Shown: in pieces, positions 1 to 64,000 of the stretch
Numbering within the stretch: the first letter of the stretch is position 1
How the letters are laid out: each line of letters begins with the position of its first letter
Assembly: GCA_034423175.1 (NCBI GenBank)
Contig: DAOUJA010000062.1
Location: 64,526-128,525 of the forward strand
Length of the DNA stretch: 64,000 bases
Reading direction: 5' to 3'
DNA from: Dehalococcoidia bacterium
GTDB taxonomy: Bacteria; Chloroflexota; Dehalococcoidia; Lucifugimonadales; Australimonadaceae
The notes under the pieces: model-generated
What the model was told of the DNA's origin: nothing
What the model saw: only the letters and a program-made list of their open reading frames with translations
The model's database searches: none
Position numbers and translations under genes: made by a program

Positions 1-158
1 CCGGGGCAGGAAGCAGGCGTCCAGCGTCCGTGGCTCCGCTCATGGAACAGGCGTAGGGGGGAGGGGGCAAGGGGCGGGGTAGAACCGGCAGAGTTAGTCA
101 CAAACGGAGAGGGGCCTCCATATAATGGACGTTGTTCAGTTGGAGGAGACGCTTCCCC

Positions 159-539
159 GTGAGTGAACCCAAACCGAACCGCCACGCGCCGCAAGAGGTC
201 GACGAATACCTGGCGGCGCAGGAGCCTGCATCCCGCGCCACGCTCAAGCGGTTGCACGCGATCATCAGGGCGGCCGCACCCGGTTGCACGGAGCGCGTGA
301 GCTACAGGATCCCGATCTTCCGCCTCAAGAAGGACTTCGTAGCGCTGTCGGTGGCCCGGAATCACTGCGCCTTGCACACCATGAGCAAGGCCGTGCCAGC
401 CGCCATGCAGGACGAACTGAAGGCGGCTGGCATCGGCATCTCCGGCACGACGCTGCATTTCGAACCGGGGGCCGACTTGCCGGATTCGCTGGTGGAGAGC
501 GTCGTGCGGGCGCGACTGGCTGAGCTCGAAGGCGGATGA
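159..539 (+). CDS. DUF1801 / YdhG-like domain protein
   Basis: ORF 132..539. The pattern EVDEYLAAQ..ATLKRLHAIIRAAAPGCTERVSYRIPIF..HCALH fits the YdhG/DUF1801 layout. GGAGG at 142-146 precedes an in-frame GTG at 159; TATAAT lies at 121-126. Confidence 0.55.
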   Translation: MSEPKPNRHAPQEVDEYLAAQEPASRATLKRLHAIIRAAAPGCTERVSYRIPIFRLKKDFVALSVARNHCALHTMSKAVPAAMQDELKAAGIGISGTTLHFEPGADLPDSLVESVVRARLAELEGG

Positions 540-547
540 CGGCAGAG

Positions 548-946
548 CTACCGTTGGCCGAGCGCGTCCTCGACGTCCGTGAGGGCGAAGTCTCCGCCCT
601 TGAACAGGAGGGGTTCGCCGGTGGTCTCGGCCAGTGCGTAGGCGAAACAGTCGCCGAAGTTGAGCCCCGCGGGATGGTTGCCTTTGCCGAAGCGCCGCCA
701 CGCCTCCCGCGCGGCGTAAGCCTGTTCAACAGTCACCGGGACCAACTCGATGGGTGTCTCCGCGGTGAAGGCATCGAGGTTGCGGCCCCCTGCGGCGCCG
801 ATGCGACTTTCGAGGACCATCGCTGCTTCCAGGAAGTTCACAACCGACATGCGACAGAGCGGGGCCTCCGTCATCGATCGGTCATACTGAGCAGCATCTT
901 CCTCGCCGAAGAGGACCGTCAAGACCGCCGATGCATCCACAATCAC
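548..946 (-). CDS. vapC: PIN-domain toxin VapC
   Basis: N-terminus VIVDASAV.. with acidic PIN residues and a C-terminal ..GDCFAYALA..LLFKGGDF pattern. The GTG start at 946 overlaps the stop of the upstream antitoxin gene by 4 nt. Confidence 0.8.
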   Translation of the reverse strand: MIVDASAVLTVLFGEEDAAQYDRSMTEAPLCRMSVVNFLEAAMVLESRIGAAGGRNLDAFTAETPIELVPVTVEQAYAAREAWRRFGKGNHPAGLNFGDCFAYALAETTGEPLLFKGGDFALTDVEDALGQR

Positions 947-1200
947 TTCGGCAGGCCCCACTCGTCGTAGAGGAGTTCGGCATGATCGATCGGCGGGCCT
1001 GCCTCGCGCAGCTCCGCAGCGCACCGCTCAGCGATCGCTCGTATGCGCCGGAGCCGTTCCTCGACGCTGCGTTGATGACGCTCGCGCTCCAGGCGCTCCC
1101 GGAGGGCGACGGTGATGGCGCCGGTCATGGTGTCGTTGGTGAGCTGGGCCAACTCACTGGCAAGCCGGCAGGTCTCCTCATTCTTGATGTTCAGGCTCAT
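943..1200 (-). CDS. vapB: VapB-type antitoxin (Rv0623-like)
   Basis: 85-aa protein MSLNIKNEET..LAQLT..TMTGAITVALRERLER, typical of VapC-associated antitoxins. GGAGG lies directly upstream of the ATG; 4-nt overlap with vapC. Confidence 0.8.
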   Translation of the reverse strand: MSLNIKNEETCRLASELAQLTNDTMTGAITVALRERLERERHQRSVEERLRRIRAIAERCAAELREAGPPIDHAELLYDEWGLPK

Positions 1201-1214
1201 CGGAGCCTCCGCAG

Positions 1215-1241
1215 GGTAGAATCCCCTTGAGTGATTCTACC
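1215..1241. promoter_or_regulatory. 9-bp inverted repeat upstream of vapB (candidate antitoxin operator)
   Basis: GGTAGAATC (1215-1223) and GATTCTACC (1233-1241) are perfect reverse complements, 15-40 nt upstream of the vapB start. Confidence 0.4.
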
Positions 1242-1337
1242 ATAGGGACTCATCCTGCTTGTGCAACAGGGCTCTCAGGCAAGTGGCGCCCCGGCTGCGG
1301 CTTGACAGCTAACGATTTTATCGGTATCCATAGAGCC

Positions 1338-2861
1338 ATGAGCACACAACAGCACAACACCGCAAAGCAGATCATCGACCGGTTCGGGGGGCAGTCCGCG
1401 CTCGCGGGCCTGCTGGGCAGGCGCCAGAGCACTGTGCAGCACTGGGCCAGGACCGGGCGGATCCCCGCGCAGTGGCACGGGACTCTGCTGGACCTCGCCC
1501 GCAGGCGGGGCATCGGCCTCGAGGCCAGGGACTTCGTCGAGACGACCGCGAACGGCGTCGCGCCCGCGGAGGGCAGGCTCGGCGTCCTGATGGTTGGACT
1601 GGGGGCCGTGTCCTCGACGGTCATCGCAGGCGTCGAGCACATACGCCGCGGCTCCGGTGAACCGGTCGGTTCGCTTACGCAGATGGCCACGATCCGGCTC
1701 GGGAGGCGCACGGACAGCCGCGCTCCGTTCATCAAGGAGTTCGTTCCGCTGGCGGAGCTGGACGACCTCGTCTTTGGCGCCTGGGACCCGATCCCGGACA
1801 ATGCGTACGAGGCTGCGGTCAGGGCCGGTGTACTCGACCGCTACGACGAGATCGAACCCATCGCCGACTACCTCAGGTCCATCGAGCCGATGCCCGCGGT
1901 CTTCGACCAGGACTACGCCAAGCGCATCGACGGCACGAACGTCAAGCCGGTCGAGAGCAAGCTCAGCGCTGTCGACGCCATCCGGGAGGACATGCGTCGA
2001 TTCAAAGAGGAGAACGGCTGCGACCGGCTCGTCATGATCTGGTGCGCTTCCACCGAGAAATTCATTACCGAGGAAGAGATACACCAGGACATCGAGAGTT
2101 TCGTCTCCGCGCTCCACGCGAGCGACCCGAACATCGCGCCGTCCATGATCTACGCGTACGCCGCGCTGCTGGAGGGCGTGCCCTACATCAACGGCGCCCC
2201 GAACCTGTCGACGGACATCCCCGCGCTGGAACGGCTTGCGAAAGAGAACAGCGTTCCCATCTGCGGCAAGGACTTCAAGACCGGCCAGACGCTGGTCAAG
2301 ACGGTCATCGGCCCGATGCTGAAGGCGCGGATGCTGGGGCTGAACGGCTGGTTCTCCACGAACATCCTGGGCAACCGCGACGGCGAGGTGCTCGACGAGC
2401 CGGAGAACTTCCGCACGAAGGAGGAGTCGAAACTCGGCGTGCTGGAGCACATCCTGCAGCCGGAGATGTACCCCAGCCTGTACGGCGACGCCTACCACAA
2501 GGTGCGCATCAACTACTACCCGCCGCGCGGCGACGCCAAGGAGGGCTGGGACAACGTCGACCTGTTCGGCTGGCTGCGCCATCCCATGCAGATGAAGATC
2601 GACTTCCTCTGCTCGGACTCCATCCTCGCGGCGCCCATCGTGCTGGACCTCGTCCTGTTCACGGACCTTGCGCAGCGCGCCGGGATGGGGGGCATCCAGG
2701 AGTGGTTGTCGTTCTATTTCAAGAGCCCGCAGCACGCGCGGAACCTCTACCCGGAGCACGACCTGTTCATCCAACAGGCGAAGCTCAAGAACACGTTGCG
2801 CTGGATGATGGGCGAGGAGCAGATCACCCACCTCGGCCTGGAGTACTACTACCAGGACTAG
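1338..2861 (+). CDS. ino1: myo-inositol-1-phosphate (inositol-3-phosphate) synthase with an N-terminal Cro/YdaS-like HTH extension
   Basis: Body from ..RLGVLMVGLGAVSSTVIAG.. through ..YINGAPN..ICGKDFKTGQT..NILGNRDG.. matches MIPS. The first ~70 aa (IDRFGGQSALAGLLGRRQSTVQHWARTGRIP) look like a YdaS/Cro HTH. TTGACA (1302-1307), 17 nt, TATCCA, then 7 nt to the ATG. Confidence 0.85.
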   Translation: MSTQQHNTAKQIIDRFGGQSALAGLLGRRQSTVQHWARTGRIPAQWHGTLLDLARRRGIGLEARDFVETTANGVAPAEGRLGVLMVGLGAVSSTVIAGVEHIRRGSGEPVGSLTQMATIRLGRRTDSRAPFIKEFVPLAELDDLVFGAWDPIPDNAYEAAVRAGVLDRYDEIEPIADYLRSIEPMPAVFDQDYAKRIDGTNVKPVESKLSAVDAIREDMRRFKEENGCDRLVMIWCASTEKFITEEEIHQDIESFVSALHASDPNIAPSMIYAYAALLEGVPYINGAPNLSTDIPALERLAKENSVPICGKDFKTGQTLVKTVIGPMLKARMLGLNGWFSTNILGNRDGEVLDEPENFRTKEESKLGVLEHILQPEMYPSLYGDAYHKVRINYYPPRGDAKEGWDNVDLFGWLRHPMQMKIDFLCSDSILAAPIVLDLVLFTDLAQRAGMGGIQEWLSFYFKSPQHARNLYPEHDLFIQQAKLKNTLRWMMGEEQITHLGLEYYYQD

Positions 2862-2863
2862 AG

Positions 2864-3586
2864 ATGGCGATTCCGGACGGTTACAGCGACATCCCCAGCG
2901 GCATACCCCCGACGGTGACTTCCCTCAAACTGGTCATCTTCGATTGTGACGGCGTGTTGGTTGACAGCGAACCGCTGATAGAGAGGGCCTTCCTACGCGT
3001 GCTTGCGCGCCATGGACTACAGTTGGGCCCGGACGACTACCGGAACTTCTTCAAGGGCCTTGCAGGGAACCGCACAGCGGACATCGTGAAGGCACGCTGG
3101 GGAGTATCCCTGACCGTAGATATCAGGCAGGCCATCGATGATGAGGAATGGGAAGAGATGGAAGGCGGGCTACAGCCAGTTGCGGGAGCAGCGTACGCGG
3201 TCCGGTCGGTTGCTGCTTCGGGCACGGGGGTCTGCGTCGGTTCGAACGGCTCTCCCGACGCGATAGCGCAGCGGCTGAAGCTCACGGGCCTCTATCCCTG
3301 GTTCGAAGGGCGGATGTTCAGCGCTGCGATGGTGGCGCGCGGCAAGCCCTACCCCGACGTGTTCCTCCACGCCGCAGAGACGATGGGGTACCGTCCGTCG
3401 GACTGCGTGGTCATCGAGGACAGTGACGCAGGAGTCCGAGCCGGGCTGGCAGCCGGGATGAGGATCTTGGCTTATGTTGCGAGTCCGACGTGTGACATCG
3501 CTGAATCGAGGGGAGTCGAGCGATTCATCGACATGGCCTCGCTGCCTCCGCTGCTGGGGATCGACGCAGGAGGACAGGCGTGGTGA
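2864..3586 (+). CDS. HAD-superfamily hydrolase (phosphatase / beta-PGM-like)
   Basis: Motif I IFDCDGVLVDSE and a C-terminal ..VVIEDSDAGVRAGLAAGM.. motif. The start lies 3 nt after the ino1 stop. Confidence 0.75.
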   Translation: MAIPDGYSDIPSGIPPTVTSLKLVIFDCDGVLVDSEPLIERAFLRVLARHGLQLGPDDYRNFFKGLAGNRTADIVKARWGVSLTVDIRQAIDDEEWEEMEGGLQPVAGAAYAVRSVAASGTGVCVGSNGSPDAIAQRLKLTGLYPWFEGRMFSAAMVARGKPYPDVFLHAAETMGYRPSDCVVIEDSDAGVRAGLAAGMRILAYVASPTCDIAESRGVERFIDMASLPPLLGIDAGGQAW

Positions 3587-4248
3587 AAGCCAACGGCGGC
3601 TCCGGTGGTATGCCCCGCGGCAATGCCAGCTCCTCGCAACCGGACCTCGAGGCGTTGTTCGTCGAAATCGTCCTTGCGAATGAGACCGTCCGCGCCCTGA
3701 CCGAGCGGCTGCCGGAGTTGGGGCTGCCGGACTGCTATGTCGCCGCCGGATGCCTCTGTCAGACCGTCTGGAACCACATGAGCGGGTTCCCGCCGTCTCA
3801 TGGGATCATCGACTACGATGTCTTCTATTGCGATCTCATCGACCTCAGTTGGGAGGGAGAGGACCGCGTTATCCGGCGTTGCGCGGCAGCCTTCGCGGAC
3901 CTGGACGCCGACGTGCAGGTCCGCAATCAGGCCCGCGTACATCTGTGGTACTCCGAGAAGTTTGGCGTTCCCCAGGAACAGTTGCACAGCACGGGGGAGG
4001 GCATCGACGGCTTCCTCACTCGATGCTCTGCCCATGGACTGCGTAAGACGGCCGACGGAAGGTACGACGTGTACGCCCCGTTCGGTTTCGACGATGTCTT
4101 CGAGATGATCGTCCGTCCGAATTATGTGCACGATCTGCCCCAGGGATACCGGGAGAAAGCCGACCGGTGGCAGCAGGCCTGGCCTGGCATCACAGTCATG
4201 CCGTGGCAGGAGGACATCGGCCTGCACGGACGGCAAGGAGAAACCTGA
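3580..4248 (+). CDS. nucleotidyltransferase-family protein (DUF925 / NTP_transf_6-like)
   Basis: The pattern ..YVAAGCLCQTVWN..GIIDYDVFY.D..DLSWEGED..DADVQVRNQARVHLWY.. resembles this family. The GTG start overlaps the preceding stop; AGGAGGA at 3568-3574. Confidence 0.5.
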   Translation: MVKANGGSGGMPRGNASSSQPDLEALFVEIVLANETVRALTERLPELGLPDCYVAAGCLCQTVWNHMSGFPPSHGIIDYDVFYCDLIDLSWEGEDRVIRRCAAAFADLDADVQVRNQARVHLWYSEKFGVPQEQLHSTGEGIDGFLTRCSAHGLRKTADGRYDVYAPFGFDDVFEMIVRPNYVHDLPQGYREKADRWQQAWPGITVMPWQEDIGLHGRQGET

Positions 4249-4925
4249 TGCCGCTCTACACAGCCGCGCTCTTCGACCTCGACAACACGCTCTGGGACCG
4301 CAACGCGGCGATACGCGCGACCGGTCGACTGCTGCACGAGACGTGGCCCGCAGTGCGCGCCGTGGCGACCGCCGACGAGGCGGAGGCGAAGTTCGCTGCG
4401 TTCGACGAGGGCGGCCTGGCGGGCAGGGAGCGGCTGATGGCCCGCACGCTCGAGGAATGGCCGGGCATCGCACTGTCGCCCGAGGAGCTGTCGGCGTGGT
4501 ACCTGAAGGAGTCGCGCGCCGTCCTCCCGCTGGACCCGGACGTCTTCCCGCTGTTGCAGGGTCTGAACGCGGCAGGGGTGCCGTGGGGCATCGTCACCAA
4601 TGGACCATCGTTGGGGCAGCACCGGACGATAAGATCACGAGGACTGGAGGGGCTGACCGGGTGCGTCATCGTCTCCGATGAAGCAGGCTGCCGGAAGCCC
4701 GACGCCGCGATATTCCGGCTGGCGCTCGAATGTCTCGCAATGCCTGCCAGCCGAAACGTGCTGTTCGTTGGCGACGACGTGGCCGCGGACATGGTCGGCG
4801 CGAAGGGCGTGGGGCTCTCGACGGCGTGGGTGGGGAACGGGCAGTCGTGGCCGCCGGGCCTCGAGCCGCCGGACCACGAAGTCGCGCACGTTGCGGAGGT
4901 CAGGCCGCTCCTGCTGAGTCTCTGA
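4248..4925 (+). CDS. HAD-superfamily hydrolase
   Basis: Motif I LFDLDNTLWD, then ..GIVTNG.. and ..LFVGDD..DMVGAKGVG.. The ATG overlaps the upstream TGA (ATGA-type junction). Confidence 0.7.
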   Translation: MPLYTAALFDLDNTLWDRNAAIRATGRLLHETWPAVRAVATADEAEAKFAAFDEGGLAGRERLMARTLEEWPGIALSPEELSAWYLKESRAVLPLDPDVFPLLQGLNAAGVPWGIVTNGPSLGQHRTIRSRGLEGLTGCVIVSDEAGCRKPDAAIFRLALECLAMPASRNVLFVGDDVAADMVGAKGVGLSTAWVGNGQSWPPGLEPPDHEVAHVAEVRPLLLSL

Positions 4926-5076
4926 AGCGCGTTCGAACCGGTCTCGTTCTATCATCGGAAAGCCGACGCGGATAAGTGTCGCACTTTTCTGTATCAGTTT
5001 GCTCGCGCTCCTGTATCATAGTAGTTAAGAGGACCAGCCCAAGGACGCCCCTGGCGGTCCGGGACTATTCGACTTC

Positions 5077-6288
5077 ATGAGCAGTCAGACCAAATCCCTA
5101 CAACACCGCGCAGGACCAGTTGAGTGGAGCGATCCTGAGGGCCTCCGCTATATGGCGGCGATCTCCGTGTGGGTGCGTTGGTCGATCCTGGTGGTCGCGC
5201 TGGCGCTGCTGGCCTACCGGCCAGACTATGCGCTTCCCGTTCATCTCGGCTTCCTCCTGCTCGCCCTGTTCGCCATCGCCTGCAACGGTTACGTCCACCT
5301 GATGCTGCTGTCCGGCAGAAGCGTGACCTGGCAGTGTCTGCTCTCACTCAGCGCGATTGACGTGACCCTGATCACGGGAGGGGCCGCCGTTGGCGGGGGG
5401 TTGGAGACCCTGTGCTTCCTGCTGTACTACCCGGCGCTGGCCATGTTCGCAGTGGTCTTCGCCTCCTTCGGGATCAGTTTCGCGTGGGTGACGGTGGCTG
5501 CCGTCCTGTACAGCGTTACGGTCCTGCTGGTGGGGGAGGGACTCGACGTGTCCGCCAAAGAAGAGAAGGTGCTGATCGCCCGGATCGCCGCCATGTACGG
5601 AGTGGTGGTGGTGGTCACCCTCATCGCGCGATTCGAACACGCCAGAAGGGTGACAGCCGTTCAGCGGGAACGAGAGCTCCACAGAGAGCGCATCAAGCTC
5701 TCGCAGGCGATACATGATACGGTCGCTCAGTCCGCGTACATGATCGGGCTCGGCATCGAATCGGCCATCGCGGCGGTCGACCCGGCGAACGAGGAGCAGG
5801 TCGCGAGGCTCGAGGCGACGCACGCGCTGTCGAGGGCGTCCATGTGGGAGTTGCGCCACCCGATAGACAGCGGGCTCATATTCGAGGGCAGGGAACTCGG
5901 AGAAGTACTCGCCGCGCACGCCGGGGCATTCACCGCCATCACCTCGGTCCCTGCGAACGTGGTGCAGTCAGGCAAGGAACCCCCTCTTCCCGCGGTGACG
6001 CGGGGCCTGCTCTTCTCCATCGCACACAACGCGATGACGAACGCGATGCGGCACGCGTCTGCGAGCCGGGTCACGGTCTCGTTGGACTTCGGGAGGAAGA
6101 GTCTTCGCATGTCGATAGCCGACGATGGCGTTGGCCTTCCGCCCGGCTATGCCGACCGCGGACATGGTTTCAGGAACATGAGTGGAGACGCTGAACGGAT
6201 CGGGGGCAGGTTGGAAGTGAGCTCCAACGGGCCCGATCCTGGAACAACCGTGACGTGCGTGGTCCCGTACGACACGCATCCGGAGTAA
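5077..6288 (+). CDS. membrane sensor histidine kinase, HisKA_3 (NarX/LiaS-like) type
   Basis: Several N-terminal TM helices, an H-box ..LSQAIHDTVAQSAY.., and an HATPase region ..NAMRHA..DDGVG..GHGFRNM.. Confidence 0.8.
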   Translation: MSSQTKSLQHRAGPVEWSDPEGLRYMAAISVWVRWSILVVALALLAYRPDYALPVHLGFLLLALFAIACNGYVHLMLLSGRSVTWQCLLSLSAIDVTLITGGAAVGGGLETLCFLLYYPALAMFAVVFASFGISFAWVTVAAVLYSVTVLLVGEGLDVSAKEEKVLIARIAAMYGVVVVVTLIARFEHARRVTAVQRERELHRERIKLSQAIHDTVAQSAYMIGLGIESAIAAVDPANEEQVARLEATHALSRASMWELRHPIDSGLIFEGRELGEVLAAHAGAFTAITSVPANVVQSGKEPPLPAVTRGLLFSIAHNAMTNAMRHASASRVTVSLDFGRKSLRMSIADDGVGLPPGYADRGHGFRNMSGDAERIGGRLEVSSNGPDPGTTVTCVVPYDTHPE

Positions 6289-6311
6289 ACACACCGTGGA
6301 GGTTGGTGAAC

Positions 6312-6962
6312 ATGGCTGCAACGGAGCAGATCATGCGGGACGGATTGCGGGAGATTCTGGAGCGGTCCGGAGACTTCGAAGTCCTGGGGTATGCGAAGGA
6401 CGGGGAGGAGGCCGTCAGCGCGGCGGCAGACCTTGAGCCGGACGTCGTCATCATGGACGTGTTCATGCCGTTGAAGGACGGCATTCAGGCGTGCCGGGAG
6501 ATCGTGGACGCTCAGCCGAATACCAGGGTGCTCGTCCTGACGGCTGCCACGGAGGTGGATACCGTCATCGACGCCGTTGCAGCAGGCGCAACCGGATACT
6601 TGCAGAAGTACTCCGGGCGGGACAAACTGCTCGAGACGGTGAAGCGGGTTGCGGAGGGCGAGTATTGCATCCCCGGCGATATCGCGAGTCGTGTGTTCGC
6701 CGGGATCCGCGCGAAGGCCCGCCGGACCGACACGACGGAGTTGCGGAGGCTCACGGCGAGAGAGCAGGAGATACTGACCCTGTATGCGCAGGGCAAGTCG
6801 TACGCGGCCATCGCCGACATCAAGGGAAACCGTCCGTTGACGGTCCGGAACACGGTCTACCGCATCCAGAACAAGCTGGGCATCAAGTCGAAACAGGAAC
6901 TGGTGCTGTGGGCAGTCCGGAACGGCCTGCTGGACAGTATGGTCGTGACGCAGCGCGCCTAG
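6312..6962 (+). CDS. NarL/LuxR-family response regulator with a truncated, atypical receiver N-terminus
   Basis: Receiver elements DVVIMDVFMP, VLVLTA and GYLQK, plus a C-terminal LuxR HTH (LTAREQEILTLYAQGKSYAAIA). GGAGG at 6297-6301 sits 10 nt before ATG 6312. The usual beta1 strand and DD pair are absent. Confidence 0.7.
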   Translation: MAATEQIMRDGLREILERSGDFEVLGYAKDGEEAVSAAADLEPDVVIMDVFMPLKDGIQACREIVDAQPNTRVLVLTAATEVDTVIDAVAAGATGYLQKYSGRDKLLETVKRVAEGEYCIPGDIASRVFAGIRAKARRTDTTELRRLTAREQEILTLYAQGKSYAAIADIKGNRPLTVRNTVYRIQNKLGIKSKQELVLWAVRNGLLDSMVVTQRA

Positions 6963-7073
6963 GCCGGTCCCCGCGGCGACGTGTCCGGGGGAACCCTGAG
7001 ACGACCTGGAGCGCGTCCAGCGTCGCGGGGAGGTAGTCCGCCTCGTTGAACGCGGGGACGATGACGGTGAGGT

Positions 7074-7460
7074 TCACCGGTGGACCCGCAGCTCCGTGTG
7101 CCGTGCGAGCACGTCGAAATCGGCATCGCTGTGCAGAACGGGCGCATCCGCACGTATGGCCACGGACGCGATCAGGCAGTCCGCGAGCTTCCGCGGGGTT
7201 TCCCCTTGACGTCGGCAACGACGGTAGAGCGCCGCCGCATCCTCGTAGTCCGTTGACTCGATAGGGATGTCTACTGCCCGCGCAAGCAGGCGGCGCAGGA
7301 CCGCCAGGTGAGACTCGTCCCGCGCTCCGGCGAGCACTTCCATACGGACGGCGTCGCAGATGGCGATCTCATCGGTCAGAAGTTCGTCGACGAGAATGCA
7401 GACTGGAGAGCCTGTATCCCGCAGGAATTCAACCCACGCCGAGGTGTCGATGAGGATCAC
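7074..7460 (-). CDS. vapC: PIN-domain toxin VapC
   Basis: VILIDTSAWVEFL.. at the N-terminus and ..ADCLIASVAIRADAPVLHSDADF.. at the C-terminus. The GTG at 7460 overlaps the vapB stop by 4 nt. Confidence 0.8.
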   Translation of the reverse strand: MILIDTSAWVEFLRDTGSPVCILVDELLTDEIAICDAVRMEVLAGARDESHLAVLRRLLARAVDIPIESTDYEDAAALYRRCRRQGETPRKLADCLIASVAIRADAPVLHSDADFDVLARHTELRVHR

Positions 7461-7660
7461 AGGACACGGGGAGAGCGCATGGCATTGAGGTCGCCGTCCC
7501 AACCGGAGCCCCGCATCGCCCGGGCTTCTTCGAGAGAGGCGGGTTCAGCGGCCAGAGTGCGCAGGGCGAAGTTGACCGCCTCGCGCTTGGTGGCGAACCG
7601 GTGACGGCGCATCACCTCGGCGCATGCCTTTTCGTCGATGTCTATGTTTGTGCGTGCCAT
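7457..7660 (-). CDS. vapB: VapB-family antitoxin
   Basis: MARTNIDIDEKACAEVMRRH..TKREAVNFALR is the classic VapB antitoxin N-terminus. The ATG is at 7660. Confidence 0.75.
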   Translation of the reverse strand: MARTNIDIDEKACAEVMRRHRFATKREAVNFALRTLAAEPASLEEARAMRGSGWDGDLNAMRSPRVL

Positions 7661-7745
7661 ACACCTACCATACACCAATAGAGCAGCACACTGCACGGAG
7701 CCAGCCGGGGTTCCGACAGGCCGACCACGAATCGGAGCGCTCTCC

Positions 7746-9461
7746 CTACAGCCCCTCTGCGTACGCAGAATGGAACGTGTCCGCGCCTGCGCGGAAGGCC
7801 CCGTCCGGGTCGCGGACGATCGCCACGGGGCTCGCGAAGCTGGCGAAACCGCCCTGTACGTGCCCTTCGCCGATGACCTGTATGCGGTGCCCCCGTCGTT
7901 CGAGTTCCGCGACCACGTCGGCGGGCAGGTCCCGGTGGACGAGGGTTGCCGGCTGCGAGCAGTCCACGCGCGGGGCGTCTATCGCCTCCTGCGGCCCCAT
8001 CCCGAAGTCGACCATCTTGGAGATCAGTTGCGTGACGCAGTTCGTGATCCGGCGCCCGCCGGACGCGCCGACCGCGAGGCGGACGCCCTTGTCGTCCAGT
8101 AGCAGCGCGGGAGTCATGTTGTTGAGCGGGTACTTGCCGGGCATGATGGAGTTCACGCGCCCGGGCACCGGGTCGAACCACATCATGCCGTTGTTCATCA
8201 CGACGCCCGTGCCCTTCGGCACGAACCCGGAGCCGAAGCCCGCCATGAGCGTGTTCGTCATCGACACCGCGTTGCCGTTCGCGTCGATGACGCACAGGTG
8301 CGTCGTGCCGGAGTCGAGCGCGGGCGCGCTCGCGGGCAGTCGCTCGCCCGGCGTGCCGTCGTCGAACGCCCACGGGTCTCCCGGCTCGGCGGGGTCCAGG
8401 CGTTGCATGTCGACCAATCCGCGTCGCAGGCCGGTATAGCCGTCGGAGACGAGGCCCTCCCACGGTACGGACACGAAGGCGGGGTCGGCCAGATACGCGA
8501 AACGGTCCGCATACGCGAGCCGGGCGCTGGAGATGTAGGCGTGGAGCGCATCTGGCGAGTTGTGGCCCATCGAGCGTGGTTTGAACCCGTCGAAGAGGCG
8601 CAGCGTCATCGCGGAGGTCGTACCGGCGCACGCGAACGGCGGCACCCGCACCGTGCAGCCGGCGTACGGGAACTCCAGCCCGCCTTCCCAGACGAATGGA
8701 CGATACTCCGCAAGGTCCCGCTCGGAGAGGATGCCGCCGCTGTCGCGGATGCCGGAGACGAGCGCGTGGGCCACGTCGCCGCTGTAGAACGCCTGCGGGC
8801 CGTCGCGTCCGACCGCCTCCAGCACGTCGGCCAACTCCGGCTGGCGGAGGAATGATGGAGTGGTTGCGTCGCCCGCGGGCAGCCTGTTGTCCGGCATGAA
8901 GATGCGGCGCAGCTCTCCGAACGCGAACAGCCGCTGAGCGAGGAGTCCCCACGAGTAGACGTTCTGCCATCCGGGAGAATGGCCGTCCCGTGCGAGCGAT
9001 ACCGCGGGCGCGAGCACCTCGCGCAGCGGGAGCCTGCCGAACAGCCGGTGCGCCTCACACAGCCCGGCCACCGCGCCCGGCGTAGCGATCGCTCCCGGCC
9101 CGTCCAGGTTCTCGTTGTTGACGACGCCGGGCCAGCCGAAGTTGCCGACCGCGGCCTCGCCGGTCAGTTCGTACATATCCGGGCGGGCGTCGAGCGGCCC
9201 CCGCATGGGGAAGCCGACGACACCGCCCTTGCCGCCGACCTGGTAGACGAGGTAGCCGCCCCCACCGATGCCGCTCGACTCCGGCTCCACGACGCCGACG
9301 GCGAAGCACGCCGCGACTGCCGCATCGACCGCGTTGCCGCCCATCTCGAGCATCTGCAGACCGGCCCGCGTGGCGTGGATGTCCTTCGTCGCGACCATCC
9401 CCCGCGACGCGCGCGCCTCGCTCTTTGTGATGGCCATCCGGGTCGGCGTGGCGTTGGTCAT
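7746..9461 (-). CDS. ggt: gamma-glutamyltransferase
   Basis: 571 aa containing the autoprocessing and active-site region ..SGTTHLCVIDANGNAVSMTNTL.. and a C-terminal GASGG.. Confidence 0.85.
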   Translation of the reverse strand: MTNATPTRMAITKSEARASRGMVATKDIHATRAGLQMLEMGGNAVDAAVAACFAVGVVEPESSGIGGGGYLVYQVGGKGGVVGFPMRGPLDARPDMYELTGEAAVGNFGWPGVVNNENLDGPGAIATPGAVAGLCEAHRLFGRLPLREVLAPAVSLARDGHSPGWQNVYSWGLLAQRLFAFGELRRIFMPDNRLPAGDATTPSFLRQPELADVLEAVGRDGPQAFYSGDVAHALVSGIRDSGGILSERDLAEYRPFVWEGGLEFPYAGCTVRVPPFACAGTTSAMTLRLFDGFKPRSMGHNSPDALHAYISSARLAYADRFAYLADPAFVSVPWEGLVSDGYTGLRRGLVDMQRLDPAEPGDPWAFDDGTPGERLPASAPALDSGTTHLCVIDANGNAVSMTNTLMAGFGSGFVPKGTGVVMNNGMMWFDPVPGRVNSIMPGKYPLNNMTPALLLDDKGVRLAVGASGGRRITNCVTQLISKMVDFGMGPQEAIDAPRVDCSQPATLVHRDLPADVVAELERRGHRIQVIGEGHVQGGFASFASPVAIVRDPDGAFRAGADTFHSAYAEGL

Positions 9462-9517
9462 CTTCTACTTCCGGAGAGGGATAGCGGGAGTGTAGCACCC
9501 GGAAGAGAGGGCAGTGC

Positions 9518-9568
9518 TTGACATGCGTAACTGGCCAGTACAACAATCTAGACAGAAGAACTGGACAG
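9518..9568 (+). promoter_or_regulatory. putative phd-vapC promoter with two AACTGG(C/A)CAG direct repeats
   Basis: TTGACA at 9518-9523. The 10-mers AACTGGCCAG (9529-9538) and AACTGGACAG (9559-9568) lie 30 bp apart, just upstream of the antitoxin start. Confidence 0.35.
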
Positions 9569-9578
9569 GAAAGATGTC

Positions 9579-9833
9579 ATGACTGAGTGGCAGTTGCAGG
9601 ATGCCAAGAACCGCTTCAGCGCCGTGGTCGACGCCGCGCTTGCAGGCACGCCGCAGTGCGTGACGCGGCGGGGCAAGCCCGCGGTGGTTGTGCTGTCGGT
9701 TGAGGAGTACGAGCGCCTGCGCCGCAACGAGAAGGCGGCAGCGCCAACGTTCGTCGAGATGCTGCTGGCCATGCCGCAGGATGATGGAGAATTCGAGCGG
9801 TGGCCAATGCAGGTCAGGGACGTGGAGTTCTGA
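9579..9833 (+). CDS. Phd/YefM-family antitoxin
   Basis: MTEWQLQDAKNRFSAVVDAA..GKPAVVVLSVEEYERL is the typical Phd/YefM fold signature. Confidence 0.8.
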   Translation: MTEWQLQDAKNRFSAVVDAALAGTPQCVTRRGKPAVVVLSVEEYERLRRNEKAAAPTFVEMLLAMPQDDGEFERWPMQVRDVEF

Positions 9834-10234
9834 TGTTCCTCCTCGATACCGACGTGCTGTCGGCATTCCGCAAGCGCGATCGTAACTCTGGCCTGCTGGG
9901 TTGGATGTCGGTTCAACGGATGTCGGACCTCTACGTAAGCGCGGTGTCGATCGGTGAGATGGAGCGAGGCATAACCCGCCAGCAGCGCCGCAACCCCGAG
10001 TTCGCACAAGTCTTGGCTGCCTGGCTGGATGACCTGCTGACCGTGTATGCCGGACGCATCCTGCCCATCGACCTCGCTGTGGCGCGGCGTTGGGGCATCC
10101 TGTCCGGTGCGCTCGGCTATGACAATACTGACCTGTTCATCGCCGCGACCGCCCTCGAGCACGGCCTGACCGTGGTGACCCGCAACGTCCGCCACTTCGA
10201 GCCCACGGGCGTGCCGGTCCTCAACCCGTTCTAA
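9833..10234 (+). CDS. vapC: PIN-domain toxin VapC
   Basis: MFLLDTDVLS.. at the N-terminus and ..DLFIAATALEHGLTVVTRNVRHF.. at the C-terminus. The ATG overlaps the antitoxin TGA (ATGA junction). Confidence 0.8.
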   Translation: MFLLDTDVLSAFRKRDRNSGLLGWMSVQRMSDLYVSAVSIGEMERGITRQQRRNPEFAQVLAAWLDDLLTVYAGRILPIDLAVARRWGILSGALGYDNTDLFIAATALEHGLTVVTRNVRHFEPTGVPVLNPF

Positions 10235-10243
10235 CGAGCCCTC

Positions 10244-11767
10244 CTACGCCGCCTGCGCCTCCGCGTTGACGCGGTCGAACTGCTCGGTGACATCGGGGGA
10301 GGGTGGCGAGGTGAGCAGGGTGACGACGACGGCGACGGGTATCGCCACGATGAAGCCGGGCGCGCTGGCGATGGCCATGTCGAACACCCCCCATGGGCCA
10401 CCCGAGGTGAACTGGAACACGCTGACCGTCGTCGCTCCCGCCACGATGGCGGCGAGCGCGCCCTGGAAGTTGAACCTGCGCCAGCAGAGCGCGAGGATAG
10501 TCACCGGTCCGAACGAAGCCCCCATGCCGCCCCACGCGTAGGCGACCAGGCTCGCTATCGAGTCCGGCCAGGCGATCGCCAGCACGCCCGAGATACCGCC
10601 GATGACCAGCAGCAGCGTGCGCCCCAGCCACACCCTGCCGGACGCCCACAGCACGCGCACGGGCTCCAGCCGGCGACCGAGCCGCCTGATGAGCGGAACG
10701 TCGTCCGTGGCGATGGCGGAGCCGAGCAGGAGTTGCGAGTCCGCCGTGCTCATGATGGCGGCGACCACGCCCGTGAGCAGCAGGCCGGTGAAGATGGGGT
10801 TGAAGAACGCCTCAGATACCACGAAGTAGACGCGCTCCGGGTCGAAGAGGCTCTCGCCGCCCAGCAGGCCCATCTCCATGAGGGCCGGGCGCGCCACGAT
10901 GCCGAACAGGAACCCGAACGAGAAGATGAGGACGATCCAGGTGACAGCGAAGTTGCGGCTCTGGGTGACCCTCCCCTCGCTCTCTATCGCCATGAAGCGC
11001 TGCAGCACGCGCTGCGACCCGAACGCGCCCAGCCCCCAGCCTGCGGTCGAGAGGACGAACACGGCGGTGATGGTCTCGTTCCCGGCGTCGGTGAACGGGT
11101 TGAGGAACCCCGTCGGCTGTCCTTCCCCACTGAACGGAGAGGTGGTGGTGGAGATGAGCGTGAGCGGCAGGATGATGAAGCACGAGAGCATCACCATCGA
11201 CTGGAACACGTCCGTGCGGGAGACGGCCATGAAGCCGCTGATGAACGTGTACGACGTGACCGCGGCGAGCGTTATCAGCACGCCGGCGTTGTGCTCCAGG
11301 CCGAAGATCGTCCCCAGCAGTTTCGTGCCGCCGATCAGCCCGGAGTTGACGTAGAACATGATGAAGAGGAGCGTCAGGGCTGACGCCACCGTCCGCAGTG
11401 CGCCCGTCGGGTCCCCGAACCGCTTCTCCAGGAAGTCCGGCAGTGTGAGCGATTCCGTTGCTATCGTGTAGCGCCGCAACCGCCTTGCCACGAATGTCCA
11501 GTTGAACCACGCGCCCAGCACGAGGGCCACGAGCGTCCACAGGTGCACGGTGCCCTCGGAGAACGCCAGGGCCGGGAAGACGAGCATCGTCCAGCCGCTG
11601 GTCGTGGACGAACTGGCGCTGAGCGCCGACGTGAAGCTGCTCATCCGCCTGCCGGCGAGCACGTAGTCGGCCATCTCGCGCATCCGCACTGCGCCGACGA
11701 GAGCTATGGCGATCAGCGCGAGGAAGTACGCTGCGAAGACCGCGATGATGACGGGCTGGATCTCCAT
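10244..11767 (-). CDS. sodium:solute symporter family transporter (PutP/PanF-like)
   Basis: 507 aa with about 13 hydrophobic helices and the SSF-type pattern ..GRRMSSFTSALSASSSTTSGW.. Confidence 0.8.
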   Translation of the reverse strand: MEIQPVIIAVFAAYFLALIAIALVGAVRMREMADYVLAGRRMSSFTSALSASSSTTSGWTMLVFPALAFSEGTVHLWTLVALVLGAWFNWTFVARRLRRYTIATESLTLPDFLEKRFGDPTGALRTVASALTLLFIMFYVNSGLIGGTKLLGTIFGLEHNAGVLITLAAVTSYTFISGFMAVSRTDVFQSMVMLSCFIILPLTLISTTTSPFSGEGQPTGFLNPFTDAGNETITAVFVLSTAGWGLGAFGSQRVLQRFMAIESEGRVTQSRNFAVTWIVLIFSFGFLFGIVARPALMEMGLLGGESLFDPERVYFVVSEAFFNPIFTGLLLTGVVAAIMSTADSQLLLGSAIATDDVPLIRRLGRRLEPVRVLWASGRVWLGRTLLLVIGGISGVLAIAWPDSIASLVAYAWGGMGASFGPVTILALCWRRFNFQGALAAIVAGATTVSVFQFTSGGPWGVFDMAIASAPGFIVAIPVAVVVTLLTSPPSPDVTEQFDRVNAEAQAA

Positions 11768-11820
11768 AGTGCAAGCGCACTATAGAAGCGAGATGAACGC
11801 ACTGCCAAGCGGCCGGGAGT

Positions 11821-11925
11821 GTCATTTCGAGTGTAGCCGGGAAATCTCTCGGGGAGACGCCCCGCTGTTGCAGACGCCCCCTGAGAGATGCTTCGACCAC
11901 GCCCTCCGGCTGCGCTCAGCATGAC
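11821..11925. repeat. about 105-bp MITE/REP-like element forming a long imperfect hairpin
   Basis: Begins GTCATTTCGAG and ends CTCAGCATGAC (GTCAT/ATGAC termini). Internal complementary arms are ATCTCTCGGGG / CCCCTGAGAGAT and GTAGCCGG / CCGGCTGC. It lies in a divergent intergenic region. Confidence 0.5.
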
Positions 11926-11951
11926 GCGCTCCCTGTGGTAGTATCCGCGCC

Positions 11952-12719
11952 ATGGCGGACGACGCACAACTGCAGGCGCTGCGCGAGCAGGTGGCGCTGG
12001 CCAACCGGCTGCTGCACCACTACGGCCTCGGCGCGTACCAGGGACACGTGAGCGCGCGCGTGCCGGACTCGGACCTCGTCCTGATCCGCGCGACGCCGTC
12101 CGTGAGCCTCGAGCGCGTCGAGGCAGGCGACCTCATGCTCATCGACCTCGACGGCAACGTCGTGCAGGCGAGCGAGGCCTATCCGGGGCGCGTCGGCTCG
12201 TGGGCGCTCCACACGGAGATCTACAAGGCGCGGCCCGAGGTGAACGCCGTCACGCACACGCACCAGAAGTGGTGCACCGTGTTCGGCCTCGCCGGGCACG
12301 ACGTGCTCCCCGTCATCCACCCGCCGACGGCATCCGTCGCCGCGGAACGGTGGCCGGTCTACACCGGCCCGCCGGACGCCGTCGACTCGCCGGAGAAGGG
12401 TGCCGCGGTCGCCTCGTGGCTCGGCGGCAACGTCGCGTGCCACCTGCGCGGCCACGGCATGGTGTTCGTCGGCACGACGGTCTCGAAGTCGATGCTCGCC
12501 GCCGCCGACGCCGAGGAGCAGGCCGAGCTGACGTGGCGCGCGATGCTCGTCGGCACGCCGGAGTGGATCGAGGAGGAGTATCTCGCGGACGACGTTGCGA
12601 AGCGCTGGGAGCCGCCGAAGCCCGACGTGCGGGACGGCGTCGCCCGCGGCGAGTGGGGCAACCAGGAGTGGCTGGACGCCCACCGCGACTCGGCCTACGT
12701 CCGCCACACGGGGCTGTAG
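11952..12719 (+). CDS. class II aldolase/adducin-family protein
   Basis: ..GHVSARVP....LI..TP....V...DL..IDLDGN.. and ..HTEIY..RP.VNAVTHTHQ.. motifs. Confidence 0.75.
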   Translation: MADDAQLQALREQVALANRLLHHYGLGAYQGHVSARVPDSDLVLIRATPSVSLERVEAGDLMLIDLDGNVVQASEAYPGRVGSWALHTEIYKARPEVNAVTHTHQKWCTVFGLAGHDVLPVIHPPTASVAAERWPVYTGPPDAVDSPEKGAAVASWLGGNVACHLRGHGMVFVGTTVSKSMLAAADAEEQAELTWRAMLVGTPEWIEEEYLADDVAKRWEPPKPDVRDGVARGEWGNQEWLDAHRDSAYVRHTGL

Positions 12720-12721
12720 CC

Positions 12722-13465
12722 ATGACCGACGACGCGCTCGCAGCATTGCGCGAGACGGTGGCCGTCTCCCACCGCCTCCTCTACCTCACCGGCCTCGGCA
12801 CGACGCGCGGGCACACCAGCGCGCGCATCCCGGACACCGACACGTTCTTCATCAAGCCGTGGCCCCACATCCAGATGCACCGCGTCCGCGCCGGGGACCT
12901 CATCGTCATGGACCTGGACGGCAACATCGTCGGCGCCGGCGACCGCCAGATCACGAAGGTCAGCGAGTGGCCGATCCACGCCGAGATCTACCGCACACAC
13001 CCGGACGTCGGCTCCATCATCCACACGCACCAGAAGTGGGCGACGATGATGGGACTCGCGGGCGCGACTATCCTCCCGCTTCTCGACCCCGAGCTCTCCA
13101 CCGCCGTCGCTCACGAGCCGGTCATGTTCGACGAGGACAAGGCGCTGATCCGGAGCGTGGAGCAGGGCAGGGCGGTCTCCGCGCGGATGCAGGGCGCGAA
13201 CGCCTGCCACCTGCAGAACCACGGCATGGTCTTCACCGGCCCGAACGTCGAGACCGCCACGATCGACGCCATCGCGACCGAGCACCTGGCCGAGATGACG
13301 TGGCACGCGAAACTCATCGGCACGCCCGAGGCGATGCCCGAACTCATCCTCCAGCCCCGCCTCGCCCGCCGCTCCGCCGGCGAAGTCTCCGAGGCGTGGG
13401 AGCACTACTGGAAGTGGGTCGACGCCAACCCGGAATCGCTCAGGCCGCGGTCGGCGGATATCTAG
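12722..13465 (+). CDS. class II aldolase/adducin-family protein (paralog)
   Basis: Same motif set (GHTSARIP, HAEIYRTHPDVGSIIHTHQ). The start lies 2 nt after the paralog's stop. Confidence 0.75.
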   Translation: MTDDALAALRETVAVSHRLLYLTGLGTTRGHTSARIPDTDTFFIKPWPHIQMHRVRAGDLIVMDLDGNIVGAGDRQITKVSEWPIHAEIYRTHPDVGSIIHTHQKWATMMGLAGATILPLLDPELSTAVAHEPVMFDEDKALIRSVEQGRAVSARMQGANACHLQNHGMVFTGPNVETATIDAIATEHLAEMTWHAKLIGTPEAMPELILQPRLARRSAGEVSEAWEHYWKWVDANPESLRPRSADI

Positions 13466-13482
13466 GGGGCGCCCTCAACCTC

Positions 13483-13510
13483 GTCATTCCCGCGAAGGCG
13501 GGAATCCAGC
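13483..13510 (+). repeat. REP-like hairpin element (GTCATTCCCGCGAAGGCGGGAATCC type)
   Basis: Stem ATTCCCGC / GCGGGAAT with a 4-nt loop. Related copies lie at 37413, 55309 and 60622 in this window. Confidence 0.5.
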
Positions 13511-13578
13511 GTGGCGGACTACCTGTACTGTAAAGAGGCCACGCCGACGTGGCTGTTGAGCAATAGGAGGAGCGGTTA

Positions 13579-14826
13579 GTGAGGATTCGCATTCACAGGG
13601 GTACGAAGGAGATAGGCGGAACCTGTATCGAAGTGGAAGCGGCCGGGCGCCACATCGCTCTGGACGTGGGTTTACCCTTGGACGCACTCGATGGACAAGC
13701 CGAAACTCTGTTACCCCGTGTTTCGGGTTTCAGGGAGCCTGACGAGAACTTCCTGGGGGTTGTAGTCTCGCACCCGCACCAGGACCACTACGGTCTTGCC
13801 CGGCACCTCCGGCCAGACGTGCCTGTGTACATCGGGCAGAGAGCGCACAATATCCTCAAGGCTGCCAGCCCTTACGTTCCAGGAGGGCATTCCTTCCACA
13901 ACCCGCGCTTCATTGCTGACAGGACCACATCTGAAATAGGGCCGTTTCGAATCACGCCCTACTTGGTCGATCACAGCGCCTTTGACGCCTACGCCCTGCT
14001 GGTCGAAGCCGACGACAAGCGAATCTACTACTCCGGTGATTTTCGGGGACACGGGCGGAAGAGCGGACTATTCGAACGCACGTTGCGGCAACCACCCGCC
14101 GATATCGACGTCCTGCTGATGGAAGGGACGACCATCGGGCGGGTGGGGTCGAGTGAGGGTTTTGCGACCGAGGATGACTTGGAGTGGCAGTTCGTCCAAG
14201 CGTTCCGCGAGACACCGGGCGCCCATCTGGTGTGGACATCGACACAGAACATCGACCGATTGGTCACCGTCTTCCGCGCCGCCAAGCGGACGGGGCGTTA
14301 CTTGATCATTGGTCTATACACCGCGATTGTTCTGGAAGCCACAGGAGGAAGTCGTATCCCCCAATCTGATTGGGAGGGAGTAAAGGTATACATCCCACAC
14401 AGGCAGCGGGTTCATATCAAGGAGAACGGCCTGTTCGACGATCTTCGCCGGCATGTGGTCAACCGCATCTTCCCGGAAGACCTACCCGACCTCAGGGAGC
14501 GAGCCGTCATGCTCTTCACACCCTCGATGATGGGAGACAGGGGAGTTCAGAACGCGCTGGACGGCGCCCATCTCAGCTACTCGATGTGGGAAGGCTATCT
14601 CAAGCAGCTAGGGGCGCAAAGGGTGGCGCGATGGCTGGAGGACCACGAAATCCCATGGCGGACCATCCACACGTCGGGCCACGCCTCAGTCGCCGACCTC
14701 CAGCGATTCGCCAATGCGCTCGCTCCAAAGAAGTTGGTGCCGATTCACTCGTTCGAAACAGGCCGGTTCTCCGAGTTCTTTGATAACGTCATTCAGCAAC
14801 AGGATGGCGTATGGTGGGATGTTTAG
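13579..14826 (+). CDS. metallo-beta-lactamase-fold nuclease, beta-CASP-like
   Basis: MBL motifs LDVG, SHPHQDHYG, DHSAFDA and YSGDF. beta-CASP-like motifs LLMEGTTIG and a C-terminal HTSGHAS. AGGAGG lies upstream of the GTG at 13579. Confidence 0.7.
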   Translation: MRIRIHRGTKEIGGTCIEVEAAGRHIALDVGLPLDALDGQAETLLPRVSGFREPDENFLGVVVSHPHQDHYGLARHLRPDVPVYIGQRAHNILKAASPYVPGGHSFHNPRFIADRTTSEIGPFRITPYLVDHSAFDAYALLVEADDKRIYYSGDFRGHGRKSGLFERTLRQPPADIDVLLMEGTTIGRVGSSEGFATEDDLEWQFVQAFRETPGAHLVWTSTQNIDRLVTVFRAAKRTGRYLIIGLYTAIVLEATGGSRIPQSDWEGVKVYIPHRQRVHIKENGLFDDLRRHVVNRIFPEDLPDLRERAVMLFTPSMMGDRGVQNALDGAHLSYSMWEGYLKQLGAQRVARWLEDHEIPWRTIHTSGHASVADLQRFANALAPKKLVPIHSFETGRFSEFFDNVIQQQDGVWWDV

Positions 14827-14904
14827 GCCAGGCGTCGGCAGCCACAGCGCTCCGGCGGACTGGTGACCCTGTGTGCGCCACATTACTTCTGGGAGGTCAT
14901 CAAG

Positions 14905-15846
14905 ATGGCAAAGATCAGCTACCCGCGTGCTCCGTCCGAAGCACTACAGAAGCTCCTGCTGCCGGGAAGGTACCTCGCGCCAGTCATAGACCTGAACAGA
15001 CGCAAGTTCAGGGGAATGGAATTGGATGTCCACTTCCGAACCGGCAACGAGGTACACGTGTACTACGGGCAGACGAGGATACTTACCGTCAAACTGCTCT
15101 CAGGGCCCGCCAGACAACTGAGCGTCGATGCCTACTCCACATACAAGGCGCAGGATAGCGCAGAAGCAGCGGGAGTCTTCCGTCAATGGAAGGTTGGTGA
15201 ACCTGGGTTCAGCGAGGCGATTGAGGCCTACCTCGACGGAGTAGAGGTAAACTCACGATTCACAGAGCGAGAGGGCGCAGTTCAATCGCAATGGGCGGGC
15301 GTAACGGAACCGTGGGTCCCCTTCGATCGTGAGGCCGAGCTCAAATATGAGTTCAAGGGACATTGGGGAGACGCCACGCAGTTCGCACAGGTCGAATCGG
15401 CGTTTGAGCGCATACAGGACGAGGCAACCAAGAGGGATTGGAAGAAGTTGCGGCGGGATAAGAAGCATCGAAAAGTGGACCAACTGGCAGTTGACCTGGA
15501 GGGTCGGCTGGTTCTCATTGAATTGAAGGACGCCAGGGCTAGTGATGTCTACTATGTGCCCTTCCAGCTATTGCAGTATGCATGGGAGTGGCACAGTGCT
15601 CTGAGGGATGTGCACACCGATCTCAGGAAACTGATTCGCGCTCGCGCAGCGGTAGGGCTCGGCGACGCCCCTGCATCCAGTGGTGGCATGCGGGTAGCGG
15701 TCGGATTCGGCCTAGACAAGCGAACCTCAAGGGTGAAGTGCCGCTACGAGATAGTCCTCGGGATAGCCAACGACCACCTGCCGCCTGGCGTGGGTTCCAT
15801 TGAGACATGGGAGCACACCGGTGGAGAGGCGCGCCAAGTCTCGTAG
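14905..15846 (+). CDS. hypothetical protein with a NucS/DUF91-like PD-(D/E)xK nuclease core
   Basis: ..KVDQLAVDLEGRLVLIELKD.. matches the D-x(n)-E-x-K core seen in NucS-type endonucleases. I could not assign the N-terminal ~190 aa. GGGAGG at 14891-14896 precedes the ATG. Confidence 0.45.
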   Translation: MAKISYPRAPSEALQKLLLPGRYLAPVIDLNRRKFRGMELDVHFRTGNEVHVYYGQTRILTVKLLSGPARQLSVDAYSTYKAQDSAEAAGVFRQWKVGEPGFSEAIEAYLDGVEVNSRFTEREGAVQSQWAGVTEPWVPFDREAELKYEFKGHWGDATQFAQVESAFERIQDEATKRDWKKLRRDKKHRKVDQLAVDLEGRLVLIELKDARASDVYYVPFQLLQYAWEWHSALRDVHTDLRKLIRARAAVGLGDAPASSGGMRVAVGFGLDKRTSRVKCRYEIVLGIANDHLPPGVGSIETWEHTGGEARQVS

Positions 15847-15917
15847 CGGATATCTGGTGCACCTACAGGACTCGAAGACGGAGAAGGGTAGGGCGAGGCT
15901 TCACCCTACCCGCCCCC

Positions 15918-15970
15918 CCCCCGTTCAGGCTCGCGTGGCGCACGTCCTTGCGGACCTTGCCGTCGGCGGT
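15918..15970 (-). repeat. degenerate copy of the ubiD 3' end (direct-repeat partner of 17300-17352)
   Basis: 45 of 53 nt identical by manual count, including a perfect 32-mer (15939-15970 = 17321-17352). The minus strand reads TADGKVRKDVRHASLNGGG against the UbiD C-terminus TADGKVRKDVRRAGRNGGG. Confidence 0.7.
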
Positions 15971-15978
15971 TCTCCCCC

Positions 15979-16305
15979 CTACTTCCCCAGCACCGCTTCG
16001 CGGAGGGCGGCGTTCGCGCGAGTCTGCCAGCCGGGGCCGTCTGCGCGGAGCCGCGCCACAACGTCGGCATCGAGGCGGATCGTCACGCGCGTCTTGGGGT
16101 GCTCCTTGCGCAGGTGGGGCGCAACCTTCAGCCTGCCCTCGCGGTACGCCTTCACGATGTGTGGGACGACCTCGACCGCAGGGCGCATGCGGGCGAAGTC
16201 CTCGTCCGTCAACTCCGGGTTGTCAGGGTCCAGGGCGATGCCCCTCCGGATCTCTTGTTCCTCTTCCGGCGTCGGGCTTATGTGTCCAGGCTTAAGTGGC
16301 GGCAT
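15979..16305 (-). CDS. brnA: BrnA-family antitoxin (copy 2 of a tandem duplication)
   Basis: 108 aa with ..VKAYREGRL..KTRVTIRLDADVVARLRA.GPGWQTRANAALREAV, typical of BrnA. Confidence 0.75.
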   Translation of the reverse strand: MPPLKPGHISPTPEEEQEIRRGIALDPDNPELTDEDFARMRPAVEVVPHIVKAYREGRLKVAPHLRKEHPKTRVTIRLDADVVARLRADGPGWQTRANAALREAVLGK

Positions 16306-16311
16306 AGCGTC

Positions 16312-16638
16312 TCATTTCCCCAGCACGGCCTCGCGGAGCGCGGCGTTCGCGCGGGTCTGCCAGCCGGGACCGTCTGCGCGGAGGCGGGCTACGACATCGG
16401 CGTCGAGGCGGATCGTCACGCGCGTCTTGGGGTGCTCCTTGCGCAGGTCGGGCGCGATAGTGAGCCTGCCCTCGCGGTACGCCTTCACGATTTCAGGCAC
16501 CACCTCTATCGCGGGACGCGAGCGGGCCCATTCCTCCTCTGTCCACTCCCGAGCGTCGGGGTCCAGGGCGATGCCCCTGTTGATGGCCTCTTCCTCTTCC
16601 GGCGTCGGCCAGATGGTACCGGGCTTAAGTGGCGGCAT
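16312..16638 (-). CDS. brnA: BrnA-family antitoxin (copy adjacent to brnT)
   Basis: 108-aa paralog of 15979-16305. The start overlaps the brnT stop by 14 nt. Confidence 0.75.
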   Translation of the reverse strand: MPPLKPGTIWPTPEEEEAINRGIALDPDAREWTEEEWARSRPAIEVVPEIVKAYREGRLTIAPDLRKEHPKTRVTIRLDADVVARLRADGPGWQTRANAALREAVLGK

Positions 16639-16885
16639 AGCGTCTCATCTCCCCAGGGTTGGTCTTCCGCAGGCTGATGACGCGGACAGTGCCGTCTCGC
16701 ATCGTGTAAACCAAGTAGTGCAGCCGGTCGCCGATGTAGCCGTACGCGCCGTAGCGTCGTTCTCCGAAACGCATCTGAACTCTGATCTGCGCCGTCTCCC
16801 AGCGGAATCCTCGTACTTCTTCGAAGTCTACTCCGTGCTTCTCCAGGTTAGTCTGTCGCTTGGTCTCATCCCATTCGTAAGGCAT
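16625..16885 (-). CDS. brnT: BrnT-family ribonuclease toxin
   Basis: MPYEWDETKRQTNLEKHGVDFEEV...GDRLHYLVYTMRDGTVRVISLRKTN is the BrnT (DUF497) signature. An alternative TTG start exists at 16918. Confidence 0.75.
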   Translation of the reverse strand: MPYEWDETKRQTNLEKHGVDFEEVRGFRWETAQIRVQMRFGERRYGAYGYIGDRLHYLVYTMRDGTVRVISLRKTNPGEMRRYAAT

Positions 16886-16887
16886 GT

Positions 16888-16906
16888 CTAGTGTATGTAC
16901 ACCTAG
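16888..16906. promoter_or_regulatory. near-palindrome directly upstream of brnT (candidate operator)
   Basis: CTAGTGTA-TG-TACACCTAG; GTGTA and TACAC are exact reverse complements. Confidence 0.3.
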
Positions 16907-17292
16907 GGTGATGGTCAACGCGAGGCCTGAGCCTCCGCCCTCACCCTACCGCCCTGTGCGTGCCTTCGCGCAAGCCCCGCGTGTCACCGATTACTGACAC
17001 GCGCCCCTTACCCCAACGCCACGCCGCCGCGTACGCTGGTCAGGACGCCCTGCTCATGTCAGGCGGGAGGTGGATGAGACGGGGAAAACCGAATAGCCAG
17101 TGGCCCGGCCGCTGGCGGAGGATTCTCTGCTCGCGTAGGAGTGAGATGGCCCACTTTGGCGCACATTGGCGCACTTTTAGAGCGCCCCGCAGCCTTGTGC
17201 ACTCGTGAGGATTGGCGCAGCAGGAGTGGTCAGGCAGGGGCGTTGCCGTGCCACCCTCTCCTGGTCCCGGCCATCCTGGGAGTCCCGGTGGC

Positions 17293-18777
17293 CTAGCCGC
17301 CCCCGTTCCTCCCGGCCCGCCGCACGTCCTTGCGGACCTTGCCGTCGGCGGTGAAGAGTTGCGGCCAGTTGGAGCGCAGCTCGGCGGCGTGCTCCTGGGT
17401 GGCGCGGGCGACCGGCGGAAACGTCGCGAGGCGCTCGTAAGGGCGGCACGCGTCGATGATCATGCGGTTGTTGTAGTAGCGCGGCCCCTCGTCGCCGGCG
17501 TACGCCATGGGGTCGAGCGACGTGCTCCACATGCGCTTCACGATATCGATGTCGTCCGTCACCTCGGTGCGCGTGCAGAGCGCCCACAGCACCTCGTTCG
17601 TGTCCGTGGGGTCGATGTCGTCGTCGACCACGATGACGAACCGGTTGGCGTACGCGCCCGCATGCACGGCGGTCGTCGCGTGCCCCACCTGCTTCGCGTG
17701 GCCGGGGTACATCTGCTTGATGGAGATGACGTTCAGGAACCGCCCGCCGCCGGCCTCGTGCGACCACGCGCCGACGATGCCGGGCACGCCCGCGCGCTCC
17801 AGCTCGTTCCAGAGCATCGCGGCGCGCAGGGGACTGCGGAAGTAGGTGTTGTCGTTCGGGGGCTTGCCCGGCAGGCAGCCGAGCACGATGGGGTCGTTCC
17901 GCCAGTTGACGGACTTCACGTTGATGATGGGCATGTCGCGCTCGCCGCTGGCGTAGTAGCCCGTCCACTCGCCGAACGGCCCCTCCTGGTGGAACTGGTC
18001 CGGCGGGATCTCGCCCTCGATGACGATCTCGGACGTCGCGGGGACGGGCAGGCCGGTCAGCGGCGCGGCAACGACGTCCAGCGGCTCGTTGCGGATGCCG
18101 CCTGCTACCGCGAACTCGTCCTCGCCGTAGTCGACCTCGAGCCCCCCGAGCAGCAGCAGCAGCGGGTCCTGCCCGAACGACACGGCAACGGGGCACGCCT
18201 CGCCCTTCGCCCAGTACTTCTCGCGGATCATGCGTCCGTGCTTGCCCGGCGAGATCATGATGCCGAGCGTGTTCTTGTCGTGCACCTGCACGCGGTACGT
18301 GCCGGCGTTCACCCAGCCGGTGTCCGGGTCGCGCATGATGACGATGTTGCCGGTGCCCAGGAAGTTGCCGCCGTCCTCGGCGTGCCAGAACGGGGCCGGG
18401 AACTGCGTCACGTCCACCTCGGCGTCGACCTGCCGGTTGTCGAGGATGGGCCCGTCCTCGACCTGCCTCGGCGCGATGGGCGTGAACTCCTTGAGGCGGT
18501 CGCGCCACGTCCGGACGAACTCCTGCCGCGTCAGGTGCGTGGGAAGGTCGAGGCTCAGGCAGATGCGCGGCAGCGACGTGAGGACGTTCGAGAGCAGCCG
18601 GTAGCTCTCCGGGTGGCCCTTGATCTTCTCGAAGAGCAGGGCGGGGTTCTCCATGTCCCACTGGTAGAGGTCGGTGAGGCCGCCGATCTCGAGGTTCGGG
18701 TCGGCGCCCTCGATGCAGGTCAGCTCGCCGATCTCCTCGATGCGCCCGATCCACTCACGCAGGTCCTGCACTGGCAT
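17293..18777 (-). CDS. UbiD-family (prFMN-dependent) decarboxylase
   Basis: 494 aa starting MPVQDLREWI..IEE.GEL..I.. and matching the UbiD layout over its full length. Confidence 0.85.
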   Translation of the reverse strand: MPVQDLREWIGRIEEIGELTCIEGADPNLEIGGLTDLYQWDMENPALLFEKIKGHPESYRLLSNVLTSLPRICLSLDLPTHLTRQEFVRTWRDRLKEFTPIAPRQVEDGPILDNRQVDAEVDVTQFPAPFWHAEDGGNFLGTGNIVIMRDPDTGWVNAGTYRVQVHDKNTLGIMISPGKHGRMIREKYWAKGEACPVAVSFGQDPLLLLLGGLEVDYGEDEFAVAGGIRNEPLDVVAAPLTGLPVPATSEIVIEGEIPPDQFHQEGPFGEWTGYYASGERDMPIINVKSVNWRNDPIVLGCLPGKPPNDNTYFRSPLRAAMLWNELERAGVPGIVGAWSHEAGGGRFLNVISIKQMYPGHAKQVGHATTAVHAGAYANRFVIVVDDDIDPTDTNEVLWALCTRTEVTDDIDIVKRMWSTSLDPMAYAGDEGPRYYNNRMIIDACRPYERLATFPPVARATQEHAAELRSNWPQLFTADGKVRKDVRRAGRNGGG

Positions 18778-18848
18778 GTCGCCCTCCTTTGTCCGGCGAT
18801 TCTACCCGAACAATGCACATCGATGGACAGGATGGACAGGGGAGGGTG

Positions 18849-19871
18849 CTACACCTTGGGGCAGGCGACCCAGTGCCCGGGGCGGAGCTCCCGCAACTCC
18901 GGAACGTCCACGGAGCAGTCTTCCTGCGCTATGGGGCAGCGCGGGTGGAAGACGCAGCCGCTCGGAGGGTTGAGCGGGCTCGGGACCTCGCCGATGATGA
19001 TCTGCCGCGGGCGTGAAGCCTCGACGGCCGGGTCGGGCACGGGCACGGCGGAGAGGAGCGCCTTCGTGTAGGGGTGAAGCGGGTTGGCGTAGATGTCGTC
19101 GCGCGGAGCGATCTCCACGATCTTGCCGAGGTACATCACCGCGATGCGGTCGGCGACGTGCCTGACGACGGCGAGGTCGTGGGCGATGAAGAGGTAGGTG
19201 AGGCCGAGCTGGTTCTGGAGGTCCTTGAGCAGGTTGATGATCTGCGCCTGGATGGAGACGTCGAGCGCGGAGACAGCCTCGTCGCAGACGATCAGGGAGG
19301 GGTCGACGGCGAGGGCGCGCCCGATGCCGATGCGCTGACGCTGGCCTCCGCTGAACTCGTGCGGGTAGCGGGAGGCCATGCTGGGGTCGAGGCCGACGAG
19401 AGAGAGTATCTCGGAGACGCGCTCGCGCGCCTGCCGGGGATTGGACGCCAGCCGGTGGATCTTGAGAGGCTCCCCGATGATCTGCCCCGCGGTCATGCGC
19501 GGGTTGAGCGAGCTGTACGGGTCCTGGAAGACCATCTGCATCTGCTTGCGCAGCTCCCGCATCCGGCCGCCGCGGATGTCGGTGAGGCTCTCGCCCCGGA
19601 AGTGCATCTGGCCGGACGTGGGGTTGTAGAACCTGAGCACGCAGCGCCCCAGCGTGGTCTTGCCGCACCCCGACTCGCCCACGAGTCCGAGCGTCTCGCC
19701 GGGCTGGATGGAGAACGTGACGCCGTCCACGGCCTTCACGGTGCCGACGGTCCTCCTGAAGACGACGCCGGTGGTGACCGGGAAGTGCATCCGCAGGTCG
19801 TTGACCTCCAGTATGGGGCCGGTCGCCCCGTTGGAGGCCGTGGTGTCGGGAGGATTGGTCACTTCAGTCAT
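18849..19871 (-). CDS. oligopeptide/dipeptide ABC transporter ATP-binding protein (OppF/DppF-like)
   Basis: Walker [10 protein letters not shown], signature FSGGQRQR, and an Opp C-terminal Cys-containing tail. 4-nt overlap with the upstream ATPase gene. Confidence 0.85.
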
Positions 19872-20869
19872 CCCTGGCCCGCTTTCGCCCTGGCGCCGAG
19901 TTCGTCGGCTATGAAGCAGGCCGCGTAGTGGCCCTGTACGGTCTCCCTGAGTTCCGGCGCCTCCTCCAGGCACTTCTCCCGCGCGTACGGGCACCGGGGC
20001 TGGAAAGCGCAGCCGGGAGGGAGGTCAACGAGGTTCGGAGGCTGCCCGTCCACCTGCACGAGCCGCTCGGTGACCGGGAGGTCGAGGCGCGGCACGGACG
20101 ACATGAGGCCGAGGGTGTAGGGGTGGCGCGGGTCTCCATAAACTTCCGCTGCGCTTGAGCGCTCCACGATCCTGCCCGCGTACATGACGTTGACGCGGTC
20201 GGCGTAGCGGGCGACGACGCCCAGGTTGTGGGTGATGATGACCAGAGCGACGCCGCGCTCCTCCGTGAGCCGCTTCATCAGCTCCAGGATCTGCGCCTGC
20301 ACGGTGACGTCCAGCGCGGTCGTGGGCTCGTCGGCTATGAGAACGGCGGGGTTGCAGCTGAGCGCCATGGCGATCATGACCCGCTGGCGCATGCCGCCGC
20401 TGAAGTGGTGCGGGAACTGGGCCAGCCGACGCTCCGGGTCCGAGATCTCCACGGAGGCGAGGAGTTCGCGCGCCCGCGCGTTGGCATCGTACCTGCTGAG
20501 CCCCAGCTCGGTGATGAGCGGCTCGGTCAGCTGCCTGCCGATGGAGAGAACGGGGTTCAGGGAGGTCATGGGCTCCTGGAAGATCATGCCGATCGCGCGT
20601 CCGCGGATGCGCCGCATCTCGTCCAGGCTCAGCTCGAGCAGGTCGTGCTCTTTGTAGAGCACCCGGCCGCTGACGATGCGTCCCGGAGGAGTGGGGATGA
20701 GGCGCATCACGGAGAGCGCGGTAACGCTCTTTCCGCACCCGCTCTCGCCCACGAGGCCGAGCGTTTCGCCCTCTTCGACGGTGTAGGAGACGCCGTCGAC
20801 GGCCTTTACCAGGCCGCCTTCGGTGTCGAAGTAGGTCCGCAGGTCTTCTATCTCGAGAACGACGCTCAT
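19868..20869 (-). CDS. oligopeptide/dipeptide ABC transporter ATP-binding protein (OppD/DppD-like)
   Basis: Walker A GESGCGKS, signature FSGGMRQR, Walker B LIADEPT. Confidence 0.85.
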
Positions 20870-20879
20870 CGCGTACAGA

Positions 20880-21572
20880 CTACTCCCGGCCCGTCACAGG
20901 GCGGGAGGCCCGCACCTCGTCAAGGACCCATGCGTATTCTTCCGACCCTACCCGCACGTCAACCGCCCGCTCGTCGCGCTGCTCCGCCAACCAGTCCTCC
21001 AACTCCTCGAACCCGCCCAGCGTTTCGATGAAGCGTTCCCTCAGGATATCCGCCTCGACGAACTGCCGGTATTCGTCGTCGTCGATGCCGCGCTCGGTAA
21101 GGAAGCGGATGTACGCCTCGCGGAAGAGCCTGTCGACCTCGCCAGTGACAGCCGTGTCGCTGCCGGAGCCTGGCTGGAAGCGTTCGCGCAGCCTCGCGTC
21201 CAGGTCGGCCTGCGTGACCGCGAGTCCCATCGCCGGCGCCGCCGCCCGCATCAACTCGAGGTCGACGCGCGCGTCGGACATGACGAACGGCGCCCGGCCC
21301 AGTTCCGCTTCAGGGCTGGGGTTGCCGGATATCAGGTCCCGGACGACGATGGCCCGTGCCAGCTCTCCCGTTGTCATGACTGTCTGTCCATCGATCCTCA
21401 CTATCCATTCCCTAGCCGGAGCGACCACCTCCCGGTAGTAGCTCAATCCCAGCACCACCCCCACGAGTGCGATGCCCAGAAGGGTCGCCACGAGCGCCAC
21501 CACGCCGCGTCGCGCGCCTGCCGTTCGGGAAGGCCTCGCTCCGCCGGCCGTTGCGAGGCTGTCATTGCTCAA
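20880..21572 (-). CDS. membrane-anchored hypothetical protein (SurA N-terminal-domain-like)
   Basis: One TM helix (VALVATLLGIALVGVVLGL) followed by a helical soluble region. The TTG start at 21572 was chosen because it avoids overlapping the permease gene; the start is uncertain. Confidence 0.4.
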   Translation of the reverse strand: MSNDSLATAGGARPSRTAGARRGVVALVATLLGIALVGVVLGLSYYREVVAPAREWIVRIDGQTVMTTGELARAIVVRDLISGNPSPEAELGRAPFVMSDARVDLELMRAAAPAMGLAVTQADLDARLRERFQPGSGSDTAVTGEVDRLFREAYIRFLTERGIDDDEYRQFVEADILRERFIETLGGFEELEDWLAEQRDERAVDVRVGSEEYAWVLDEVRASRPVTGRE

Positions 21573-21585
21573 CGCCGCCGACCAC

Positions 21586-22488
21586 CTACGTTCCGCGCAG
21601 CCTGGGATCGAATGCGTCGCGCAGAGCATCGCCGAGGAAGGAGAAGCTGAACACGACGAAAGCCAGGGCCAGTCCGGGGAATACGGACAGCCAAGGGGCT
21701 GCCTCCAGGTTCCCCCGCGACCCGGCGAAGATCATGTTGCCCCAGGAGGCGTGGGGAGGCGGAACGCCCAGGCCGAGGTAGCTGAGGCTGGCCTCCACGA
21801 CGATCGCGGTGCCCAGGTACCCCGTCGCCAGGACGAATACCGGGGCGAGAGCGTTCGGCAGGATGTGCCGGAGCATGATCCGGATGTGACTGGCGCCGAT
21901 CGAGAGCGCGGCAAGCACGTACGGCTCTTCCTTGATGGAGAGCGCCGACGAGCGGGCCAACCGGACAACCCGCGGGGCGAATACGACCGCGATGGCCAGG
22001 ACCACGTTGTTGAGCGACGCCCCGATCGCGACGACCATCACCATCGCGAGGATGAGTCCGGGGAAGCCGAGCAGCATGTCCACGACCCGCTGGATGACGA
22101 GGTCCACCACGCCTCCCAGGTACCCCGACGCCACGCCTATCAGCATCCCCACCACCGTGGCCAGGCCGACGGACGCGAAGCCGACGTAGAGCGAGATGCG
22201 GGCCCCGTAGAGTACCCGCGAGAGGACGTCCCGCCCGAAGTTGTCCGCGCCGAGCCAGTACTGGCTGGACGGAGCAGCCAGCTTGTTGGGGATGTCCTGG
22301 GCCAGCGGGTCGTACGGAGCGATCAGCGGCGAGAGGATGGCTACCGTGCTCATCAGCAACAGCAGCACGCCGCCGGCGAAGCCGAGCGGATAGTGCCGCG
22401 CGAAGAATGTCACCCGCCGCCGAACGCGGTACAGCGTGCCGCGCTCCGCGTTCGCGAGGGTCCCCCTGGCAACTCCGGCCTGAATCAT
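21586..22488 (-). CDS. ABC transporter permease (OppC/DppC-like)
   Basis: 300 aa with six TM helices and a BPD_transp_1-type loop. Confidence 0.85.
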   Translation of the reverse strand: MIQAGVARGTLANAERGTLYRVRRRVTFFARHYPLGFAGGVLLLLMSTVAILSPLIAPYDPLAQDIPNKLAAPSSQYWLGADNFGRDVLSRVLYGARISLYVGFASVGLATVVGMLIGVASGYLGGVVDLVIQRVVDMLLGFPGLILAMVMVVAIGASLNNVVLAIAVVFAPRVVRLARSSALSIKEEPYVLAALSIGASHIRIMLRHILPNALAPVFVLATGYLGTAIVVEASLSYLGLGVPPPHASWGNMIFAGSRGNLEAAPWLSVFPGLALAFVVFSFSFLGDALRDAFDPRLRGT

Positions 22489-22507
22489 GGATTCCCCCCG
22501 TAGCCGA

Positions 22508-23467
22508 TCAACCGTAGCTGATCCGCGGGTCTATCTTTGCGTAGATGATGTCGATGATGACGTTCAGCGTAAGCATCAGCGTCACGAGGAGCATCACGAG
22601 GCTCTGGATGACCGGGTAGTCCCGCTCGGTCGCCGCCTGTACGACGCCCTGTCCTATGCCGGGCAGGGAGAACACGGTCTCCAGGATGACCGTACCGGAC
22701 AGGAGCGTGGCCAGCTGCAGCCCCCCGAGCGTAAGGACCGGGATCATGGCGTTGGGGAGCGCGTGGCGCAGGACGACGGCGCGCTCGCGCAGGCCGCGGC
22801 TGCGGGCCGTGCGAACGTAGTCCTGCCTGAGCACCTCGAGCATGGTGGAGCGGGTGACCCGCGTCAGGTAAGAACTGTAACCCCAGGCAAGGATCAGGGC
22901 TGCCCAGATGATCTTGAGCATATGCTGGACCGGGTCCTCCCAGAGGTCGAGGTAGAAGATGGGCGGCGTCCAGGCGAAGAAGATGAGCATGATCAGGATG
23001 AGCATCAGCGCTATCCAGAAGTTGGGGAGCGCGGTACCCGCCACGGTGACGACGCGCACGAAGTAGTCCGGCAGCCGGTTCTGGTACATCGCTGCGATGA
23101 CGCCGGAAGGGATGGAGACGGCCCACGCGATGAGCGTGGTCCATGCGGCGAGCTCCAGGGTGACGGGCAGCCGCCGCGCGATGATCTCAGAGATGGGTTC
23201 GCGGCTGACGATGGACGCGCCGCCGAACTCGCCGTTGATCATGCTCCAGACCCAGCGGAAGTACTGGATGACGATGTGATCGTTGAGGCCGAGGCGCTGG
23301 CGCAGGTCCTCGGCCTGCGCCAGCGCCCTGGGGGTGGTCTGGTCGCCCCCCAATATCACCTGCGTTACATCGCCCGGCAGCACCCTCATTATGGCGAAGA
23401 TGGCCAGCGACGCCAGGAACAGCGTCGGGAAGTAGAGCAGCACCCGACGGCCGATGTAGCGCCTCAT
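22508..23467 (-). CDS. ABC transporter permease (OppB/DppB-like)
   Basis: 319 aa starting MRRYIGRRVLL..P.L...S...F and containing ..RTARSRGL.E..V...HALPNA..P. Confidence 0.85.
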   Translation of the reverse strand: MRRYIGRRVLLYFPTLFLASLAIFAIMRVLPGDVTQVILGGDQTTPRALAQAEDLRQRLGLNDHIVIQYFRWVWSMINGEFGGASIVSREPISEIIARRLPVTLELAAWTTLIAWAVSIPSGVIAAMYQNRLPDYFVRVVTVAGTALPNFWIALMLILIMLIFFAWTPPIFYLDLWEDPVQHMLKIIWAALILAWGYSSYLTRVTRSTMLEVLRQDYVRTARSRGLRERAVVLRHALPNAMIPVLTLGGLQLATLLSGTVILETVFSLPGIGQGVVQAATERDYPVIQSLVMLLVTLMLTLNVIIDIIYAKIDPRISYG

Positions 23468-23474
23468 GGTCTAT

Positions 23475-25298
23475 TTACTTGTCAAGCCATACCGTGGCGA
23501 AATCCAGGTAGGACATGATCTGCTCCGGCGGGTGCAGCCGGCCCTTGACCCACGAGCGGTAGGGGATGTGGGCAAGGTTGCCTGCTATCGGCACACCGTA
23601 GTACTGATCGAGCAGCCAGTACCGTTCGAACTCCTGCCAGATCGCCTTGCGCTCCTCGAAGTCGTTGGTCGCCTTCAAGCGGTCGAAGTAGCCCTTCACG
23701 TTCGGGTCTTCGTGCTTGACGATGGCCGCCTTGCTCTCGCTGTACGGGAGGAATGCCGGTTCGTTCGGTTCCGGCAGGTGGCTGGAGATGCCGGCGGCAC
23801 TCTGCACGGCGCCGTAGTCGAGCGTCTGGCCCGCGGCGGTCCATGCAGGAGCGTCCATCAGTTCGAGGTGCATCGTCACGTTCAGTCCCGCCAACTGGGC
23901 TGCAAGGAACTCACAGCGGTCCGGCCATGCTCCCGTGGACAGACAGTTGTAAGTGACCTCGAAGCCGTCGGCGTAGCCCGCCTCCTCCATGAGGCTCATC
24001 GCTTCGGCGCGGTCGGCCTCCTTGGTGTCGGGGTTCCAGCCCGGCCAGGTCAGGACGTCCGGGCTGGAGAACGGGTTCGTCGGGTTGAGCAGACCGCCGA
24101 TCAGGCCGAACCCACCGGCAACGGCGTCGATGGACTGCTGGCGGTCGATGTAGAGCGAGGCAGCCTTGCGGACGCGGATGTCCTGCCACGGGCCCTCCTT
24201 GAGGAGGTTCCAGGCGAGGCCGCCGCCGCTGCCGGTGCCGAAGCCGGACGGGACCCTGACCACGTAGAAGTCGTCGCCGAGGTCCTGGAGGTACTGCTCG
24301 TACCGCGGCTTCGTCAGGATGTAGCCGAAGCCGGGCGAGCCGCCGTCCAACTGGCCGGTGCGGATGGCTGCGTCCATCACGTCCGGGCTGGTCATGATGG
24401 CGAAGTCCATGCCTTCCATGTAGGGCAGGGAGAAGCCGTCTTCGTCAGTTTCCCAGTAGTCCGGGTTGGCGGTGACGTGCATCACGCTACCCTTGTCGTA
24501 GCTCTGGAAGACGAACGGGCCGAGACCCATCATGCCAACGTCGAGCGGCGCGACCTCCATGTTGCCCGCCTGGAGTTCCGGCTCCGTGAGGTGGCGGGGG
24601 TGCCCGATGGTGAAGTACGGGGTGAAGAGCACGTCCAGGAAGAGCGGGTTGCCCTCCTTGAGCGTGATCCTGAGCGTGTTGGCGTCCACGACGGTCGTGT
24701 TGTCGTACTCGCCCATGCGGTTCCCGTACCAGGCGGGTGCGCGCTCACCGGCGGAGCTCGAGTAGCCCTCGAACACGAGGTCGAGCCAGAACTTGAGGTC
24801 CTCGGCGGTCAGCGGGTTCCCGTCGTGCCACTGCACGCCTTCGCGCAGGGTGAACGTCCACTCGGTGAAGTCGTCGTTGTTCTCCCAGCTCGTGGCGAGA
24901 GCGGGACAGACGGCGTAGACGTCGTCGAGACAGGGGCGAACGAGGTTGCCGCTGCCCCAGACCGGCGCGCCCATCTGGTTCAGGTCGTACCAGATAGTGG
25001 TCGCCATCATGTCGAAGTTCGCGGGCGGGTCGCGCCGCACTGCGAACTTGCCGGTGCCTCCGGCCTTGTCCGACACGCCCGGGGTGGGTGTGGCGGTCGG
25101 CTCCGCAGGCTCCGGCGCCATGGTGGCGCCGGGTTCCGGCGTCGCCGTGGGGGCGGCCGGCGCCGAGGTGGCCGTAGGCGTCGCCGTGGGGTCCTCGCTG
25201 GTGCATGCCACGACTCCGAACGCCGCAGCAAGGACAAGCAGGACGGCTGCGAGCCTCCAGTTGAGCCGCAAAATCATCGATCTGTCGGACTTCTGCAT
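23475..25298 (-). CDS. ABC transporter substrate-binding lipoprotein (family 5, Opp/Dpp type)
   Basis: Signal peptide with lipobox (..FGVVAC), a Pro/Thr/Ala-rich linker, then an SBP_bac_5-type body. ATG at 25298 preceded by GGGAGGA. Confidence 0.85.
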   Translation of the reverse strand: MQKSDRSMILRLNWRLAAVLLVLAAAFGVVACTSEDPTATPTATSAPAAPTATPEPGATMAPEPAEPTATPTPGVSDKAGGTGKFAVRRDPPANFDMMATTIWYDLNQMGAPVWGSGNLVRPCLDDVYAVCPALATSWENNDDFTEWTFTLREGVQWHDGNPLTAEDLKFWLDLVFEGYSSSAGERAPAWYGNRMGEYDNTTVVDANTLRITLKEGNPLFLDVLFTPYFTIGHPRHLTEPELQAGNMEVAPLDVGMMGLGPFVFQSYDKGSVMHVTANPDYWETDEDGFSLPYMEGMDFAIMTSPDVMDAAIRTGQLDGGSPGFGYILTKPRYEQYLQDLGDDFYVVRVPSGFGTGSGGGLAWNLLKEGPWQDIRVRKAASLYIDRQQSIDAVAGGFGLIGGLLNPTNPFSSPDVLTWPGWNPDTKEADRAEAMSLMEEAGYADGFEVTYNCLSTGAWPDRCEFLAAQLAGLNVTMHLELMDAPAWTAAGQTLDYGAVQSAAGISSHLPEPNEPAFLPYSESKAAIVKHEDPNVKGYFDRLKATNDFEERKAIWQEFERYWLLDQYYGVPIAGNLAHIPYRSWVKGRLHPPEQIMSYLDFATVWLDK

Positions 25299-25324
25299 GG
25301 GTCTCCTCCCTGGACGGATGTGGA

Positions 25325-26389
25325 TCAGAGGGCGTACAGAGTGCGGGCGTTGATGTCCAGTATCTTGTCGACCGAGACAGCCGGCGCCTTTCCACTCTGC
25401 TTCAGTACTTTCAATGCTTCCAACTCGGACGAGGTGTCGTTGTGGCCGTAGTCCGAGCCTATGACGATGTTGTCGTCGCCGACCGTGTCCAGTACCCAGT
25501 CGAGGTCGTCGGCGGTCTGGCAGGCGACGTACATGTTGTTCTCGCGGAGGATGTCCTGCGCGGGCCAGGGCCTGCCGGCCTTCTTGAAGCGCAGCATCAT
25601 GTCGTTGAGCGCGTAAGGCACCCACTCCGCGGATACCTCAACGAATGCCCAGCGCAGGTCCGGGAAGCGCGATGGCGTCCCCTTCATGAGCAGGTCGTGG
25701 AATGCGCCCACCACCGGCAGCTTGAAGGTGGAGAAGCCCGCGTCCGTCTGGAAGAGGTCGAACTGCGAGAAGTTGCCGGAGGTCGCGTGGACGCACATGG
25801 GCAGGCCGATCTCGGACGCCTCGTTGTAGATGGGGTCGAAGTACGTGTCGGAGAGGCGCCGGTCGCCCTCGACGCTGTGCATGAAAAAGCCGCACGCGCC
25901 ATGGTCCTTGGCCCAGTGCATCTCCTCGATAGCGACGTCGCGGCTCATGTACGGCAGCATCGCCACGTAGCGGAGCCGTCCGTCGCCCTTGGAGTAGATG
26001 TCGTCCATCCAGCGATTGTAGCTCCGGTAGAGCGCTACCTCGACCTCCGGGCGGCGCGTGAGGGGCCTCAGGAACACGGTGGGATAGAGGACGTGGACGT
26101 CCACTCCCAGCTCGTCCATGTGGGCGAGGCGCTGCTCGATGTCGGCCACTTCCGCGGCCTCTTCCGTCACCTCGACGGAGCGGAAGTTTGACCGCTTCTG
26201 AACGGCGCGGCCCTCGATGACCCAGTACTCGCTCACTATGCTGCGGCGCCCGGCGAAGCCGCCGGACAGGTTGGCTTCTCCCGTCTTCGGGACGACCACG
26301 AACGGGCGGAAGTCCTGCTCATGATCGCGCATGAACTCCCACGTCCGTTCGCTCTCGATCACGTGTGCATCCGAGTCAACAATGGCCAT
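25325..26389 (-). CDS. amidohydrolase-2 family protein (ACMSD-like metal-dependent hydrolase/decarboxylase)
   Basis: MAIVDSDAHV.E.. at the N-terminus and ..IVIGSDYGH.D.. near the C-terminus. GGGAGG lies upstream of the ATG at 26389. Confidence 0.7.
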   Translation of the reverse strand: MAIVDSDAHVIESERTWEFMRDHEQDFRPFVVVPKTGEANLSGGFAGRRSIVSEYWVIEGRAVQKRSNFRSVEVTEEAAEVADIEQRLAHMDELGVDVHVLYPTVFLRPLTRRPEVEVALYRSYNRWMDDIYSKGDGRLRYVAMLPYMSRDVAIEEMHWAKDHGACGFFMHSVEGDRRLSDTYFDPIYNEASEIGLPMCVHATSGNFSQFDLFQTDAGFSTFKLPVVGAFHDLLMKGTPSRFPDLRWAFVEVSAEWVPYALNDMMLRFKKAGRPWPAQDILRENNMYVACQTADDLDWVLDTVGDDNIVIGSDYGHNDTSSELEALKVLKQSGKAPAVSVDKILDINARTLYAL

Positions 26390-26490
26390 GGTGTGCCTCC
26401 CGGCAGCCTCCACCGTCACAGGTATGAGCGACTATATGCCCCGGCTGGGGGGCAGTCAATGTACGGGACCTCGTCCGGGCCGTTGCGCCG

Positions 26491-27039
26491 CTAGGGGCTC
26501 TCCGGGTCGGCTTCAGGGATGCGAGGGGGCTCGGTGGCCAGCCTCGTTATCACGTCTGCCCATGCGGCGTTGACCAGGAACACGGTGTCGTTGTCCGACT
26601 GCTTGACGTAGTGCGCGCTGCCATCCGGCGTGTGCCGCCCGATGAGGACCCGGAACTCACCGCTCGGTTCGAGACCGATGATGACGGTCGCCATGGGAGG
26701 TTCCAGCCCCAGGGCGTCGAGCTCGAGATCGGCGGGCAGCGTGCGCTCGATCCGCGGACCAGCCAGCAGGACGGGCATGCCGCCCCAGCGTTCCTCATCG
26801 ACGTCTTCCCCGGTCTCGTCGTCGAAGCGCCAGGCCTCGTCGTTCTCGTCCCAGACGAACGACTCGGCCAGTCCGCCCTGCTCCACTCGTACCCTGACGA
26901 TGTCCGATGCCTCGATCTCGTAGAAGAACGGCGGCGCCGTACCCCTGGGCGGATCGCTCCTCGTCTGGAAGTAACCGGCGACGGCGCCGAGCGCCACCAG
27001 GAGGATGAGTGCCAGGACGACGGTTTCCCTGCGGTTCAT
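26491..27039 (-). CDS. DUF4340-like membrane-anchored protein
   Basis: N-terminal TM helix followed by a beta-rich body. It sits immediately downstream of the GldG-like gene, as is usual for DUF4340. Confidence 0.5.
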   Translation of the reverse strand: MNRRETVVLALILLVALGAVAGYFQTRSDPPRGTAPPFFYEIEASDIVRVRVEQGGLAESFVWDENDEAWRFDDETGEDVDEERWGGMPVLLAGPRIERTLPADLELDALGLEPPMATVIIGLEPSGEFRVLIGRHTPDGSAHYVKQSDNDTVFLVNAAWADVITRLATEPPRIPEADPESP

Positions 27040-27046
27040 CGCCGAC

Positions 27047-28675
27047 CTAGCGCGTGCGGACCCAGGCGATCGCCGCCAGGACGAGCGTGATGACGGGCAG
27101 CACGAGCCAACCCAGCAGGCGCACCAGGGTGAGCTGCTGGTCGGTGAGGACCAGCGCCCGGAACTCGAGGGGCTTCGCCCGTACCTGCACGAGGGGGACG
27201 TCTCCCGCAAGCTCATTGACCACGTTGAGGAAGAGGTCGCCATTCGAGAGGGCGGGGAAGAACCGGTTCGAGGCGAACTCCCCGTCGCCGAACACGCCCA
27301 ACGTTCCCACGTTGGCGTTCCCCGCGTCCGGAGGAGGCTCGGCCAGGGGTCCGACCATCCTCACGATGACACCCACGAGGAACGGCCCGGTCAGGTCGTC
27401 GTTTCCCGGCGCGGTGGCTGACAGTTGCGCCGAAGTGAAGGACACGGGAGTCGTCGCGGCGAGGAAGTCGAGGTCGACCAGCGTCGGCATCAGCTGCGGG
27501 TCCGTGAACAGCCCGACGGGCGCAAGCCCGGGGAAGAGGGTGGCATCGAGCTGCGCCGTGATGTAGGGAGCGGCATACTGCGACGGCGTAACGAGGGGGA
27601 TCCCGGGCGTGCTCGCGACGTGGCTCCCCGAATCGATGACGTAACGGTCCCCTACGCTCACACCCCACTCCAACACCCAGGAACGCCAGGACTCGTCGGC
27701 CTCGGGCTCGAGCATCGCCAGGACCCCGCCTCCACGCTTGAGGTAGGAGGAGAGCGCCTGCTGCTCTCCCCCGGTGAGCGCGGTCATGGGAGACGGGATG
27801 AGCAGGGCGGCTGCGTCGTCGGGCACCGCTTCCTCCGCCTGCAGGTTGAGCGGCGACACCTGGTAGCTGTCGTTCCGCAGACCCTCGACCGCCAGCGCGA
27901 AGCCCCGGTTACTGGTGACGCCGTCGTCGTCGACGGCGAGCTCGCCGTGCCCGGTCAGGACGTAGACGGTCTTCTGGTCGACGCCGCTCGCCACGAGGAG
28001 CCCGGTCAGGAAGGCCTGCTCGACGTTGCTGGCGGCGGGTGCGAAGTAGCGCGAGCCTGCTTCCGCCGATTCGAACAGCACGCCCGGGTAACGGTCTATC
28101 CCTTTCTCACTCGCAAGGACGGGGCTGGTCTCGGGGTCGACGAACCGGTACGAGAAACGGCCCGGCGCGATGCGCTCGAATTCGCGCAGGAGGCTCTCCG
28201 TCCTGTCGCGCAACGCGCTCTGGAGCGGGTCCACGTCCTCGAACCGTTCGACGAAGAACGCTGTCGCCTCCACCTTGCGGTCCAGGTCGTCGAGCACCGT
28301 CCTGGTCTGCTCGGCGAGCGTGAACTGCTGCGAGAAGGTGGTGTCGAAGCGTACGTCGGTGCGCAGGGCCAGGAAGTTGACGACGCCGAGTATCGCAACG
28401 AGGGTCGCGAGCATGAGCGCCACGTTCAGGCCGTACTTCCTCCTCCTCCTTGCGGTGGGGGAATTCGACCGGCGGAGCGTGTCCAGGAGGGAGAGCAGGA
28501 GGAATCCTACCCCCGCCAGGGAGAGCCAGGCGCCGGTGGACTCGAGCGCGGGAACGAGTACCGAGGTTACCGCCCCGGTGAGGAGCGCCACGAGCCCGAT
28601 CCCTGCCGCGGCCACGGCGAAGGGAGCCGTGTCGAACAGCCTCGTTACAGTCCGGATCAGGCTCCGTGGAGTCAT
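27047..28675 (-). CDS. GldG-like ABC-transport auxiliary component
   Basis: 542 aa with N- and C-terminal TM segments around a large periplasmic region. It follows the ABC-2 permease and ATPase genes. Confidence 0.6.
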   Translation of the reverse strand: MTPRSLIRTVTRLFDTAPFAVAAAGIGLVALLTGAVTSVLVPALESTGAWLSLAGVGFLLLSLLDTLRRSNSPTARRRRKYGLNVALMLATLVAILGVVNFLALRTDVRFDTTFSQQFTLAEQTRTVLDDLDRKVEATAFFVERFEDVDPLQSALRDRTESLLREFERIAPGRFSYRFVDPETSPVLASEKGIDRYPGVLFESAEAGSRYFAPAASNVEQAFLTGLLVASGVDQKTVYVLTGHGELAVDDDGVTSNRGFALAVEGLRNDSYQVSPLNLQAEEAVPDDAAALLIPSPMTALTGGEQQALSSYLKRGGGVLAMLEPEADESWRSWVLEWGVSVGDRYVIDSGSHVASTPGIPLVTPSQYAAPYITAQLDATLFPGLAPVGLFTDPQLMPTLVDLDFLAATTPVSFTSAQLSATAPGNDDLTGPFLVGVIVRMVGPLAEPPPDAGNANVGTLGVFGDGEFASNRFFPALSNGDLFLNVVNELAGDVPLVQVRAKPLEFRALVLTDQQLTLVRLLGWLVLPVITLVLAAIAWVRTR

Positions 28676-28700
28676 GCCGTCCGCTTCGTCCGTTCGCTCA

Positions 28701-29411
28701 TCACACCCATCGCTTGCTCTCGACCGACCGTACGGAGAGGAAGAGGAAGAGGGTTATGACGCTGAGGTAGTAGACGATGTCCGAGAGGTCCACGACACCC
28801 TGCCGCATATCGGAGAAGCGGGTCACCAGGGAGGCTTCCTCCAGCACGGTCGCCACCCAGCCGCCCGCCGCCGGCGCGGCGAGCTGCGTTATCGAGAGCA
28901 GCACCAGGATGCCGACGCCCAGGATGGCGGCCACCGCCTGGTTGGCAGTAAGCGACGACGTCCACAGGCCGATCGAAAGGGCCGCCGCGCCGTACAGGAA
29001 GAGGCCCAGGTAGGCCGAGGCGACCGGGCCGGAGTCGGGCGTCCCGAACCAGTAGAGCACCGCCGCATAGAACACGGTGGCGAGCAGCATGAGCGCGTAA
29101 AGCGAGAGCACGCCCAGGTACTTCCCGAGCACGACCTGCCAGTCGCTCACCGGAGACGACAGGAGCAGGTCGAGCGTGCCCAGCCGCCGCTCCTCGGCGA
29201 ACAGCCGCATGGCGAGAGCGGGTGCGAGAAAGACCATGCTGAAAGTGATGGAGCCCACGTACCGGTTGACGGTCGCCTCCGGGAACGGTCTCGATATGCC
29301 GTCCACGAACAGATAGCCCGTGATGGCCGTGAACACGAAGACGATGACGAACGCGCCCGGCGACGTCAGGTAGGCGAGGGCCTCTCGGCGAGCGATGAGC
29401 AGGGTCTTCAT
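28701..29411 (-). CDS. ABC-2 type transporter permease (GldF-like)
   Basis: 236 aa with six hydrophobic helices. Confidence 0.7.
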   Translation of the reverse strand: MKTLLIARREALAYLTSPGAFVIVFVFTAITGYLFVDGISRPFPEATVNRYVGSITFSMVFLAPALAMRLFAEERRLGTLDLLLSSPVSDWQVVLGKYLGVLSLYALMLLATVFYAAVLYWFGTPDSGPVASAYLGLFLYGAAALSIGLWTSSLTANQAVAAILGVGILVLLSITQLAAPAAGGWVATVLEEASLVTRFSDMRQGVVDLSDIVYYLSVITLFLFLSVRSVESKRWV

Positions 29412-29412
29412 C

Positions 29413-30153
29413 TCAGGGCTCCGGACGCTCTCCCGTTCCGGTCAGCGCCAGGAACACGCTCTCGGTGCTCGAACCCTCCGCGAGACCGGCGGCGGCGGTG
29501 ATCTCCGGCAGCGTGCCGTCGGCGACGACGCTGCCCCGGTCGATGACGATGATCCTGTCGCACCCCAGCGCTACTTCGGAGAGGATGTGGCTGCTCAGCA
29601 GGACGGCGTGCTCTCTGCCGATGTTCGTTATCAGGGAGCGCATCTCGATGCGCTGGGCGGGGTCCAGTCCGCTGGTCGGCTCGTCCAGTATCACCACGGC
29701 AGGCTCGTGGATGACCGCCTGGCCTATGCCGACCCGCTGGCGGAACCCCTTGGAGAGGGTCCCGATGCGCCTGTCCGCGTACTCCTCCGTTCCGACGGCC
29801 GCGATGACCTCAGCCACGCGTTCGGCGCGGCGGCTTTTCGGTACGTCTCGCAGGGCCGCCATGTAAGAGAGGTACTGCCTGACCGTCATGTCCGTGTACA
29901 GGGGGACCGACTCGGGCAGGTAGCCGAGGCGCCTCCGCGCGGCGGCCGAGTTGTCCACCGTGTCGAAACCGGCTATGCGCGCGATGCCTGCCGTGGGGGG
30001 CATGAGGCAGGCGAGGACCTTCATGGTGGTGGTCTTGCCGGCGCCGTTCGGCCCTACGAACCCCACGACCTCGCCCGTGTTGACCCGGAAAGAGACGTCC
30101 CGGACCGCCTCGGCGTCCCCGTAGCGCTTGGATACGTTCTCAACCTCGATCAT
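29413..30153 (-). CDS. ABC transporter ATP-binding protein (GldA-like)
   Basis: Walker A GPNGAGKTTT, signature LSKGFRQR, Walker B VILDEPT. Confidence 0.85.
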   Translation of the reverse strand: MIEVENVSKRYGDAEAVRDVSFRVNTGEVVGFVGPNGAGKTTTMKVLACLMPPTAGIARIAGFDTVDNSAAARRRLGYLPESVPLYTDMTVRQYLSYMAALRDVPKSRRAERVAEVIAAVGTEEYADRRIGTLSKGFRQRVGIGQAVIHEPAVVILDEPTSGLDPAQRIEMRSLITNIGREHAVLLSSHILSEVALGCDRIIVIDRGSVVADGTLPEITAAAGLAEGSSTESVFLALTGTGERPEP

Positions 30154-30383
30154 CTGGAGTTCGTGCTGCCTCGCATTATCACTCTAGCAGTTTCGGCCCG
30201 GGCAGGTCTCCCGCCCCGGCATTTATCGTCGCCGCCTGCAGGGTTGGGTAGGTTGTCATGTTGAGCGAAGCCGGAGGCGGAGTCGAAACATCTCTCACCC
30301 GTCGCCGTTCTTGTCCGTGCTCTGCCCGCGTGCTACGATGCGGCACACCGTTCGTTAGGAATTTCACGAACAAGACGCTGCCC

Positions 30384-30911
30384 ATGACGACCACATCCAG
30401 ACCGCATGGCGCTCACGGCCCCGCATCGTCCGGCTCACTGCGCGAGCGGGCGCGCCGGGCGATCGATGAGCAGCCCTCGCCCACGGTCACGGTGCTCTCG
30501 TCGCTGCTCGCCGCCCAGGACGAGCTGGGCTATCTCCCGTACGAGGCCGTTGACGAGGCTGCACAGCGCACCGGCGCCAGCGTCAACGAAGTCTGGGCCG
30601 TCGCCTCGTTCTACCCCAACTTCCGGTTCACGCCCCCGGCCCGCCATTCCGTGGAGGTCTGCTGGGGGCCGACGTGCCACGTGCTCGGGGCGCAGCCCAT
30701 CCTGCAGGGTCTCGTGGACCACCTCGGGCTCGATGGCGAGGGCGACACGGAGGACGGCAGCGTCTCGCTGAAGTACAACACCTGCCTCGGCGTCTGCCCG
30801 CACGCCCCGGCGATGAGTTTCGATCACGAACTGGCCGGACGCGTGTCCCTCGATGAGGCGGTCAACCGCATCGAGCGCATCAGGGCTGCTGACATGGAGC
30901 GGGAAGCGTGA
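30384..30911 (+). CDS. NuoE-like [2Fe-2S] thioredoxin-fold subunit
   Basis: ..VEVCWGPTCHVLG.. and ..YNTCLGVCPHAPAM.. give the four Cys ligands. Confidence 0.75.
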   Translation: MTTTSRPHGAHGPASSGSLRERARRAIDEQPSPTVTVLSSLLAAQDELGYLPYEAVDEAAQRTGASVNEVWAVASFYPNFRFTPPARHSVEVCWGPTCHVLGAQPILQGLVDHLGLDGEGDTEDGSVSLKYNTCLGVCPHAPAMSFDHELAGRVSLDEAVNRIERIRAADMEREA

Positions 30912-32698
30912 CGGACGCGTATGAGGCTCTGGCGCAGCGTGCCGCGGCGCGGTGGGAAGAACTCCACGCCAGGCCGTGGATACGTATCGGCACGGGGCTC
31001 ATGGGAGAGGCCGTCGGGGCTTTCGAGGTGCTTGCCGCACTGCGGGAAGCCGTCGAACGGGCAGGCGTTGAGGCCGCGATAACCGAGGTAGGCACCACCG
31101 GCCTCTGCTACGCGGAGCCCGTCGTAGACGTGCACGTGCCGGACGGCCCCCGCGTCCTGTACGGCAACGTACGGCCGGAGCAGGTAGAGACCATCGTGCA
31201 GCGACACGTCGTTGCCGGTGAGCCCGTGACCGAATTCGCGCTCGCGAGCGTCGACGTCGACGTGCCCGGTGTCCCGCGCCTGGAAGACCTGCCGATGATG
31301 CGCCGCCAGGTGCGCGTCGCGCTGAGGAACGCAGGGCAGATAGACCCAACCGAGATCGAACAGTACGTCGCGCGCGGCGGCTTCTCCGGCCTGGACAAGG
31401 CGCTCTCATCGCTCACGACGGAGCAGACCCTCGATGAGGTGAAGAACTCCGGCCTGCGCGGCCGCGGCGGGGCGGCGTTCCCGACCGGCATGAAGTGGGG
31501 CTTCCTCGCCGGGAACCCGTCTCCGCAGAAGTACATCCTCTGCAACTGCGAGGAGGGCGACCCTGGAGCGTTCAACGACAAGACCATCCTGGAGTCGGAC
31601 CCGTTCACGCTCGTGGAGGGCTGCATCATCGCGGGCTACGCCACCGGCGCGAGCAACGGCATCGTCTTCATCCGCCACGGGCACGACTCCCCCATCGACC
31701 GCACCCGCGCCGCCATCCGGGCGTGCTACGACAACGGCGTCCTCGGCGGCAGCGTCCTCGGCACGGACTTCTCCTTCGACATGGAGGTCTCCCTCGTCGG
31801 TGAGTCCTACGTCGCGGGCGAGGAGACTGCGCTCATGGAGGCGATAGAGGGCAAGCGCTCCATGCCCCGGTTCCGCCCCCCGTTCCCGGCTGCTTACGGC
31901 GTGTGGGGCAAGCCGTCCAACATCAACAACATCAAGACGCTCAGCTATGCGCCGGAGATCGTCCGCCGGGGCGCGGAGTGGTTCTCGGGCATCGGGACGG
32001 AGAAGAGCAACGGCACGGCCATCGCCTGCCTCTCCGGCGACATCCGCTACCCCGGCCTCGTCGAGGTGCCGTTCGGCCTGACCGTGCGCGACGTCATCGA
32101 GGAGTTGGGCGGCGGCGAGCCGAACGGCAAGGCGCTCAAGTTCCTGCAGACCGGCGGCCCGCTGGGCGGCGTGCTCCCCGCCGGGCAGTTCGACATGGTG
32201 CTGGACTTCGACGAGATGGTCGCGGCCGGCGCCATGTTCGGATCCGGCGGCCTCATCGTCTGTAACGAGGAGCGCTCCGTCGTCGACCTTACGCGCACGC
32301 TCGTCGCGTTCGACCAGATGGAGTCGTGCGGCAAGTGCTTCCCGTGCAGGCTCGGCATGAGCCACATCTTGGAGATACTGGAACGCATCGCGGAGGGCAG
32401 GGGCCGTCCCGGCGACATGGAGCTGATGGAGCGCGTGGGCGTCAACATGCGCGGCGGCTCGCTCTGCGGTCACGGCCAGCTGGGCTACAACCCCGTCGCT
32501 AGCGCGGTGCGCTTTTTCGGCGGCGAGTTCGAGGCGCAGTTCGAAGACGGCGCGGCGTCGCTGGGGAGGTTCGTCGGGCCGAAGTCCACGCGGCGCGGCG
32601 CGCAGATGTCCGGCGACACGCCGACGGCGTCGGTCAAGCCGGACTTCGTGATGCACATCGAGCCGGGCGTCTCGAAGACCGCGGGCAGGGCGGAGTAA
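30908..32698 (+). CDS. NuoF-like NAD(H)/FMN/[4Fe-4S] subunit with an N-terminal thioredoxin-like domain
   Basis: ..GLRGRGGAAFPTG.KW.., ..CNCEEGDPGAF.. and ..ESCGKCFPCR..GSLCGHG.. The start overlaps the nuoE-like stop by 4 nt. Confidence 0.85.
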   Translation: MTDAYEALAQRAAARWEELHARPWIRIGTGLMGEAVGAFEVLAALREAVERAGVEAAITEVGTTGLCYAEPVVDVHVPDGPRVLYGNVRPEQVETIVQRHVVAGEPVTEFALASVDVDVPGVPRLEDLPMMRRQVRVALRNAGQIDPTEIEQYVARGGFSGLDKALSSLTTEQTLDEVKNSGLRGRGGAAFPTGMKWGFLAGNPSPQKYILCNCEEGDPGAFNDKTILESDPFTLVEGCIIAGYATGASNGIVFIRHGHDSPIDRTRAAIRACYDNGVLGGSVLGTDFSFDMEVSLVGESYVAGEETALMEAIEGKRSMPRFRPPFPAAYGVWGKPSNINNIKTLSYAPEIVRRGAEWFSGIGTEKSNGTAIACLSGDIRYPGLVEVPFGLTVRDVIEELGGGEPNGKALKFLQTGGPLGGVLPAGQFDMVLDFDEMVAAGAMFGSGGLIVCNEERSVVDLTRTLVAFDQMESCGKCFPCRLGMSHILEILERIAEGRGRPGDMELMERVGVNMRGGSLCGHGQLGYNPVASAVRFFGGEFEAQFEDGAASLGRFVGPKSTRRGAQMSGDTPTASVKPDFVMHIEPGVSKTAGRAE

Positions 32699-32707
32699 AG
32701 GCTGCAC

Positions 32708-35548
32708 ATGGCGGACGAGATCACGATCACGATAGACGGCCGGGAGGTTACGACGACCCCCGGCAAGATGGTGGTGCAGGCCGCGAACGATGCCGGCATC
32801 TACATCCCCTACCTCTGCTACCACCCCGGCATGAAGCCCTACGGCGCGTGCCGCATGTGCGTGGTGGAGGTCGAAGGCCAGCGCGGTACGCCCGCATCCT
32901 GCACGCTGCCCGTCCGCGACGGCATGGTGGTGAACACGAAGGCCGACGAGGCCGTGCAGGTCCGCAACACCACGCTGGACCTGCTGCTGTCAGAGCATCC
33001 GCACGGGTGCCTCACGTGTCATCGCATAGACCTCTGCGGTCCGCAGGACATCTGCCTCCGCCACGTGGACGTGGTCGACCGGTGCGTCACCTGTCCCAAG
33101 AACGAGCGCTGTGAACTGAAGGACACGACGCGATTCCATACGCAGGAGCTCGTCTCCCCGCTCACGTACCAGTACCGCAACCTGCAGGTGGAGACGAAGG
33201 ACCCCTTCTACGACCGCGACTACAACCTCTGCATCGTCTGCGCCCGTTGCACGCGGGCGTGCGACGAGCTGCGCGGCGACGTCGCGATAGGCATGACGGA
33301 GCGCGCGGGACAGGTGCTCGTCGGCACGGTGATGGGCGATTCGCTCCTCGAGTCGGGCTGCGAGTTCTGCGGGGCGTGCATCGACGTCTGTCCCGTGGGC
33401 GCGCTGACCGAGACCTCGTACAAGTGGGAGCGTCCGGCGCGCACCGAGCAGTCCGTCTGCGCCGAGTGTCCCGTCGGCTGCACGATGACCTACGAGGTCA
33501 ACCACTGGGAGCGCGTCGTGCGGGCCGTGCCCGAACTGAACGCTCCCGCGAACATGGGGCAGGCGTGCTTCAAGGGCAAGTTCGGGTTCGAGTACGTCAA
33601 CGACCGGCGCCGCATCCGGAAGCCGCTCGTGCGCCGGGATGGCGAGCTGCGGGAGGCGACGTGGGACGAGGCGGTCGCCGCCGCCGCGGAAGGCCTTGCG
33701 CGGCACAAGGGACCCGCGTTCGCGCTGATGGCCAGTCCCCGCAACACGAACGAGGAGCTCTACGCCGCCCAGAAGTTCGCGCGCGCCGTGATGGGCTCCA
33801 ACAGCGTCGACGTCGCGTCGAACGACCGCCCCGGCATCGTCGAGGGACTGCAGGACGTCTTCGGCTACTTCGCCGGGACGATGAGCACGTGGGAGCTCGC
33901 CGACTCCGCCGCCGTGATGGTGGTGAGCGCGAACCTCACGGAGGAGCAGAACGTCGTCGGCGTGCCTATCAAGCGCGCCGTCCGCGCCGGGACCCAACAG
34001 CTCATCGTCATCGACTCGCGCGAGGTCGAGCTCACGCGGTACGCGACCATCTGGCTCAGGCCGTACCCCGGCACGGACCCCGTGCTTCTCGGCGGGCTGC
34101 TCCGCGCCATCGTAGATGCCGGACTGGTCGACGTGGACGCGGTGCGCGAGCGCGCCGACGGCTGGGATGAGCTGCTCGCCTGCCTCGGTCCGTTCACACC
34201 GGACGCGGTCGCCGTCGAGACCGGCGTGCCTGCGGCAAGCATCGAGCAGGCGGCGCGCATCTACGCGGAGTCGGGCCCCGCGGCGCTGCTGTTCGGCGGC
34301 GACAGCTCGATAGGAGGCTCGCGCCGCACGCTCTCGCGGCTGGCTGCCGCGCTCGCGATCGCCACGGGGAACGTGGGCAGGCGCGGCGCGGGCGTTCTGC
34401 CGCTCTACCAGGGAGCGAACGGGCAGGGTGCGATGGACATGGGCGTCTGGCCCGCCGCGATGCCCGGCCACAACCTCATCCAGGAATCGCCGGAGGCCCG
34501 CGAGGCACTCGGCGCGCTCTGGGGCGCTCCGGTGCCGCTCGAAGGCGGCTCCGGCAACCGACACATGTTCGACCGGGCCCGCGAGGGCGCGGTCAAGGCG
34601 ATGCTCGTTCTGGGCGACCACGTCCACTACGAGGACGGAACGCTCGGCGACGTGCCCGGCGCGCTCGACGCGCTGGAATTCCTCGTCGCGACCAGCGCGT
34701 TCCCCTCCGCGGTGACTGAGCGTGCGGACGTGGTCTTTCCGGCCGGGGTCTGGGCAGAGAAGACGGGCACGTACACGAACGTCGAACGGCGCGTGCAGCC
34801 GCTCCGCAAGGTGACGAAGAACAAGCGCGTGGAGTCCAGGAGCGACCTCGATGTCGTGTGCGCCATCGCGGGCGCCATGGGAGCGCAGGGCTTCTCATGG
34901 GACGGCCCTCCCCAGGTGCTGGACGAGATAGCGCAGGCCGTAGCCGAGTACGCGGGCATCTCCTGGGAGCGCCTGCTGCGCGAGCGGCTGGAGATCGTGG
35001 CCACCCCCACCGGCGAGCCGCAGCCGACGCAGGTTATGTACACCGGCAACGTCCTCACCGGCCTCCAGTGGCCGTGCACGTCTGAGAGCGTACCGGACGA
35101 TGCAGGACTCTTCGTGGACCGGTTCCGGCACGGCAAGGCGAAACTGCAGCCGGTGGCGTGGCACCCGCGTCCGGAGGCTGACCGGCAGTTCCCGCTCATG
35201 CTCGCTCATGGACGGGTGCTTCTGGAGCCGGGCCGCAAGCCGAACGTGAAGGTGGAAGGCAAGCGCAACCGCGTCGAGCGAGAGGAGCGCTTCGTGCTCA
35301 ACCCCACGGACGCGGCTGCCGCCAGGCTCAGCGAGGGAGATGCGGCAGCGGTGACGACGGCGGACGGCGCTGAGCGGCGCGGCGTGGTCGCGCTCTCGGA
35401 CGCCGTGCCTCGGGGCGTGGTGTCGCTGACGACCCTCTTCGGAGAGCTCGCCGTCGAGGTTGATGCATCGGACCGTCCGGACCCCATGAACCATATCCCG
35501 CGGTTGAACGCCGTGCCCGCTCGTATCGCGGCTGCACGGTCGGAGTGA
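32708..35548 (+). CDS. FdhA/NuoG-like Fe-S plus molybdopterin-oxidoreductase-fold subunit, apparently lacking the catalytic Cys/Sec
   Basis: N-terminal 2Fe-2S motif (CYHPGMKPYGACRMCVVEV), a His-ligated cluster (HPHGCLTCH), two ferredoxin 4Fe-4S motifs, and the CAECPVGCTM cluster, followed by a large MopB-type domain. Confidence 0.8.
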   Translation: MADEITITIDGREVTTTPGKMVVQAANDAGIYIPYLCYHPGMKPYGACRMCVVEVEGQRGTPASCTLPVRDGMVVNTKADEAVQVRNTTLDLLLSEHPHGCLTCHRIDLCGPQDICLRHVDVVDRCVTCPKNERCELKDTTRFHTQELVSPLTYQYRNLQVETKDPFYDRDYNLCIVCARCTRACDELRGDVAIGMTERAGQVLVGTVMGDSLLESGCEFCGACIDVCPVGALTETSYKWERPARTEQSVCAECPVGCTMTYEVNHWERVVRAVPELNAPANMGQACFKGKFGFEYVNDRRRIRKPLVRRDGELREATWDEAVAAAAEGLARHKGPAFALMASPRNTNEELYAAQKFARAVMGSNSVDVASNDRPGIVEGLQDVFGYFAGTMSTWELADSAAVMVVSANLTEEQNVVGVPIKRAVRAGTQQLIVIDSREVELTRYATIWLRPYPGTDPVLLGGLLRAIVDAGLVDVDAVRERADGWDELLACLGPFTPDAVAVETGVPAASIEQAARIYAESGPAALLFGGDSSIGGSRRTLSRLAAALAIATGNVGRRGAGVLPLYQGANGQGAMDMGVWPAAMPGHNLIQESPEAREALGALWGAPVPLEGGSGNRHMFDRAREGAVKAMLVLGDHVHYEDGTLGDVPGALDALEFLVATSAFPSAVTERADVVFPAGVWAEKTGTYTNVERRVQPLRKVTKNKRVESRSDLDVVCAIAGAMGAQGFSWDGPPQVLDEIAQAVAEYAGISWERLLRERLEIVATPTGEPQPTQVMYTGNVLTGLQWPCTSESVPDDAGLFVDRFRHGKAKLQPVAWHPRPEADRQFPLMLAHGRVLLEPGRKPNVKVEGKRNRVEREERFVLNPTDAAAARLSEGDAAAVTTADGAERRGVVALSDAVPRGVVSLTTLFGELAVEVDASDRPDPMNHIPRLNAVPARIAAARSE

Positions 35549-35557
35549 CGGAGGACT

Positions 35558-36307
35558 ATGACGCAAGCGCAGGACCGTCTGGCGAATCTGCCCCGTGCAT
35601 ACGTGGCCAAGAAGCAGGAGGTGGCGGAAGACCTCTTCCTGCTGTGGCTCCGGCCCGATGAGCCGTTCCGCTTCAAGCCCGGCCAGTACATCACCATAGG
35701 TACGGGCGGGATCGAGCGCCCGTACTCCATCGCATCCGCGCCGTACGAATCGCTCATCGAGCTCTTCATCGAGTACGTGCTGCCGGAGTACGGCGGCAAG
35801 CTCACGCCGATGCTCTGGAACCTGCACGTGGGCGACTCGGTCTCGATGCGCCCGCGCGCAAAGGGGCTGTTCGTCTTCCAGCCGCAGTTCCACCACCACC
35901 TCATGTTGGGCACGGTGACCGGCGTGGCGCCCTTCGTCAGCATGATCCGCCAGGCCCTGAAGGACAACATCCGCGGGCACCACTTCTACGTCATGGAGGG
36001 AGCCAGCCACCAGGACGAGTTCGTCTACGACTCCGAGCTCGCGCGTCTCGCCGAGCGCCTGCCCGAACTGGTCACCTTCGTCACCACCGTGAGCCGCCCG
36101 CAGGCTGAGCGCAACCGCAGTTGGAACGGCCCCACCGGCAGGGTGAACACGCTCGTCGAGGAGTACATGCAGCGCTGGAGCCTGCCGAAGGAAGACACCG
36201 CCATCTACCTCTGCGGCAACCCCGGCATGATCGAGGACGTGAAAGAGCGCCTCGGCGGACAGGGCTGGAACCTCTACGAAGAGCGCTTCTGGAAGGAAGA
36301 CGAGTAG
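35558..36307 (+). CDS. ferredoxin-NADP+ reductase-family flavoprotein
   Basis: FAD motif RPYSIAS, NAD(P) motif GTVTGVAPF, and a C-terminal LCGNPGM. Confidence 0.75.
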   Translation: MTQAQDRLANLPRAYVAKKQEVAEDLFLLWLRPDEPFRFKPGQYITIGTGGIERPYSIASAPYESLIELFIEYVLPEYGGKLTPMLWNLHVGDSVSMRPRAKGLFVFQPQFHHHLMLGTVTGVAPFVSMIRQALKDNIRGHHFYVMEGASHQDEFVYDSELARLAERLPELVTFVTTVSRPQAERNRSWNGPTGRVNTLVEEYMQRWSLPKEDTAIYLCGNPGMIEDVKERLGGQGWNLYEERFWKEDE

Positions 36308-36351
36308 GGAGCGGTACACTCCGGGGCCAGCCACCGGAAAGGAGCAGTCTC

Positions 36352-36801
36352 ATGGAAGTCAAGGAACTCGGCCACGTCGTCCTCTTCGTAGCGGACGTCG
36401 AACGCTCGCGCCACTTCTACACGGACGTCCTCGGCTTCAGCGAGATACGGCGCGAGGGCCAGCGTCCAAACACGGCCGTGTACTCCACCGGCCGCACGCA
36501 CCACGAGCTCTACCTGATGCAGGTGGGCGAGGACGCCCAACCCATCCCGCAGGGGAAGCGGCTTGGGCTGTACCACATCGGCATCAAGATCGGCACGACG
36601 GACGAGGAACTGCGGGACGCGCTCGCCGAGTTGCAGGAGGCCGGGGTGCGCGTCGTCGGCCACAACGACCACGGCCACACCCACAGCCTCTACATCCTCG
36701 ACCCCGATGGCAACGAGATCGAGCTGTACATCGACGTGCAGCCCGAGACCTGGCGCGAGGAGTTCGCGAACGAGGTCCCGCTCCGGCCCGCCCTGCGGTA
36801 G
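36352..36801 (+). CDS. VOC/glyoxalase-family protein
   Basis: ..LGHVVLFVADVERSRHFYTDVLGF.. and ..HSLYILDPDGNEIELY.. AAAGGAG lies upstream of the ATG. Confidence 0.75.
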   Translation: MEVKELGHVVLFVADVERSRHFYTDVLGFSEIRREGQRPNTAVYSTGRTHHELYLMQVGEDAQPIPQGKRLGLYHIGIKIGTTDEELRDALAELQEAGVRVVGHNDHGHTHSLYILDPDGNEIELYIDVQPETWREEFANEVPLRPALR

Positions 36802-36886
36802 TTTCCCATCCTGTACATCCTGTCCATCGATGTTCGAATGCCACCCCCGCATTCCGTTTGCCCGCCTGCCTGACTAGAATCTCCCT

Positions 36887-39529
36887 GTGGCCAGCCCCGT
36901 CCGCAAGCAGTATCTGGAAATCAAGTCGCGCTACCCGGATGCGCTGCTCCTGTACCGCATGGGCGACTTCTACGAGACGTTCGACGAGGACGCCCGGCTC
37001 GCCGCGCGCGACCTCGAGATAGTCCTCACCCAGCGGGACATCGGACAGGGGGAGGTTGTCCCGCTCGCGGGAATCCCCTACCACGCGCTGGACAGCTACC
37101 TCGCAAAGCTCGTCCGCAAGGGCCACCGCGTCGCCATCGCCGAGCAGACGAGCGAGCCGGACGGCAGGACGCTCGTGAGCAGGGACGTCGTCCGCGTCGT
37201 GACTCCTGGCACGGTCATCGAGCCGGGGATGCTGGACTCCGGCGCGAACAACTACCTCGTTGCCGTCGCGCAGGGGGGCGCCCAGTCCGGCATCGCGTTC
37301 GTGGACATCACCACCGGCGAGTTCGCCGTCACACAGCTGCCCACCGGCGCGGTCCCGCAGGAGATCGCGCGCCTCGCCCCTTCTGAGCTGCTCCTTGCGG
37401 ATGGGGGCGAGGTTCCTGCCTTCGCAGGAATGACGGGAGGGGCAGGAATGACGGCAGGGGCAGGAACGACGGCAGGGGCGGGAATGACGGACTGCCACGT
37501 GACCCGGCTGAACGGGGCGAGCTTCGCGCCGAATGCCGCGCGGCGCCGCGTGCTGGACCACTTCGGCGTGCGCTCCCTCGACGCCTTCGGCTGCGAGGGG
37601 CTGGAGTTTGCGACCACGGCGGCAGCCGTCGTGCTCGACTACGTCGGCAAGACGCACATGGCCGTGCTCCCGCAACTGACCGGTCTTCGGACGTACTCGA
37701 CCGACGCCTTCATGGCGCTCGACCCGCAGACCCGTCGCAACCTGGAACTGTTCGAAGGGGGCCGCTGGGGAGCGAAGGGCCAGTCGCTGCTGAGCGTGCT
37801 CGACTGTACCGCCACGCCGATGGGCGCGCGGACGCTCCGCCGCTGGCTCGGCCAGCCGCTCCTCGACCTCGACGCGCTCGAGCGCCGCCTGGACGCCGTC
37901 GCGTGGCTGCACGCCTCGGACGTGCGCAGACAGCGGGTACGGACTGAACTGGCGGAGGTGTCGGACCTGGAGCGGGCGCTGCAGCGCGTCGGAACGGGCG
38001 TCGCCTTCCCGCGTGAGCTTGTGGGGCTGCGCCGCTCGCTGGAGCGTGTCCCGGCGCTGCGCACTCTGACAGGGGAAGCAGGGTCCGGGTTGTCGTGGCT
38101 CACGTCGGAGCTTGACCCCTGCACGAGCGCCGTCGAGCGCATACGGACGGCCATAGCCGACGACCCCCAGGGCGACGTGGGGCAGGGCAGGGTCGTCCGT
38201 GAAGGCTATGCGGAGGAGATGGACGAAGTGCGGATGGCCGCACAGGACGCTCGCTCCTACATCGCGGGACTGGAGCGGAAGGAGCGCGAGCGCACCGGCA
38301 TCCCCAACCTCAAGGTCGGCTACAACAAGGTGTTCGGCTACTACCTGGAGGTCTCCAACGCCCACAGCGCGAGCGTGCCGGACGACTACGTCCGCCGCCA
38401 GACACTCGTCAACGCGGAGCGCTTCTACACGCAGGAGCTGAAAGAACACGAGAACCGCGTGCTCAGCGCGGGCGACCGGCTGCAGGAGTTGGAGACGGCC
38501 GTCTACAAGCAGGTCTGTCGCGACGTCGCAGCGCACGCGTCGGAGATACTCGCGACCGCTGCGGCGCTGGGCACGCTGGACGCGCTCCTCGCGCTCGCCG
38601 AGTCCGCTGTCCGCTACGGCTACCTGCGCCCCGCCCTCGACGAGGGCGAGCGGCTCGTGCTCCGCGACGCCCGCCACCCCGTCGTGGAACGCTTCCTCCC
38701 CAGCGGCGCGTTCGTCCCGAACGACGCCGACCTTTCGACCGATGAGAACCAGCTGGTGATACTCACCGGCCCGAACATGGCGGGCAAGTCCACCTACCTT
38801 CGGCAGGTGGCCGTCGCCGTCCTGATGGCGCAGATAGGCTCGTTCGTTCCCGCGGCCGAGGCGCACGTGGGACTGGTCGACCGCATCTTCACGCGCGTCG
38901 GCCTGCAGGACGACCTCGCGAGCGGGCAGTCCACGTTCATGGTCGAGATGGTCGAGACCGCCGCGATACTCCACCATGCGACGCGGCGCTCGCTCGTCAT
39001 CCTGGACGAGATCGGGCGCGGCACCTCGACGTTCGACGGGCTCTCCATCGCGCAGGCCGTGGCGGAGCACATCCATAACGCGCCCCGTCTCGGCTGTCGC
39101 ACGCTGTTCGCCACGCATTACCACGAACTGACTGCGCTGGCAGACCGCCTGCCGCGCGTCCGCAATCTGAGCGTCGCGGTGTCCGACCGCGACGGCGACG
39201 TGGTCTTCCTGCATCGCATCGTCCAGGGCGGAGCGGACCGGAGCTACGGCGTGCACGTGGCGCAACTCGCCGGGCTGCCGAGGCCGCTCATCACTCGCGC
39301 ACGAGAGCTGCTCACGGAGCACGAAGGCATGCCTGTGACAGGCCGCACCCGCGGCAGGCGACCGCTGCCGGGCGCGCCGCCCCAGAGTGCGATGCCGCTG
39401 TTCGGCGGTCTCCCTCCGGAGGCCTCGCGCATCCTCGCCGAGCTGCGGGAACTCGACCTCGAGAACCTCACGCCGCGGCAGGCGCTGGACAAACTGGCGG
39501 AGCTGCAGGAGTGGGCGGAAGAGGGATGA
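36887..39529 (+). CDS. mutS: DNA mismatch repair protein MutS
   Basis: N-terminal ..YLEIKSRYPDALLLYRMGDFYETF.. (mismatch-binding Phe-x-Glu), Walker A GPNMAGKST, and ..STF.VEM.E.. GTG start. Confidence 0.9.
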   Translation: MASPVRKQYLEIKSRYPDALLLYRMGDFYETFDEDARLAARDLEIVLTQRDIGQGEVVPLAGIPYHALDSYLAKLVRKGHRVAIAEQTSEPDGRTLVSRDVVRVVTPGTVIEPGMLDSGANNYLVAVAQGGAQSGIAFVDITTGEFAVTQLPTGAVPQEIARLAPSELLLADGGEVPAFAGMTGGAGMTAGAGTTAGAGMTDCHVTRLNGASFAPNAARRRVLDHFGVRSLDAFGCEGLEFATTAAAVVLDYVGKTHMAVLPQLTGLRTYSTDAFMALDPQTRRNLELFEGGRWGAKGQSLLSVLDCTATPMGARTLRRWLGQPLLDLDALERRLDAVAWLHASDVRRQRVRTELAEVSDLERALQRVGTGVAFPRELVGLRRSLERVPALRTLTGEAGSGLSWLTSELDPCTSAVERIRTAIADDPQGDVGQGRVVREGYAEEMDEVRMAAQDARSYIAGLERKERERTGIPNLKVGYNKVFGYYLEVSNAHSASVPDDYVRRQTLVNAERFYTQELKEHENRVLSAGDRLQELETAVYKQVCRDVAAHASEILATAAALGTLDALLALAESAVRYGYLRPALDEGERLVLRDARHPVVERFLPSGAFVPNDADLSTDENQLVILTGPNMAGKSTYLRQVAVAVLMAQIGSFVPAAEAHVGLVDRIFTRVGLQDDLASGQSTFMVEMVETAAILHHATRRSLVILDEIGRGTSTFDGLSIAQAVAEHIHNAPRLGCRTLFATHYHELTALADRLPRVRNLSVAVSDRDGDVVFLHRIVQGGADRSYGVHVAQLAGLPRPLITRARELLTEHEGMPVTGRTRGRRPLPGAPPQSAMPLFGGLPPEASRILAELRELDLENLTPRQALDKLAELQEWAEEG
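37413..37490 (+). repeat. REP-like hairpin plus about 3.7 units of an 18-bp tandem repeat, in frame inside mutS
   Basis: Hairpin TTCCTGC-CTTC-GCAGGAA at 37413-37430. Units GCAGGAATGACGG(G/C)AGGG at 37424, 37442, 37460 and 37478 encode AGMTGG AGMTAG AGTTAG AGMTD. Confidence 0.8.
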
Positions 39530-40398
39530 CGCAGTATGAGTCCAGTGTCTTCGTGGACGGGAACAACGTCATGGGCTCACGTCCGGACGGGTGGTGGCGT
39601 GACCGCGCCGCGGCTGCGCAGCGCCTCATCGCCGACCTTGCGTCCCTCGGGCGCGGCCCTGCGCACTGGACCGTCGTGTTCGACGGCCCGCCACCCGTGG
39701 AGGCGCCGCGCTCCGCGGGTGCCCTCACCGTGGAGTACGTCCGGGGACGCGGCGCCGACGCCGCGGATGACCGCATCGTCGAGCTGCTCGACGCGTTGCC
39801 TCCCGGCATGGACGCGCTGGTGTACACGTCCGACCGCCGGTTGCGCGAACGCGCGGCAGCGCTCGGTGCGCGGGTCGAGGGAGCGAGCGCCCTGTTGCGG
39901 GCGATAGCGGAGGCAGACATGAACGAGACGGCAACCTGGGGAGAGTTCGAGGCGGCGTCGCCGGAGCTGGCGCAACTGGGGCGGGGGCTGTTCGACGAGA
40001 CCGGACTGGTGATGCTGGGAACGTTACGCAGGGACGGCTTCCCGCGCGTCAGCCCCGTGGAGTTCTTCATCTTCGCCGGCGAGATCTACCTCGGTATGAT
40101 CTGGCGGTCCTACAAGGCGCAGGACCTGCAACGCGACCCCCGGTGCATGGTGATGAACACGGTGCACGACCGGCAACTGCCGGATGGCGAGTTCAAGCTG
40201 ACGGGCATCGCAACCGAGGTCACCGGCGAGGCCGAGCGCCAGGCGTGGGCAATGGCGCTCCTGGAGCACATGGGCTGGTCGCCGGAGGACGATGACGACG
40301 AGCCGTACAACCTGTTCAAGATAGGCATCGTCACCGCCTCGTTCGCCAGGATAGAGAACAACGACTGGTTCCGCCTCTTCTGGCGCGCCGGAGCATGA
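39526..40398 (+). CDS. NYN/YacP-like domain fused to a PNPOx-like (pyridoxamine 5'-phosphate oxidase family) domain
   Basis: N-terminal ..VFVDGNNVMGSRPDGWW.. and ..DDRIVELL.. (YacP-like). C-terminal ..GTLRRDGFPRVSPVEF.. with a split-barrel pattern. The ATG overlaps the mutS TGA. Confidence 0.5.
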   Translation: MTQYESSVFVDGNNVMGSRPDGWWRDRAAAAQRLIADLASLGRGPAHWTVVFDGPPPVEAPRSAGALTVEYVRGRGADAADDRIVELLDALPPGMDALVYTSDRRLRERAAALGARVEGASALLRAIAEADMNETATWGEFEAASPELAQLGRGLFDETGLVMLGTLRRDGFPRVSPVEFFIFAGEIYLGMIWRSYKAQDLQRDPRCMVMNTVHDRQLPDGEFKLTGIATEVTGEAERQAWAMALLEHMGWSPEDDDDEPYNLFKIGIVTASFARIENNDWFRLFWRAGA

Positions 40399-40465
40399 GG
40401 CGAGGCATGCGCGAGAAGGTTAGAATGGCCGCGCTGCGACGGGAACGAGCGAGGGAGGTGCAGCG

Positions 40466-41263
40466 ATGGTGAGCGAGGCTGAGCGCTCAGGGGCTGACGG
40501 CGCCACGGCATTGAGCGTGACGGAGCAATTCTCACTCCACCCGGAGATGGACGAGCCGGAGGAGTTCCTCGGCGGGCCGTACAACCTCTCGGTGTGGCAG
40601 CCGAAGGACGCCGAACACCGGCACTTCCAGCAGCACGCGCCGAAGGCCGGCGAGCCGATGCCGGACTTCACGCTGCCCGTGCTGGACGGTGGGGAGCTGA
40701 CGCTGTCGTCGCTGCGCGGCAAGCCGGTGATGATCGAGTTCGGCTCCGTCACCTGACCACCATGCGTGGCGGAGTCTCCGCTCATGAAGGACCTTGCGAG
40801 CAGGTACGCGGACGACGCGCACTTCCTGTTCATCTACACGCGGGAGGCGCATCCCGGCGAGCACTACCCGCCCATCCACTACTACGAGCAGAAGCTCCTG
40901 CATGCACGATCGTTCCGGGAGCGGCTGGGCATCAACCGCACGATACTCGTGGACTCGGTGCAGGGCAGGGTGCACCGCATGTTCGGCGGCGTGTCGAACA
41001 TGTCGTGGATCGTGGACCACACCGGGCGCGTCGCCTATCGGGCGGCGTGGACGGTGGCTGACGACATCGAGCGCGCCCTGGGCGAGGTGCTGCGGGCGCG
41101 GATGCTGAAGCGCGAGGGCCAGCCCGCCGCGGTCTTCTACCGGGAGATGGTGGGGCTGCGGCCGGCGAACGAGGGGCCGCCGCACGGGCTGCCGCGGTTC
41201 ATGGGCGGCGACGTCGCCGCGCGGCAGTTCGCCGATGCGCGGCACCGGACGGAGCGGGCGTAA
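40466..41263 (+). CDS. thioredoxin-fold, iodothyronine-deiodinase-like protein with in-frame TGA (candidate selenocysteine) at 40754-40756
   Basis: ORFs 40466-40756 and 40766-41263 share one frame. Read-through gives ..IEFGSVT-U-PPCVAES..HFLFIYTREAHPGEHY.. GAGGGAGG lies upstream of the ATG at 40466. Confidence 0.6.
40761..40786 (+). promoter_or_regulatory. SECIS-like stem-loop downstream of UGA 40754
   Basis: CATG (40761-40764) pairs with CATG (40783-40786), and GCGG (40769-40772) pairs with CCGC (40778-40781). The apical loop AGUCU sits about 17-21 nt after the UGA. Confidence 0.45.
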
Positions 41264-41273
41264 GGCGGAGAGC

Positions 41274-41651
41274 ATGCCGATCTACGAGTTCAGGTGCAAC
41301 GCATGCGGCGCGAAGTCTTCCGCGTTCTTCCGGTCCATGAACACGGATGCCGCCGTGGCCTGCGGGCGCTGCGGCAGCGCGGATACGCGGCGGCTGTTCT
41401 CCACGTTCAAGACGAAGATGCAGCGTCCCGGCCCGGACCAATTCAACAAGGCGGAGCTGTTGGACGGCGTCGACTACACCAACCCTGCTTCGATGGCGAA
41501 CTTCTTCCGCAAGATGGGCACCGCCTTCGACGACGAGCCGAACGAACACATGGACGAGATCGTCGGCAGGCTCGACCACGGCGAGCCGGTGCACAAGGCG
41601 CTGAAGCTCGACATGGATGGTCACTCGCACGGACCGGCGGCTGACGAGTAG
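41274..41651 (+). CDS. FmdB-family zinc-ribbon protein
   Basis: MPIYEFRCNACG...CGRCGS is the CxxC...CxxC zinc-ribbon signature of the FmdB family. Confidence 0.7.
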   Translation: MPIYEFRCNACGAKSSAFFRSMNTDAAVACGRCGSADTRRLFSTFKTKMQRPGPDQFNKAELLDGVDYTNPASMANFFRKMGTAFDDEPNEHMDEIVGRLDHGEPVHKALKLDMDGHSHGPAADE

Positions 41652-41727
41652 GGAACCTCGCCGGTTCACCCCGCATCCTGACTGCCCTCCATCGAAGGGG
41701 GAAGGTATCCCGGGTGCAGAGACAACA

Positions 41728-41756
41728 GAGAGGGGCAGGAACTTCCTGCCCCTCTC
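41728..41756. terminator. 13-bp perfect-stem hairpin between convergent genes (bidirectional terminator candidate)
   Basis: GAGAGGGGCAGGA-ACT-TCCTGCCCCTCTC. It lies 77 nt after the fmdB-like stop and 30 nt after the amidohydrolase stop. Confidence 0.6.
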
Positions 41757-41785
41757 CTCGTTTCCGGTATGTCCGGCCCTGCCTG

Positions 41786-42820
41786 CTAGACGTTGGCGAA
41801 TGAGGGGAAGACCTTCAGCGGGTTCTTGTTGACGATGGTCAACTTGTCCTCCTCCGACAGCGAGGGCAGGTAGTCGATGACCGGGAGCAGGTTGTCCGAG
41901 GTGAGGCCGACGCCCGTGTGGGACGGGTGGTCGCTCTCCTGGCGGACGTTGCGGCCGGAGCCGGGGGCCTCGGTGCCGAACGCCATGTTGGCGACGCCCC
42001 ACTGCTTGATGGCGAGCTCCAGGTAGTCGATGTCGTAGGTGCAGGTGTCGAAGAAGAGGTTGTCGCCCTCCCAGTTGCCGCGGTGGCGGGAGGAGGCGAT
42101 GAACCGGTCCAGCGCTCCGCCGGCGTGGGCGATACAGATGCGGAGGCCGGGGAACTTCGTGAATATGTCGCTGTAGGCGAGGATGCGGGTCGCGAGGAAC
42201 GTCTCAACGACGAAGCCGACCTGGTAGTTGCCGGGGATGTGGCCGATGCGGGGGTCGAGGCAGTTGGTGCCGTGGATGAACACCGGGATGTTCCACTCCT
42301 GGCACTTCTCGTAGACCGGGTACCAGTACGGCTCGTGCATGCCGGGAGAGTTGTGGCGGCCGTCCGGGTCGGGGCTGAGGTACGTACCCACGAAGCCGTA
42401 CTCCTTCACCGCCTTCTCGAACTCCGGGAGACAGTTGCTCAGGTCGTCGGCTTCGGCGATCTGGGGCAGCATGGACGCGCCCAGGTAGCGCGTGGGGAAG
42501 TTGTCGACCTGCTTCTTGATGGTGTCGTTGGTGAACTCGCACCACGGGCCGTAGAGGTTGCGGGGCATCCAGCCCATCATCGTGAAGGGCCGGGGGCCGA
42601 TGACCTGAACGTCGATGTTTCGCTCGTCCATGTACTCGGTGTGCATCGTGTTGGTGCGCATGAACGCTTCGTCGCTGAACTCGCCCGACCCGGAGCCCGT
42701 CGCTCGCAGTGGGCTTTCCCCGACGTGGCCGGAGGAGAACCCCCCGACGATCCAGGTGCGCACCGAGTTCGGCGCCGATACGTGGCCATGGACATCGAAA
42801 ACCTTCGTGCCTTTGAACAT
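41786..42820 (-). CDS. amidohydrolase-2 family protein
   Basis: MFKGTKVFDVHGHV.. (HxH) and ..ICIAHAGGAL.. AGGAGGG lies upstream of the ATG at 42820. Confidence 0.7.
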   Translation of the reverse strand: MFKGTKVFDVHGHVSAPNSVRTWIVGGFSSGHVGESPLRATGSGSGEFSDEAFMRTNTMHTEYMDERNIDVQVIGPRPFTMMGWMPRNLYGPWCEFTNDTIKKQVDNFPTRYLGASMLPQIAEADDLSNCLPEFEKAVKEYGFVGTYLSPDPDGRHNSPGMHEPYWYPVYEKCQEWNIPVFIHGTNCLDPRIGHIPGNYQVGFVVETFLATRILAYSDIFTKFPGLRICIAHAGGALDRFIASSRHRGNWEGDNLFFDTCTYDIDYLELAIKQWGVANMAFGTEAPGSGRNVRQESDHPSHTGVGLTSDNLLPVIDYLPSLSEEDKLTIVNKNPLKVFPSFANV

Positions 42821-43005
42821 TTCCCCCTCCTGATACCCGCTCTGCAAGCGGGTGTTTTAATGAGACGCCCGGCGCTGGAGGCCTCCCATGGTCTGCGTCG
42901 CGCCGTTACGTCGTGCGGAGGGTAGTCCTTCCAGCCGACGGTTGCAACCTCTGTATCGATAGCGACGTATCGATATGAGGACGTATCGATAATGCAGGTT
43001 GCCGG

Positions 43006-44286
43006 TCAAGCAACCAGGACGCCCGCCTCGGAGGGGAGCTGGTCGAATATCTTGGCGTTGGCGTACTCCGAGTGGACGGGCACCTGGTGCTGCAGCTCGA
43101 TCATCTGGCCCGTCCTGCCGGACTCGATGACTGCGAGCGTCGCTTCCAGCGTCGCCATGCCCCACTCGGGGGTGTGGTAGACGGGAGCGCCGTTGACGAC
43201 GGCGTCGTACAGCTCCTTGAGTTCGGCGCGGCGGTTCATCGCCCAACCGGACGGCGGCTTCAGGTCTATCGTGTGGTGTCCCTCGTTGTCGTAGATGGTG
43301 ATGCCGTAGGCCGAGCGGGTGATGTCGCCGCGCTCGCAGGAGACGACCACGAAGCCGGGCTCGGCTGGCACCCACGGCTCGCCGCCGGGGTCGCGGTTCT
43401 GCCCCTCGCGCTTGAACACCTCCACCTCACGCTCGCCGCCGATGCGGATCGCCTGCTTGTCGGACTCCTCATCCCGGGTGCCGTTGATCATGCCGTCGCG
43501 CACCATGATGCGCTCTTCCTCGCCGTAGCGCTGGCGGTCGTGCCCCCACGGGACGAGCTGCGCGCCCATGAAGTAGCCGTGCGCGTTGTGGATGATCGTG
43601 GAGACGGCGCCGTTCTCGAACTCGAAGAGCGCCGAGTAGTAGCCGGGGATGGGGCGTTCCGGCATCCACTGGCCGACGACGCCGCGCACGTTCCTGATCA
43701 TGCCGCCGCCGAGCAGGCGCACGGTGTCGATCTGGTGGGGGCCCTGCCGGTAGACGAGTCCGCCGCCCTGGGCGAGGTCCAGCTCCTCGGTGACGCGGGG
43801 CCGGAGCAGCCAGTCCGTGTAGGCCATGAAGTTGATGGCCTTCACCGCGCCGAGTTGCCCGGACTGGATGATGCTGTACATCTTGCGGAACGGCGGGATG
43901 AACGAGCGCGTGTGGCCTGCTATGAGCACGTTGCCCGTGCGCTTCGCCGCGTCGCACATCGCCTGCGCCTCTTCGAGGTTGAGCGCCATCGGCTTCTCGA
44001 CCACGACGTGCTTGCCGTGTTCCAGTGCGTAGATGGTCATGGGCGCGTGGAACCTGTTGGGCGTGGATATCCAGACCGCCTCCACCTCAGGGTCGTCGCA
44101 CAGCTCCTCGATGCTCGGGTAGGCTTTCGCCTCGTAGCGGGCCTGGAACCGCTCTCGGGTAAGCGGGTTGATGTCGGCCCCTGCGATGAGGTCGATCTCC
44201 TCCATCTGCTCGAAGGCCGGGAGCATCTCGGTGCCGCCCACGCCGATGCCCGCCATCGCCACGCCAAGTGTCCGTTTGGTGGTCAT
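43006..44286 (-). CDS. Gfo/Idh/MocA-family oxidoreductase
   Basis: N-terminal Rossmann ..LGVAMAGIGVGG.. and ..EKP.A...EEA.. AAGGAGA lies upstream of the ATG at 44286. Confidence 0.8.
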   Translation of the reverse strand: MTTKRTLGVAMAGIGVGGTEMLPAFEQMEEIDLIAGADINPLTRERFQARYEAKAYPSIEELCDDPEVEAVWISTPNRFHAPMTIYALEHGKHVVVEKPMALNLEEAQAMCDAAKRTGNVLIAGHTRSFIPPFRKMYSIIQSGQLGAVKAINFMAYTDWLLRPRVTEELDLAQGGGLVYRQGPHQIDTVRLLGGGMIRNVRGVVGQWMPERPIPGYYSALFEFENGAVSTIIHNAHGYFMGAQLVPWGHDRQRYGEEERIMVRDGMINGTRDEESDKQAIRIGGEREVEVFKREGQNRDPGGEPWVPAEPGFVVVSCERGDITRSAYGITIYDNEGHHTIDLKPPSGWAMNRRAELKELYDAVVNGAPVYHTPEWGMATLEATLAVIESGRTGQMIELQHQVPVHSEYANAKIFDQLPSEAGVLVA

Positions 44287-44339
44287 GTTGTTCTCCTTTG
44301 CGCCAACGTAGTTCTTCCCGCCCACCCGCCCGTGACGTT

Positions 44340-44386
44340 GAGGGGGACACCCCCTCGCCCCCGGCAGAGGGGCTCCGCCCCTCTGC
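44340..44386. repeat. two adjacent GC-rich REP-like hairpins
   Basis: GAGGGGG-ACA-CCCCCTC (44340-44356) and GCAGAGGGG-CTCCG-CCCCTCTGC (44364-44386), between the GNAT stop and the oxidoreductase start. Confidence 0.5.
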
Positions 44387-44486
44387 ACTCCCTGGCTGGG
44401 CGAGGCTATCTCGCAGTGTTATACACCTGCCAGCGCGAGACCGCTACGCCTGCCGGGGAACACTGGCTACCACCAAATAGAATCTC

Positions 44487-44917
44487 TCAATCACCCGGAG
44501 CGAGTGTCTTCTCCATGAAGATGAGGTCGTCTCGGGTGTAGCCGATGCCGTCGTAGAAGCGCTGCACGCCGCCGTTGTCGGGTCGATGAGCAGGTTGACC
44601 TTGACGCATCCGACGGCCCGGAAGCGCGCTTCGAGCTCCGACATGAGCATCGTACCGATGCCGTCCCGCTGCAGGCCTGGCGCGACCGCGAGGTGGTTCA
44701 CCCACCCGCGCCGCCCGTCATAGCAGCCCATCACGGCGCCGACGATCCGCTCGCTGGACTCGGCGACGATGAACAGGTCAGGGTCGCGCTGCATCCGGTG
44801 TTCGATGCCCTGGAAGTCGTCCGACAGGCTGAGCGAGAGCCCCGCGGCGCGCCACAGGTCCACGACTTGCTCGTAGTCGCGCAGCTCGAACGTCCTGATG
44901 CGCACGTCTGCGGCCAC
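44487..44917 (-). pseudogene. GNAT-family N-acetyltransferase interrupted by a 1-nt frameshift
   Basis: The N-terminal 110 aa (..IVGAVMGCYDGRRGWVNHLAVAP..QRDGIGTMLM..) lie in one frame. The conserved C-terminus (PDNGGVQRFYDGIGYTRDDLIFMEKTL) lies in another. The junction is at the GGG run 44580-44582. Confidence 0.6.
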
Positions 44918-44919
44918 GG

Positions 44920-46227
44920 CTACTCGTCCCGCTCCGCCAGTGCTTCCTGCACCAGGTCCTCCGCGTACCTGAGCAGCGTCTGTTCGCGGTCGTCGGGCGT
45001 GGCCCTGGACTGGAAGTAGCGGCGCAGGGCGTCGAGGGGCTCGATGCGCTCGGCGTCTTCCCACGGCAGCCGCGTCCGGCGCTCGCGCTCGACGCGGCGC
45101 TCGATGCCGGCCACGTAGAAGGCGGGGGCGAGCGCCGCGCGCACGTCCGCCTCGCGGAACGCGGGCTCCTGCTCGGCGCGCATCTCGATGCGCAGGCGGA
45201 CGATGGAGCGCGCCAGCTCCTCCTCCGGGTGCGCGGCGACGGCCTGCACCGCCGCCTCCGTCGGGCTCTCCATCGGAGCCGTGGCGACGCGTATCGTGAG
45301 CATGGGGCGGGCAGGGGTCGGCACGAAGTCGTAGCCGATCAGGCGCTCGCCCTGCGGCCGGATTGGCTCGATCTCGGCGACGACGAAGCCCTTGTCCTCG
45401 CGCTCCTCGCTGAAGTCGACGCGCTCGATGCTGCCCGCGTAGACGACCGGCGGATGCTCCGTGAGCACCTGGTGTTTGTGGATGTTGCCGAGCGCGACGT
45501 AGTCGAACTGCGGGATGGCGACGGTGCCGAGGCTGAGCACGTGGTCGTTCCCCAGCATCATCGACTGCTCGGATGCGGTCTTCGCCCCGGCGATGTTGAC
45601 GTGGGCGCAGAGCACGGCGGGTACGGCGGGGTCGAGCTTGTCGACTTCCTCCTGCAGATATGTAACGAGCCCCCCCTCGACCTCCTGCTTGATCTCCTCC
45701 AGGGTCTTTCCGCGCGTCTCTTCACGGCTCATGAACTGGCCGATGCGTATCCAGGGCAGCGCGACCACCTGCACGTCCCCGGCGTTGGTGGCGATGCGGT
45801 GCGTGCCGAGCGTCTGCCCGACCGTGACGTTGGCGACGCTGAGCGTGGGGAAGATCTCGAGCGCGGTGGCGCGGTTTGCGACGTGCGGGAGGTCGTGGTT
45901 GCCGATGGTGAGGAAGGTGGGGATGCCGGCCGCGGAGAGGCGGGCGATGCGGCGGGCGAACTCGCGCTGGTGGGTCTGCGTGGGATTGCGCGCCTTGTAG
46001 GCGTCGCCCGCGAACAGGACGAGGTCGATGCCGCCGTCGATGGCGTAGTCGACGGCGTAGTCCATCGCCGCGAGGAAGTCGAGGAGGCGCGTGTGGACGC
46101 CGAGGTACTCCGTCCGGTCCACGCCGGGCGCGAACCAGTCCGGCATGGCGTCGAGGTCGGCCTGGGAGGCGGGGCGTCCGTACGTCTCGACGCCGACGTG
46201 GATGTCGGAGAGGTGCAGGAGGCGCAT
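44920..46227 (-). CDS. sbcD: SbcD/Mre11-family metallophosphoesterase nuclease
   Basis: Motifs LSDIHVG, AGDAYK, GNHD, CAHV and GNIHKH (the usual GHxH has Asn in first position). No sbcC/rad50 is adjacent. Confidence 0.8.
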   Translation of the reverse strand: MRLLHLSDIHVGVETYGRPASQADLDAMPDWFAPGVDRTEYLGVHTRLLDFLAAMDYAVDYAIDGGIDLVLFAGDAYKARNPTQTHQREFARRIARLSAAGIPTFLTIGNHDLPHVANRATALEIFPTLSVANVTVGQTLGTHRIATNAGDVQVVALPWIRIGQFMSREETRGKTLEEIKQEVEGGLVTYLQEEVDKLDPAVPAVLCAHVNIAGAKTASEQSMMLGNDHVLSLGTVAIPQFDYVALGNIHKHQVLTEHPPVVYAGSIERVDFSEEREDKGFVVAEIEPIRPQGERLIGYDFVPTPARPMLTIRVATAPMESPTEAAVQAVAAHPEEELARSIVRLRIEMRAEQEPAFREADVRAALAPAFYVAGIERRVERERRTRLPWEDAERIEPLDALRRYFQSRATPDDREQTLLRYAEDLVQEALAERDE

Positions 46228-46306
46228 GGCGGTATGCTACATCCTCACGCAGCGCCCGAGCGCCGCGGCGCTTCATTCATTCAGGGTGGCTCCATCTGGC
46301 ATCATT

Positions 46307-46410
46307 TGGCCTCATTCACTCGTGTCCGAGGGGTCCTGATGAGGCCATGACGGGCCGGAATGAGGCCAATCCGGGGCTGTTCGAGGCCACGATGAGGCCA
46401 AATGAGGCCA
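46307..46410. repeat. cluster of a 9-bp motif ATGAGGCCA (four direct copies, one inverted, one partial)
   Basis: Direct copies at 46339-46347, 46360-46368, 46392-46400 and 46402-46410. Inverted TGGCCTCAT at 46307-46315. The GAGGCCA core also occurs at 46383-46389. Confidence 0.8.
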
Positions 46411-46595
46411 CTGCCCTGCCGCCTGTGCGTGAGGGTCCCGCATGCCGCCTCGCGTCCATTCATCCACAGTAAGAGGCGTGGCGACGACGGCGCAAGGGGC
46501 CCGTGTCGCAGGAGCCGTGCTAGGATGCGTTGGGGCACGGAGCGGTCTAGGCCATAAGAGCAAAGCTTAGGATATGCTGAAGGCGGATAGCGGTT

Positions 46596-47171
46596 ATGGT
46601 CGGCGAGGTAAGCAACGCTAGAGAAGGACTCAGGTGCCTCAGGATTATGATGATTCTGAGCAGTCTGTCTCCGTTGTTGATTCTGTGGGCGATTCGGGGA
46701 GTTCCCGTGGCGCCTCACAATATCTTTGCCATCTGTTGCGTATTGGCTGCAATCGTCCCTAACCTGTTTCTAGCCGCGCGATTGATTGTCGCAAAGCGGA
46801 ATAAGAACCCTGTACCGATGCCCTGTGGCAAAGCCGAGGATGTACGGGCACACACCCTAGTTTACTTACTGGCTATTCTTCTACCGCTATATGACCAAAG
46901 TTCTGACACGTGGTTTGGCGCGGCAGCCACAGGAGTAGCATTCTTCTTAGTTTCAGTATTATTCTATCATCTGGAGCTATACTATACTAATATATTCTTC
47001 GTCTGGAGGGGATACTACGTATTCGTAGTCTATCCATCGGATAATGAGAATTCCTATTCGAGAGTCGACAAATACGTGTTGATTACAAGAAGAAAAACGT
47101 TAGAGTCTGTGACAAAAATAGATGCCTATCGCATCACCAACAGCATGTACATGGAGGCACCTAATGGTTGA
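46596..47171 (+). CDS. kwaA: KwaA-like four-TM membrane protein (Kiwa system component A candidate)
   Basis: About 190 aa with four hydrophobic helices, AT-rich, and overlapping the start of a DUF4868-like gene by 8 nt. The start is uncertain (alternative ATG at 46647). Confidence 0.5.
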   Translation: MVGEVSNAREGLRCLRIMMILSSLSPLLILWAIRGVPVAPHNIFAICCVLAAIVPNLFLAARLIVAKRNKNPVPMPCGKAEDVRAHTLVYLLAILLPLYDQSSDTWFGAAATGVAFFLVSVLFYHLELYYTNIFFVWRGYYVFVVYPSDNENSYSRVDKYVLITRRKTLESVTKIDAYRITNSMYMEAPNG

Positions 47172-48054
47172 CTTCGACTTGTCTAACGTGCGGACTGTAA
47201 CCTTCTCGTTTATAAGGAATGCGAACAAGGGTACACGGGAGATTACTAGCGTTGAAATAGATGAGGACGTACAAGACTTATTGAAGGAAACGGTCAACCA
47301 AACATGGCAAGGGATGGCAGATGGCGATTTTTCTGACTACGAACCATCGCAGCAATACTCGTCACGTATTCCACTGCGTTTGAAGATGGATTCTCCTTTG
47401 GCAGCCGAATTCCAGCGCTTGCACGGAGCATTTCCGGCACCACGGTTGTCAGCTGCCAATGCGAGCAACCTCTTTGCCTACTCGGTGCAAATGACTGACC
47501 AAGATGGCAGTAGGCTAACCGCAATTCAGCGTGCAACGAGCTTTAAGGCTATCAAGGAGAGAGGATTGATTAGATTTGTAAACGATGCATTGCAGATATA
47601 TACAGGTAAACTATACAGACTAGATGACCACTTTGACGTACTGATTGACTCCGAATATGTGTATTCTATGAGAGCAAGGGGATTCGAAGCTATAGGGAAG
47701 ATGAAACAAGCTATTTTAGATGCTGTTCCGAACAACATACAATCCATCAAGAGGGCGATGCCATTTGTAGAATGGGACTCAATGGCTGAGTACGTGACGG
47801 ATCACATACGTTCTGCGCGTTATTTGTCATCAGTGTGTGCTTCGGGCTCAGCAAATCGAATAGACAAGGCCTTGCTGATGACTTCTTGTGCTGCGAAAGG
47901 CATTGCTGTAGAAGAACGGAATAGCAAAATGGTTGTTGGCGACGGCGACTATGAGGATTTCTTGCAAGTTATCAACAGGAGAATTTACGAATATAACTTA
48001 ATCCCAGGAGAAATTGAAGTGTATAGGGCGGTTAACCGAGAACGGCTTCGCTGA
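47164..48054 (+). CDS. kwaB: KwaB-like DUF4868-domain protein (Kiwa system component B candidate)
   Basis: About 296 aa. The pattern ..LFAYSVQMTD..LTAIQRAT.FKAI......F......IYTGKLYRLDDHFDVLIDSEYVYSMRARGFEAIG.. and the C-terminal ..FLQVINRRIYEYNLIPGEIEVYRA fit my recollection of the DUF4868 layout. Confidence 0.55.
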   Translation: MVDFDLSNVRTVTFSFIRNANKGTREITSVEIDEDVQDLLKETVNQTWQGMADGDFSDYEPSQQYSSRIPLRLKMDSPLAAEFQRLHGAFPAPRLSAANASNLFAYSVQMTDQDGSRLTAIQRATSFKAIKERGLIRFVNDALQIYTGKLYRLDDHFDVLIDSEYVYSMRARGFEAIGKMKQAILDAVPNNIQSIKRAMPFVEWDSMAEYVTDHIRSARYLSSVCASGSANRIDKALLMTSCAAKGIAVEERNSKMVVGDGDYEDFLQVINRRIYEYNLIPGEIEVYRAVNRERLR

Positions 48055-48123
48055 ATGCGGATTCATTTAGCGCTTTCGAGTCTGATGGCATGGGGGCGGG
48101 TATCAGAGAGACAAAGCAGGCGC

Positions 48124-51051
48124 CTAATTGCTGAACCGCATCCGCGCCTGCGGAGCAGCGGCTCTCACCTTTGACTTCTTCCCACCGTGTATGGAAGGTT
48201 CGGCGCAGAGCTTCTCACGGAGCAGGTCCAGACTGGAGATGAGGTCGGCGGGCATACCCAGCACGTCTACCAGGAGGCGATAGTCCAGTTCTTTGCGCAC
48301 CTCGTCGCGGGCCGCTTCATTGAACGGGAGCATATGCCGGTGTTTCAAGTCTTCGAAGACCGCGTTTGCCTGTTCCACTTGGGTGTTGCTCAATGCGTCG
48401 ATGTTCAGCACTGGCATAGAAGCTGCCTGTAGCCGCGGCATTCTTCCTCGACCGCTCTGTTGCTTTGAAGAGTGCCACCAGTACATCAACCCGCCCAGAG
48501 TTGAGTTTGACCAGAGAGTATGCAGTTGTTCATGGTCCGGCTGGTTCAGCACGATGTTCGGCCATGATGCTCCCCCCAGCGTTTGCTGTTCGGTGAAGGC
48601 GACTGCCAATGCTTGTGAGTTGAAGCGAAAATCTGCATTGTGGTGTATCCGACTCCGCGCGGCCCAAATCTGATGTGCTCGCTCCTCTTTCCCAATCCGG
48701 ATGCGTGCTTCCGAGTCCGGTTCGACTACCATAGAACGCTCTCTAGTGGTATCGTGTCCCCAAAGTGTTGGATAGGTTGCACCGGCAGTATACGGGCTGT
48801 TGATATCAAAAGAACCTCGCTCCCCGGCTCCGTTGATGTCACGGTGGAGATACCCCAAATGCCCGATCTCCCTGAGTACAGTGACGGGCAGAGGATAAGC
48901 ATCAGCGCCCACTATGCCGGGCAACCATAGCTTTCCGAGCGTTAACTGATAGGCAGTCTGCGCCAGCGAGAGGTCGACTATCCCTGCAACCGGCCACTGG
49001 TCGCTCTCAGGGATTGGGCAGTCCAACACTTCGTCAACCTTCTCCTGGCCGACGAGTATCATCGAGCCGCCATACGGCCCGTCTTCCAGCTGTCTCACCT
49101 CGCCTGAATGTGCCAACCGAAGGACCTGCTGGCCGATCTCCTCGCCTTCCATGGGCGTTCGAGGGCGCCGGACCAGGTTGACGAAGATGCCGCGTCCTTT
49201 GTTCCCGCCCTTGCTGCGTTTCCGCGCGACGACCAGCACTTCTCCCATATCGGTATCGGCGGAGAAGGATTTTTCGCGTCCTTTCTCAGCCGCGATAGAG
49301 ACCACTACAATGTTCTCGTAGTCTTTGCGCCAGAGGTCCCGCGCCTTCTGCCAGCTCTGGCCCTGCAGGACGGCGAGCGGCAGCACCATCGCGACCGTCC
49401 CGTTGTCGGCAACCATCCTGTCAGCGAGCGCGATGAAGTAGGACGCGAGTCCGGCATTGCCGCTGGCGCAGGTTGCTTGTCCCAGGGACTTTGCGAGAGC
49501 AGCCATCCAGTCCTGTTCCTCTTTGTCCGTACCGAGGCCGGCAAACGCCGGGTTCGGTATCTTGCTGCGTGCACCGGCGTGGTTGGTTGGGCGAGTGAAC
49601 GGCGGGTTCATGATTACAAGGTCGAACTCCCCGGGGTTCACGTCAAACCGGTTCGTCACTTCTTCCGAACCACTCCCGGTTGTCCGCACGGGCGCGCCCG
49701 TGCGGAAGAGGGGACGTATCCGCGCGTCTTCCGCCAGCAGGTCCAGTGAGCCCAGTGCGTAGTGGCCCTTCTGCTGCCTGCCGTAGGGGAGCGTGTAGAG
49801 CCTCGTCTTGGCGAACTGCTCGGTGGGGTAGGCGGACGCCAGCATGGAGGCCGTGAGGTGGACGGACATCGGCATGATGTCCGCGCCGACGATTGCGTCT
49901 TCCATGGCGCGGTGGTGGAACTCCTTCGCGCTCCCGCCTTGCATCTCGTGGAGCGCAACGAAACGGCGATATGCGGCGGAGAGGAGCGTGCCGGTGCCGC
50001 ACGAGAAGTCCGCGACTTGGAAGTTGTCGTATGCCTGTTGTCCATCCTGTTCCGGCAGCGCCAGCATGGCGAGCAGCGCGGCGGCTGAAGGCGTGGTGTA
50101 GAAAGTGGCGAGGAACTTCCGGTCGGCGATGAGGCGCTGGAAGACGACGCCTGAGAGGTCGTGTGAGCGGGTCACTCCATCGCGGATGAGATCTCGCGCG
50201 GTTGCGGCGAGCGTGCCGAGCGTGTCCGAGGCAAGGCTTGTCGGCATGCACTCGATGACCTGGCGGGCGATGTCGAAGATGGGGTAGTAGTTGACGGCGA
50301 GGATCTTGCGCCACTCGTTAAGGACAGCGGCATGGTCTATTCGCCCGCTGGCCGCGCGCAGGCTTTCGATGGAGACGATGCCGTGGGAGCCCGCCAAATT
50401 CTCCTGAAAGACGATGGCGTTAGTGACGATGGTCATCGCCATGCGGTGGGTCTGCGGGCCGTCCTCCTGCTGCAGTCGCTCCGCGATCATCGGCCCGATG
50501 TCGGGGCGGAGTTTGATGGCGTCGCTCAGGTGCTCTGCGGCGGCGGTAACGCCCCATTCGAGGCGGTCAGCGGCGGCTTCTATGGCGTGTTTGGGAATGC
50601 CGGCGTTGTAGGCGAGGCGGGCGAGGTCTGCCGCGCCGCCAGTGAGCCATCCAGTGTCGGGGAAGCGCTCGTAGGATTCTGCTGACACCCCACTGAGCAG
50701 AGCGTACTCGATGCCCGCACGGCTGTCGCGCAGCGCCTCGCGGAGTTGGCCTTCGCTGAGGTCGCGAAAGCGTAGGGGGACGCGGGCGGCGATGACGGAG
50801 TCAATGCGCTGGTCGCTCGTACTGAGCGTCTCGCCGAGGCGTGACCGGGCGTCGTTCTCGACCGTGACCGCTGGCAGCACCTCGGTCTCGATGACGACGG
50901 GCGCCGAGCCTTCGGCGGCCACAATAACGTCCGGTTGGCGGTGGGAGCCCTGCAACTTGCCAAGTTGCTCACCACCGACCTTCCAGTTCGAGCGGAGACT
51001 GTTAAGCACCTCCGCCAGGGCTATGTTGATTTCAGGTTCGCTTGTGGCCAT
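48124..51051 (-). CDS. large N6-adenine DNA methyltransferase fusion (Type IIG/IIL-like; N-terminal nuclease-like region uncertain)
   Basis: AdoMet motif I VADFSCGTGTLL and motif IV VIMNPPF. The N-terminus ..QPDVIVAAEGSAPVVIETEV.. is a weak PD-(D/E)xK-like pattern. There is a long C-terminal region that could determine specificity. The ATG lies 10 nt after the glyQS stop. Confidence 0.7.
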   Translation of the reverse strand: MATSEPEINIALAEVLNSLRSNWKVGGEQLGKLQGSHRQPDVIVAAEGSAPVVIETEVLPAVTVENDARSRLGETLSTSDQRIDSVIAARVPLRFRDLSEGQLREALRDSRAGIEYALLSGVSAESYERFPDTGWLTGGAADLARLAYNAGIPKHAIEAAADRLEWGVTAAAEHLSDAIKLRPDIGPMIAERLQQEDGPQTHRMAMTIVTNAIVFQENLAGSHGIVSIESLRAASGRIDHAAVLNEWRKILAVNYYPIFDIARQVIECMPTSLASDTLGTLAATARDLIRDGVTRSHDLSGVVFQRLIADRKFLATFYTTPSAAALLAMLALPEQDGQQAYDNFQVADFSCGTGTLLSAAYRRFVALHEMQGGSAKEFHHRAMEDAIVGADIMPMSVHLTASMLASAYPTEQFAKTRLYTLPYGRQQKGHYALGSLDLLAEDARIRPLFRTGAPVRTTGSGSEEVTNRFDVNPGEFDLVIMNPPFTRPTNHAGARSKIPNPAFAGLGTDKEEQDWMAALAKSLGQATCASGNAGLASYFIALADRMVADNGTVAMVLPLAVLQGQSWQKARDLWRKDYENIVVVSIAAEKGREKSFSADTDMGEVLVVARKRSKGGNKGRGIFVNLVRRPRTPMEGEEIGQQVLRLAHSGEVRQLEDGPYGGSMILVGQEKVDEVLDCPIPESDQWPVAGIVDLSLAQTAYQLTLGKLWLPGIVGADAYPLPVTVLREIGHLGYLHRDINGAGERGSFDINSPYTAGATYPTLWGHDTTRERSMVVEPDSEARIRIGKEERAHQIWAARSRIHHNADFRFNSQALAVAFTEQQTLGGASWPNIVLNQPDHEQLHTLWSNSTLGGLMYWWHSSKQQSGRGRMPRLQAASMPVLNIDALSNTQVEQANAVFEDLKHRHMLPFNEAARDEVRKELDYRLLVDVLGMPADLISSLDLLREKLCAEPSIHGGKKSKVRAAAPQARMRFSN

Positions 51052-51061
51052 CAGGTCACGC

Positions 51062-52402
51062 TTACCCCCGCGTGCTGCCCATGTCCCGGAGGGCGGCGCG
51101 GAGGGCATCGGGAAGCTCGGCGATGGGGACGCGCGTCTGCTGCATGGAGTCGCGGTTGCGGATGGTGACCGCGCTGTCCTCCTCCACCGTCTGGAAGTCG
51201 ACGGTGACGCAGAGCGGGGTGCCGATCTCGTCCTGGCGGCGGTAGCGGCGGCCTATGGACTGCGCGTCGTCGTACTGGGCGCGGAAGACGCGGCGCACCT
51301 GCGCGTGCACGTCCCGCGCGGTGGGGATGAGCTTCGCGTTGCGGCTGAGGGGCAGGACGGCGACCTGCGCGGGCGCGATGTCCGGGTGGAAGCGGAGGAC
51401 CGTGCGCACCTCCTCCTTGCCGTCGCCGGTGGGGGCCATCTCCTCGTCGTAGGCGTCGAACATGAAGGTGAGCGCGGCGCGGTCGGCCCCGGCGGCGGGT
51501 TCGATGACGTACGGGAAGTAGTGCTCGTTCGCCTCCTGGTCGAAGTACTTCATCGTCTTGCCGGAGACGGCCTCGTGCTGGCTGAGGTCGAAGTCGGTCC
51601 GGTTGGCGATGCCCTCGAGCTCGCCCCAGCCCCACGGGAAGTTGTACTCGACGTCCGACGTCGCCTTGGCGTAGTGGGCGAGCTCGTCCGGCTCGTGCTC
51701 GCGGAGGCGCAGGTTCTCCTCCCTGATGCCGAGGTCCTTGTACCAGTTGAAGCGCTGCTCGATCCAGTGCCGGTGCCAGTGGTCGTCGTCCCCGGGCTTC
51801 ACGAAGAACTCCATCTCCATCTGCTCGAACTCGCGGGTGCGGAAGATGAAGTTGCCGGGAGTGATCTCGTTGCGGAACGACTTGCCGATCTGCGCGATGC
51901 CGAACGGCAGCTTGGAGCGCGTGGCGGTGAGGACGTTGTCGAAGTTGATGAAGATGCCCTGCGCGGTCTCCGGGCGGAGCCAGACCTGGTTCGCCGAGTC
52001 CTCGACCGGACCGACGAAGGTCTTGAACATGAGGTTGAACATGCGCGGGTCTGAGAGCGCAGCGCCGTCGTCCGGGCATTTCGAGGGGTCGTCCAGGTGG
52101 TCGGGACGGAAGCGCTTGCGGCAGTCCGGGCACTCGACGAGCGGGTCCGTGAAGTTGGCGGCGTGGCCGCTGGCGACCCAGACCTCAGGGTTCTGGATGA
52201 TGGCGCTGTCCAGACCGACGACGTCGTCGCGGTCGTAGACCATGGCGCGCCACCACGCCTCCTTGACGTTGCGCTTCAGCTCGACGCCGAGCGGGCCGTA
52301 GTCCCAGCTCGATCCGATGCCCCCGTAGATCTCGCTGGACGGGAATACAAAGCCGCGCCGCTTGGCGAGGGACACGAGTTTCGCGAGGTCGGGTTGGGCC
52401 AT
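51062..52402 (-). CDS. glyQS: glycine--tRNA ligase (homodimeric GlyQS type)
   Basis: ..LAKRRGFVFPSSEIYGG..SWDYGPLG.. and class II motifs. AGGAGA lies 8 nt upstream of the ATG at 52402. Confidence 0.9.
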   Translation of the reverse strand: MAQPDLAKLVSLAKRRGFVFPSSEIYGGIGSSWDYGPLGVELKRNVKEAWWRAMVYDRDDVVGLDSAIIQNPEVWVASGHAANFTDPLVECPDCRKRFRPDHLDDPSKCPDDGAALSDPRMFNLMFKTFVGPVEDSANQVWLRPETAQGIFINFDNVLTATRSKLPFGIAQIGKSFRNEITPGNFIFRTREFEQMEMEFFVKPGDDDHWHRHWIEQRFNWYKDLGIREENLRLREHEPDELAHYAKATSDVEYNFPWGWGELEGIANRTDFDLSQHEAVSGKTMKYFDQEANEHYFPYVIEPAAGADRAALTFMFDAYDEEMAPTGDGKEEVRTVLRFHPDIAPAQVAVLPLSRNAKLIPTARDVHAQVRRVFRAQYDDAQSIGRRYRRQDEIGTPLCVTVDFQTVEEDSAVTIRNRDSMQQTRVPIAELPDALRAALRDMGSTRG

Positions 52403-52456
52403 CGGTGCATTCTCCTGAGGGTGGGGGACGTGCTCGGACAAGTATAGCGGACGGCT

Positions 52457-52693
52457 CTACGCGGCCGGGGGGGGCCGTGGTTCGACAGGCTCGCCACGCG
52501 ATACTGATTTCATAAATCGACGTCCCAGCGCAACCTCCGCCACGTCCGCTCCCCCTATCGGACTGTCATCCGGCGTCGGGACCGTGTAGTGGATCGTCGC
52601 GTGTCCCGGACGCACCAAGATCTCCTTCACGAACGTCCGCAGGAACGCCTTCGTCTCCGCAAGTCCGCTCTCCAGAGGGGAGCCAGGAGTTGG
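52457..52693 (-). pseudogene. C-terminal relic of a large serine recombinase
   Basis: The minus frame reads ..SPLESGLAETKAFLRTFVKEILVRPGHATIHYTVPTPDDS.., which matches the conserved ..AFLRSFVKEI.V.....I.YT.P.P tail of large serine recombinases. No upstream catalytic domain is present; a stop codon lies at 52694-52696. Confidence 0.45.
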
Positions 52694-52816
52694 TCAAAGG
52701 GCCGGTGTCACTATCGGGAGAAGGGGGACAAGTGCTGTCCGTGCTACCTGAAGTCAGGATGGTTGCGGCGAGTGCTGCGATGAGTCGGGTCCGCGATGCC
52801 AGACACTCCGCGCAAC

Positions 52817-53866
52817 TCACCCCTCGATGAGGCACCTGTGTTCGGCCAGCGCCTCCTTGAGCGACGGGTCCATGACGCGGAGCGTCTGACCAAGCGCCAA
52901 CCGCAGGGTCTCGAACTTCTGGTATAGGATGGCGACGTATGCGGCTGTGTCGGGGTCGTCCGGGTTCTGCTCCTGTTGCCACGCGGCCTCGTATCTGTTG
53001 AATGAATGCTCCAGCCATCCGACGAGCAGACTGTGGTACTCGGTGAGCTCCGCCGGTGGGGCCATGAGGCTTCCCTCATGCAGCAGGTTTTTCACAGTCG
53101 CTTCGAGGACGTCGTCAGAAAACTCCTCGGGGTCGAGGTTGGGCCAAAGAAAGTCAGGGCAGGCGTTGAAGTACTCCTCACGCGTGAGCCGCTTGACGGG
53201 CTCGGGTTCCGAAATGCCACTAGATAGCTGCCACCAGTGGATTCCCTCGTCAAGCATCACGACGTAGTCTGAGGGGCACTCATGCAATATCGAGATAGTG
53301 TGGCTAGCACTCAACTCTGCTGCTGCGGTCACGTGTGCGACCTGTCGGTCGAGAAGCTCGGCTTCGACGTAGGCGTCGGCTGTCGTCTCCCACTCCCGTG
53401 CCACGAACCTCAGCATTTCGGTCAGTGTCGTGTGGTAGTCCTGCAGCTCCTCGGGCGGTGTCAGCGCCGTGAGGAATGCAAACGCCTGCTCGAAGAGATG
53501 TTCGTGCCATGCCTCCGACATCCACTTGATTGCAGCGCACGCTGAGGTCATGTACAACTGCCCGGGGTCCAGAGTCGGCGTGAGCGTTGCGGTTGGCGTG
53601 GGGATCGGAGTTGCTGTGGGAATTGGCGACGGAAGGGCGGTCGGCGGTACTGGGGTGGATGTGGGCGTCGGTGCATGTGTCGCCGTGGGGACCGGCGTGG
53701 GTGTCGGTTCGGACGCCGCCGTCGCGGTTGGCATCGGCGTCGGCGTGCTCATCGGGGCAGCCTCACAGCCGAGGAGCGCGCAGACGGCGAGACCCCCAAA
53801 GACGAACAACGCGACCGAGATGCGGACGTGCGCGTCGTAGGCCATCGCGCGATAACTGGTGCTCAC
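52817..53866 (-). CDS. hypothetical lipoprotein with a Pro/Thr-rich linker and an internal duplication
   Basis: Lipobox ..CALLGC, a PT-rich linker, and two related segments (TPPEELQDYHTTLTEML.. and APPAELTEYHSLLVGWL..). No family recognised. Confidence 0.45.
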   Translation of the reverse strand: MSTSYRAMAYDAHVRISVALFVFGGLAVCALLGCEAAPMSTPTPMPTATAASEPTPTPVPTATHAPTPTSTPVPPTALPSPIPTATPIPTPTATLTPTLDPGQLYMTSACAAIKWMSEAWHEHLFEQAFAFLTALTPPEELQDYHTTLTEMLRFVAREWETTADAYVEAELLDRQVAHVTAAAELSASHTISILHECPSDYVVMLDEGIHWWQLSSGISEPEPVKRLTREEYFNACPDFLWPNLDPEEFSDDVLEATVKNLLHEGSLMAPPAELTEYHSLLVGWLEHSFNRYEAAWQQEQNPDDPDTAAYVAILYQKFETLRLALGQTLRVMDPSLKEALAEHRCLIEG

Positions 53867-54000
53867 TCCTGAACTGGCTCGGTGACGGAACCTAATGACT
53901 ACTCTCCTCTTCCTGAGACTTCGGCACCAGGGACCGCCAGGCTCAGACCGTCCCTAGCACGAGGTGCTTGCCGTGATCGTGTCTGAGGGCGTGCCCCAGC

Positions 54001-54426
54001 CTACTCCGTGAGTTCTGCTGTTGCCACAGGCGTTCCTGTAATCGTCCGGGTCAAGGAATTGAACGTCAGCCCGGAGGGCAACGCGGGCGAGAGCGAGTAC
54101 GTGACGCCGCCGGGCGCATTGAGGGCCGCAGGGAGTTGTACGTTCGCGGGTCGGCCGACGAGGACTTCTCTGTCGGCTATAACGGGAATCGCGAATGGCG
54201 CGGTGATGACGTTCGGATCCCCGTGCCCGGAGTAGTCCACCCTGAACTTGAGGTGCCTGTAGATCCCTGCGATGGGGCGTCTGCCTTCGAGGCCAGCATG
54301 GACCCCCGCATCGGCGATGCCGCCGATAGAGTCTGCCTGTGGAACGGGGACGATTTGCTCGACTGCACGAGACTCGACGCCGGGCGATGAGAGTTCAGCC
54401 AGCGGCAGACGGAACACCGGAGGCAT
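54001..54426 (-). CDS. hypothetical protein ending in a partial Ig-like (He_PIG-type) repeat; possibly a gene fragment
   Basis: The C-terminal ..YSLSPALPSGLTFNSLTRTITGTP.. resembles putative-Ig-domain repeats, but the ORF stops a few residues later. Confidence 0.3.
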   Translation of the reverse strand: MPPVFRLPLAELSSPGVESRAVEQIVPVPQADSIGGIADAGVHAGLEGRRPIAGIYRHLKFRVDYSGHGDPNVITAPFAIPVIADREVLVGRPANVQLPAALNAPGGVTYSLSPALPSGLTFNSLTRTITGTPVATAELTE

Positions 54427-54668
54427 CCCCGCTCCGGCGACGGTAGAACTTCAGGCGAGAGCGACGCAACAGTCCTGACGAGAGCACCAGCGTGAGCCAC
54501 TGATGCGAGACCGGGTAGGCTCGCACGAGCTCGGACGTAGTGGCGTATCTTGAGGCTGCCCCTGGCATCGGCTCCGCATCGGCAGAATATGACTGGAGGT
54601 TGTTGGCGCGTTGCACGGGCGTCGAAAATCCGCCACGTTCAAAGTGAACGCCCTGCCACGCCCGCCGA

Positions 54669-55025
54669 TCAACCGTTAGGCTGCACGCCTCTGCGCTCGG
54701 CCTCCTCCCGCATTTCGAAGTACGCATCGAAGTACTTGGCTATGTCGCTACTGCTTCGCTCGAGTTGCTCCTCGTAATCGCGGCGCTGTGTGACCTCGTC
54801 TGCCACCAAGCCGGACGCCCAATCGACCATGGCTCCGAAGTCGTGCTCGACACGGATGACGTCATCCCGCATCCGCTGCGGTGATGGGAAGGAGGGGTCG
54901 GCCACCCACTTCCCTTGCCCCCAGCGCCCGTCGTAGGAGATGCGGATGTGGCAGGGACCGCCCTCTATCGCAATAGCTTTCACGGCATGAGGGCCATCTC
55001 TCTCAACTGTAGCCAACGGGTTCAT
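54669..55025 (-). CDS. hypothetical protein
   Basis: 118-aa ORF with AGGAGG 5 nt upstream of the ATG. No recognisable family. Confidence 0.4.
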   Translation of the reverse strand: MNPLATVERDGPHAVKAIAIEGGPCHIRISYDGRWGQGKWVADPSFPSPQRMRDDVIRVEHDFGAMVDWASGLVADEVTQRRDYEEQLERSSSDIAKYFDAYFEMREEAERRGVQPNG

Positions 55026-55308
55026 GTTGCCTCCTGTACTGCGAGCTGGTGACGCAGGAGGCCAAGCCCGACGAGGACCTGGTGTACGGGGAGGCGACGC
55101 CGGTGATCGTCGCGTGGCGGAAGGCGCGGGCGGAGTCGCTGAAGGCGATGAAGACCGCGACGACGCTGGAGAGGATGGAGATGCGGGAGCGGGTGCTGGG
55201 GTTGGAGGTCGCTACTCCGCTGCCCACCTAGAGCGCCACCTCCCACTGGAAAGTTCGCAGTACGGTATCCTCTGGTTCACCACGAACGGATGCCCCAGGG
55301 GAGCGAGA

Positions 55309-55332
55309 TTCCTGCCTCCGCAGGAACGACGG
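55309..55332. repeat. REP-like hairpin element (same family as 13483 and the mutS insertion)
   Basis: TTCCTGC-CTCC-GCAGGAA followed by CGACGG. Degenerate GGAACGACGG / GGGACGACGG sub-repeats follow. Confidence 0.5.
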
Positions 55333-55421
55333 CGGCGAGCAGGCCGGGACGACGGGCCGCACGGGCGTGAGCATGCGTGGTGGTATAGTGGCGGCATCCC
55401 CGTGCGCCGAGTGGAGGCCGG

Positions 55422-56645
55422 ATGAGCCCCGTAGTCCGTGGGCTGACGATGCTCTACCTGACGACGATCCTCCTCGGGTTCGCACACGGGATGCTGCCGC
55501 CCATCATCCCGGTCCTGGAAGACACGTTCGGGGTGTCCGGTGGACTCGCGGCGCAGGTCGTCACGGCGTTCACGATGGGGCGTCTGATCGGCCAGCCGCT
55601 GGGCGGGACGCTGATCGACAAGTTCGGCACGCGGCCGGCGGTGCTCGGCGGGCCGGTGGTCATAGGGCTCTCGGTGTCGGTGGGGATAGTGACGCAGTGG
55701 TTCTGGCCGCTGCTCCTCGGGCTGTTCATCGCGGGCGCTGCAGACAGCATGTGGATGCTGGGGCGCGAGGTTGCCGGGGTGGACCTCGTCAAGCCGAACC
55801 AGCGCGGCCGGCTGATGAGCGGGTTCATGGGCTTCCACGGCGTGGGGATGGGCCTCGGCGCGTGGCTGGGCGGGACAGTGGGAGAGGAGATGGGCATCCG
55901 CGTCGTGTTCGCTATCTACACGGGCATCGCGGCGTTCGTGTTCCTGATCAGCGTGCTCATCCCGAGCGCGGAGCGCCCCGCGGCGGCCGCACCCTCAGCA
56001 GCGCCTCCGACGGAAGGGGAGAGCCTCCCGGAGCGCTTGCGCAACCTCTACCTGCAGATAGACCCGCGGCTCAGGGCCACGTACCTGGTGCTGGTGTTCG
56101 CCACGGCGAGCATGATGCTCTACCGCATGGCGTACCAGGCCATCCTGCCGCTCCGCATGGACGAGATCGGCCTGGAGCCCAGCGACATCGGAACGCTCTT
56201 CTTCGTCGTTTCCATCGGCTCGCTGGTGATGATCGTCCCGGCGGGGTTTGTCGTGGACAAGATAGGGCGGAAGTGGGCGACGGTGCCGAGCACGGCGATC
56301 CCGGGCATCGCCTTCCTGCTCATCCCGCTCACGGGCGAGATGGGGCCGCTCATAGCGATCGCGGTGCTGATGGGGTTCTCCAACGGGCTGTCGCTGGGTT
56401 CGGTCGCCACGTCGACGTATGACGTTGCGCCCGACGCGATCCGTGCGCGGCTCCAGGCGGCGCGACGGACGGTGGCGGAGGTGGGCGCCATCACAGGCCC
56501 GCTGCTCGGCGGCTTGCTCGCCGTGCAGTTCGGTGCGGGAGTGGCATTCTTCGTGTATGCCCCCGTGCTGCTCCTGGCCGCGGCGCTGCTGATGTTCGTT
56601 GCGCGGGAAACGCTGGTGAAACGTCCGGCGGAAGCGCCGGCGTAG
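55422..56645 (+). CDS. MFS transporter
   Basis: 407 aa with about 12 TM helices and an MFS loop ..GRLIGQPLGGTLIDKFGTR.. Confidence 0.8.
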   Translation: MSPVVRGLTMLYLTTILLGFAHGMLPPIIPVLEDTFGVSGGLAAQVVTAFTMGRLIGQPLGGTLIDKFGTRPAVLGGPVVIGLSVSVGIVTQWFWPLLLGLFIAGAADSMWMLGREVAGVDLVKPNQRGRLMSGFMGFHGVGMGLGAWLGGTVGEEMGIRVVFAIYTGIAAFVFLISVLIPSAERPAAAAPSAAPPTEGESLPERLRNLYLQIDPRLRATYLVLVFATASMMLYRMAYQAILPLRMDEIGLEPSDIGTLFFVVSIGSLVMIVPAGFVVDKIGRKWATVPSTAIPGIAFLLIPLTGEMGPLIAIAVLMGFSNGLSLGSVATSTYDVAPDAIRARLQAARRTVAEVGAITGPLLGGLLAVQFGAGVAFFVYAPVLLLAAALLMFVARETLVKRPAEAPA

Positions 56646-56658
56646 GTCCCGGCGGCCC

Positions 56659-57924
56659 GTGTTCCGAGGACTCGCACAACGCACACCCTTCTACTACGGC
56701 TGGGTGGTCGCCGGCGCGGTGCTGATGACGATGACGATCAGCGGGGCAGTCGCCGCGCCGATGTTCAGCGTGCTGATCCCCCGGTGGACGGAGGAGTTCG
56801 GCTGGTCGCGCACCGCCATCTCAGGGGCGTTCAGCTTCGGGACGGTCGCCGCCGCGTTGGCCGGGCCGCTGGTCGGCAGGGCGCTCGACAAGTACGGCGG
56901 ACGGCTCGTTATGGGCGGCGGCGCGCTCCTGATGGCGGCTGCCGTGGCGGGGCTGGGGTTCGTGGAAGGGCTCATCGGTCTTTACGTGGCGCTCGTGATT
57001 GCGCGAACGGCGCTGATGAGCATCCAGAACCTGGGCGGACACACCGTCATCGCCAACTGGTTCGTCCGGCGCAGAGCGTTCGCGACGGCGGTCGCAGTGA
57101 ACGGGAGCCGATTGGGACTGGGCATCTGGCCGCTGCTGGGCGCCGCGCTCATTGCGGCGTTCGGCTGGCGGGAGGCGTTGTGGATGGTTGGCGCGCTCAT
57201 GGCATTGCTCGCGCTATTTCCGCTCGTCGCCATCGTCTCGCGGCAGCCGGAGGACGTGGGCCTGCACCCGGACGGAAGCCCTCTGCCTGTGGCCCAGCAG
57301 GGCCGGAAGCAGTCGACGTTGGAGGAGCGCCATTGGCGTCCGCGAGAGGCGGTGAGGACCCAGGCGTTCTGGCTCCTGCTCTTCGCGCACATGGGCGCGA
57401 TGGTGGCAGGCGGCGGCTACGGTCTGCACCGCATACCGCTCTTCCTCGACCGTGGTCTGGCGGACGACTGGGTCGGGTGGGTGTTGATGTTCCACGCGGT
57501 GGGGATGCTGGTGGGCGGGTTCGTCGCCGCGTGGTTCATGGGCCGCACTTCCTACCGGGTAGTGATAGCGGGATGCATGATCGGAGCATCGGCGGCGATG
57601 GCGGCTGCGGCATTCGTGCCGCCCGGCGCGCCGATGGCCGTTTTCACCTTCGCGGAGTCGATGGTTTTCGGCGGCGTTTTCGCGATGTTGCCCGTCGTCT
57701 ACGCCGAATATTTCGGCAGGGACTCGTTGGGAACGATACGTGGTATCGCGCACCCTGTCGTCGTGGCGTCGAATGCAGTCGGCCCGGTGTTCGCAGGCTA
57801 CGTGTTCGAAGCGTCCGGTGCGTACACGATGGCGCTCGTTACTTTCAGTGTCGTACTGGGAGTGGGAGCGCTCAGCGCGCTGCTGGCGCGCCGCCCCGTC
57901 CCGCGGCAAGGAACTCCTGCGTGA
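56659..57924 (+). CDS. MFS transporter
   Basis: 421 aa with about 12 TM helices and ..GPLVGRALDKYGGR.. GTG start. Confidence 0.8.
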   Translation: MFRGLAQRTPFYYGWVVAGAVLMTMTISGAVAAPMFSVLIPRWTEEFGWSRTAISGAFSFGTVAAALAGPLVGRALDKYGGRLVMGGGALLMAAAVAGLGFVEGLIGLYVALVIARTALMSIQNLGGHTVIANWFVRRRAFATAVAVNGSRLGLGIWPLLGAALIAAFGWREALWMVGALMALLALFPLVAIVSRQPEDVGLHPDGSPLPVAQQGRKQSTLEERHWRPREAVRTQAFWLLLFAHMGAMVAGGGYGLHRIPLFLDRGLADDWVGWVLMFHAVGMLVGGFVAAWFMGRTSYRVVIAGCMIGASAAMAAAAFVPPGAPMAVFTFAESMVFGGVFAMLPVVYAEYFGRDSLGTIRGIAHPVVVASNAVGPVFAGYVFEASGAYTMALVTFSVVLGVGALSALLARRPVPRQGTPA

Positions 57925-57982
57925 GACCGTAGGGGAGCAAACCACGGCTGGATGCAACCCAGTATCATTTGCCCGTATGTTA

Positions 57983-58011
57983 TTGACACTCACTCCTGTG
58001 GGGTAAACAAT
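57983..58011 (+). promoter_or_regulatory. putative sigma70-type promoter of the His/Cys-rich gene
   Basis: TTGACA (57983-57988), 17-nt spacer, AACAAT (58006-58011), about 50 nt upstream of the ATG. Confidence 0.35.
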
Positions 58012-58061
58012 CTCTTCTGTATCTGACGGCCGGTTCGGGAACGAGCATCCAAGGAGGAAAC

Positions 58062-58325
58062 ATGACTACTCATGTCCACGAGCATGACCATAGCGAGGCC
58101 GCTGACCACTGCCACGAGCATGAGGGCGAGCACTGTCACAGCCATGGCGACGTGCACTGCCACGAGCACGGCGAGGGCCACTGCCACGTCCACGGCGACG
58201 AAGCCTGCGTCGCTCTCGGCGGAGGCGAGCAGTTCGACGAGCACGGCGCCGAGCACTGTCACCAGCATGGCGAGGAGCACTGTGCGGATGCGGATGACCC
58301 GCACCACGCACCCCACGCAGCGTAG
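58062..58325 (+). CDS. small His/Cys-rich protein with HCHxHGxx repeats (putative metal-binding protein)
   Basis: AAGGAGGA lies 6 nt upstream of the ATG. 87 aa with about 24 His and 7 Cys by manual count. Four 24-nt in-frame tandem units at 58107-58202. Confidence 0.65.
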   Translation: MTTHVHEHDHSEAADHCHEHEGEHCHSHGDVHCHEHGEGHCHVHGDEACVALGGGEQFDEHGAEHCHQHGEEHCADADDPHHAPHAA

Positions 58326-58376
58326 AGTTCCGCAGGGAGTGCGAAGATGCCGGTCGACTACCGGTAACGCAGCTCG

Positions 58377-58410
58377 AGCGGCGGCCTGGGGTATACCGGG
58401 CCGCCGCTTT
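58377..58410 (+). terminator. rho-independent terminator candidate
   Basis: GCGGCGGCC (58377-58385) pairs with GGCCGCCGC (58398-58406), followed by TTTT (58407-58410). Confidence 0.6.
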
Positions 58411-58432
58411 TGCGTGAAGGAGCCTTGCCGCT

Positions 58433-59593
58433 GTGACAACCGAACATCGCCACGAGCACGAGGGCCATGACCACGACGCGCACGCTGAGCACGACCATGG
58501 CCACGAGGGCCATGACCACGACGCCCACGCTGAGCACGACCACGGGCACGAGGGCCACGACCACGACGCCCACGCGGAGCACGACCACGGGCACGAGGGC
58601 CACGACCACGACGCCCATGGGCACGGCGGGCACGATCACCATGGTCATGGCCACGACCATGACCACGCCCACGACCTGCGCGGCGCCAGCAAGCGCAGTT
58701 TGGTCCTGGCGCTTGCGCTGATCTCCAGCTTCATGTTCGTTGAGGTGGCCGGCGGCATATTGTCCGGCAGCCTCGCTCTGCTGGCCGACGCGGCCCACAT
58801 GCTCACGGACGCCGCGGCGATCCTGCTGGCGCTCTTCGCGATGTGGATAGCGGAGCGCCCCGCGTCGGTCGAGAGCACGTTCGGCTACTACCGGACGGAG
58901 GTGCTCGCGGCGCTGCTGAACACGCTCAGCCTCTGGGTCATAGCGGGCTGGATCTTCTTCGAGGCGTACCACCGCTTCCTGGACACGCCCGAGGTGGAGG
59001 GTCCCCTGCTGCTGGGCGTCGGCGCGGCTGGTCTGGTCGTCAACATCCTGGCAGCCTACGTCCTGCACCGCGCGGCGGGCGAAAGCCTGAACGCGGAGGG
59101 CGCGTTCCAGCACGTCATGGCGGACCTCTTCGGTTCCATCGGCGTCGTCATATCCGGGATCCTGATCCTGACCCTGGCGACCACTCCGGACTCCCTCTGG
59201 TACCTCGCCGACCCCATCCTGAGCGTCGGCATCGGCCTGCTCATCCTCAAGAGCTCCTGGGGGCTGTTCATGCGCGTATTCAAGGTGCTCCTCGAGGGCA
59301 CGCCCAAGCACCTGGACATGTACCGCATCTGCAGCGACATGGAGGACGTCCCCGGCGTGACCATCATCCACGACGTGCACGCATGGACGATCACCTCCGG
59401 CTACGACGCGATGACCGCACACGTACTGGTCGACTCCACACAACGCGGCAATGAGGACGACATGCTCGCGCGGCTGCGGTCGATCGCCTACGGCTACGGC
59501 ATCGGCCACGTCACGCTCCAGTTGGAGTACTCGGCCACGGAATGTGAGGAGAACCACCACGTGGAGCACCTCGTCGCGCGCGCTCGGGTGTAA
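58433..59593 (+). CDS. czcD: cation diffusion facilitator (CzcD/ZitB-type) metal exporter with a His-rich N-terminal repeat
   Basis: CDF core ..LLADAAHMLTDAAA.. and ..HV..D...S.., six TM helices and a C-terminal domain. The N-terminal HEGHDHDAHAEHDHG occurs three times. GTG start. Confidence 0.85.
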   Translation: MTTEHRHEHEGHDHDAHAEHDHGHEGHDHDAHAEHDHGHEGHDHDAHAEHDHGHEGHDHDAHGHGGHDHHGHGHDHDHAHDLRGASKRSLVLALALISSFMFVEVAGGILSGSLALLADAAHMLTDAAAILLALFAMWIAERPASVESTFGYYRTEVLAALLNTLSLWVIAGWIFFEAYHRFLDTPEVEGPLLLGVGAAGLVVNILAAYVLHRAAGESLNAEGAFQHVMADLFGSIGVVISGILILTLATTPDSLWYLADPILSVGIGLLILKSSWGLFMRVFKVLLEGTPKHLDMYRICSDMEDVPGVTIIHDVHAWTITSGYDAMTAHVLVDSTQRGNEDDMLARLRSIAYGYGIGHVTLQLEYSATECEENHHVEHLVARARV

Positions 59594-59618
59594 GCCGGGA
59601 GCCGGTCCAAGAGACTCA

Positions 59619-59645
59619 AGAGGGGGCGCACCCGCGCCCCCTCTT
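59619..59645 (+). terminator. GC-rich hairpin after czcD (terminator candidate)
   Basis: AAGAGGGGGCG-CACCCG-CGCCCCCTCTT, 26 nt after the stop codon. There is no clear T tract. Confidence 0.4.
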
Positions 59646-59723
59646 CGCGTACGGGCGCCGCACGGCGAGGCGCGACTTGCCGGTGGACGCGGCGCCTCGT
59701 AATCTTCACCGCGGAGGTGCGCG

Positions 59724-60548
59724 ATGGCCGACTATCCCCGGAACGACCTGCTCGTCGAGACCGAATGGCTCGCCGAGCACCTGACTGACCCGAACGTACG
59801 CGTGATCGAGATGGCGCAGGACGGCAGCGACTTCGAGGCCGGACACATCCCCGGCGCGGCGCTCTCGCCCACGTGGCAGATCAAGGGCTCGGAGCGGACG
59901 AGGCTCGTCGCGCCGCCGGACGAGGCGAAGGCGTGGTTCGAGTCCGTCGGCATCGGCGACGATACGCTGGTCGTCGGGTACGACCGCTTCCACAGCCGGG
60001 ACGCGTCGCGGCTCTGGTGGGTGCTCAGCTACTACGGCCACACCAACGTCCGCGTGCTGAACGGCGGATGGACGAAATGGACGGCGGAAGGGCGCGACGT
60101 CGAGACAGGCGCGTCCACCGTCGCGGGCGGGGACGTGACGTTCACGCCGCAGCCGCCGGACCACTCCATCGAGTCGGACGTGGACAAGCTCAAGGCCGCC
60201 ATCGGCGCGGACGACGCCGTCATCTGGGACGTGCGGACGGAGGACGAGTACACGGGAGCGAACTCGCGCGGCAACGCGCGGACGGGGCACGTGCCCGGCG
60301 CGGCGTTCCTGGAGTGGGTGAACCTCGTGGCGGAGGACGACACGTTCAAGTCCGCGGCGGAGATCGAGGAGATCGCCCGAGGGCTCGGCATCACGCCGGA
60401 GAAGCAGGTGCACGTCTACTGACAGGGCGGGGTGCGTGCGTCGCACGCCATGCTCGCCCTCAAGCTCATCGGCCACGAGTCCGTCTGCATGTACGACGGC
60501 TCGATGGGAGAGTGGGCGAACCGCGACGATACGCCCCTGGAGGAATAG
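59724..60548 (+). CDS. two-domain rhodanese sulfurtransferase with in-frame TGA (candidate selenocysteine) at the catalytic-Cys position, 60420-60422
   Basis: The N-terminal domain ..VETEWLAEHL.DPNVRVIE.. is followed by a catalytic domain that reads ..QVHVY-U-QGGVRASHAMLALKLIGHESVCMYDGSMGEWA.. when read through to TAG 60546-60548. GGAGG lies upstream of the ATG. Confidence 0.6.
60425..60459 (+). promoter_or_regulatory. SECIS-like stem-loop downstream of UGA 60420
   Basis: Outer stem GGGCG (60425-60429) / CGCCC (60455-60459). Inner stem GTGCG (60432-60436) / CGCAC (60442-60446). Apical loop UGCGU. Confidence 0.45.
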
Positions 60549-60621
60549 GACGCATCGCCGCGGCAAGGGGAATGCCATCTGAGGGAGAGGCAGCGCGGTA
60601 GGCCGCCCCACGGGAACGAGG

Positions 60622-60646
60622 TCCCTGCCTCCGCAGGAACGACAGG
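60622..60646. repeat. REP-like hairpin element
   Basis: TCCCTGC-CTCC-GCAGGAA followed by CGACAGG, in an intergenic region. Confidence 0.45.
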
Positions 60647-60668
60647 ACCCCGCCCGCGTCCGATGTTG

Positions 60669-61472
60669 CTACTCGATGGCGAAGACCGTCTGGACGCGCA
60701 CGCTCACCTCGAGCTCGCCGCCGAAGAACTGCGTCGGCGGGCCTGCCGAGTCCATCGCTGCGACCGCGAACCGCGCTTCGGCGACCGGGAAGGTGTCGAA
60801 GGTGCTCTCCGATATCGAGACGAGCGGGCCCCGGACGACCTCCAACTGCGTCGCGTAGAGGTCGGCCTTCTCTATCGCGTTCTGGATGGCCAGGACGCGC
60901 GCCTCCTCCTCCAGCGCCGCGGTGTCCTCGATGCGGAAGTCGACGCTCTGCACGCGGATGAGGTCGCCGCCCGCGGTGACGGCGTTGTCCACGACGTCGC
61001 CGGTGGCGTCCAGATCGCGCAGCGTGACGTTCAACGTGTTGGTCACCTGGAAACCGAGCAACTGCTGTTCGCCGTCGCGCACGTACTGGTAGCGCGGGTT
61101 GATGGAGAAGCGGGCTGTGCGGATGTCTTCCTCCGCGACACCTGCCGCGCGCAACTCCTCGACGACGGCCGTGAGGGCGCGTGCGGCGGCGTCCCGGGCT
61201 TCGGCGACGGTGTCGCGCAGTGCTTCGACGCCGAGGGAGACGACCGCGATGTCCGGCTCGCCTGAGACGGTGCCTGTCCCGGATGCGTGGATGCCGCTGT
61301 TCGTGTCGTAGACGATGGTGCTGCCGCCGCGCGTGTCGGTCGGCGCGGAGTCGTCGCCGTCAGCATCGCCGTTGCCGCTGCCGTTGCATGCGGCGAGCAG
61401 CGCCACAAGCAACAGGGCCGCGCTCAGCAGCAGGACAGTCTTCGTTGCGGGGAGGGCCGGGAGGGATGGCAT
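60669..61472 (-). CDS. SIMPL-domain (DUF541) lipoprotein
   Basis: Lipobox ..LLAAC, then a SIMPL-type body (..ARFSINPRY.. and ..VSVRVQTVFAIE). AAGGAGA lies upstream of the ATG at 61472. Confidence 0.7.
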   Translation of the reverse strand: MPSLPALPATKTVLLLSAALLLVALLAACNGSGNGDADGDDSAPTDTRGGSTIVYDTNSGIHASGTGTVSGEPDIAVVSLGVEALRDTVAEARDAAARALTAVVEELRAAGVAEEDIRTARFSINPRYQYVRDGEQQLLGFQVTNTLNVTLRDLDATGDVVDNAVTAGGDLIRVQSVDFRIEDTAALEEEARVLAIQNAIEKADLYATQLEVVRGPLVSISESTFDTFPVAEARFAVAAMDSAGPPTQFFGGELEVSVRVQTVFAIE

Positions 61473-61616
61473 CGTTCTATCTCCTTTCCCGCCGGGTGGC
61501 GGCGGGCTTCCGGTAAGGATAACGCTCCCCCGGGCGGCGCGGTTCACGTCAGCGGCCCGGCCCGGCAGCCCGTATACTGGAGAGTACGCGCAGACCGGCG
61601 CGTTCGTTCCATCGAC

Positions 61617-62189
61617 ATGCGCTCCATCCTGCGTGAAACCATCCAGACCATCGCGCTTGCGGCCTTCTTCATGCTGTTGCTGCAGGGCGCTATCCAGAAC
61701 TACCGCGTCGAAGGTCCCAGTATGCGCCCCTTCCTGGACGACCTGGACGGCGTCTTCGTGAACAAACTTGCCTACCAGGCGGTGGACGCGGAGCACGCGG
61801 CGCGGTGGGTGCCGGGGCTGGGCGCGGCGCCGGGCGAGGTGTGGCGCCCCTTCGGCGGGCCGGACTACGGCGACGTCGTCGTCTTCAAGTGGCCGAGGGA
61901 CGAACGCCAGTACTTCGTGAAGCGCATCATCGGCAAACCCGGCGACGCGATCGAGATCGAGCAAGGGGAGATCTACCGCAACGGCGAGCCGGTCCATGAA
62001 CCGTACGTGGAGCACGCGTCCGGCGAGACGATCATCGAGCGCGTCGTCCCGGAGGGCCACTACTACGTGCTGGGCGACAACCGCGCGCAGAGCGACGACT
62101 CCCGCCGCTGGGGGTTCGTGCCGGAAGAGAACATCGTGGGCGAGCTCTGGTTCGGCTACTGGCCGCTGAACAGGGTAGGCTTCTTCTAG
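61617..62189 (+). CDS. lepB: signal peptidase I
   Basis: Catalytic Ser box EGPSMRP, Lys box VKRIIGKPGD, and GDNRAQSDDSR. Confidence 0.85.
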   Translation: MRSILRETIQTIALAAFFMLLLQGAIQNYRVEGPSMRPFLDDLDGVFVNKLAYQAVDAEHAARWVPGLGAAPGEVWRPFGGPDYGDVVVFKWPRDERQYFVKRIIGKPGDAIEIEQGEIYRNGEPVHEPYVEHASGETIIERVVPEGHYYVLGDNRAQSDDSRRWGFVPEENIVGELWFGYWPLNRVGFF

Positions 62190-62249
62190 GAGCGCGCGGG
62201 CCTGGTCTTCGGCCACAGCGGGAGCGGTTTGCGATAGCCTGTTGAGGAT

Positions 62250-62324
62250 GCCCCCGTAGCTCAATGGCAGAGCGCCGGGCTTTTAACCCGGGCGTTGCAG
62301 GTTCGAGTCCTGTCGGGGGTACCA
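62250..62324 (+). tRNA. tRNA-Lys (anticodon UUU), CCA encoded
   Basis: Manual cloverleaf: acceptor GCCCCCG/CGGGGGT, D arm GCTC..GAGC, anticodon stem CCGGG/CCCGG with loop CTTTTAA, T arm GCAGG-TTCGAGT-CCTGT, discriminator A, then CCA. Confidence 0.85.
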
Positions 62325-62439
62325 GCCTATACGAAATCAAGAACCTTTCAGATCAGGTTCGCTCTGACCCTGTAGAGTGAGCCTGCTTCCCATCCTTTCG
62401 GACGAGAGTGCGCCAGGGATAGGTGAGGGAAGGTATCTC

Positions 62440-64000
62440 TCACCTATCTTCAGCCTGCGACGCCTCCCCCTTGCGCATCCGGTAGCCGACGCGGGGCTCG
62501 GTGAAGATGTACTTTGGATTGTCGGCATCGTCGCCCAGCTTGTGGCGGAGCAGCTTCACCACGTTCCGCACCAGCCACGCCTCCCCGACCCGCTCCGGTC
62601 CCCAGACCTGCTGGAGCAGCACGGCGTGGGTCAGCGTGCGGGGAGCGTGGACCGCAAGCTCGTAGAGCACCGCGTACTCCGTGGCCGTCAGCTCCACCGG
62701 CTCCCCGGCCAGCGTCACCCGGCGCAGGGCGTAGTCGATGTTCAGCCCTTCGGCGGCGTAGGGTCCCGAAGGCTCGCCCTGGAACGGGTCAAGCCGCTTC
62801 CTGAGCGCCGCCCTGATCCTCGCCGCAAGCTCCGTCGGCGAGAACGGCTTGACCAGGTAGTCGACCGCCCCCATGTCGAGAGCCCTGGCGACGGTCTCGT
62901 CCTGGCCGTACACCGACAGGAAGAGGACCGGCACGTCCGTCGTCTTGCGGATGTCGTTCATCAGTGCGATGCCGTCGGTGCCCGGCAGCAACAGGTCCAG
63001 CAGCACCAGGTGGGGCTTCTCCTCCTCTATGAGGCGGGGCACGTCGGCGGGGTCGCCGGTGGCGACGGGCGCGTAGCCCGCCCTGGTGAGGACGTCGCGG
63101 ACGTACCGCAGGTCCTGGGGGTTGTCGTCCAGGGCCAGGACGCGGACCCGGGGCGTGCGCCGCGAGCCGGCAGCGGCGGGACCGGGCGCCGGAATCGCGG
63201 ACCGCTCCACTGCCGGGAGGGTGAAGGTGAACCGCGCGCCCAGCCCCGGCCCGTCGCTCTCGGCCCAGATGCGGCCCCCGTGGGCTTCGACGATGCCCTT
63301 GCAGATGGCGAGACCCAGCCCTGACCCGTCGACGCCCGATGCCGCCTCGCCGGACGCCCGCGAGAACTTGCGGAACAGCTCCGGCAGAAGCTCAGCCGGT
63401 ATGCCCCGGCCCTTGTCGGCGACGGAGACGGCGGCGTGTATCCCGTCCCGCACGGCGCTCACCGTGATGGGCGACCCCTCGGCGGAGTACCCGGCAGCGT
63501 TGGAGAGCAGGTTGCCCATCACCTGCACGACGCGCCGCCGGTCGGCCATCACCTGGGGAAGGTCCGCCGCCATCTTCACCTCCAGGGGGTTCCTCGCGTC
63601 TGCGCTCCGGAACCGGGCTCCTGCCTCCTCCACCAGCGGGTGCAGCTCCGACGGCTCCGGGTTCACGGGCAGCGTCCCCGTCTGGATGCGGGCGACGTCC
63701 AGCAGGTCGCCGATGAGGTAGCGCATGTGCTCGGCCCGGTCGACGATGATGCGGTGGAACTGCCGCATCTCGGCCGGGTCGAGGTCCGCCGCCGCGTTCA
63801 GCAGGGTGGCGCCCGCGCCCATTACGGAGGTCAGGGGCATCCTCAGCTCGTGGCTCACCATGGCCAGGAACTCGGCCCGCAGCCGCTCCTGCTCCTCCAG
63901 CGGGGTCATATCCTGCATGGTGACGATGAAGGACGCCACCCGGCCGTCCTCGGCGTGGATGGGAGAGGCGTTGAGCAGGACGCTGACGCTGCGCCCGTCG
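62440..64000 (-). CDS. fused sensor histidine kinase - receiver - OmpR-type winged-helix protein (5' end outside the window)
   Basis: H-box FLAMVSHELRMPLT, an HATPase region (..NLLSNA..DKGRGIP..GSGLGLAICK), a receiver (..LALDDN..VLLDLLLPGTDG..KPF) and a C-terminal wHTH (..LTATEYAVLYEL..RVGYRM). The frame stays open to 64000 through a PAS-like segment. Confidence 0.8.
   Translation of the reverse strand, partial: DGRSVSVLLNASPIHAEDGRVASFIVTMQDMTPLEEQERLRAEFLAMVSHELRMPLTSVMGAGATLLNAAADLDPAEMRQFHRIIVDRAEHMRYLIGDLLDVARIQTGTLPVNPEPSELHPLVEEAGARFRSADARNPLEVKMAADLPQVMADRRRVVQVMGNLLSNAAGYSAEGSPITVSAVRDGIHAAVSVADKGRGIPAELLPELFRKFSRASGEAASGVDGSGLGLAICKGIVEAHGGRIWAESDGPGLGARFTFTLPAVERSAIPAPGPAAAGSRRTPRVRVLALDDNPQDLRYVRDVLTRAGYAPVATGDPADVPRLIEEEKPHLVLLDLLLPGTDGIALMNDIRKTTDVPVLFLSVYGQDETVARALDMGAVDYLVKPFSPTELAARIRAALRKRLDPFQGEPSGPYAAEGLNIDYALRRVTLAGEPVELTATEYAVLYELAVHAPRTLTHAVLLQQVWGPERVGEAWLVRNVVKLLRHKLGDDADNPKYIFTEPRVGYRMRKGEASQAEDR

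Follow-up and report, generated by a model that had tools for sequence, protein, structure and literature searches.

Positions 40466-41263 on the plus strand of the 64,000-nucleotide stretch of DNA that we analyzed, which we call the window, very probably form a single gene for a soluble, cytoplasmic selenoprotein of 265 residues. This protein would belong to the bacterial 'deiodinase-like' family, and its in-frame UGA codon would be read as selenocysteine (Sec) rather than as a stop. The evidence comes from the reading frame, from the conservation of the TGA codon and the RNA hairpin that follows it, from a second gene of the same design in the window, and from the relationship of the protein to the animal deiodinases.

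The two open reading frames at this locus, 40466-40756 and 40766-41263, share a frame on the plus strand, and the TGA at 40754-40756 is the sole stop between them. This had been stated in the original prediction, and a direct reading of the sequence confirmed it exactly, along with the read-through product that was quoted there, ...KPVMIEFGSVT-U-PPCVAESPLMKDLASRYADDAHFLFIYTREAHPGEHYPP..., which comprises 265 codons including Sec97. The fraction of G or C at third codon positions (GC3) in this one frame amounts to 0.96-0.97 on the 5' side of the TGA and 0.86-0.87 on its 3' side, and this bias indicates that both sides are coding. The features of the locus are as follows.

40453 to 40458, plus strand: Shine-Dalgarno sequence GGGAGG, 7 nt 5' of the ATG at 40466, read directly from the sequence
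40466 to 41263, plus strand: complete CDS of the predicted deiodinase-like selenoprotein, 265 codons, with the stop TAA at 41261-41263; called on GC3 bias and Pfam matches
40739 to 40753, plus strand: active-site strand F92-G-S94-V-T96, before the Sec
40754 to 40756, plus strand: UGA codon, predicted to encode Sec97
40761 to 40786, plus strand: putative SECIS hairpin; called on covariation, an invariant loop G and a covariance model
40763 to 40765, plus strand: TGC codon for Cys100, the predicted resolving partner in the motif U-P-P-C
40835 to 40855, plus strand: block Y124-T-R-E127-A-H129-P130
41048 to 41260, plus strand: C-terminal extension of ~70 residues (...FYRE..GLR...GG..A..F...), conserved in orthologues

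In public annotation, the same DNA is treated as two separate small genes. Gene callers produced a 96-residue product ending at the TGA (40756) and a 159-residue product starting at an ATG at 40784; the records of the 710,759-bp source contig contain exactly these two fragments, and orthologues in GenBank are named 'hypothetical protein'. The best ~45 matches in the protein database have lengths of 150-176 residues without exception and start with a Met just past the UxxC motif; gene callers cut every orthologue at the same place. The original prediction had held that the downstream frame possesses only a GTG start and no ribosome-binding site. The GTG is indeed present at 40766, but it is not the sole candidate: the ATG at 40784, the one that the public gene callers chose, has a GGAG 10 nt upstream. 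Even so, it is extremely improbable that the locus consists of two genes. Such an arrangement would break one thioredoxin-fold domain apart, leaving strand beta-1 in one product and the active-site helix in the other. Moreover, the halves are always adjacent, in frame and parted by a TGA, never by another stop, at 80/80 orthologous loci from many phyla, and it was on this observation that we rejected the two-gene reading. Full-length homologues with Cys in place of the Sec are single proteins, and the GGAG before the ATG at 40784 belongs to the covarying hairpin described below.

We found 586 relatives of the read-through protein in a scan that used one genome per species, and examined the best 80 loci, which have 36-92% identity. 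Among these best 80 of the 586 relatives, TGA stands opposite 40754-40756 in every case, in the context EFGS-x-(T/S)-U-(P/A)-(P/Y/F)-C; all of these closest loci thus carry the predicted Sec codon and none carries Cys. The original prediction had suggested that its case would fail if the fold ended naturally at the TGA; it does not, as the upstream half is kept in frame at all 80 loci. These loci represent at least eight phyla and come from Dehalococcoidia/SAR202, Chloroflexia, Thermomicrobiales, Ktedonobacteria, Delta- and Alphaproteobacteria, Verrucomicrobia, Acidobacteria, Actinobacteria (among them the cultured Haloechinothrix aidingensis), Rokubacteria and Bacillota. In more distant full-length homologues, Cys occupies the TGA column (FGSCTCPPF, FGSVTCLQC, FGNFTCGPF; P0046-P0057, P0059, P0077 and others in the range P0046-P0078). 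The clade that appears to use only Sec can be recognized by the signature EFGS-x-T-U-P-(P/Y)-C ... Y-x-REAHPGE ... NM(S/T)(W/Y) ... WT ... (F/Y)Y(R/x)E.

These comparisons bear directly on the idea that the locus is a pseudogene or contains a sequencing error. An in-frame stop does resemble a fresh nonsense mutation in a former Cys gene, and TGC becomes TGA by one base change. However, the presence of TGA in 80/80 loci, including independently assembled complete chromosomes and one cultured isolate, and of Cys in the distant homologues excludes this explanation for practical purposes. Purifying selection acts on both sides of the TGA, as the retained GC3 bias and the invariant catalytic residues attest, and selection at the RNA level acts on the hairpin too. 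We therefore rejected this reading as refuted in practice by the comparative data, and assign it almost no probability.

The hairpin at 40761-40786 had been called SECIS-like in the original prediction, and the comparison of orthologues indicates that it is a bacterial SECIS element. Its core is a stem of 6 bp (40768-40773 with 40777-40782) that begins ~12 nt past the UGA and is capped by the apical loop GUC (40774-40776). The loop lies ~17 nt past the UGA, starting at nt 21 from the U of the UGA. This spacing matches that in E. coli fdhF, whose SECIS has its loop G at nt 22-23 when counted in the same way. A lower stem, CAUG/CAUG (40761-40764 with 40783-40786), is present in the clade of the window's sequence, and in many relatives the stem has 8 bp, formed by alignment columns 13-20 and 24-31 around a 3-nt loop in columns 21-23.

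We evaluated this structure in an ungapped alignment of 74 distinct orthologous sequences, spanning the UGA and 42 nt. In these 74 sequences, 81.9% of the cells at paired positions can pair, as compared with 64.4% in shuffles, and none of 500 shuffles reached the observed value. Cells with changes on both sides of a pair number 130, against 53 ± 8 in shuffles (again 0/500 reached it) and at most 36 in controls in which the stem was slid. Individual clades have distinct stems in which the pairing is kept, e.g., GGCGGA/UCCGCU, GCUGGC/GCCAGC, GGAUGG/CCAUCC and GCAGAG/CUCUGC. The hairpin is thus real and conserved through compensatory changes, and the possibility raised beforehand that orthologues would lack a conserved hairpin did not materialize. 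The first base of the loop, G21 (G40774 in the window), is invariant in 74/74 sequences even though it is a third codon position: the codons that contain it are GCG in 39/39 cases of Ala and GAG in 34/34 cases of Glu. Control codons vary, in that a Glu 15 nt beyond is encoded by GAA in 31 sequences and GAG in 26, and a nearby Ala uses all four codons.

It is important to note that the significance of the hairpin derives from the comparison with relatives and from its exact geometry, not from its stability in a single sequence: when folded alone, the post-UGA region is no more stable than shuffled sequence (z = 0.57). As for geometry, only 3 of the 1,498 TGA triplets in the window precede a stem of 6 bp or more whose loop starts at nt 21, is 3 nt long and contains a G, and two of these three are the candidate Sec codons. 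RNAalifold recovered 4 of the 8 pairs from the alignment, and the explicit count of pairs was more informative. A covariance model of the family's SECIS (R1), a check suggested alongside the original prediction, scored 49.7 bits at the window site, which had itself been used to build the model, and a search with it found only this site and missed the putative SECIS of the second gene, a rhodanese, described next; the model is family-specific because the coding sequence dominates it. Rfam at gathering thresholds reported one tRNA-Lys in the window and no SECIS family, and left the hairpin unmatched.

In the whole 64 kb, only two TGA codons are flanked on each side by sequence with coding bias, the one at 40754-40756 and one at 60420-60422. 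The latter lies in frame within a rhodanese gene (59724-60548), in the catalytic-loop sequence HVY-U-QGGVRAS. The original prediction had pointed to this gene as a second case of TGA at a redox-active Cys, and this proved correct, down to the geometry of the hairpin: after both TGAs the layout is 14 nt, a 6-bp stem strand, a GUC loop at nt 21-23 and the return strand. The window is syntenic with the relatives L002-L013 at ~88% nucleotide identity, and in one of these (L009) the TGA and the hairpin of the rhodanese gene are kept. Rhodanese-related sulfurtransferases are likewise listed as a selenoprotein family (PMC1088965, PMC9312934). It had been argued that two such cases speak for Sec decoding rather than for two pseudogenes, and our analysis supports that interpretation.

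A further alternative is that UGA is recoded, but to something other than Sec, either by reassignment to Trp or Gly or by near-cognate read-through with Cys or Trp. UGA reassignments occur in some bacteria, and no Sec machinery is seen in the window. However, 12 other confidently called genes in the window, mutS among them, end at TGA in the usual way. UGA has therefore not been reassigned across the genome, and on this ground we rejected a changed genetic code. Furthermore, both coding-flanked TGAs are at the catalytic Cys of redox enzymes and both are followed by a SECIS-type hairpin, and in the Haloechinothrix locus (L069) the genes for tRNA-Sec (selC), selA and selB are situated at most 3.5 kb from the orthologue. 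We consider non-Sec recoding to be very unlikely.

Given that none of selA, selB, selC and selD is located within the 64-kb window, we infer, rather than observe, that the source organism is competent for Sec; we do so from the two genes bearing apparent SECIS elements and from relatives. In addition to the Haloechinothrix case, selA is found near the orthologue in a Dehalococcoidia genome (L024), selD is near the orthologue at locus L063, and SelA is common in metagenome-assembled genomes (MAGs) of SAR202 and Dehalococcoidia. The machinery is present in the lineage, and the third refuting condition of the original prediction, an organism lacking it, finds no support in these relatives. Sec is probably inserted in the source organism itself, with the hairpin (core 40768-40782) acting as a bacterial SECIS that would recruit SelB, together with Sec-tRNA(Sec), to the ribosome.

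To place the protein in a family, we searched the read-through product with Cys substituted for the stop. In Pfam, AhpC-TSA matched residues 62-191 with 46 bits (cut-off 26), Redoxin reached 41.8 bits, which is above its cut-off, and T4_deiodinase (PF00837) scored 39.1 bits (cut-off 27), covering profile positions 76-151 of 237 only. The best match in NCBIfam was NF038285, 'deiodinase family protein', whose 88.6 bits are far under the 250-bit cut-off. When the single sequence was compared with solved structures, TlpA-like thioredoxins, Dio3 (4tr3) and Dio2 (9h48) were about equal. A profile of the family separates them: in the PDB, its match to Dio3 spans the entire catalytic domain (E = 8.6e-29) and that to Dio2 has E = 1.6e-22, whereas the best TlpA-like protein had E = 1.7e-12 in the N-terminal half only. 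The N-terminal half of this profile is built from the window sequence and ~10 Cys homologues only. The suggested profile search thus put three families above their Pfam cut-offs and made Dio3 and Dio2 the best structures, and with these matches the proposal of one deiodinase-like thioredoxin-fold gene was borne out.

For the three-dimensional fold, we used as a proxy a model of the closest full-length Cys homologue, P0046, which is 35% identical and has a mean pLDDT of 71. Its core is confident and has a thioredoxin fold of the TlpA/peroxiredoxin type. Foldseek ranked ResA/TlpA (TM 0.86) above Dio3 (TM 0.69), with Dio3 and Dio2 at ranks 26-29. Because ResA/TlpA outranks Dio3 by fold, the fold search does not discriminate between these groups, and it is the sequence profile that does. 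The fold is generic, and the specific kinship to deiodinases is found at the level of sequence. The C-terminal extension is specific to the family: it is absent from deiodinases and from TlpA/ResA proteins, yet it is well conserved among the 80 loci (E227 in 79/80, G248 in 78/80), and the region equivalent to it in the P0046 model has low confidence. At the other end, residues 1-60, read directly, are acidic and polar with no hydrophobic stretch, and hence no N-terminal transmembrane anchor. The predicted cytoplasmic location follows from the lack of a signal peptide or membrane anchor.

The resemblance to deiodinases is concentrated around the predicted Sec. The active-site strand aligns to FGSCTC of Dio3 (4tr3) and the block at 40835-40855 aligns to IYIEEAHP of the same enzyme, so that both likenesses to the deiodinase active site noted in the original prediction (FGS-x-T-U-P-P and, later, EAHP) hold in the alignment. 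Within the strand, G93 and S94 are present in 80/80 loci and F92 in 79/80, and position 96 is Thr in 75/80 and Ser in the other 5; within the block, Y124, R126, E127, A128, H129 and P130 are each present in 80/80. The full set of residues invariant in the 80 read-through orthologues is E91, G93, S94, U97, C100, F122, Y124, R126, E127, A128, H129 and P130, and also K143, A147, R158, D163, G167, N178, W195 and T196. The UxxC motif, U-P-P-C in the window and U-(P/A)-(P/Y/F)-C in general, is kept in 80/80; its earlier description as a UxxC redox pair agrees with the motif that reviews list for the family.

In deiodinases, a proton relay is formed by residues that in Dio2 are Ser127, Thr129, Tyr157, Glu160, His162 and His182 (PMC11592359). 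With roles assigned according to that work, the counterparts here would be S94, T96, Y124, E127, H129 and a His at 136-138, the last of which is present in nearly all 80 loci. However, the elements that recognize the thyronine are missing. A gap of ~9 residues after EAHPGE in the profile alignment means that a full-length loop-D, with its Trp207 and Asp211, is absent, as is the Arg275 clamp of Dio3: the aligned position, 179, is Met in 79/80 loci. To judge from these alignments, the kinship is limited to the catalytic core and excludes thyroid-hormone recognition, and we would not expect thyroid hormone to be a substrate.

The animal enzymes DIO1-3 (Dio3 in 4TR3/4TR4, Dio2 in 9H48) therefore make an informative comparison in both directions. 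They share with the predicted protein the strand FGS-x-T-U-P-P, the sequence Y-x-x-EAHP, a second His in an insertion, a peroxiredoxin-like thioredoxin fold, and Sec as the catalytic residue. On the other hand, they have a membrane anchor and a Phe at U+3, where the window's protein has no anchor and a Cys, and their SECIS is in the 3'UTR, where that of the window would be bacterial and inside the CDS. In the window's protein, loop-D is ~9 residues shorter and lacks the thyronine-contacting Trp and Asp, Met stands for Arg275, and the C-terminal extension of ~70 residues is extra. Members of NF038285, many of them from Planctomycetes and with EF-hands, resemble the window's protein in FG(S/N)-x-T-C and YVREAHP, but they use Cys, in the sequence C-G-P-F, with no resolving Cys at +3. 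They also retain the Arg, in PNRLY, and their long N-terminal regions carry EF-hands. TlpA/ResA/DsbE and the UxxC selenoproteins of peroxiredoxin- or thioredoxin-like type have the same fold and the same x-x spacing, and in them too helix alpha-1 begins with the redox pair. TlpA/ResA/DsbE proteins are usually exported or membrane-anchored and contain WCxxC, whereas the window's protein is predicted to reside in the cytoplasm and contains the relay residues of deiodinases. In profile comparisons, its family is much closer to the deiodinases (E = 1e-28 versus 1e-12).

The known system that fits best is the prokaryotic 'deiodinase-like protein' (Pfam00837), which was reported as a new bacterial selenoprotein family from the Sargasso Sea (Zhang, Fomenko & Gladyshev 2005, Genome Biol 6:R37; PMC1088965). 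That family was described as comprising both Sec-containing and Cys-containing forms, with SECIS elements of the bacterial type, and a redox function was suggested (PMC1088965). A study of the GOS data counted 22 Sec and 21 Cys sequences in it (PMC2398784), and reviews from 2022 and 2026 list it with a UxxC motif (PMC9312934, PMC13188914). The window's gene has in common with it a T4_deiodinase match, a UxxC motif in which Sec comes first, Cys homologues, an origin that for the 2005 family is marine-bacterial, and a bacterial SECIS that follows the UGA directly and has a G in its small apical loop; in a comparison made by listed features, we found no defining difference. The gene is a typical, publicly mis-annotated member of the selenoprotein family described in 2005, and in this sense the locus is unsurprising. 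What the present analysis adds is the taxonomic range (at least eight phyla, with Dehalococcoidia/SAR202 prominent), the quantified covariation of the SECIS, the list of invariant residues, and the recognition that the public records are split.

The main practical consequence is a correction of annotation, in that databases present the gene and its orthologues as 'hypothetical proteins' of 96 and 159 residues that have nothing to do with each other. No NCBIfam model captures the family. With the split annotation and the lack of such a model, the selenoproteomes of SAR202/Dehalococcoidia and of many soil and marine MAGs are under-counted. The family is also of interest as the closest bacterial relative of the thyroid-hormone deiodinases, with the catalytic relay kept and with closest members that exclusively have the predicted Sec codon.

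As to mechanism, the conserved relay, the missing thyronine-recognition elements and the Cys at U+3 lead us to propose a catalytic cycle of the peroxiredoxin/deiodinase type. Sec97 would be positioned at the start of helix alpha-1 of the peroxiredoxin/TlpA-like thioredoxin fold, with Cys100 one helical turn on, and would be ringed by a Ser-Thr-Tyr-Glu-His-His proton relay as in animal deiodinases. In the first step, the selenolate of Sec97 would attack an electrophilic atom of the substrate, which could be the oxygen of a peroxide or a ring-bound halogen of an aromatic compound. Cys100 would then resolve the resulting Se-OH or Se-X intermediate to give an internal selenenylsulfide, and a reductant of the thioredoxin type would regenerate the enzyme. 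A selenenylsulfide cycle of this kind is what we infer from the pairing of Sec97 with Cys100. For the substrate, we give slightly better than an even chance to generic peroxide or thiol-disulfide redox chemistry and a considerably smaller one, of the order of one in six, to dehalogenation of small halogenated aromatics; other activities account for the remainder.

The gene neighborhood points to no particular substrate. In the window, the neighbors encode an NYN/PNPOx fusion, a FmdB-type zinc ribbon, an amidohydrolase and a GFO/IDH/MocA oxidoreductase. When we compared the neighborhoods of relatives, synteny was found among close Dehalococcoidia only and no conserved functional partner emerged; the one recurrent distant neighbor is an ABC-transporter ATPase with CBS domains.

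The most substantial competitor to a peroxide or thiol-disulfide enzyme is a true reductive dehalogenase of small iodo- or bromophenolics, in which Cys100 would recycle a selenenyl halide. Several observations are in its favor. Solved deiodinases are by far the closest structures by profile, and the proton relay is conserved in full (Ser, Thr, Tyr, Glu, His, His). All 80 of the closest loci have the Sec codon and none has Cys, as expected where sulfur cannot replace selenium. Several close relatives (SB0664_bin, RHO1_bin) are MAGs that we take to be sponge-derived, and sponges are rich in bromotyrosine compounds. Sec forms are also as frequent as Cys forms in the GOS data (PMC2398784). On the opposing side, we found no halogen-metabolism genes conserved near the locus, and the protein lacks the elements by which deiodinases recognize their substrate. 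A UxxC motif is characteristic of thiol-disulfide oxidoreductases (PMC9312934), the original authors of the family expected a generic redox role (PMC1088965), and a deiodinase homologue of Dictyostelium was ruled out as the DIF dechlorinase. On balance, we regard the dehalogenase as unlikely.

More doubtful still is a broader version of the dehalogenase idea, which we offer as a speculation. The whole Sec-only clade (at least 80 species-level genomes in at least eight phyla, out of 586 relatives) might be a cofactor-free, selenium-dependent reductive dehalogenase of natural iodinated or brominated phenolics, and the bacterial ancestor of the chemistry of thyroid-hormone deiodination. If this were true, Dehalococcoidia would have a second route of dehalogenation, one that is independent of corrinoids. 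Finding the substrate of this family, described in 2005, would reveal the purpose that deiodinase chemistry served before there were thyroid hormones.

The window contains a second selenoprotein gene, which encodes a rhodanese-related sulfurtransferase and has a SECIS-type hairpin of its own:

59724-60548, forward strand: rhodanese-related sulfurtransferase gene, with an in-frame TGA at 60420-60422
60434-60448, forward strand: its SECIS-type hairpin, GCGUGC-GUC-GCACGC

The TGA puts U at the catalytic Cys position, in the motif HVY-U-QGGVRAS, and the geometry of the hairpin is exactly that of the hairpin at 40768-40782 in the deiodinase-like gene. Both the rhodanese TGA and its hairpin are retained in the syntenic relative L009. 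Rhodanese-related sulfurtransferases are an already-listed selenoprotein family (UxxG).

The deiodinase-like gene is represented in public protein collections by two products, both of which come from one contig of 710,759 bp:

40466-40753, forward strand: upstream product (entry P0283), 96 aa
40784-41260, forward strand: downstream product (entry P0241), 159 aa

GenBank names its orthologues 'hypothetical protein' (e.g., MDE2838966.1, MCY4448189.1 and MYA51508.1), and no NCBIfam model matched the read-through protein, i.e., both halves joined across the TGA, at or above the model's own cut-off.

Two genes flank the deiodinase-like gene in the window, and one further neighbor comes from a related locus:

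39511-40398, forward strand: YacP-like NYN nuclease domain fused to a pyridoxamine-5'-phosphate-oxidase-like domain
41274-41651, forward strand: zinc-ribbon gene of the FmdB type (48 bits to Pfam Zn_ribbon_8)
12929-14191 of locus L031, reverse strand: ABC-transporter ATPase with CBS domains

The FmdB-type gene lies on the same strand as the selenoprotein gene, starts 11 nt past its stop codon and is probably co-transcribed with it. The upstream fusion is unusual, and is conserved in 24 loci that belong to close relatives only. Outside the close Dehalococcoidia clade, the ABC-transporter ATPase is the only neighbor to recur: it lies no more than roughly 1-2 kb from the selenoprotein gene in 14 loci, and 11 of these belong to distant lineages.

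Elsewhere in the window, a cluster of same-strand ORFs (30258-35548, forward strand) ends with the following gene:

32708-35548, forward strand: molybdopterin oxidoreductase, 946 residues, with 2Fe-2S, 4Fe-4S and NuoG-like domains

This protein resembles the alpha subunit of formate dehydrogenase. FdhA is the commonest bacterial selenoprotein; the oxidoreductase gene contains no in-frame TGA.

Two paralogous copies of the deiodinase-like selenoprotein gene (L026 and L031) occur about 45 kb apart on SAR202-VII-2 contig QEVV01000003.1. Their identities to the window protein are 54% and 50%, and both have the TGA.

In the cultured actinobacterium Haloechinothrix aidingensis (locus L069, NZ_JACCKD010000001.1), where the orthologue's TGA is at 9998, Sec genes lie directly downstream of the orthologue, spanning 11286-13731:

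11286-12305, reverse strand: selB
12350-13573, reverse strand: selA
13639-13731, reverse strand: tRNA-Sec

This organism would serve as a handy experimental system for the deiodinase-like family.

Follow-up and report, generated by a model that had tools for sequence, protein, structure and literature searches.

An in-frame TGA in a rhodanese gene of a Dehalococcoidia bacterium very probably encodes selenocysteine (Sec). The gene lies in a 64-kb window (the whole stretch of 64,000 nucleotides that was analysed), and the reading of positions 59724–60548 of the forward strand as a Sec-encoding gene, with a predicted product of 274 residues that belongs to the two-domain SseA/TST-type rhodaneses (COG2897) and carries Sec at codon 233 (UGA), is assigned a probability of about 0.92. 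The Sec-rhodanese family and its recoding hairpin are not new and were described in 2005 from ocean metagenomes, where a "Rhodanese-related sulfurtransferase" (COG2897) with three sequences was listed among 15 new families (Zhang, Fomenko & Gladyshev, Genome Biol 2005, PMC1088965). A first-pass annotation, made from the letters of the window alone, had proposed a Sec rhodanese at this place; the observation is confirmed by the analysis described here, and the interpretation is supported.

Translation of the ORF at 59724–60422 ends at the TGA after ...PEKQVHVY, and reading past this codon in the same frame gives QGGVRASHAMLALKLIGHESVCMYDGSMGEWANRDDTPLEE, a stretch of 41 codons closed by TAG, so that the TGA, the continued frame, and the final stop all lie where the first-pass annotation had placed them (Table 1). 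The read-through protein, with Cys written at the TGA, contains two rhodanese stretches (Pfam PF00581, E 1.3e-32), the better of which covers residues 153–266, and the Rhodanese match therefore spans the TGA. Pfam and the structure alignment both show the COG2897 SseA/TST-type layout, in which two rhodanese domains stand in tandem and the C-terminal one is catalytic. The six-residue active-site loop is kept, with a UGA-encoded residue (Sec) and not Cys at its first position; this exchange sets the selenoprotein subfamily apart and does not represent a loss of the site. The GC content at codon positions is alike on both sides of the TGA (GC3 0.95 upstream vs. 0.90 downstream). The competing 242-aa ORF at 59873–60601 is an out-of-frame, Arg/Gly-rich shadow, as had been suggested. 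A promoter and terminator scan of 59550–60700 found neither, and the rhodanese gene is located ∼3.4 kb from the end of its scaffold, which is scaffold_4 (710,759 bp) of sample SAMN17524321 in ENA assembly ERZ23495130.

Table 1. Positions of the Sec-rhodanese gene, its predicted recoding elements, and the second candidate selenoprotein gene in the window.
Feature	Position	Strand	Basis
Shine-Dalgarno-like GGAGGTG, 4 nt 5' of ATG 59724	59713..59719	+	Direct sequence reading
Full CDS, predicted selenocysteine rhodanese, 274 residues, Sec as residue 233, TAG stop	59724..60548	+	Translation, Pfam, 1UAR alignment, orthologues
C-terminal catalytic rhodanese domain, residues 153–266, UGA inside	60180..60521	+	Best Pfam stretch
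UGA, predicted Sec codon at the site of the persulfide-forming catalytic Cys	60420..60422	+	Homologue and 1UAR alignment, TGA in orthologues
Active-site loop codons U-Q-G-G-V-R-A	60420..60440	+	Translation and homologue alignment
SECIS-like hairpin within the CDS: lower stem, internal loop, upper stem	60424..60460	+	RNAalifold consensus, 30 orthologues
Upper stem GCGUGC/GCACGC (60434–39 with 60443–48) and triloop G-U-C (60440–60442)	60434..60448	+	RNAalifold, synonymous invariance
True stop TAG	60546..60548	+	TAG in 29/29 complete orthologues
C-terminal peptide of the predicted read-through product, e.g., LIGHESVCMYDGSMGEWANR			
Deiodinase-like, thioredoxin-fold candidate selenoprotein gene, TGA 40754–40756	40466..41263	+	In-frame TGA scan, Pfam, homologues

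The position of the TGA coincides with the catalytic residue of the Cys-containing rhodaneses. Ten full-length homologues carry the catalytic Cys in the TGA column (Y-C-Q-G-G-[IV]-R-A), and full-length relatives with 44–53% identity read Y-C-Q-[GA]-[GA]-[IV]-R with Cys in the same column. Among the solved structures, the Thermus thermophilus protein 1UAR aligns over residues 4–272 (E 8.5e-44) and places the Cys of "vvyCRIAERSSH" opposite the TGA, and Azotobacter vinelandii RhdA (1E0C) and Escherichia coli SseA (1URH) likewise align full-length with the read-through protein; the proposal that the TGA stands for the catalytic Cys of SseA/TST-type rhodaneses is borne out by these alignments. The solved Cys rhodaneses (1UAR, 1E0C, 1URH, and the Mycobacterium SseA/CysA proteins 3HZU and 3AAX) have the same fold and two-domain layout, and in 1UAR (CRIAER), as in the window protein, the catalytic residue opens a six-residue loop that ends in Arg. 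They differ from the window protein in having Cys instead of Sec and in the remainder of the loop, which reads RIAER, QTHHR, or GSGVT in place of QGGVR. At the nucleotide level, the catalytic codon was TGC or TGT in all Cys-form loci that were read (28/28). Within the best 120 database homologues, 95 are called as proteins of 230–246 aa and cover ∼85% of the query, which means that these called proteins end exactly at the TGA; where names are given among those relatives, they are Chloroflexi, SAR202, or Dehalococcoidia.

A scan for orthologues, restricted to one genome per species, yielded 30 loci with 67–93% identity, all in metagenome-assembled genomes of Dehalococcoidia, SAR202, or Chloroflexota, and several of them on closed chromosomes of about 2.4–3.7 Mb; complete chromosomes with the orthologue include OZ244813.1, OY764542.1, and OZ241740.1. 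DNA-level reading found TGA at this codon in 30/30 orthologues, and each of the 29 complete ones continues with 40–41 conserved in-frame codons followed by TAG. Variable sites at codon positions 1/2/3 number 17/9/31 downstream of the TGA and 123/105/209 upstream, and synonymous differences equal or exceed non-synonymous differences on both sides in most comparisons. Judged by these substitution patterns, the 41 codons downstream of the TGA are under protein-level selection. The first-pass annotation had read the loop as U-QGGVR-A and had assigned the 41 residues behind the TGA to the catalytic domain, and both statements agree with the sequence and with the coding selection seen in the orthologues. 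The retention of the TGA together with a coding frame across the orthologues effectively excludes that the TGA is a sequencing error or that the gene is split or a pseudogene; these alternatives are considered in turn.

A genuine stop at the TGA would leave a 232-residue rhodanese fragment that has no active site, either a pseudogene or a regulatory, non-catalytic protein, with the downstream frame as a remnant. Every pipeline annotation of an orthologue that was looked up does give a 231–232-aa protein, and TGA is the ordinary stop of other genes in the window; nevertheless, this explanation is very improbable, given that the 40–41 codons remain open, in frame, and TAG-ended in all 29 complete orthologues, the most divergent of which are about 68% identical, that these codons change in the manner of coding sequence where a remnant would gather stops and frameshifts, and that the fragment would be deprived of the whole catalytic loop. 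Even less credible is a split gene, in which the N-terminal 232 residues would assemble with a C-terminal peptide that has a start of its own. A spurious 32-aa ORF on the read-through part (window positions 60450–60548), starting from an ATG at codon +10, comes from one gene caller, but Met is present at +10 in only 18/30 orthologues, the resulting peptide would contain neither the catalytic residue nor most of the loop, and sequence reading reveals no apparent ribosome-binding site before this codon. A catalytic domain carried by a separate polypeptide in the orthologues, which had been named beforehand as a possible counterargument, was not encountered in the 29 complete loci, where the frame simply continues. 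A sequencing or assembly error that turned TGC or TGT into TGA needs just a single base change, and its probability is nonetheless negligible, since the same TGA recurs in 30 assemblies made independently, among them complete chromosomes from long reads, and additionally in three Sanger shotgun contigs from 2005; the Cys codons that had likewise been named in advance as evidence against Sec are found in none of these assemblies.

The mRNA immediately 3' of the UGA can be folded into a conserved hairpin in the orthologues. RNAalifold applied to the 30 orthologues gives a 14-pair hairpin whose triloop begins 17 nt past the A of the UGA and consists of G-U-C in the window and of G-G-C in other clades. 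A stem-loop had been claimed at 60425–60459 with its apical loop ∼15–19 nt after the UGA, where a bacterial SECIS element would be expected; the comparative fold extends this by one nucleotide at each end and places the loop inside that range. The five codons from +4 to +8 (GTG CGT GCG xCG CAC) are 2- to 6-fold degenerate and show zero synonymous variation in 30 species, with the Arg codon in the stem being CGT in 30/30 orthologues, whereas the Gly codons just 5' of these invariant stem codons and most codons 3' of them vary freely. Pairing was quantified in a set made up of 27 orthologues and the three published Sargasso Sea sequences, in which 98.1% of the stem cells are paired vs. 23–57% with slid partners. 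Changes on both sides occur at three stem pairs, and the outermost pair of the upper stem (21:35) is GC, CG, or AU; most stem positions are plainly invariant, and the direct covariation comes from these three pairs. Four close Cys homologues with the same peptide (CQGG[IV]RAAH) encode its Arg by CGC or CGG and form 3–4 of the 6 upper-stem pairs, and 24 more distant Cys homologues form 0–5 of 6. The stem is thus broken in the Cys homologues, and the hairpin goes with the UGA and is no by-product of the amino acid sequence. The single-sequence folding energy of the rhodanese hairpin is unremarkable for its composition (z = −1.6); a single-sequence fold is uninformative in a genome of 66% GC, and the argument for the hairpin therefore rests on the comparative data.

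With its synonymous-site conservation, small G-containing apical loop, expected distance from the UGA, and absence in the Cys forms, the hairpin behaves like a bacterial SECIS element, a reading that these sequence comparisons support. The SECIS elements of E. coli fdhF and fdnG are hairpins within the coding sequence that directly follow the UGA and present a small apical loop with G-U roughly 17–20 nt away. The rhodanese hairpin shares with them the position in the coding sequence, the small loop, and the distance from the UGA, but its loop is a 3-nt G(U/G)C instead of GGUC, and an obvious bulged U is absent. It likewise displays the feature given for such elements in PMC1088965, a stem-loop that follows the UGA directly and has a G in its small apical loop. 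A scan of the whole window against Rfam at gathering thresholds returned a tRNA-Lys alone and no SECIS family, and a permissive scan of 60350–60620 returned one chance sRNA match (E = 1.4) and again no SECIS family.

A second candidate selenoprotein gene emerged when the window was scanned for in-frame TGAs flanked on either side by coding-like sequence; two cases in the 64 kb were convincing, the rhodanese and a deiodinase-like gene. The latter reads ...GKPVMIEFGSVT-(TGA)-PPCVAESPL..., corresponding to the motif FGSVT-U-PPC (UxxC), and its protein has Pfam matches to AhpC/TSA, Redoxin, and T4_deiodinase. The published motif of the bacterial "deiodinase-like" selenoproteins is FGSYT-U-PPF...EAHP, into which the window gene fits, and Cys homologues read FGSCT-C-PPF and FGNFT-C-GPF. 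Behind its TGA, a hairpin GCGGA-GUC-UCCGC presents a GUC triloop at nt 21–23 counted from the U of the UGA, as in the rhodanese; its single-sequence fold has z = +0.95. The TGA of the deiodinase-like gene is kept in two closed chromosomes of 3,235,595 and 2,381,319 bp, whose lengths match those of the chromosomes of L011 and L029, two of the loci with a TGA-containing rhodanese. The close database relatives of this gene are called only as the 150–176-aa part 3' of the TGA. Both genes avoid TGA as their true stop, the rhodanese ending in TAG and the deiodinase-like gene of the window in TAA (41261–41263); among the other likely genes of the window, by contrast, TGA is the stop of roughly one in three.

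Other in-frame TGAs of the window were tried as Sec codons and rejected. The TGA at 35546 is a true stop, with the start of the next gene immediately after it, and the candidates at 50683, 7254, and 16314 (the last on the reverse strand) showed a weaker GC signal at codon positions than the two genes that were accepted, with the hairpin also absent at 16314. The latter TGA parts two ORF pieces in a region at about 15980–16650 (reverse strand), in which two copies of ∼110 codons with similar peptide strings lie in one frame and no convincing hairpin is seen; this region looks like a tandem duplication or repeat and not a selenoprotein gene.

Sec decoding in the source genome is supported indirectly by three lines of evidence, namely the second selenoprotein gene, the ordinary use of TGA as a stop, and the presence of the decoding machinery in a relative. 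Of about 40 other likely genes in the window, about 14 have TGA as their stop, and the codon is therefore not a reassigned one. With E. coli SelA, SelB, and SelD as queries, tblastn gave no hits in the 64-kb window or among 58 related loci, and ARAGORN, applied to the window and to loci L001–L030 only, reported no tRNA-Sec. The window is about 2% of a genome of roughly 3 Mb, and the absence of Sec genes from it is expected and says little about the source genome. One orthologue, 92% identical, lies on contig MPMJ01000004 (locus L017) of SAR202 cluster bacterium bin16, and for this genome (MPMJ00000000) one copy each of SelA (COG1921), SelB (COG3276), and SelD (COG0709) has been tabulated (Slaby et al., 2017, Table S4; PMC5649159). 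The same source assigns bin16 to the SAR202 clade with a GC content of 65.6%, compared with 65.9% for the window, and SelA and SelB co-occur in most of its sponge-symbiont bins (PMC5649159). Insertion of a standard amino acid at the UGA (Trp, Cys, or Gly, through near-cognate suppression, a suppressor tRNA, or a reassigned code) would be compatible with the lack of Sec-gene hits in the window, and Cys at this position would yield an ordinary rhodanese. This explanation is as improbable as a genuine stop: the two candidate TGAs in 64 kb both fall where homologues in known selenoprotein families have a redox-site Cys and are both followed by a like hairpin, TGA ends many other genes, SelA, SelB, and SelD are encoded in a relative that has the orthologue, and none of the 30 species has a Cys codon there, although a single mutation would turn TGA into one.

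With UGA read as Sec, the mechanism proposed for this gene is that of bacterial selenoprotein synthesis. The mRNA 3' of the UGA would fold at 60424–60460 and, with the G(U/G)C triloop 17 nt on, would act as a bacterial SECIS element; the hairpin would recruit SelB-GTP-Sec-tRNA(Sec) to the ribosome, and the UGA would be read as Sec instead of a stop. Translation would then run 41 codons further, complete the catalytic domain, and end at the TAG, and the predicted product would be a full rhodanese of two domains whose active-site loop reads U-Q-G-G-V-R. If its chemistry parallels that of the Cys enzymes, sulfane sulfur would bind to the selenolate as a Se-S(H) adduct and then be handed on. With Sec in place of the persulfide-carrying Cys, sulfane sulfur would be shuttled via a Sec-Se-S(H) intermediate, and the lower pKa and higher nucleophilicity of selenium may make the sulfur-transfer step faster. 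The predicted Sec is fixed in the sampled SAR202/Dehalococcoidia clade (30/30 Sec, 0 Cys), and it is conceivable, though rather unlikely, that the selenol does what a thiol cannot, such as delivering selenium to SelD or driving a reaction of sulfur or organosulfur compounds at the heart of SAR202 metabolism. To our knowledge, no Sec-rhodanese has been characterised biochemically.

The gene agrees closely with the family described from the Sargasso Sea. The sequences in the supplement of that study read ...YTY-U-QAGVRAAH...YDGSMGEWAN..., ...ATY-U-QGGIRAAH..., and ...VTY-U-QGGIRAAH...YDGSMGEWANRDDTPL, the DNA after the UGA in the Sargasso sequences reads TGACAGGCTGGAGTGCGTGCGGCGCACGC..., and the SECIS element of AACY01016424 was drawn in Figure 3 (PMC1088965). 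The window protein shows 46–52% identity to the 2005 sequences over the overlapping parts (BLASTP, E 3e-44 to 3e-22), with Sec at the same place, the common motif Y-U-Q-[AG]-G-[VI]-R-A-A-H...YDGSMGEWAN, and a match in both COG and two-domain type. Similarly, the hairpin core GUGCGUGCGGCGCACGC is common to the 2005 family and the family of the window gene at an equal distance from the UGA; the three Sargasso sequences align gap-free to 27 orthologues and fit one structure, the hairpin core of the first being identical by letter to that of the orthologues with a GGC loop and those of the other two fitting the structure. Differences concern the source and the loop: the window protein belongs to a SAR202/Dehalococcoidia lineage of high GC content (66%), the nearest relatives of which include sponge-associated genomes, whereas the 2005 sequences are partial, low-GC planktonic fragments, and in about half of the orthologues, including that of the window, the loop is GUC (a Ser codon) instead of GGC (an Ala codon). 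The family was met again in the GOS survey of 2008 (PMC2398784) and appears in reviews of 2022 and 2026, the latter of which lists it as "form 4, UxxG"; the representative given in the review is MCY3690685.1. The single-domain rhodanese-like selenoproteins of COG0607 (forms 1–3, TsoB) share the rhodanese fold and Sec at or near the catalytic site (PMC13188914; PMC9312934) but are separate families, built of a single domain or of fusions, with the motifs UxxS, CxU, and UxxxxU.

Public annotation of these genes stops at the UGA. The window protein and its orthologues, looked up in NCBI, JGI, and ENA, are entered with 231–232 aa as "rhodanese-like domain-containing protein" or "sulfurtransferase"; the named NCBI records MCY4582433.1, MCY4448203.1, MYA51518.1, and MQF86685.1 are cut at the UGA, and none is marked as a selenoprotein. 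P0100, a public call of 274 aa, is in a shifted frame. As the public calls end at the UGA, metabolic reconstructions of SAR202 and of sponge symbionts would miss a predicted active sulfurtransferase and undercount selenoproteins, and the correction of annotation in these genomes is the remaining issue, for which the present gene is a clean and well-conserved example. It reveals no new kind of system and would not surprise a selenoprotein specialist, but, as far as sequence can tell, it would confirm the selenium dependence of an abundant marine, sponge-associated Chloroflexota lineage, and it belongs to a well-sampled family in which the contribution of Sec to persulfide chemistry can be tested.

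The neighbouring genes encode MFS transporters, a His-rich cation-efflux protein, a SIMPL protein, signal peptidase I, and a tRNA-Lys, and give no functional clue. The upstream neighbour (58433–59593, forward strand) is the cation-efflux (CDF) protein, and its N-terminus contains four near-identical His/Asp-rich repeats (HEGHDHDAHAEHDHG), which are probably a metal-binding tail. A tRNA-Lys(UUU) gene is present at 62250–62324 (forward strand) of the window and lies 1.7–3.5 kb downstream of the rhodanese gene in 25/30 orthologous loci, and the neighbourhood is therefore syntenic across the clade.
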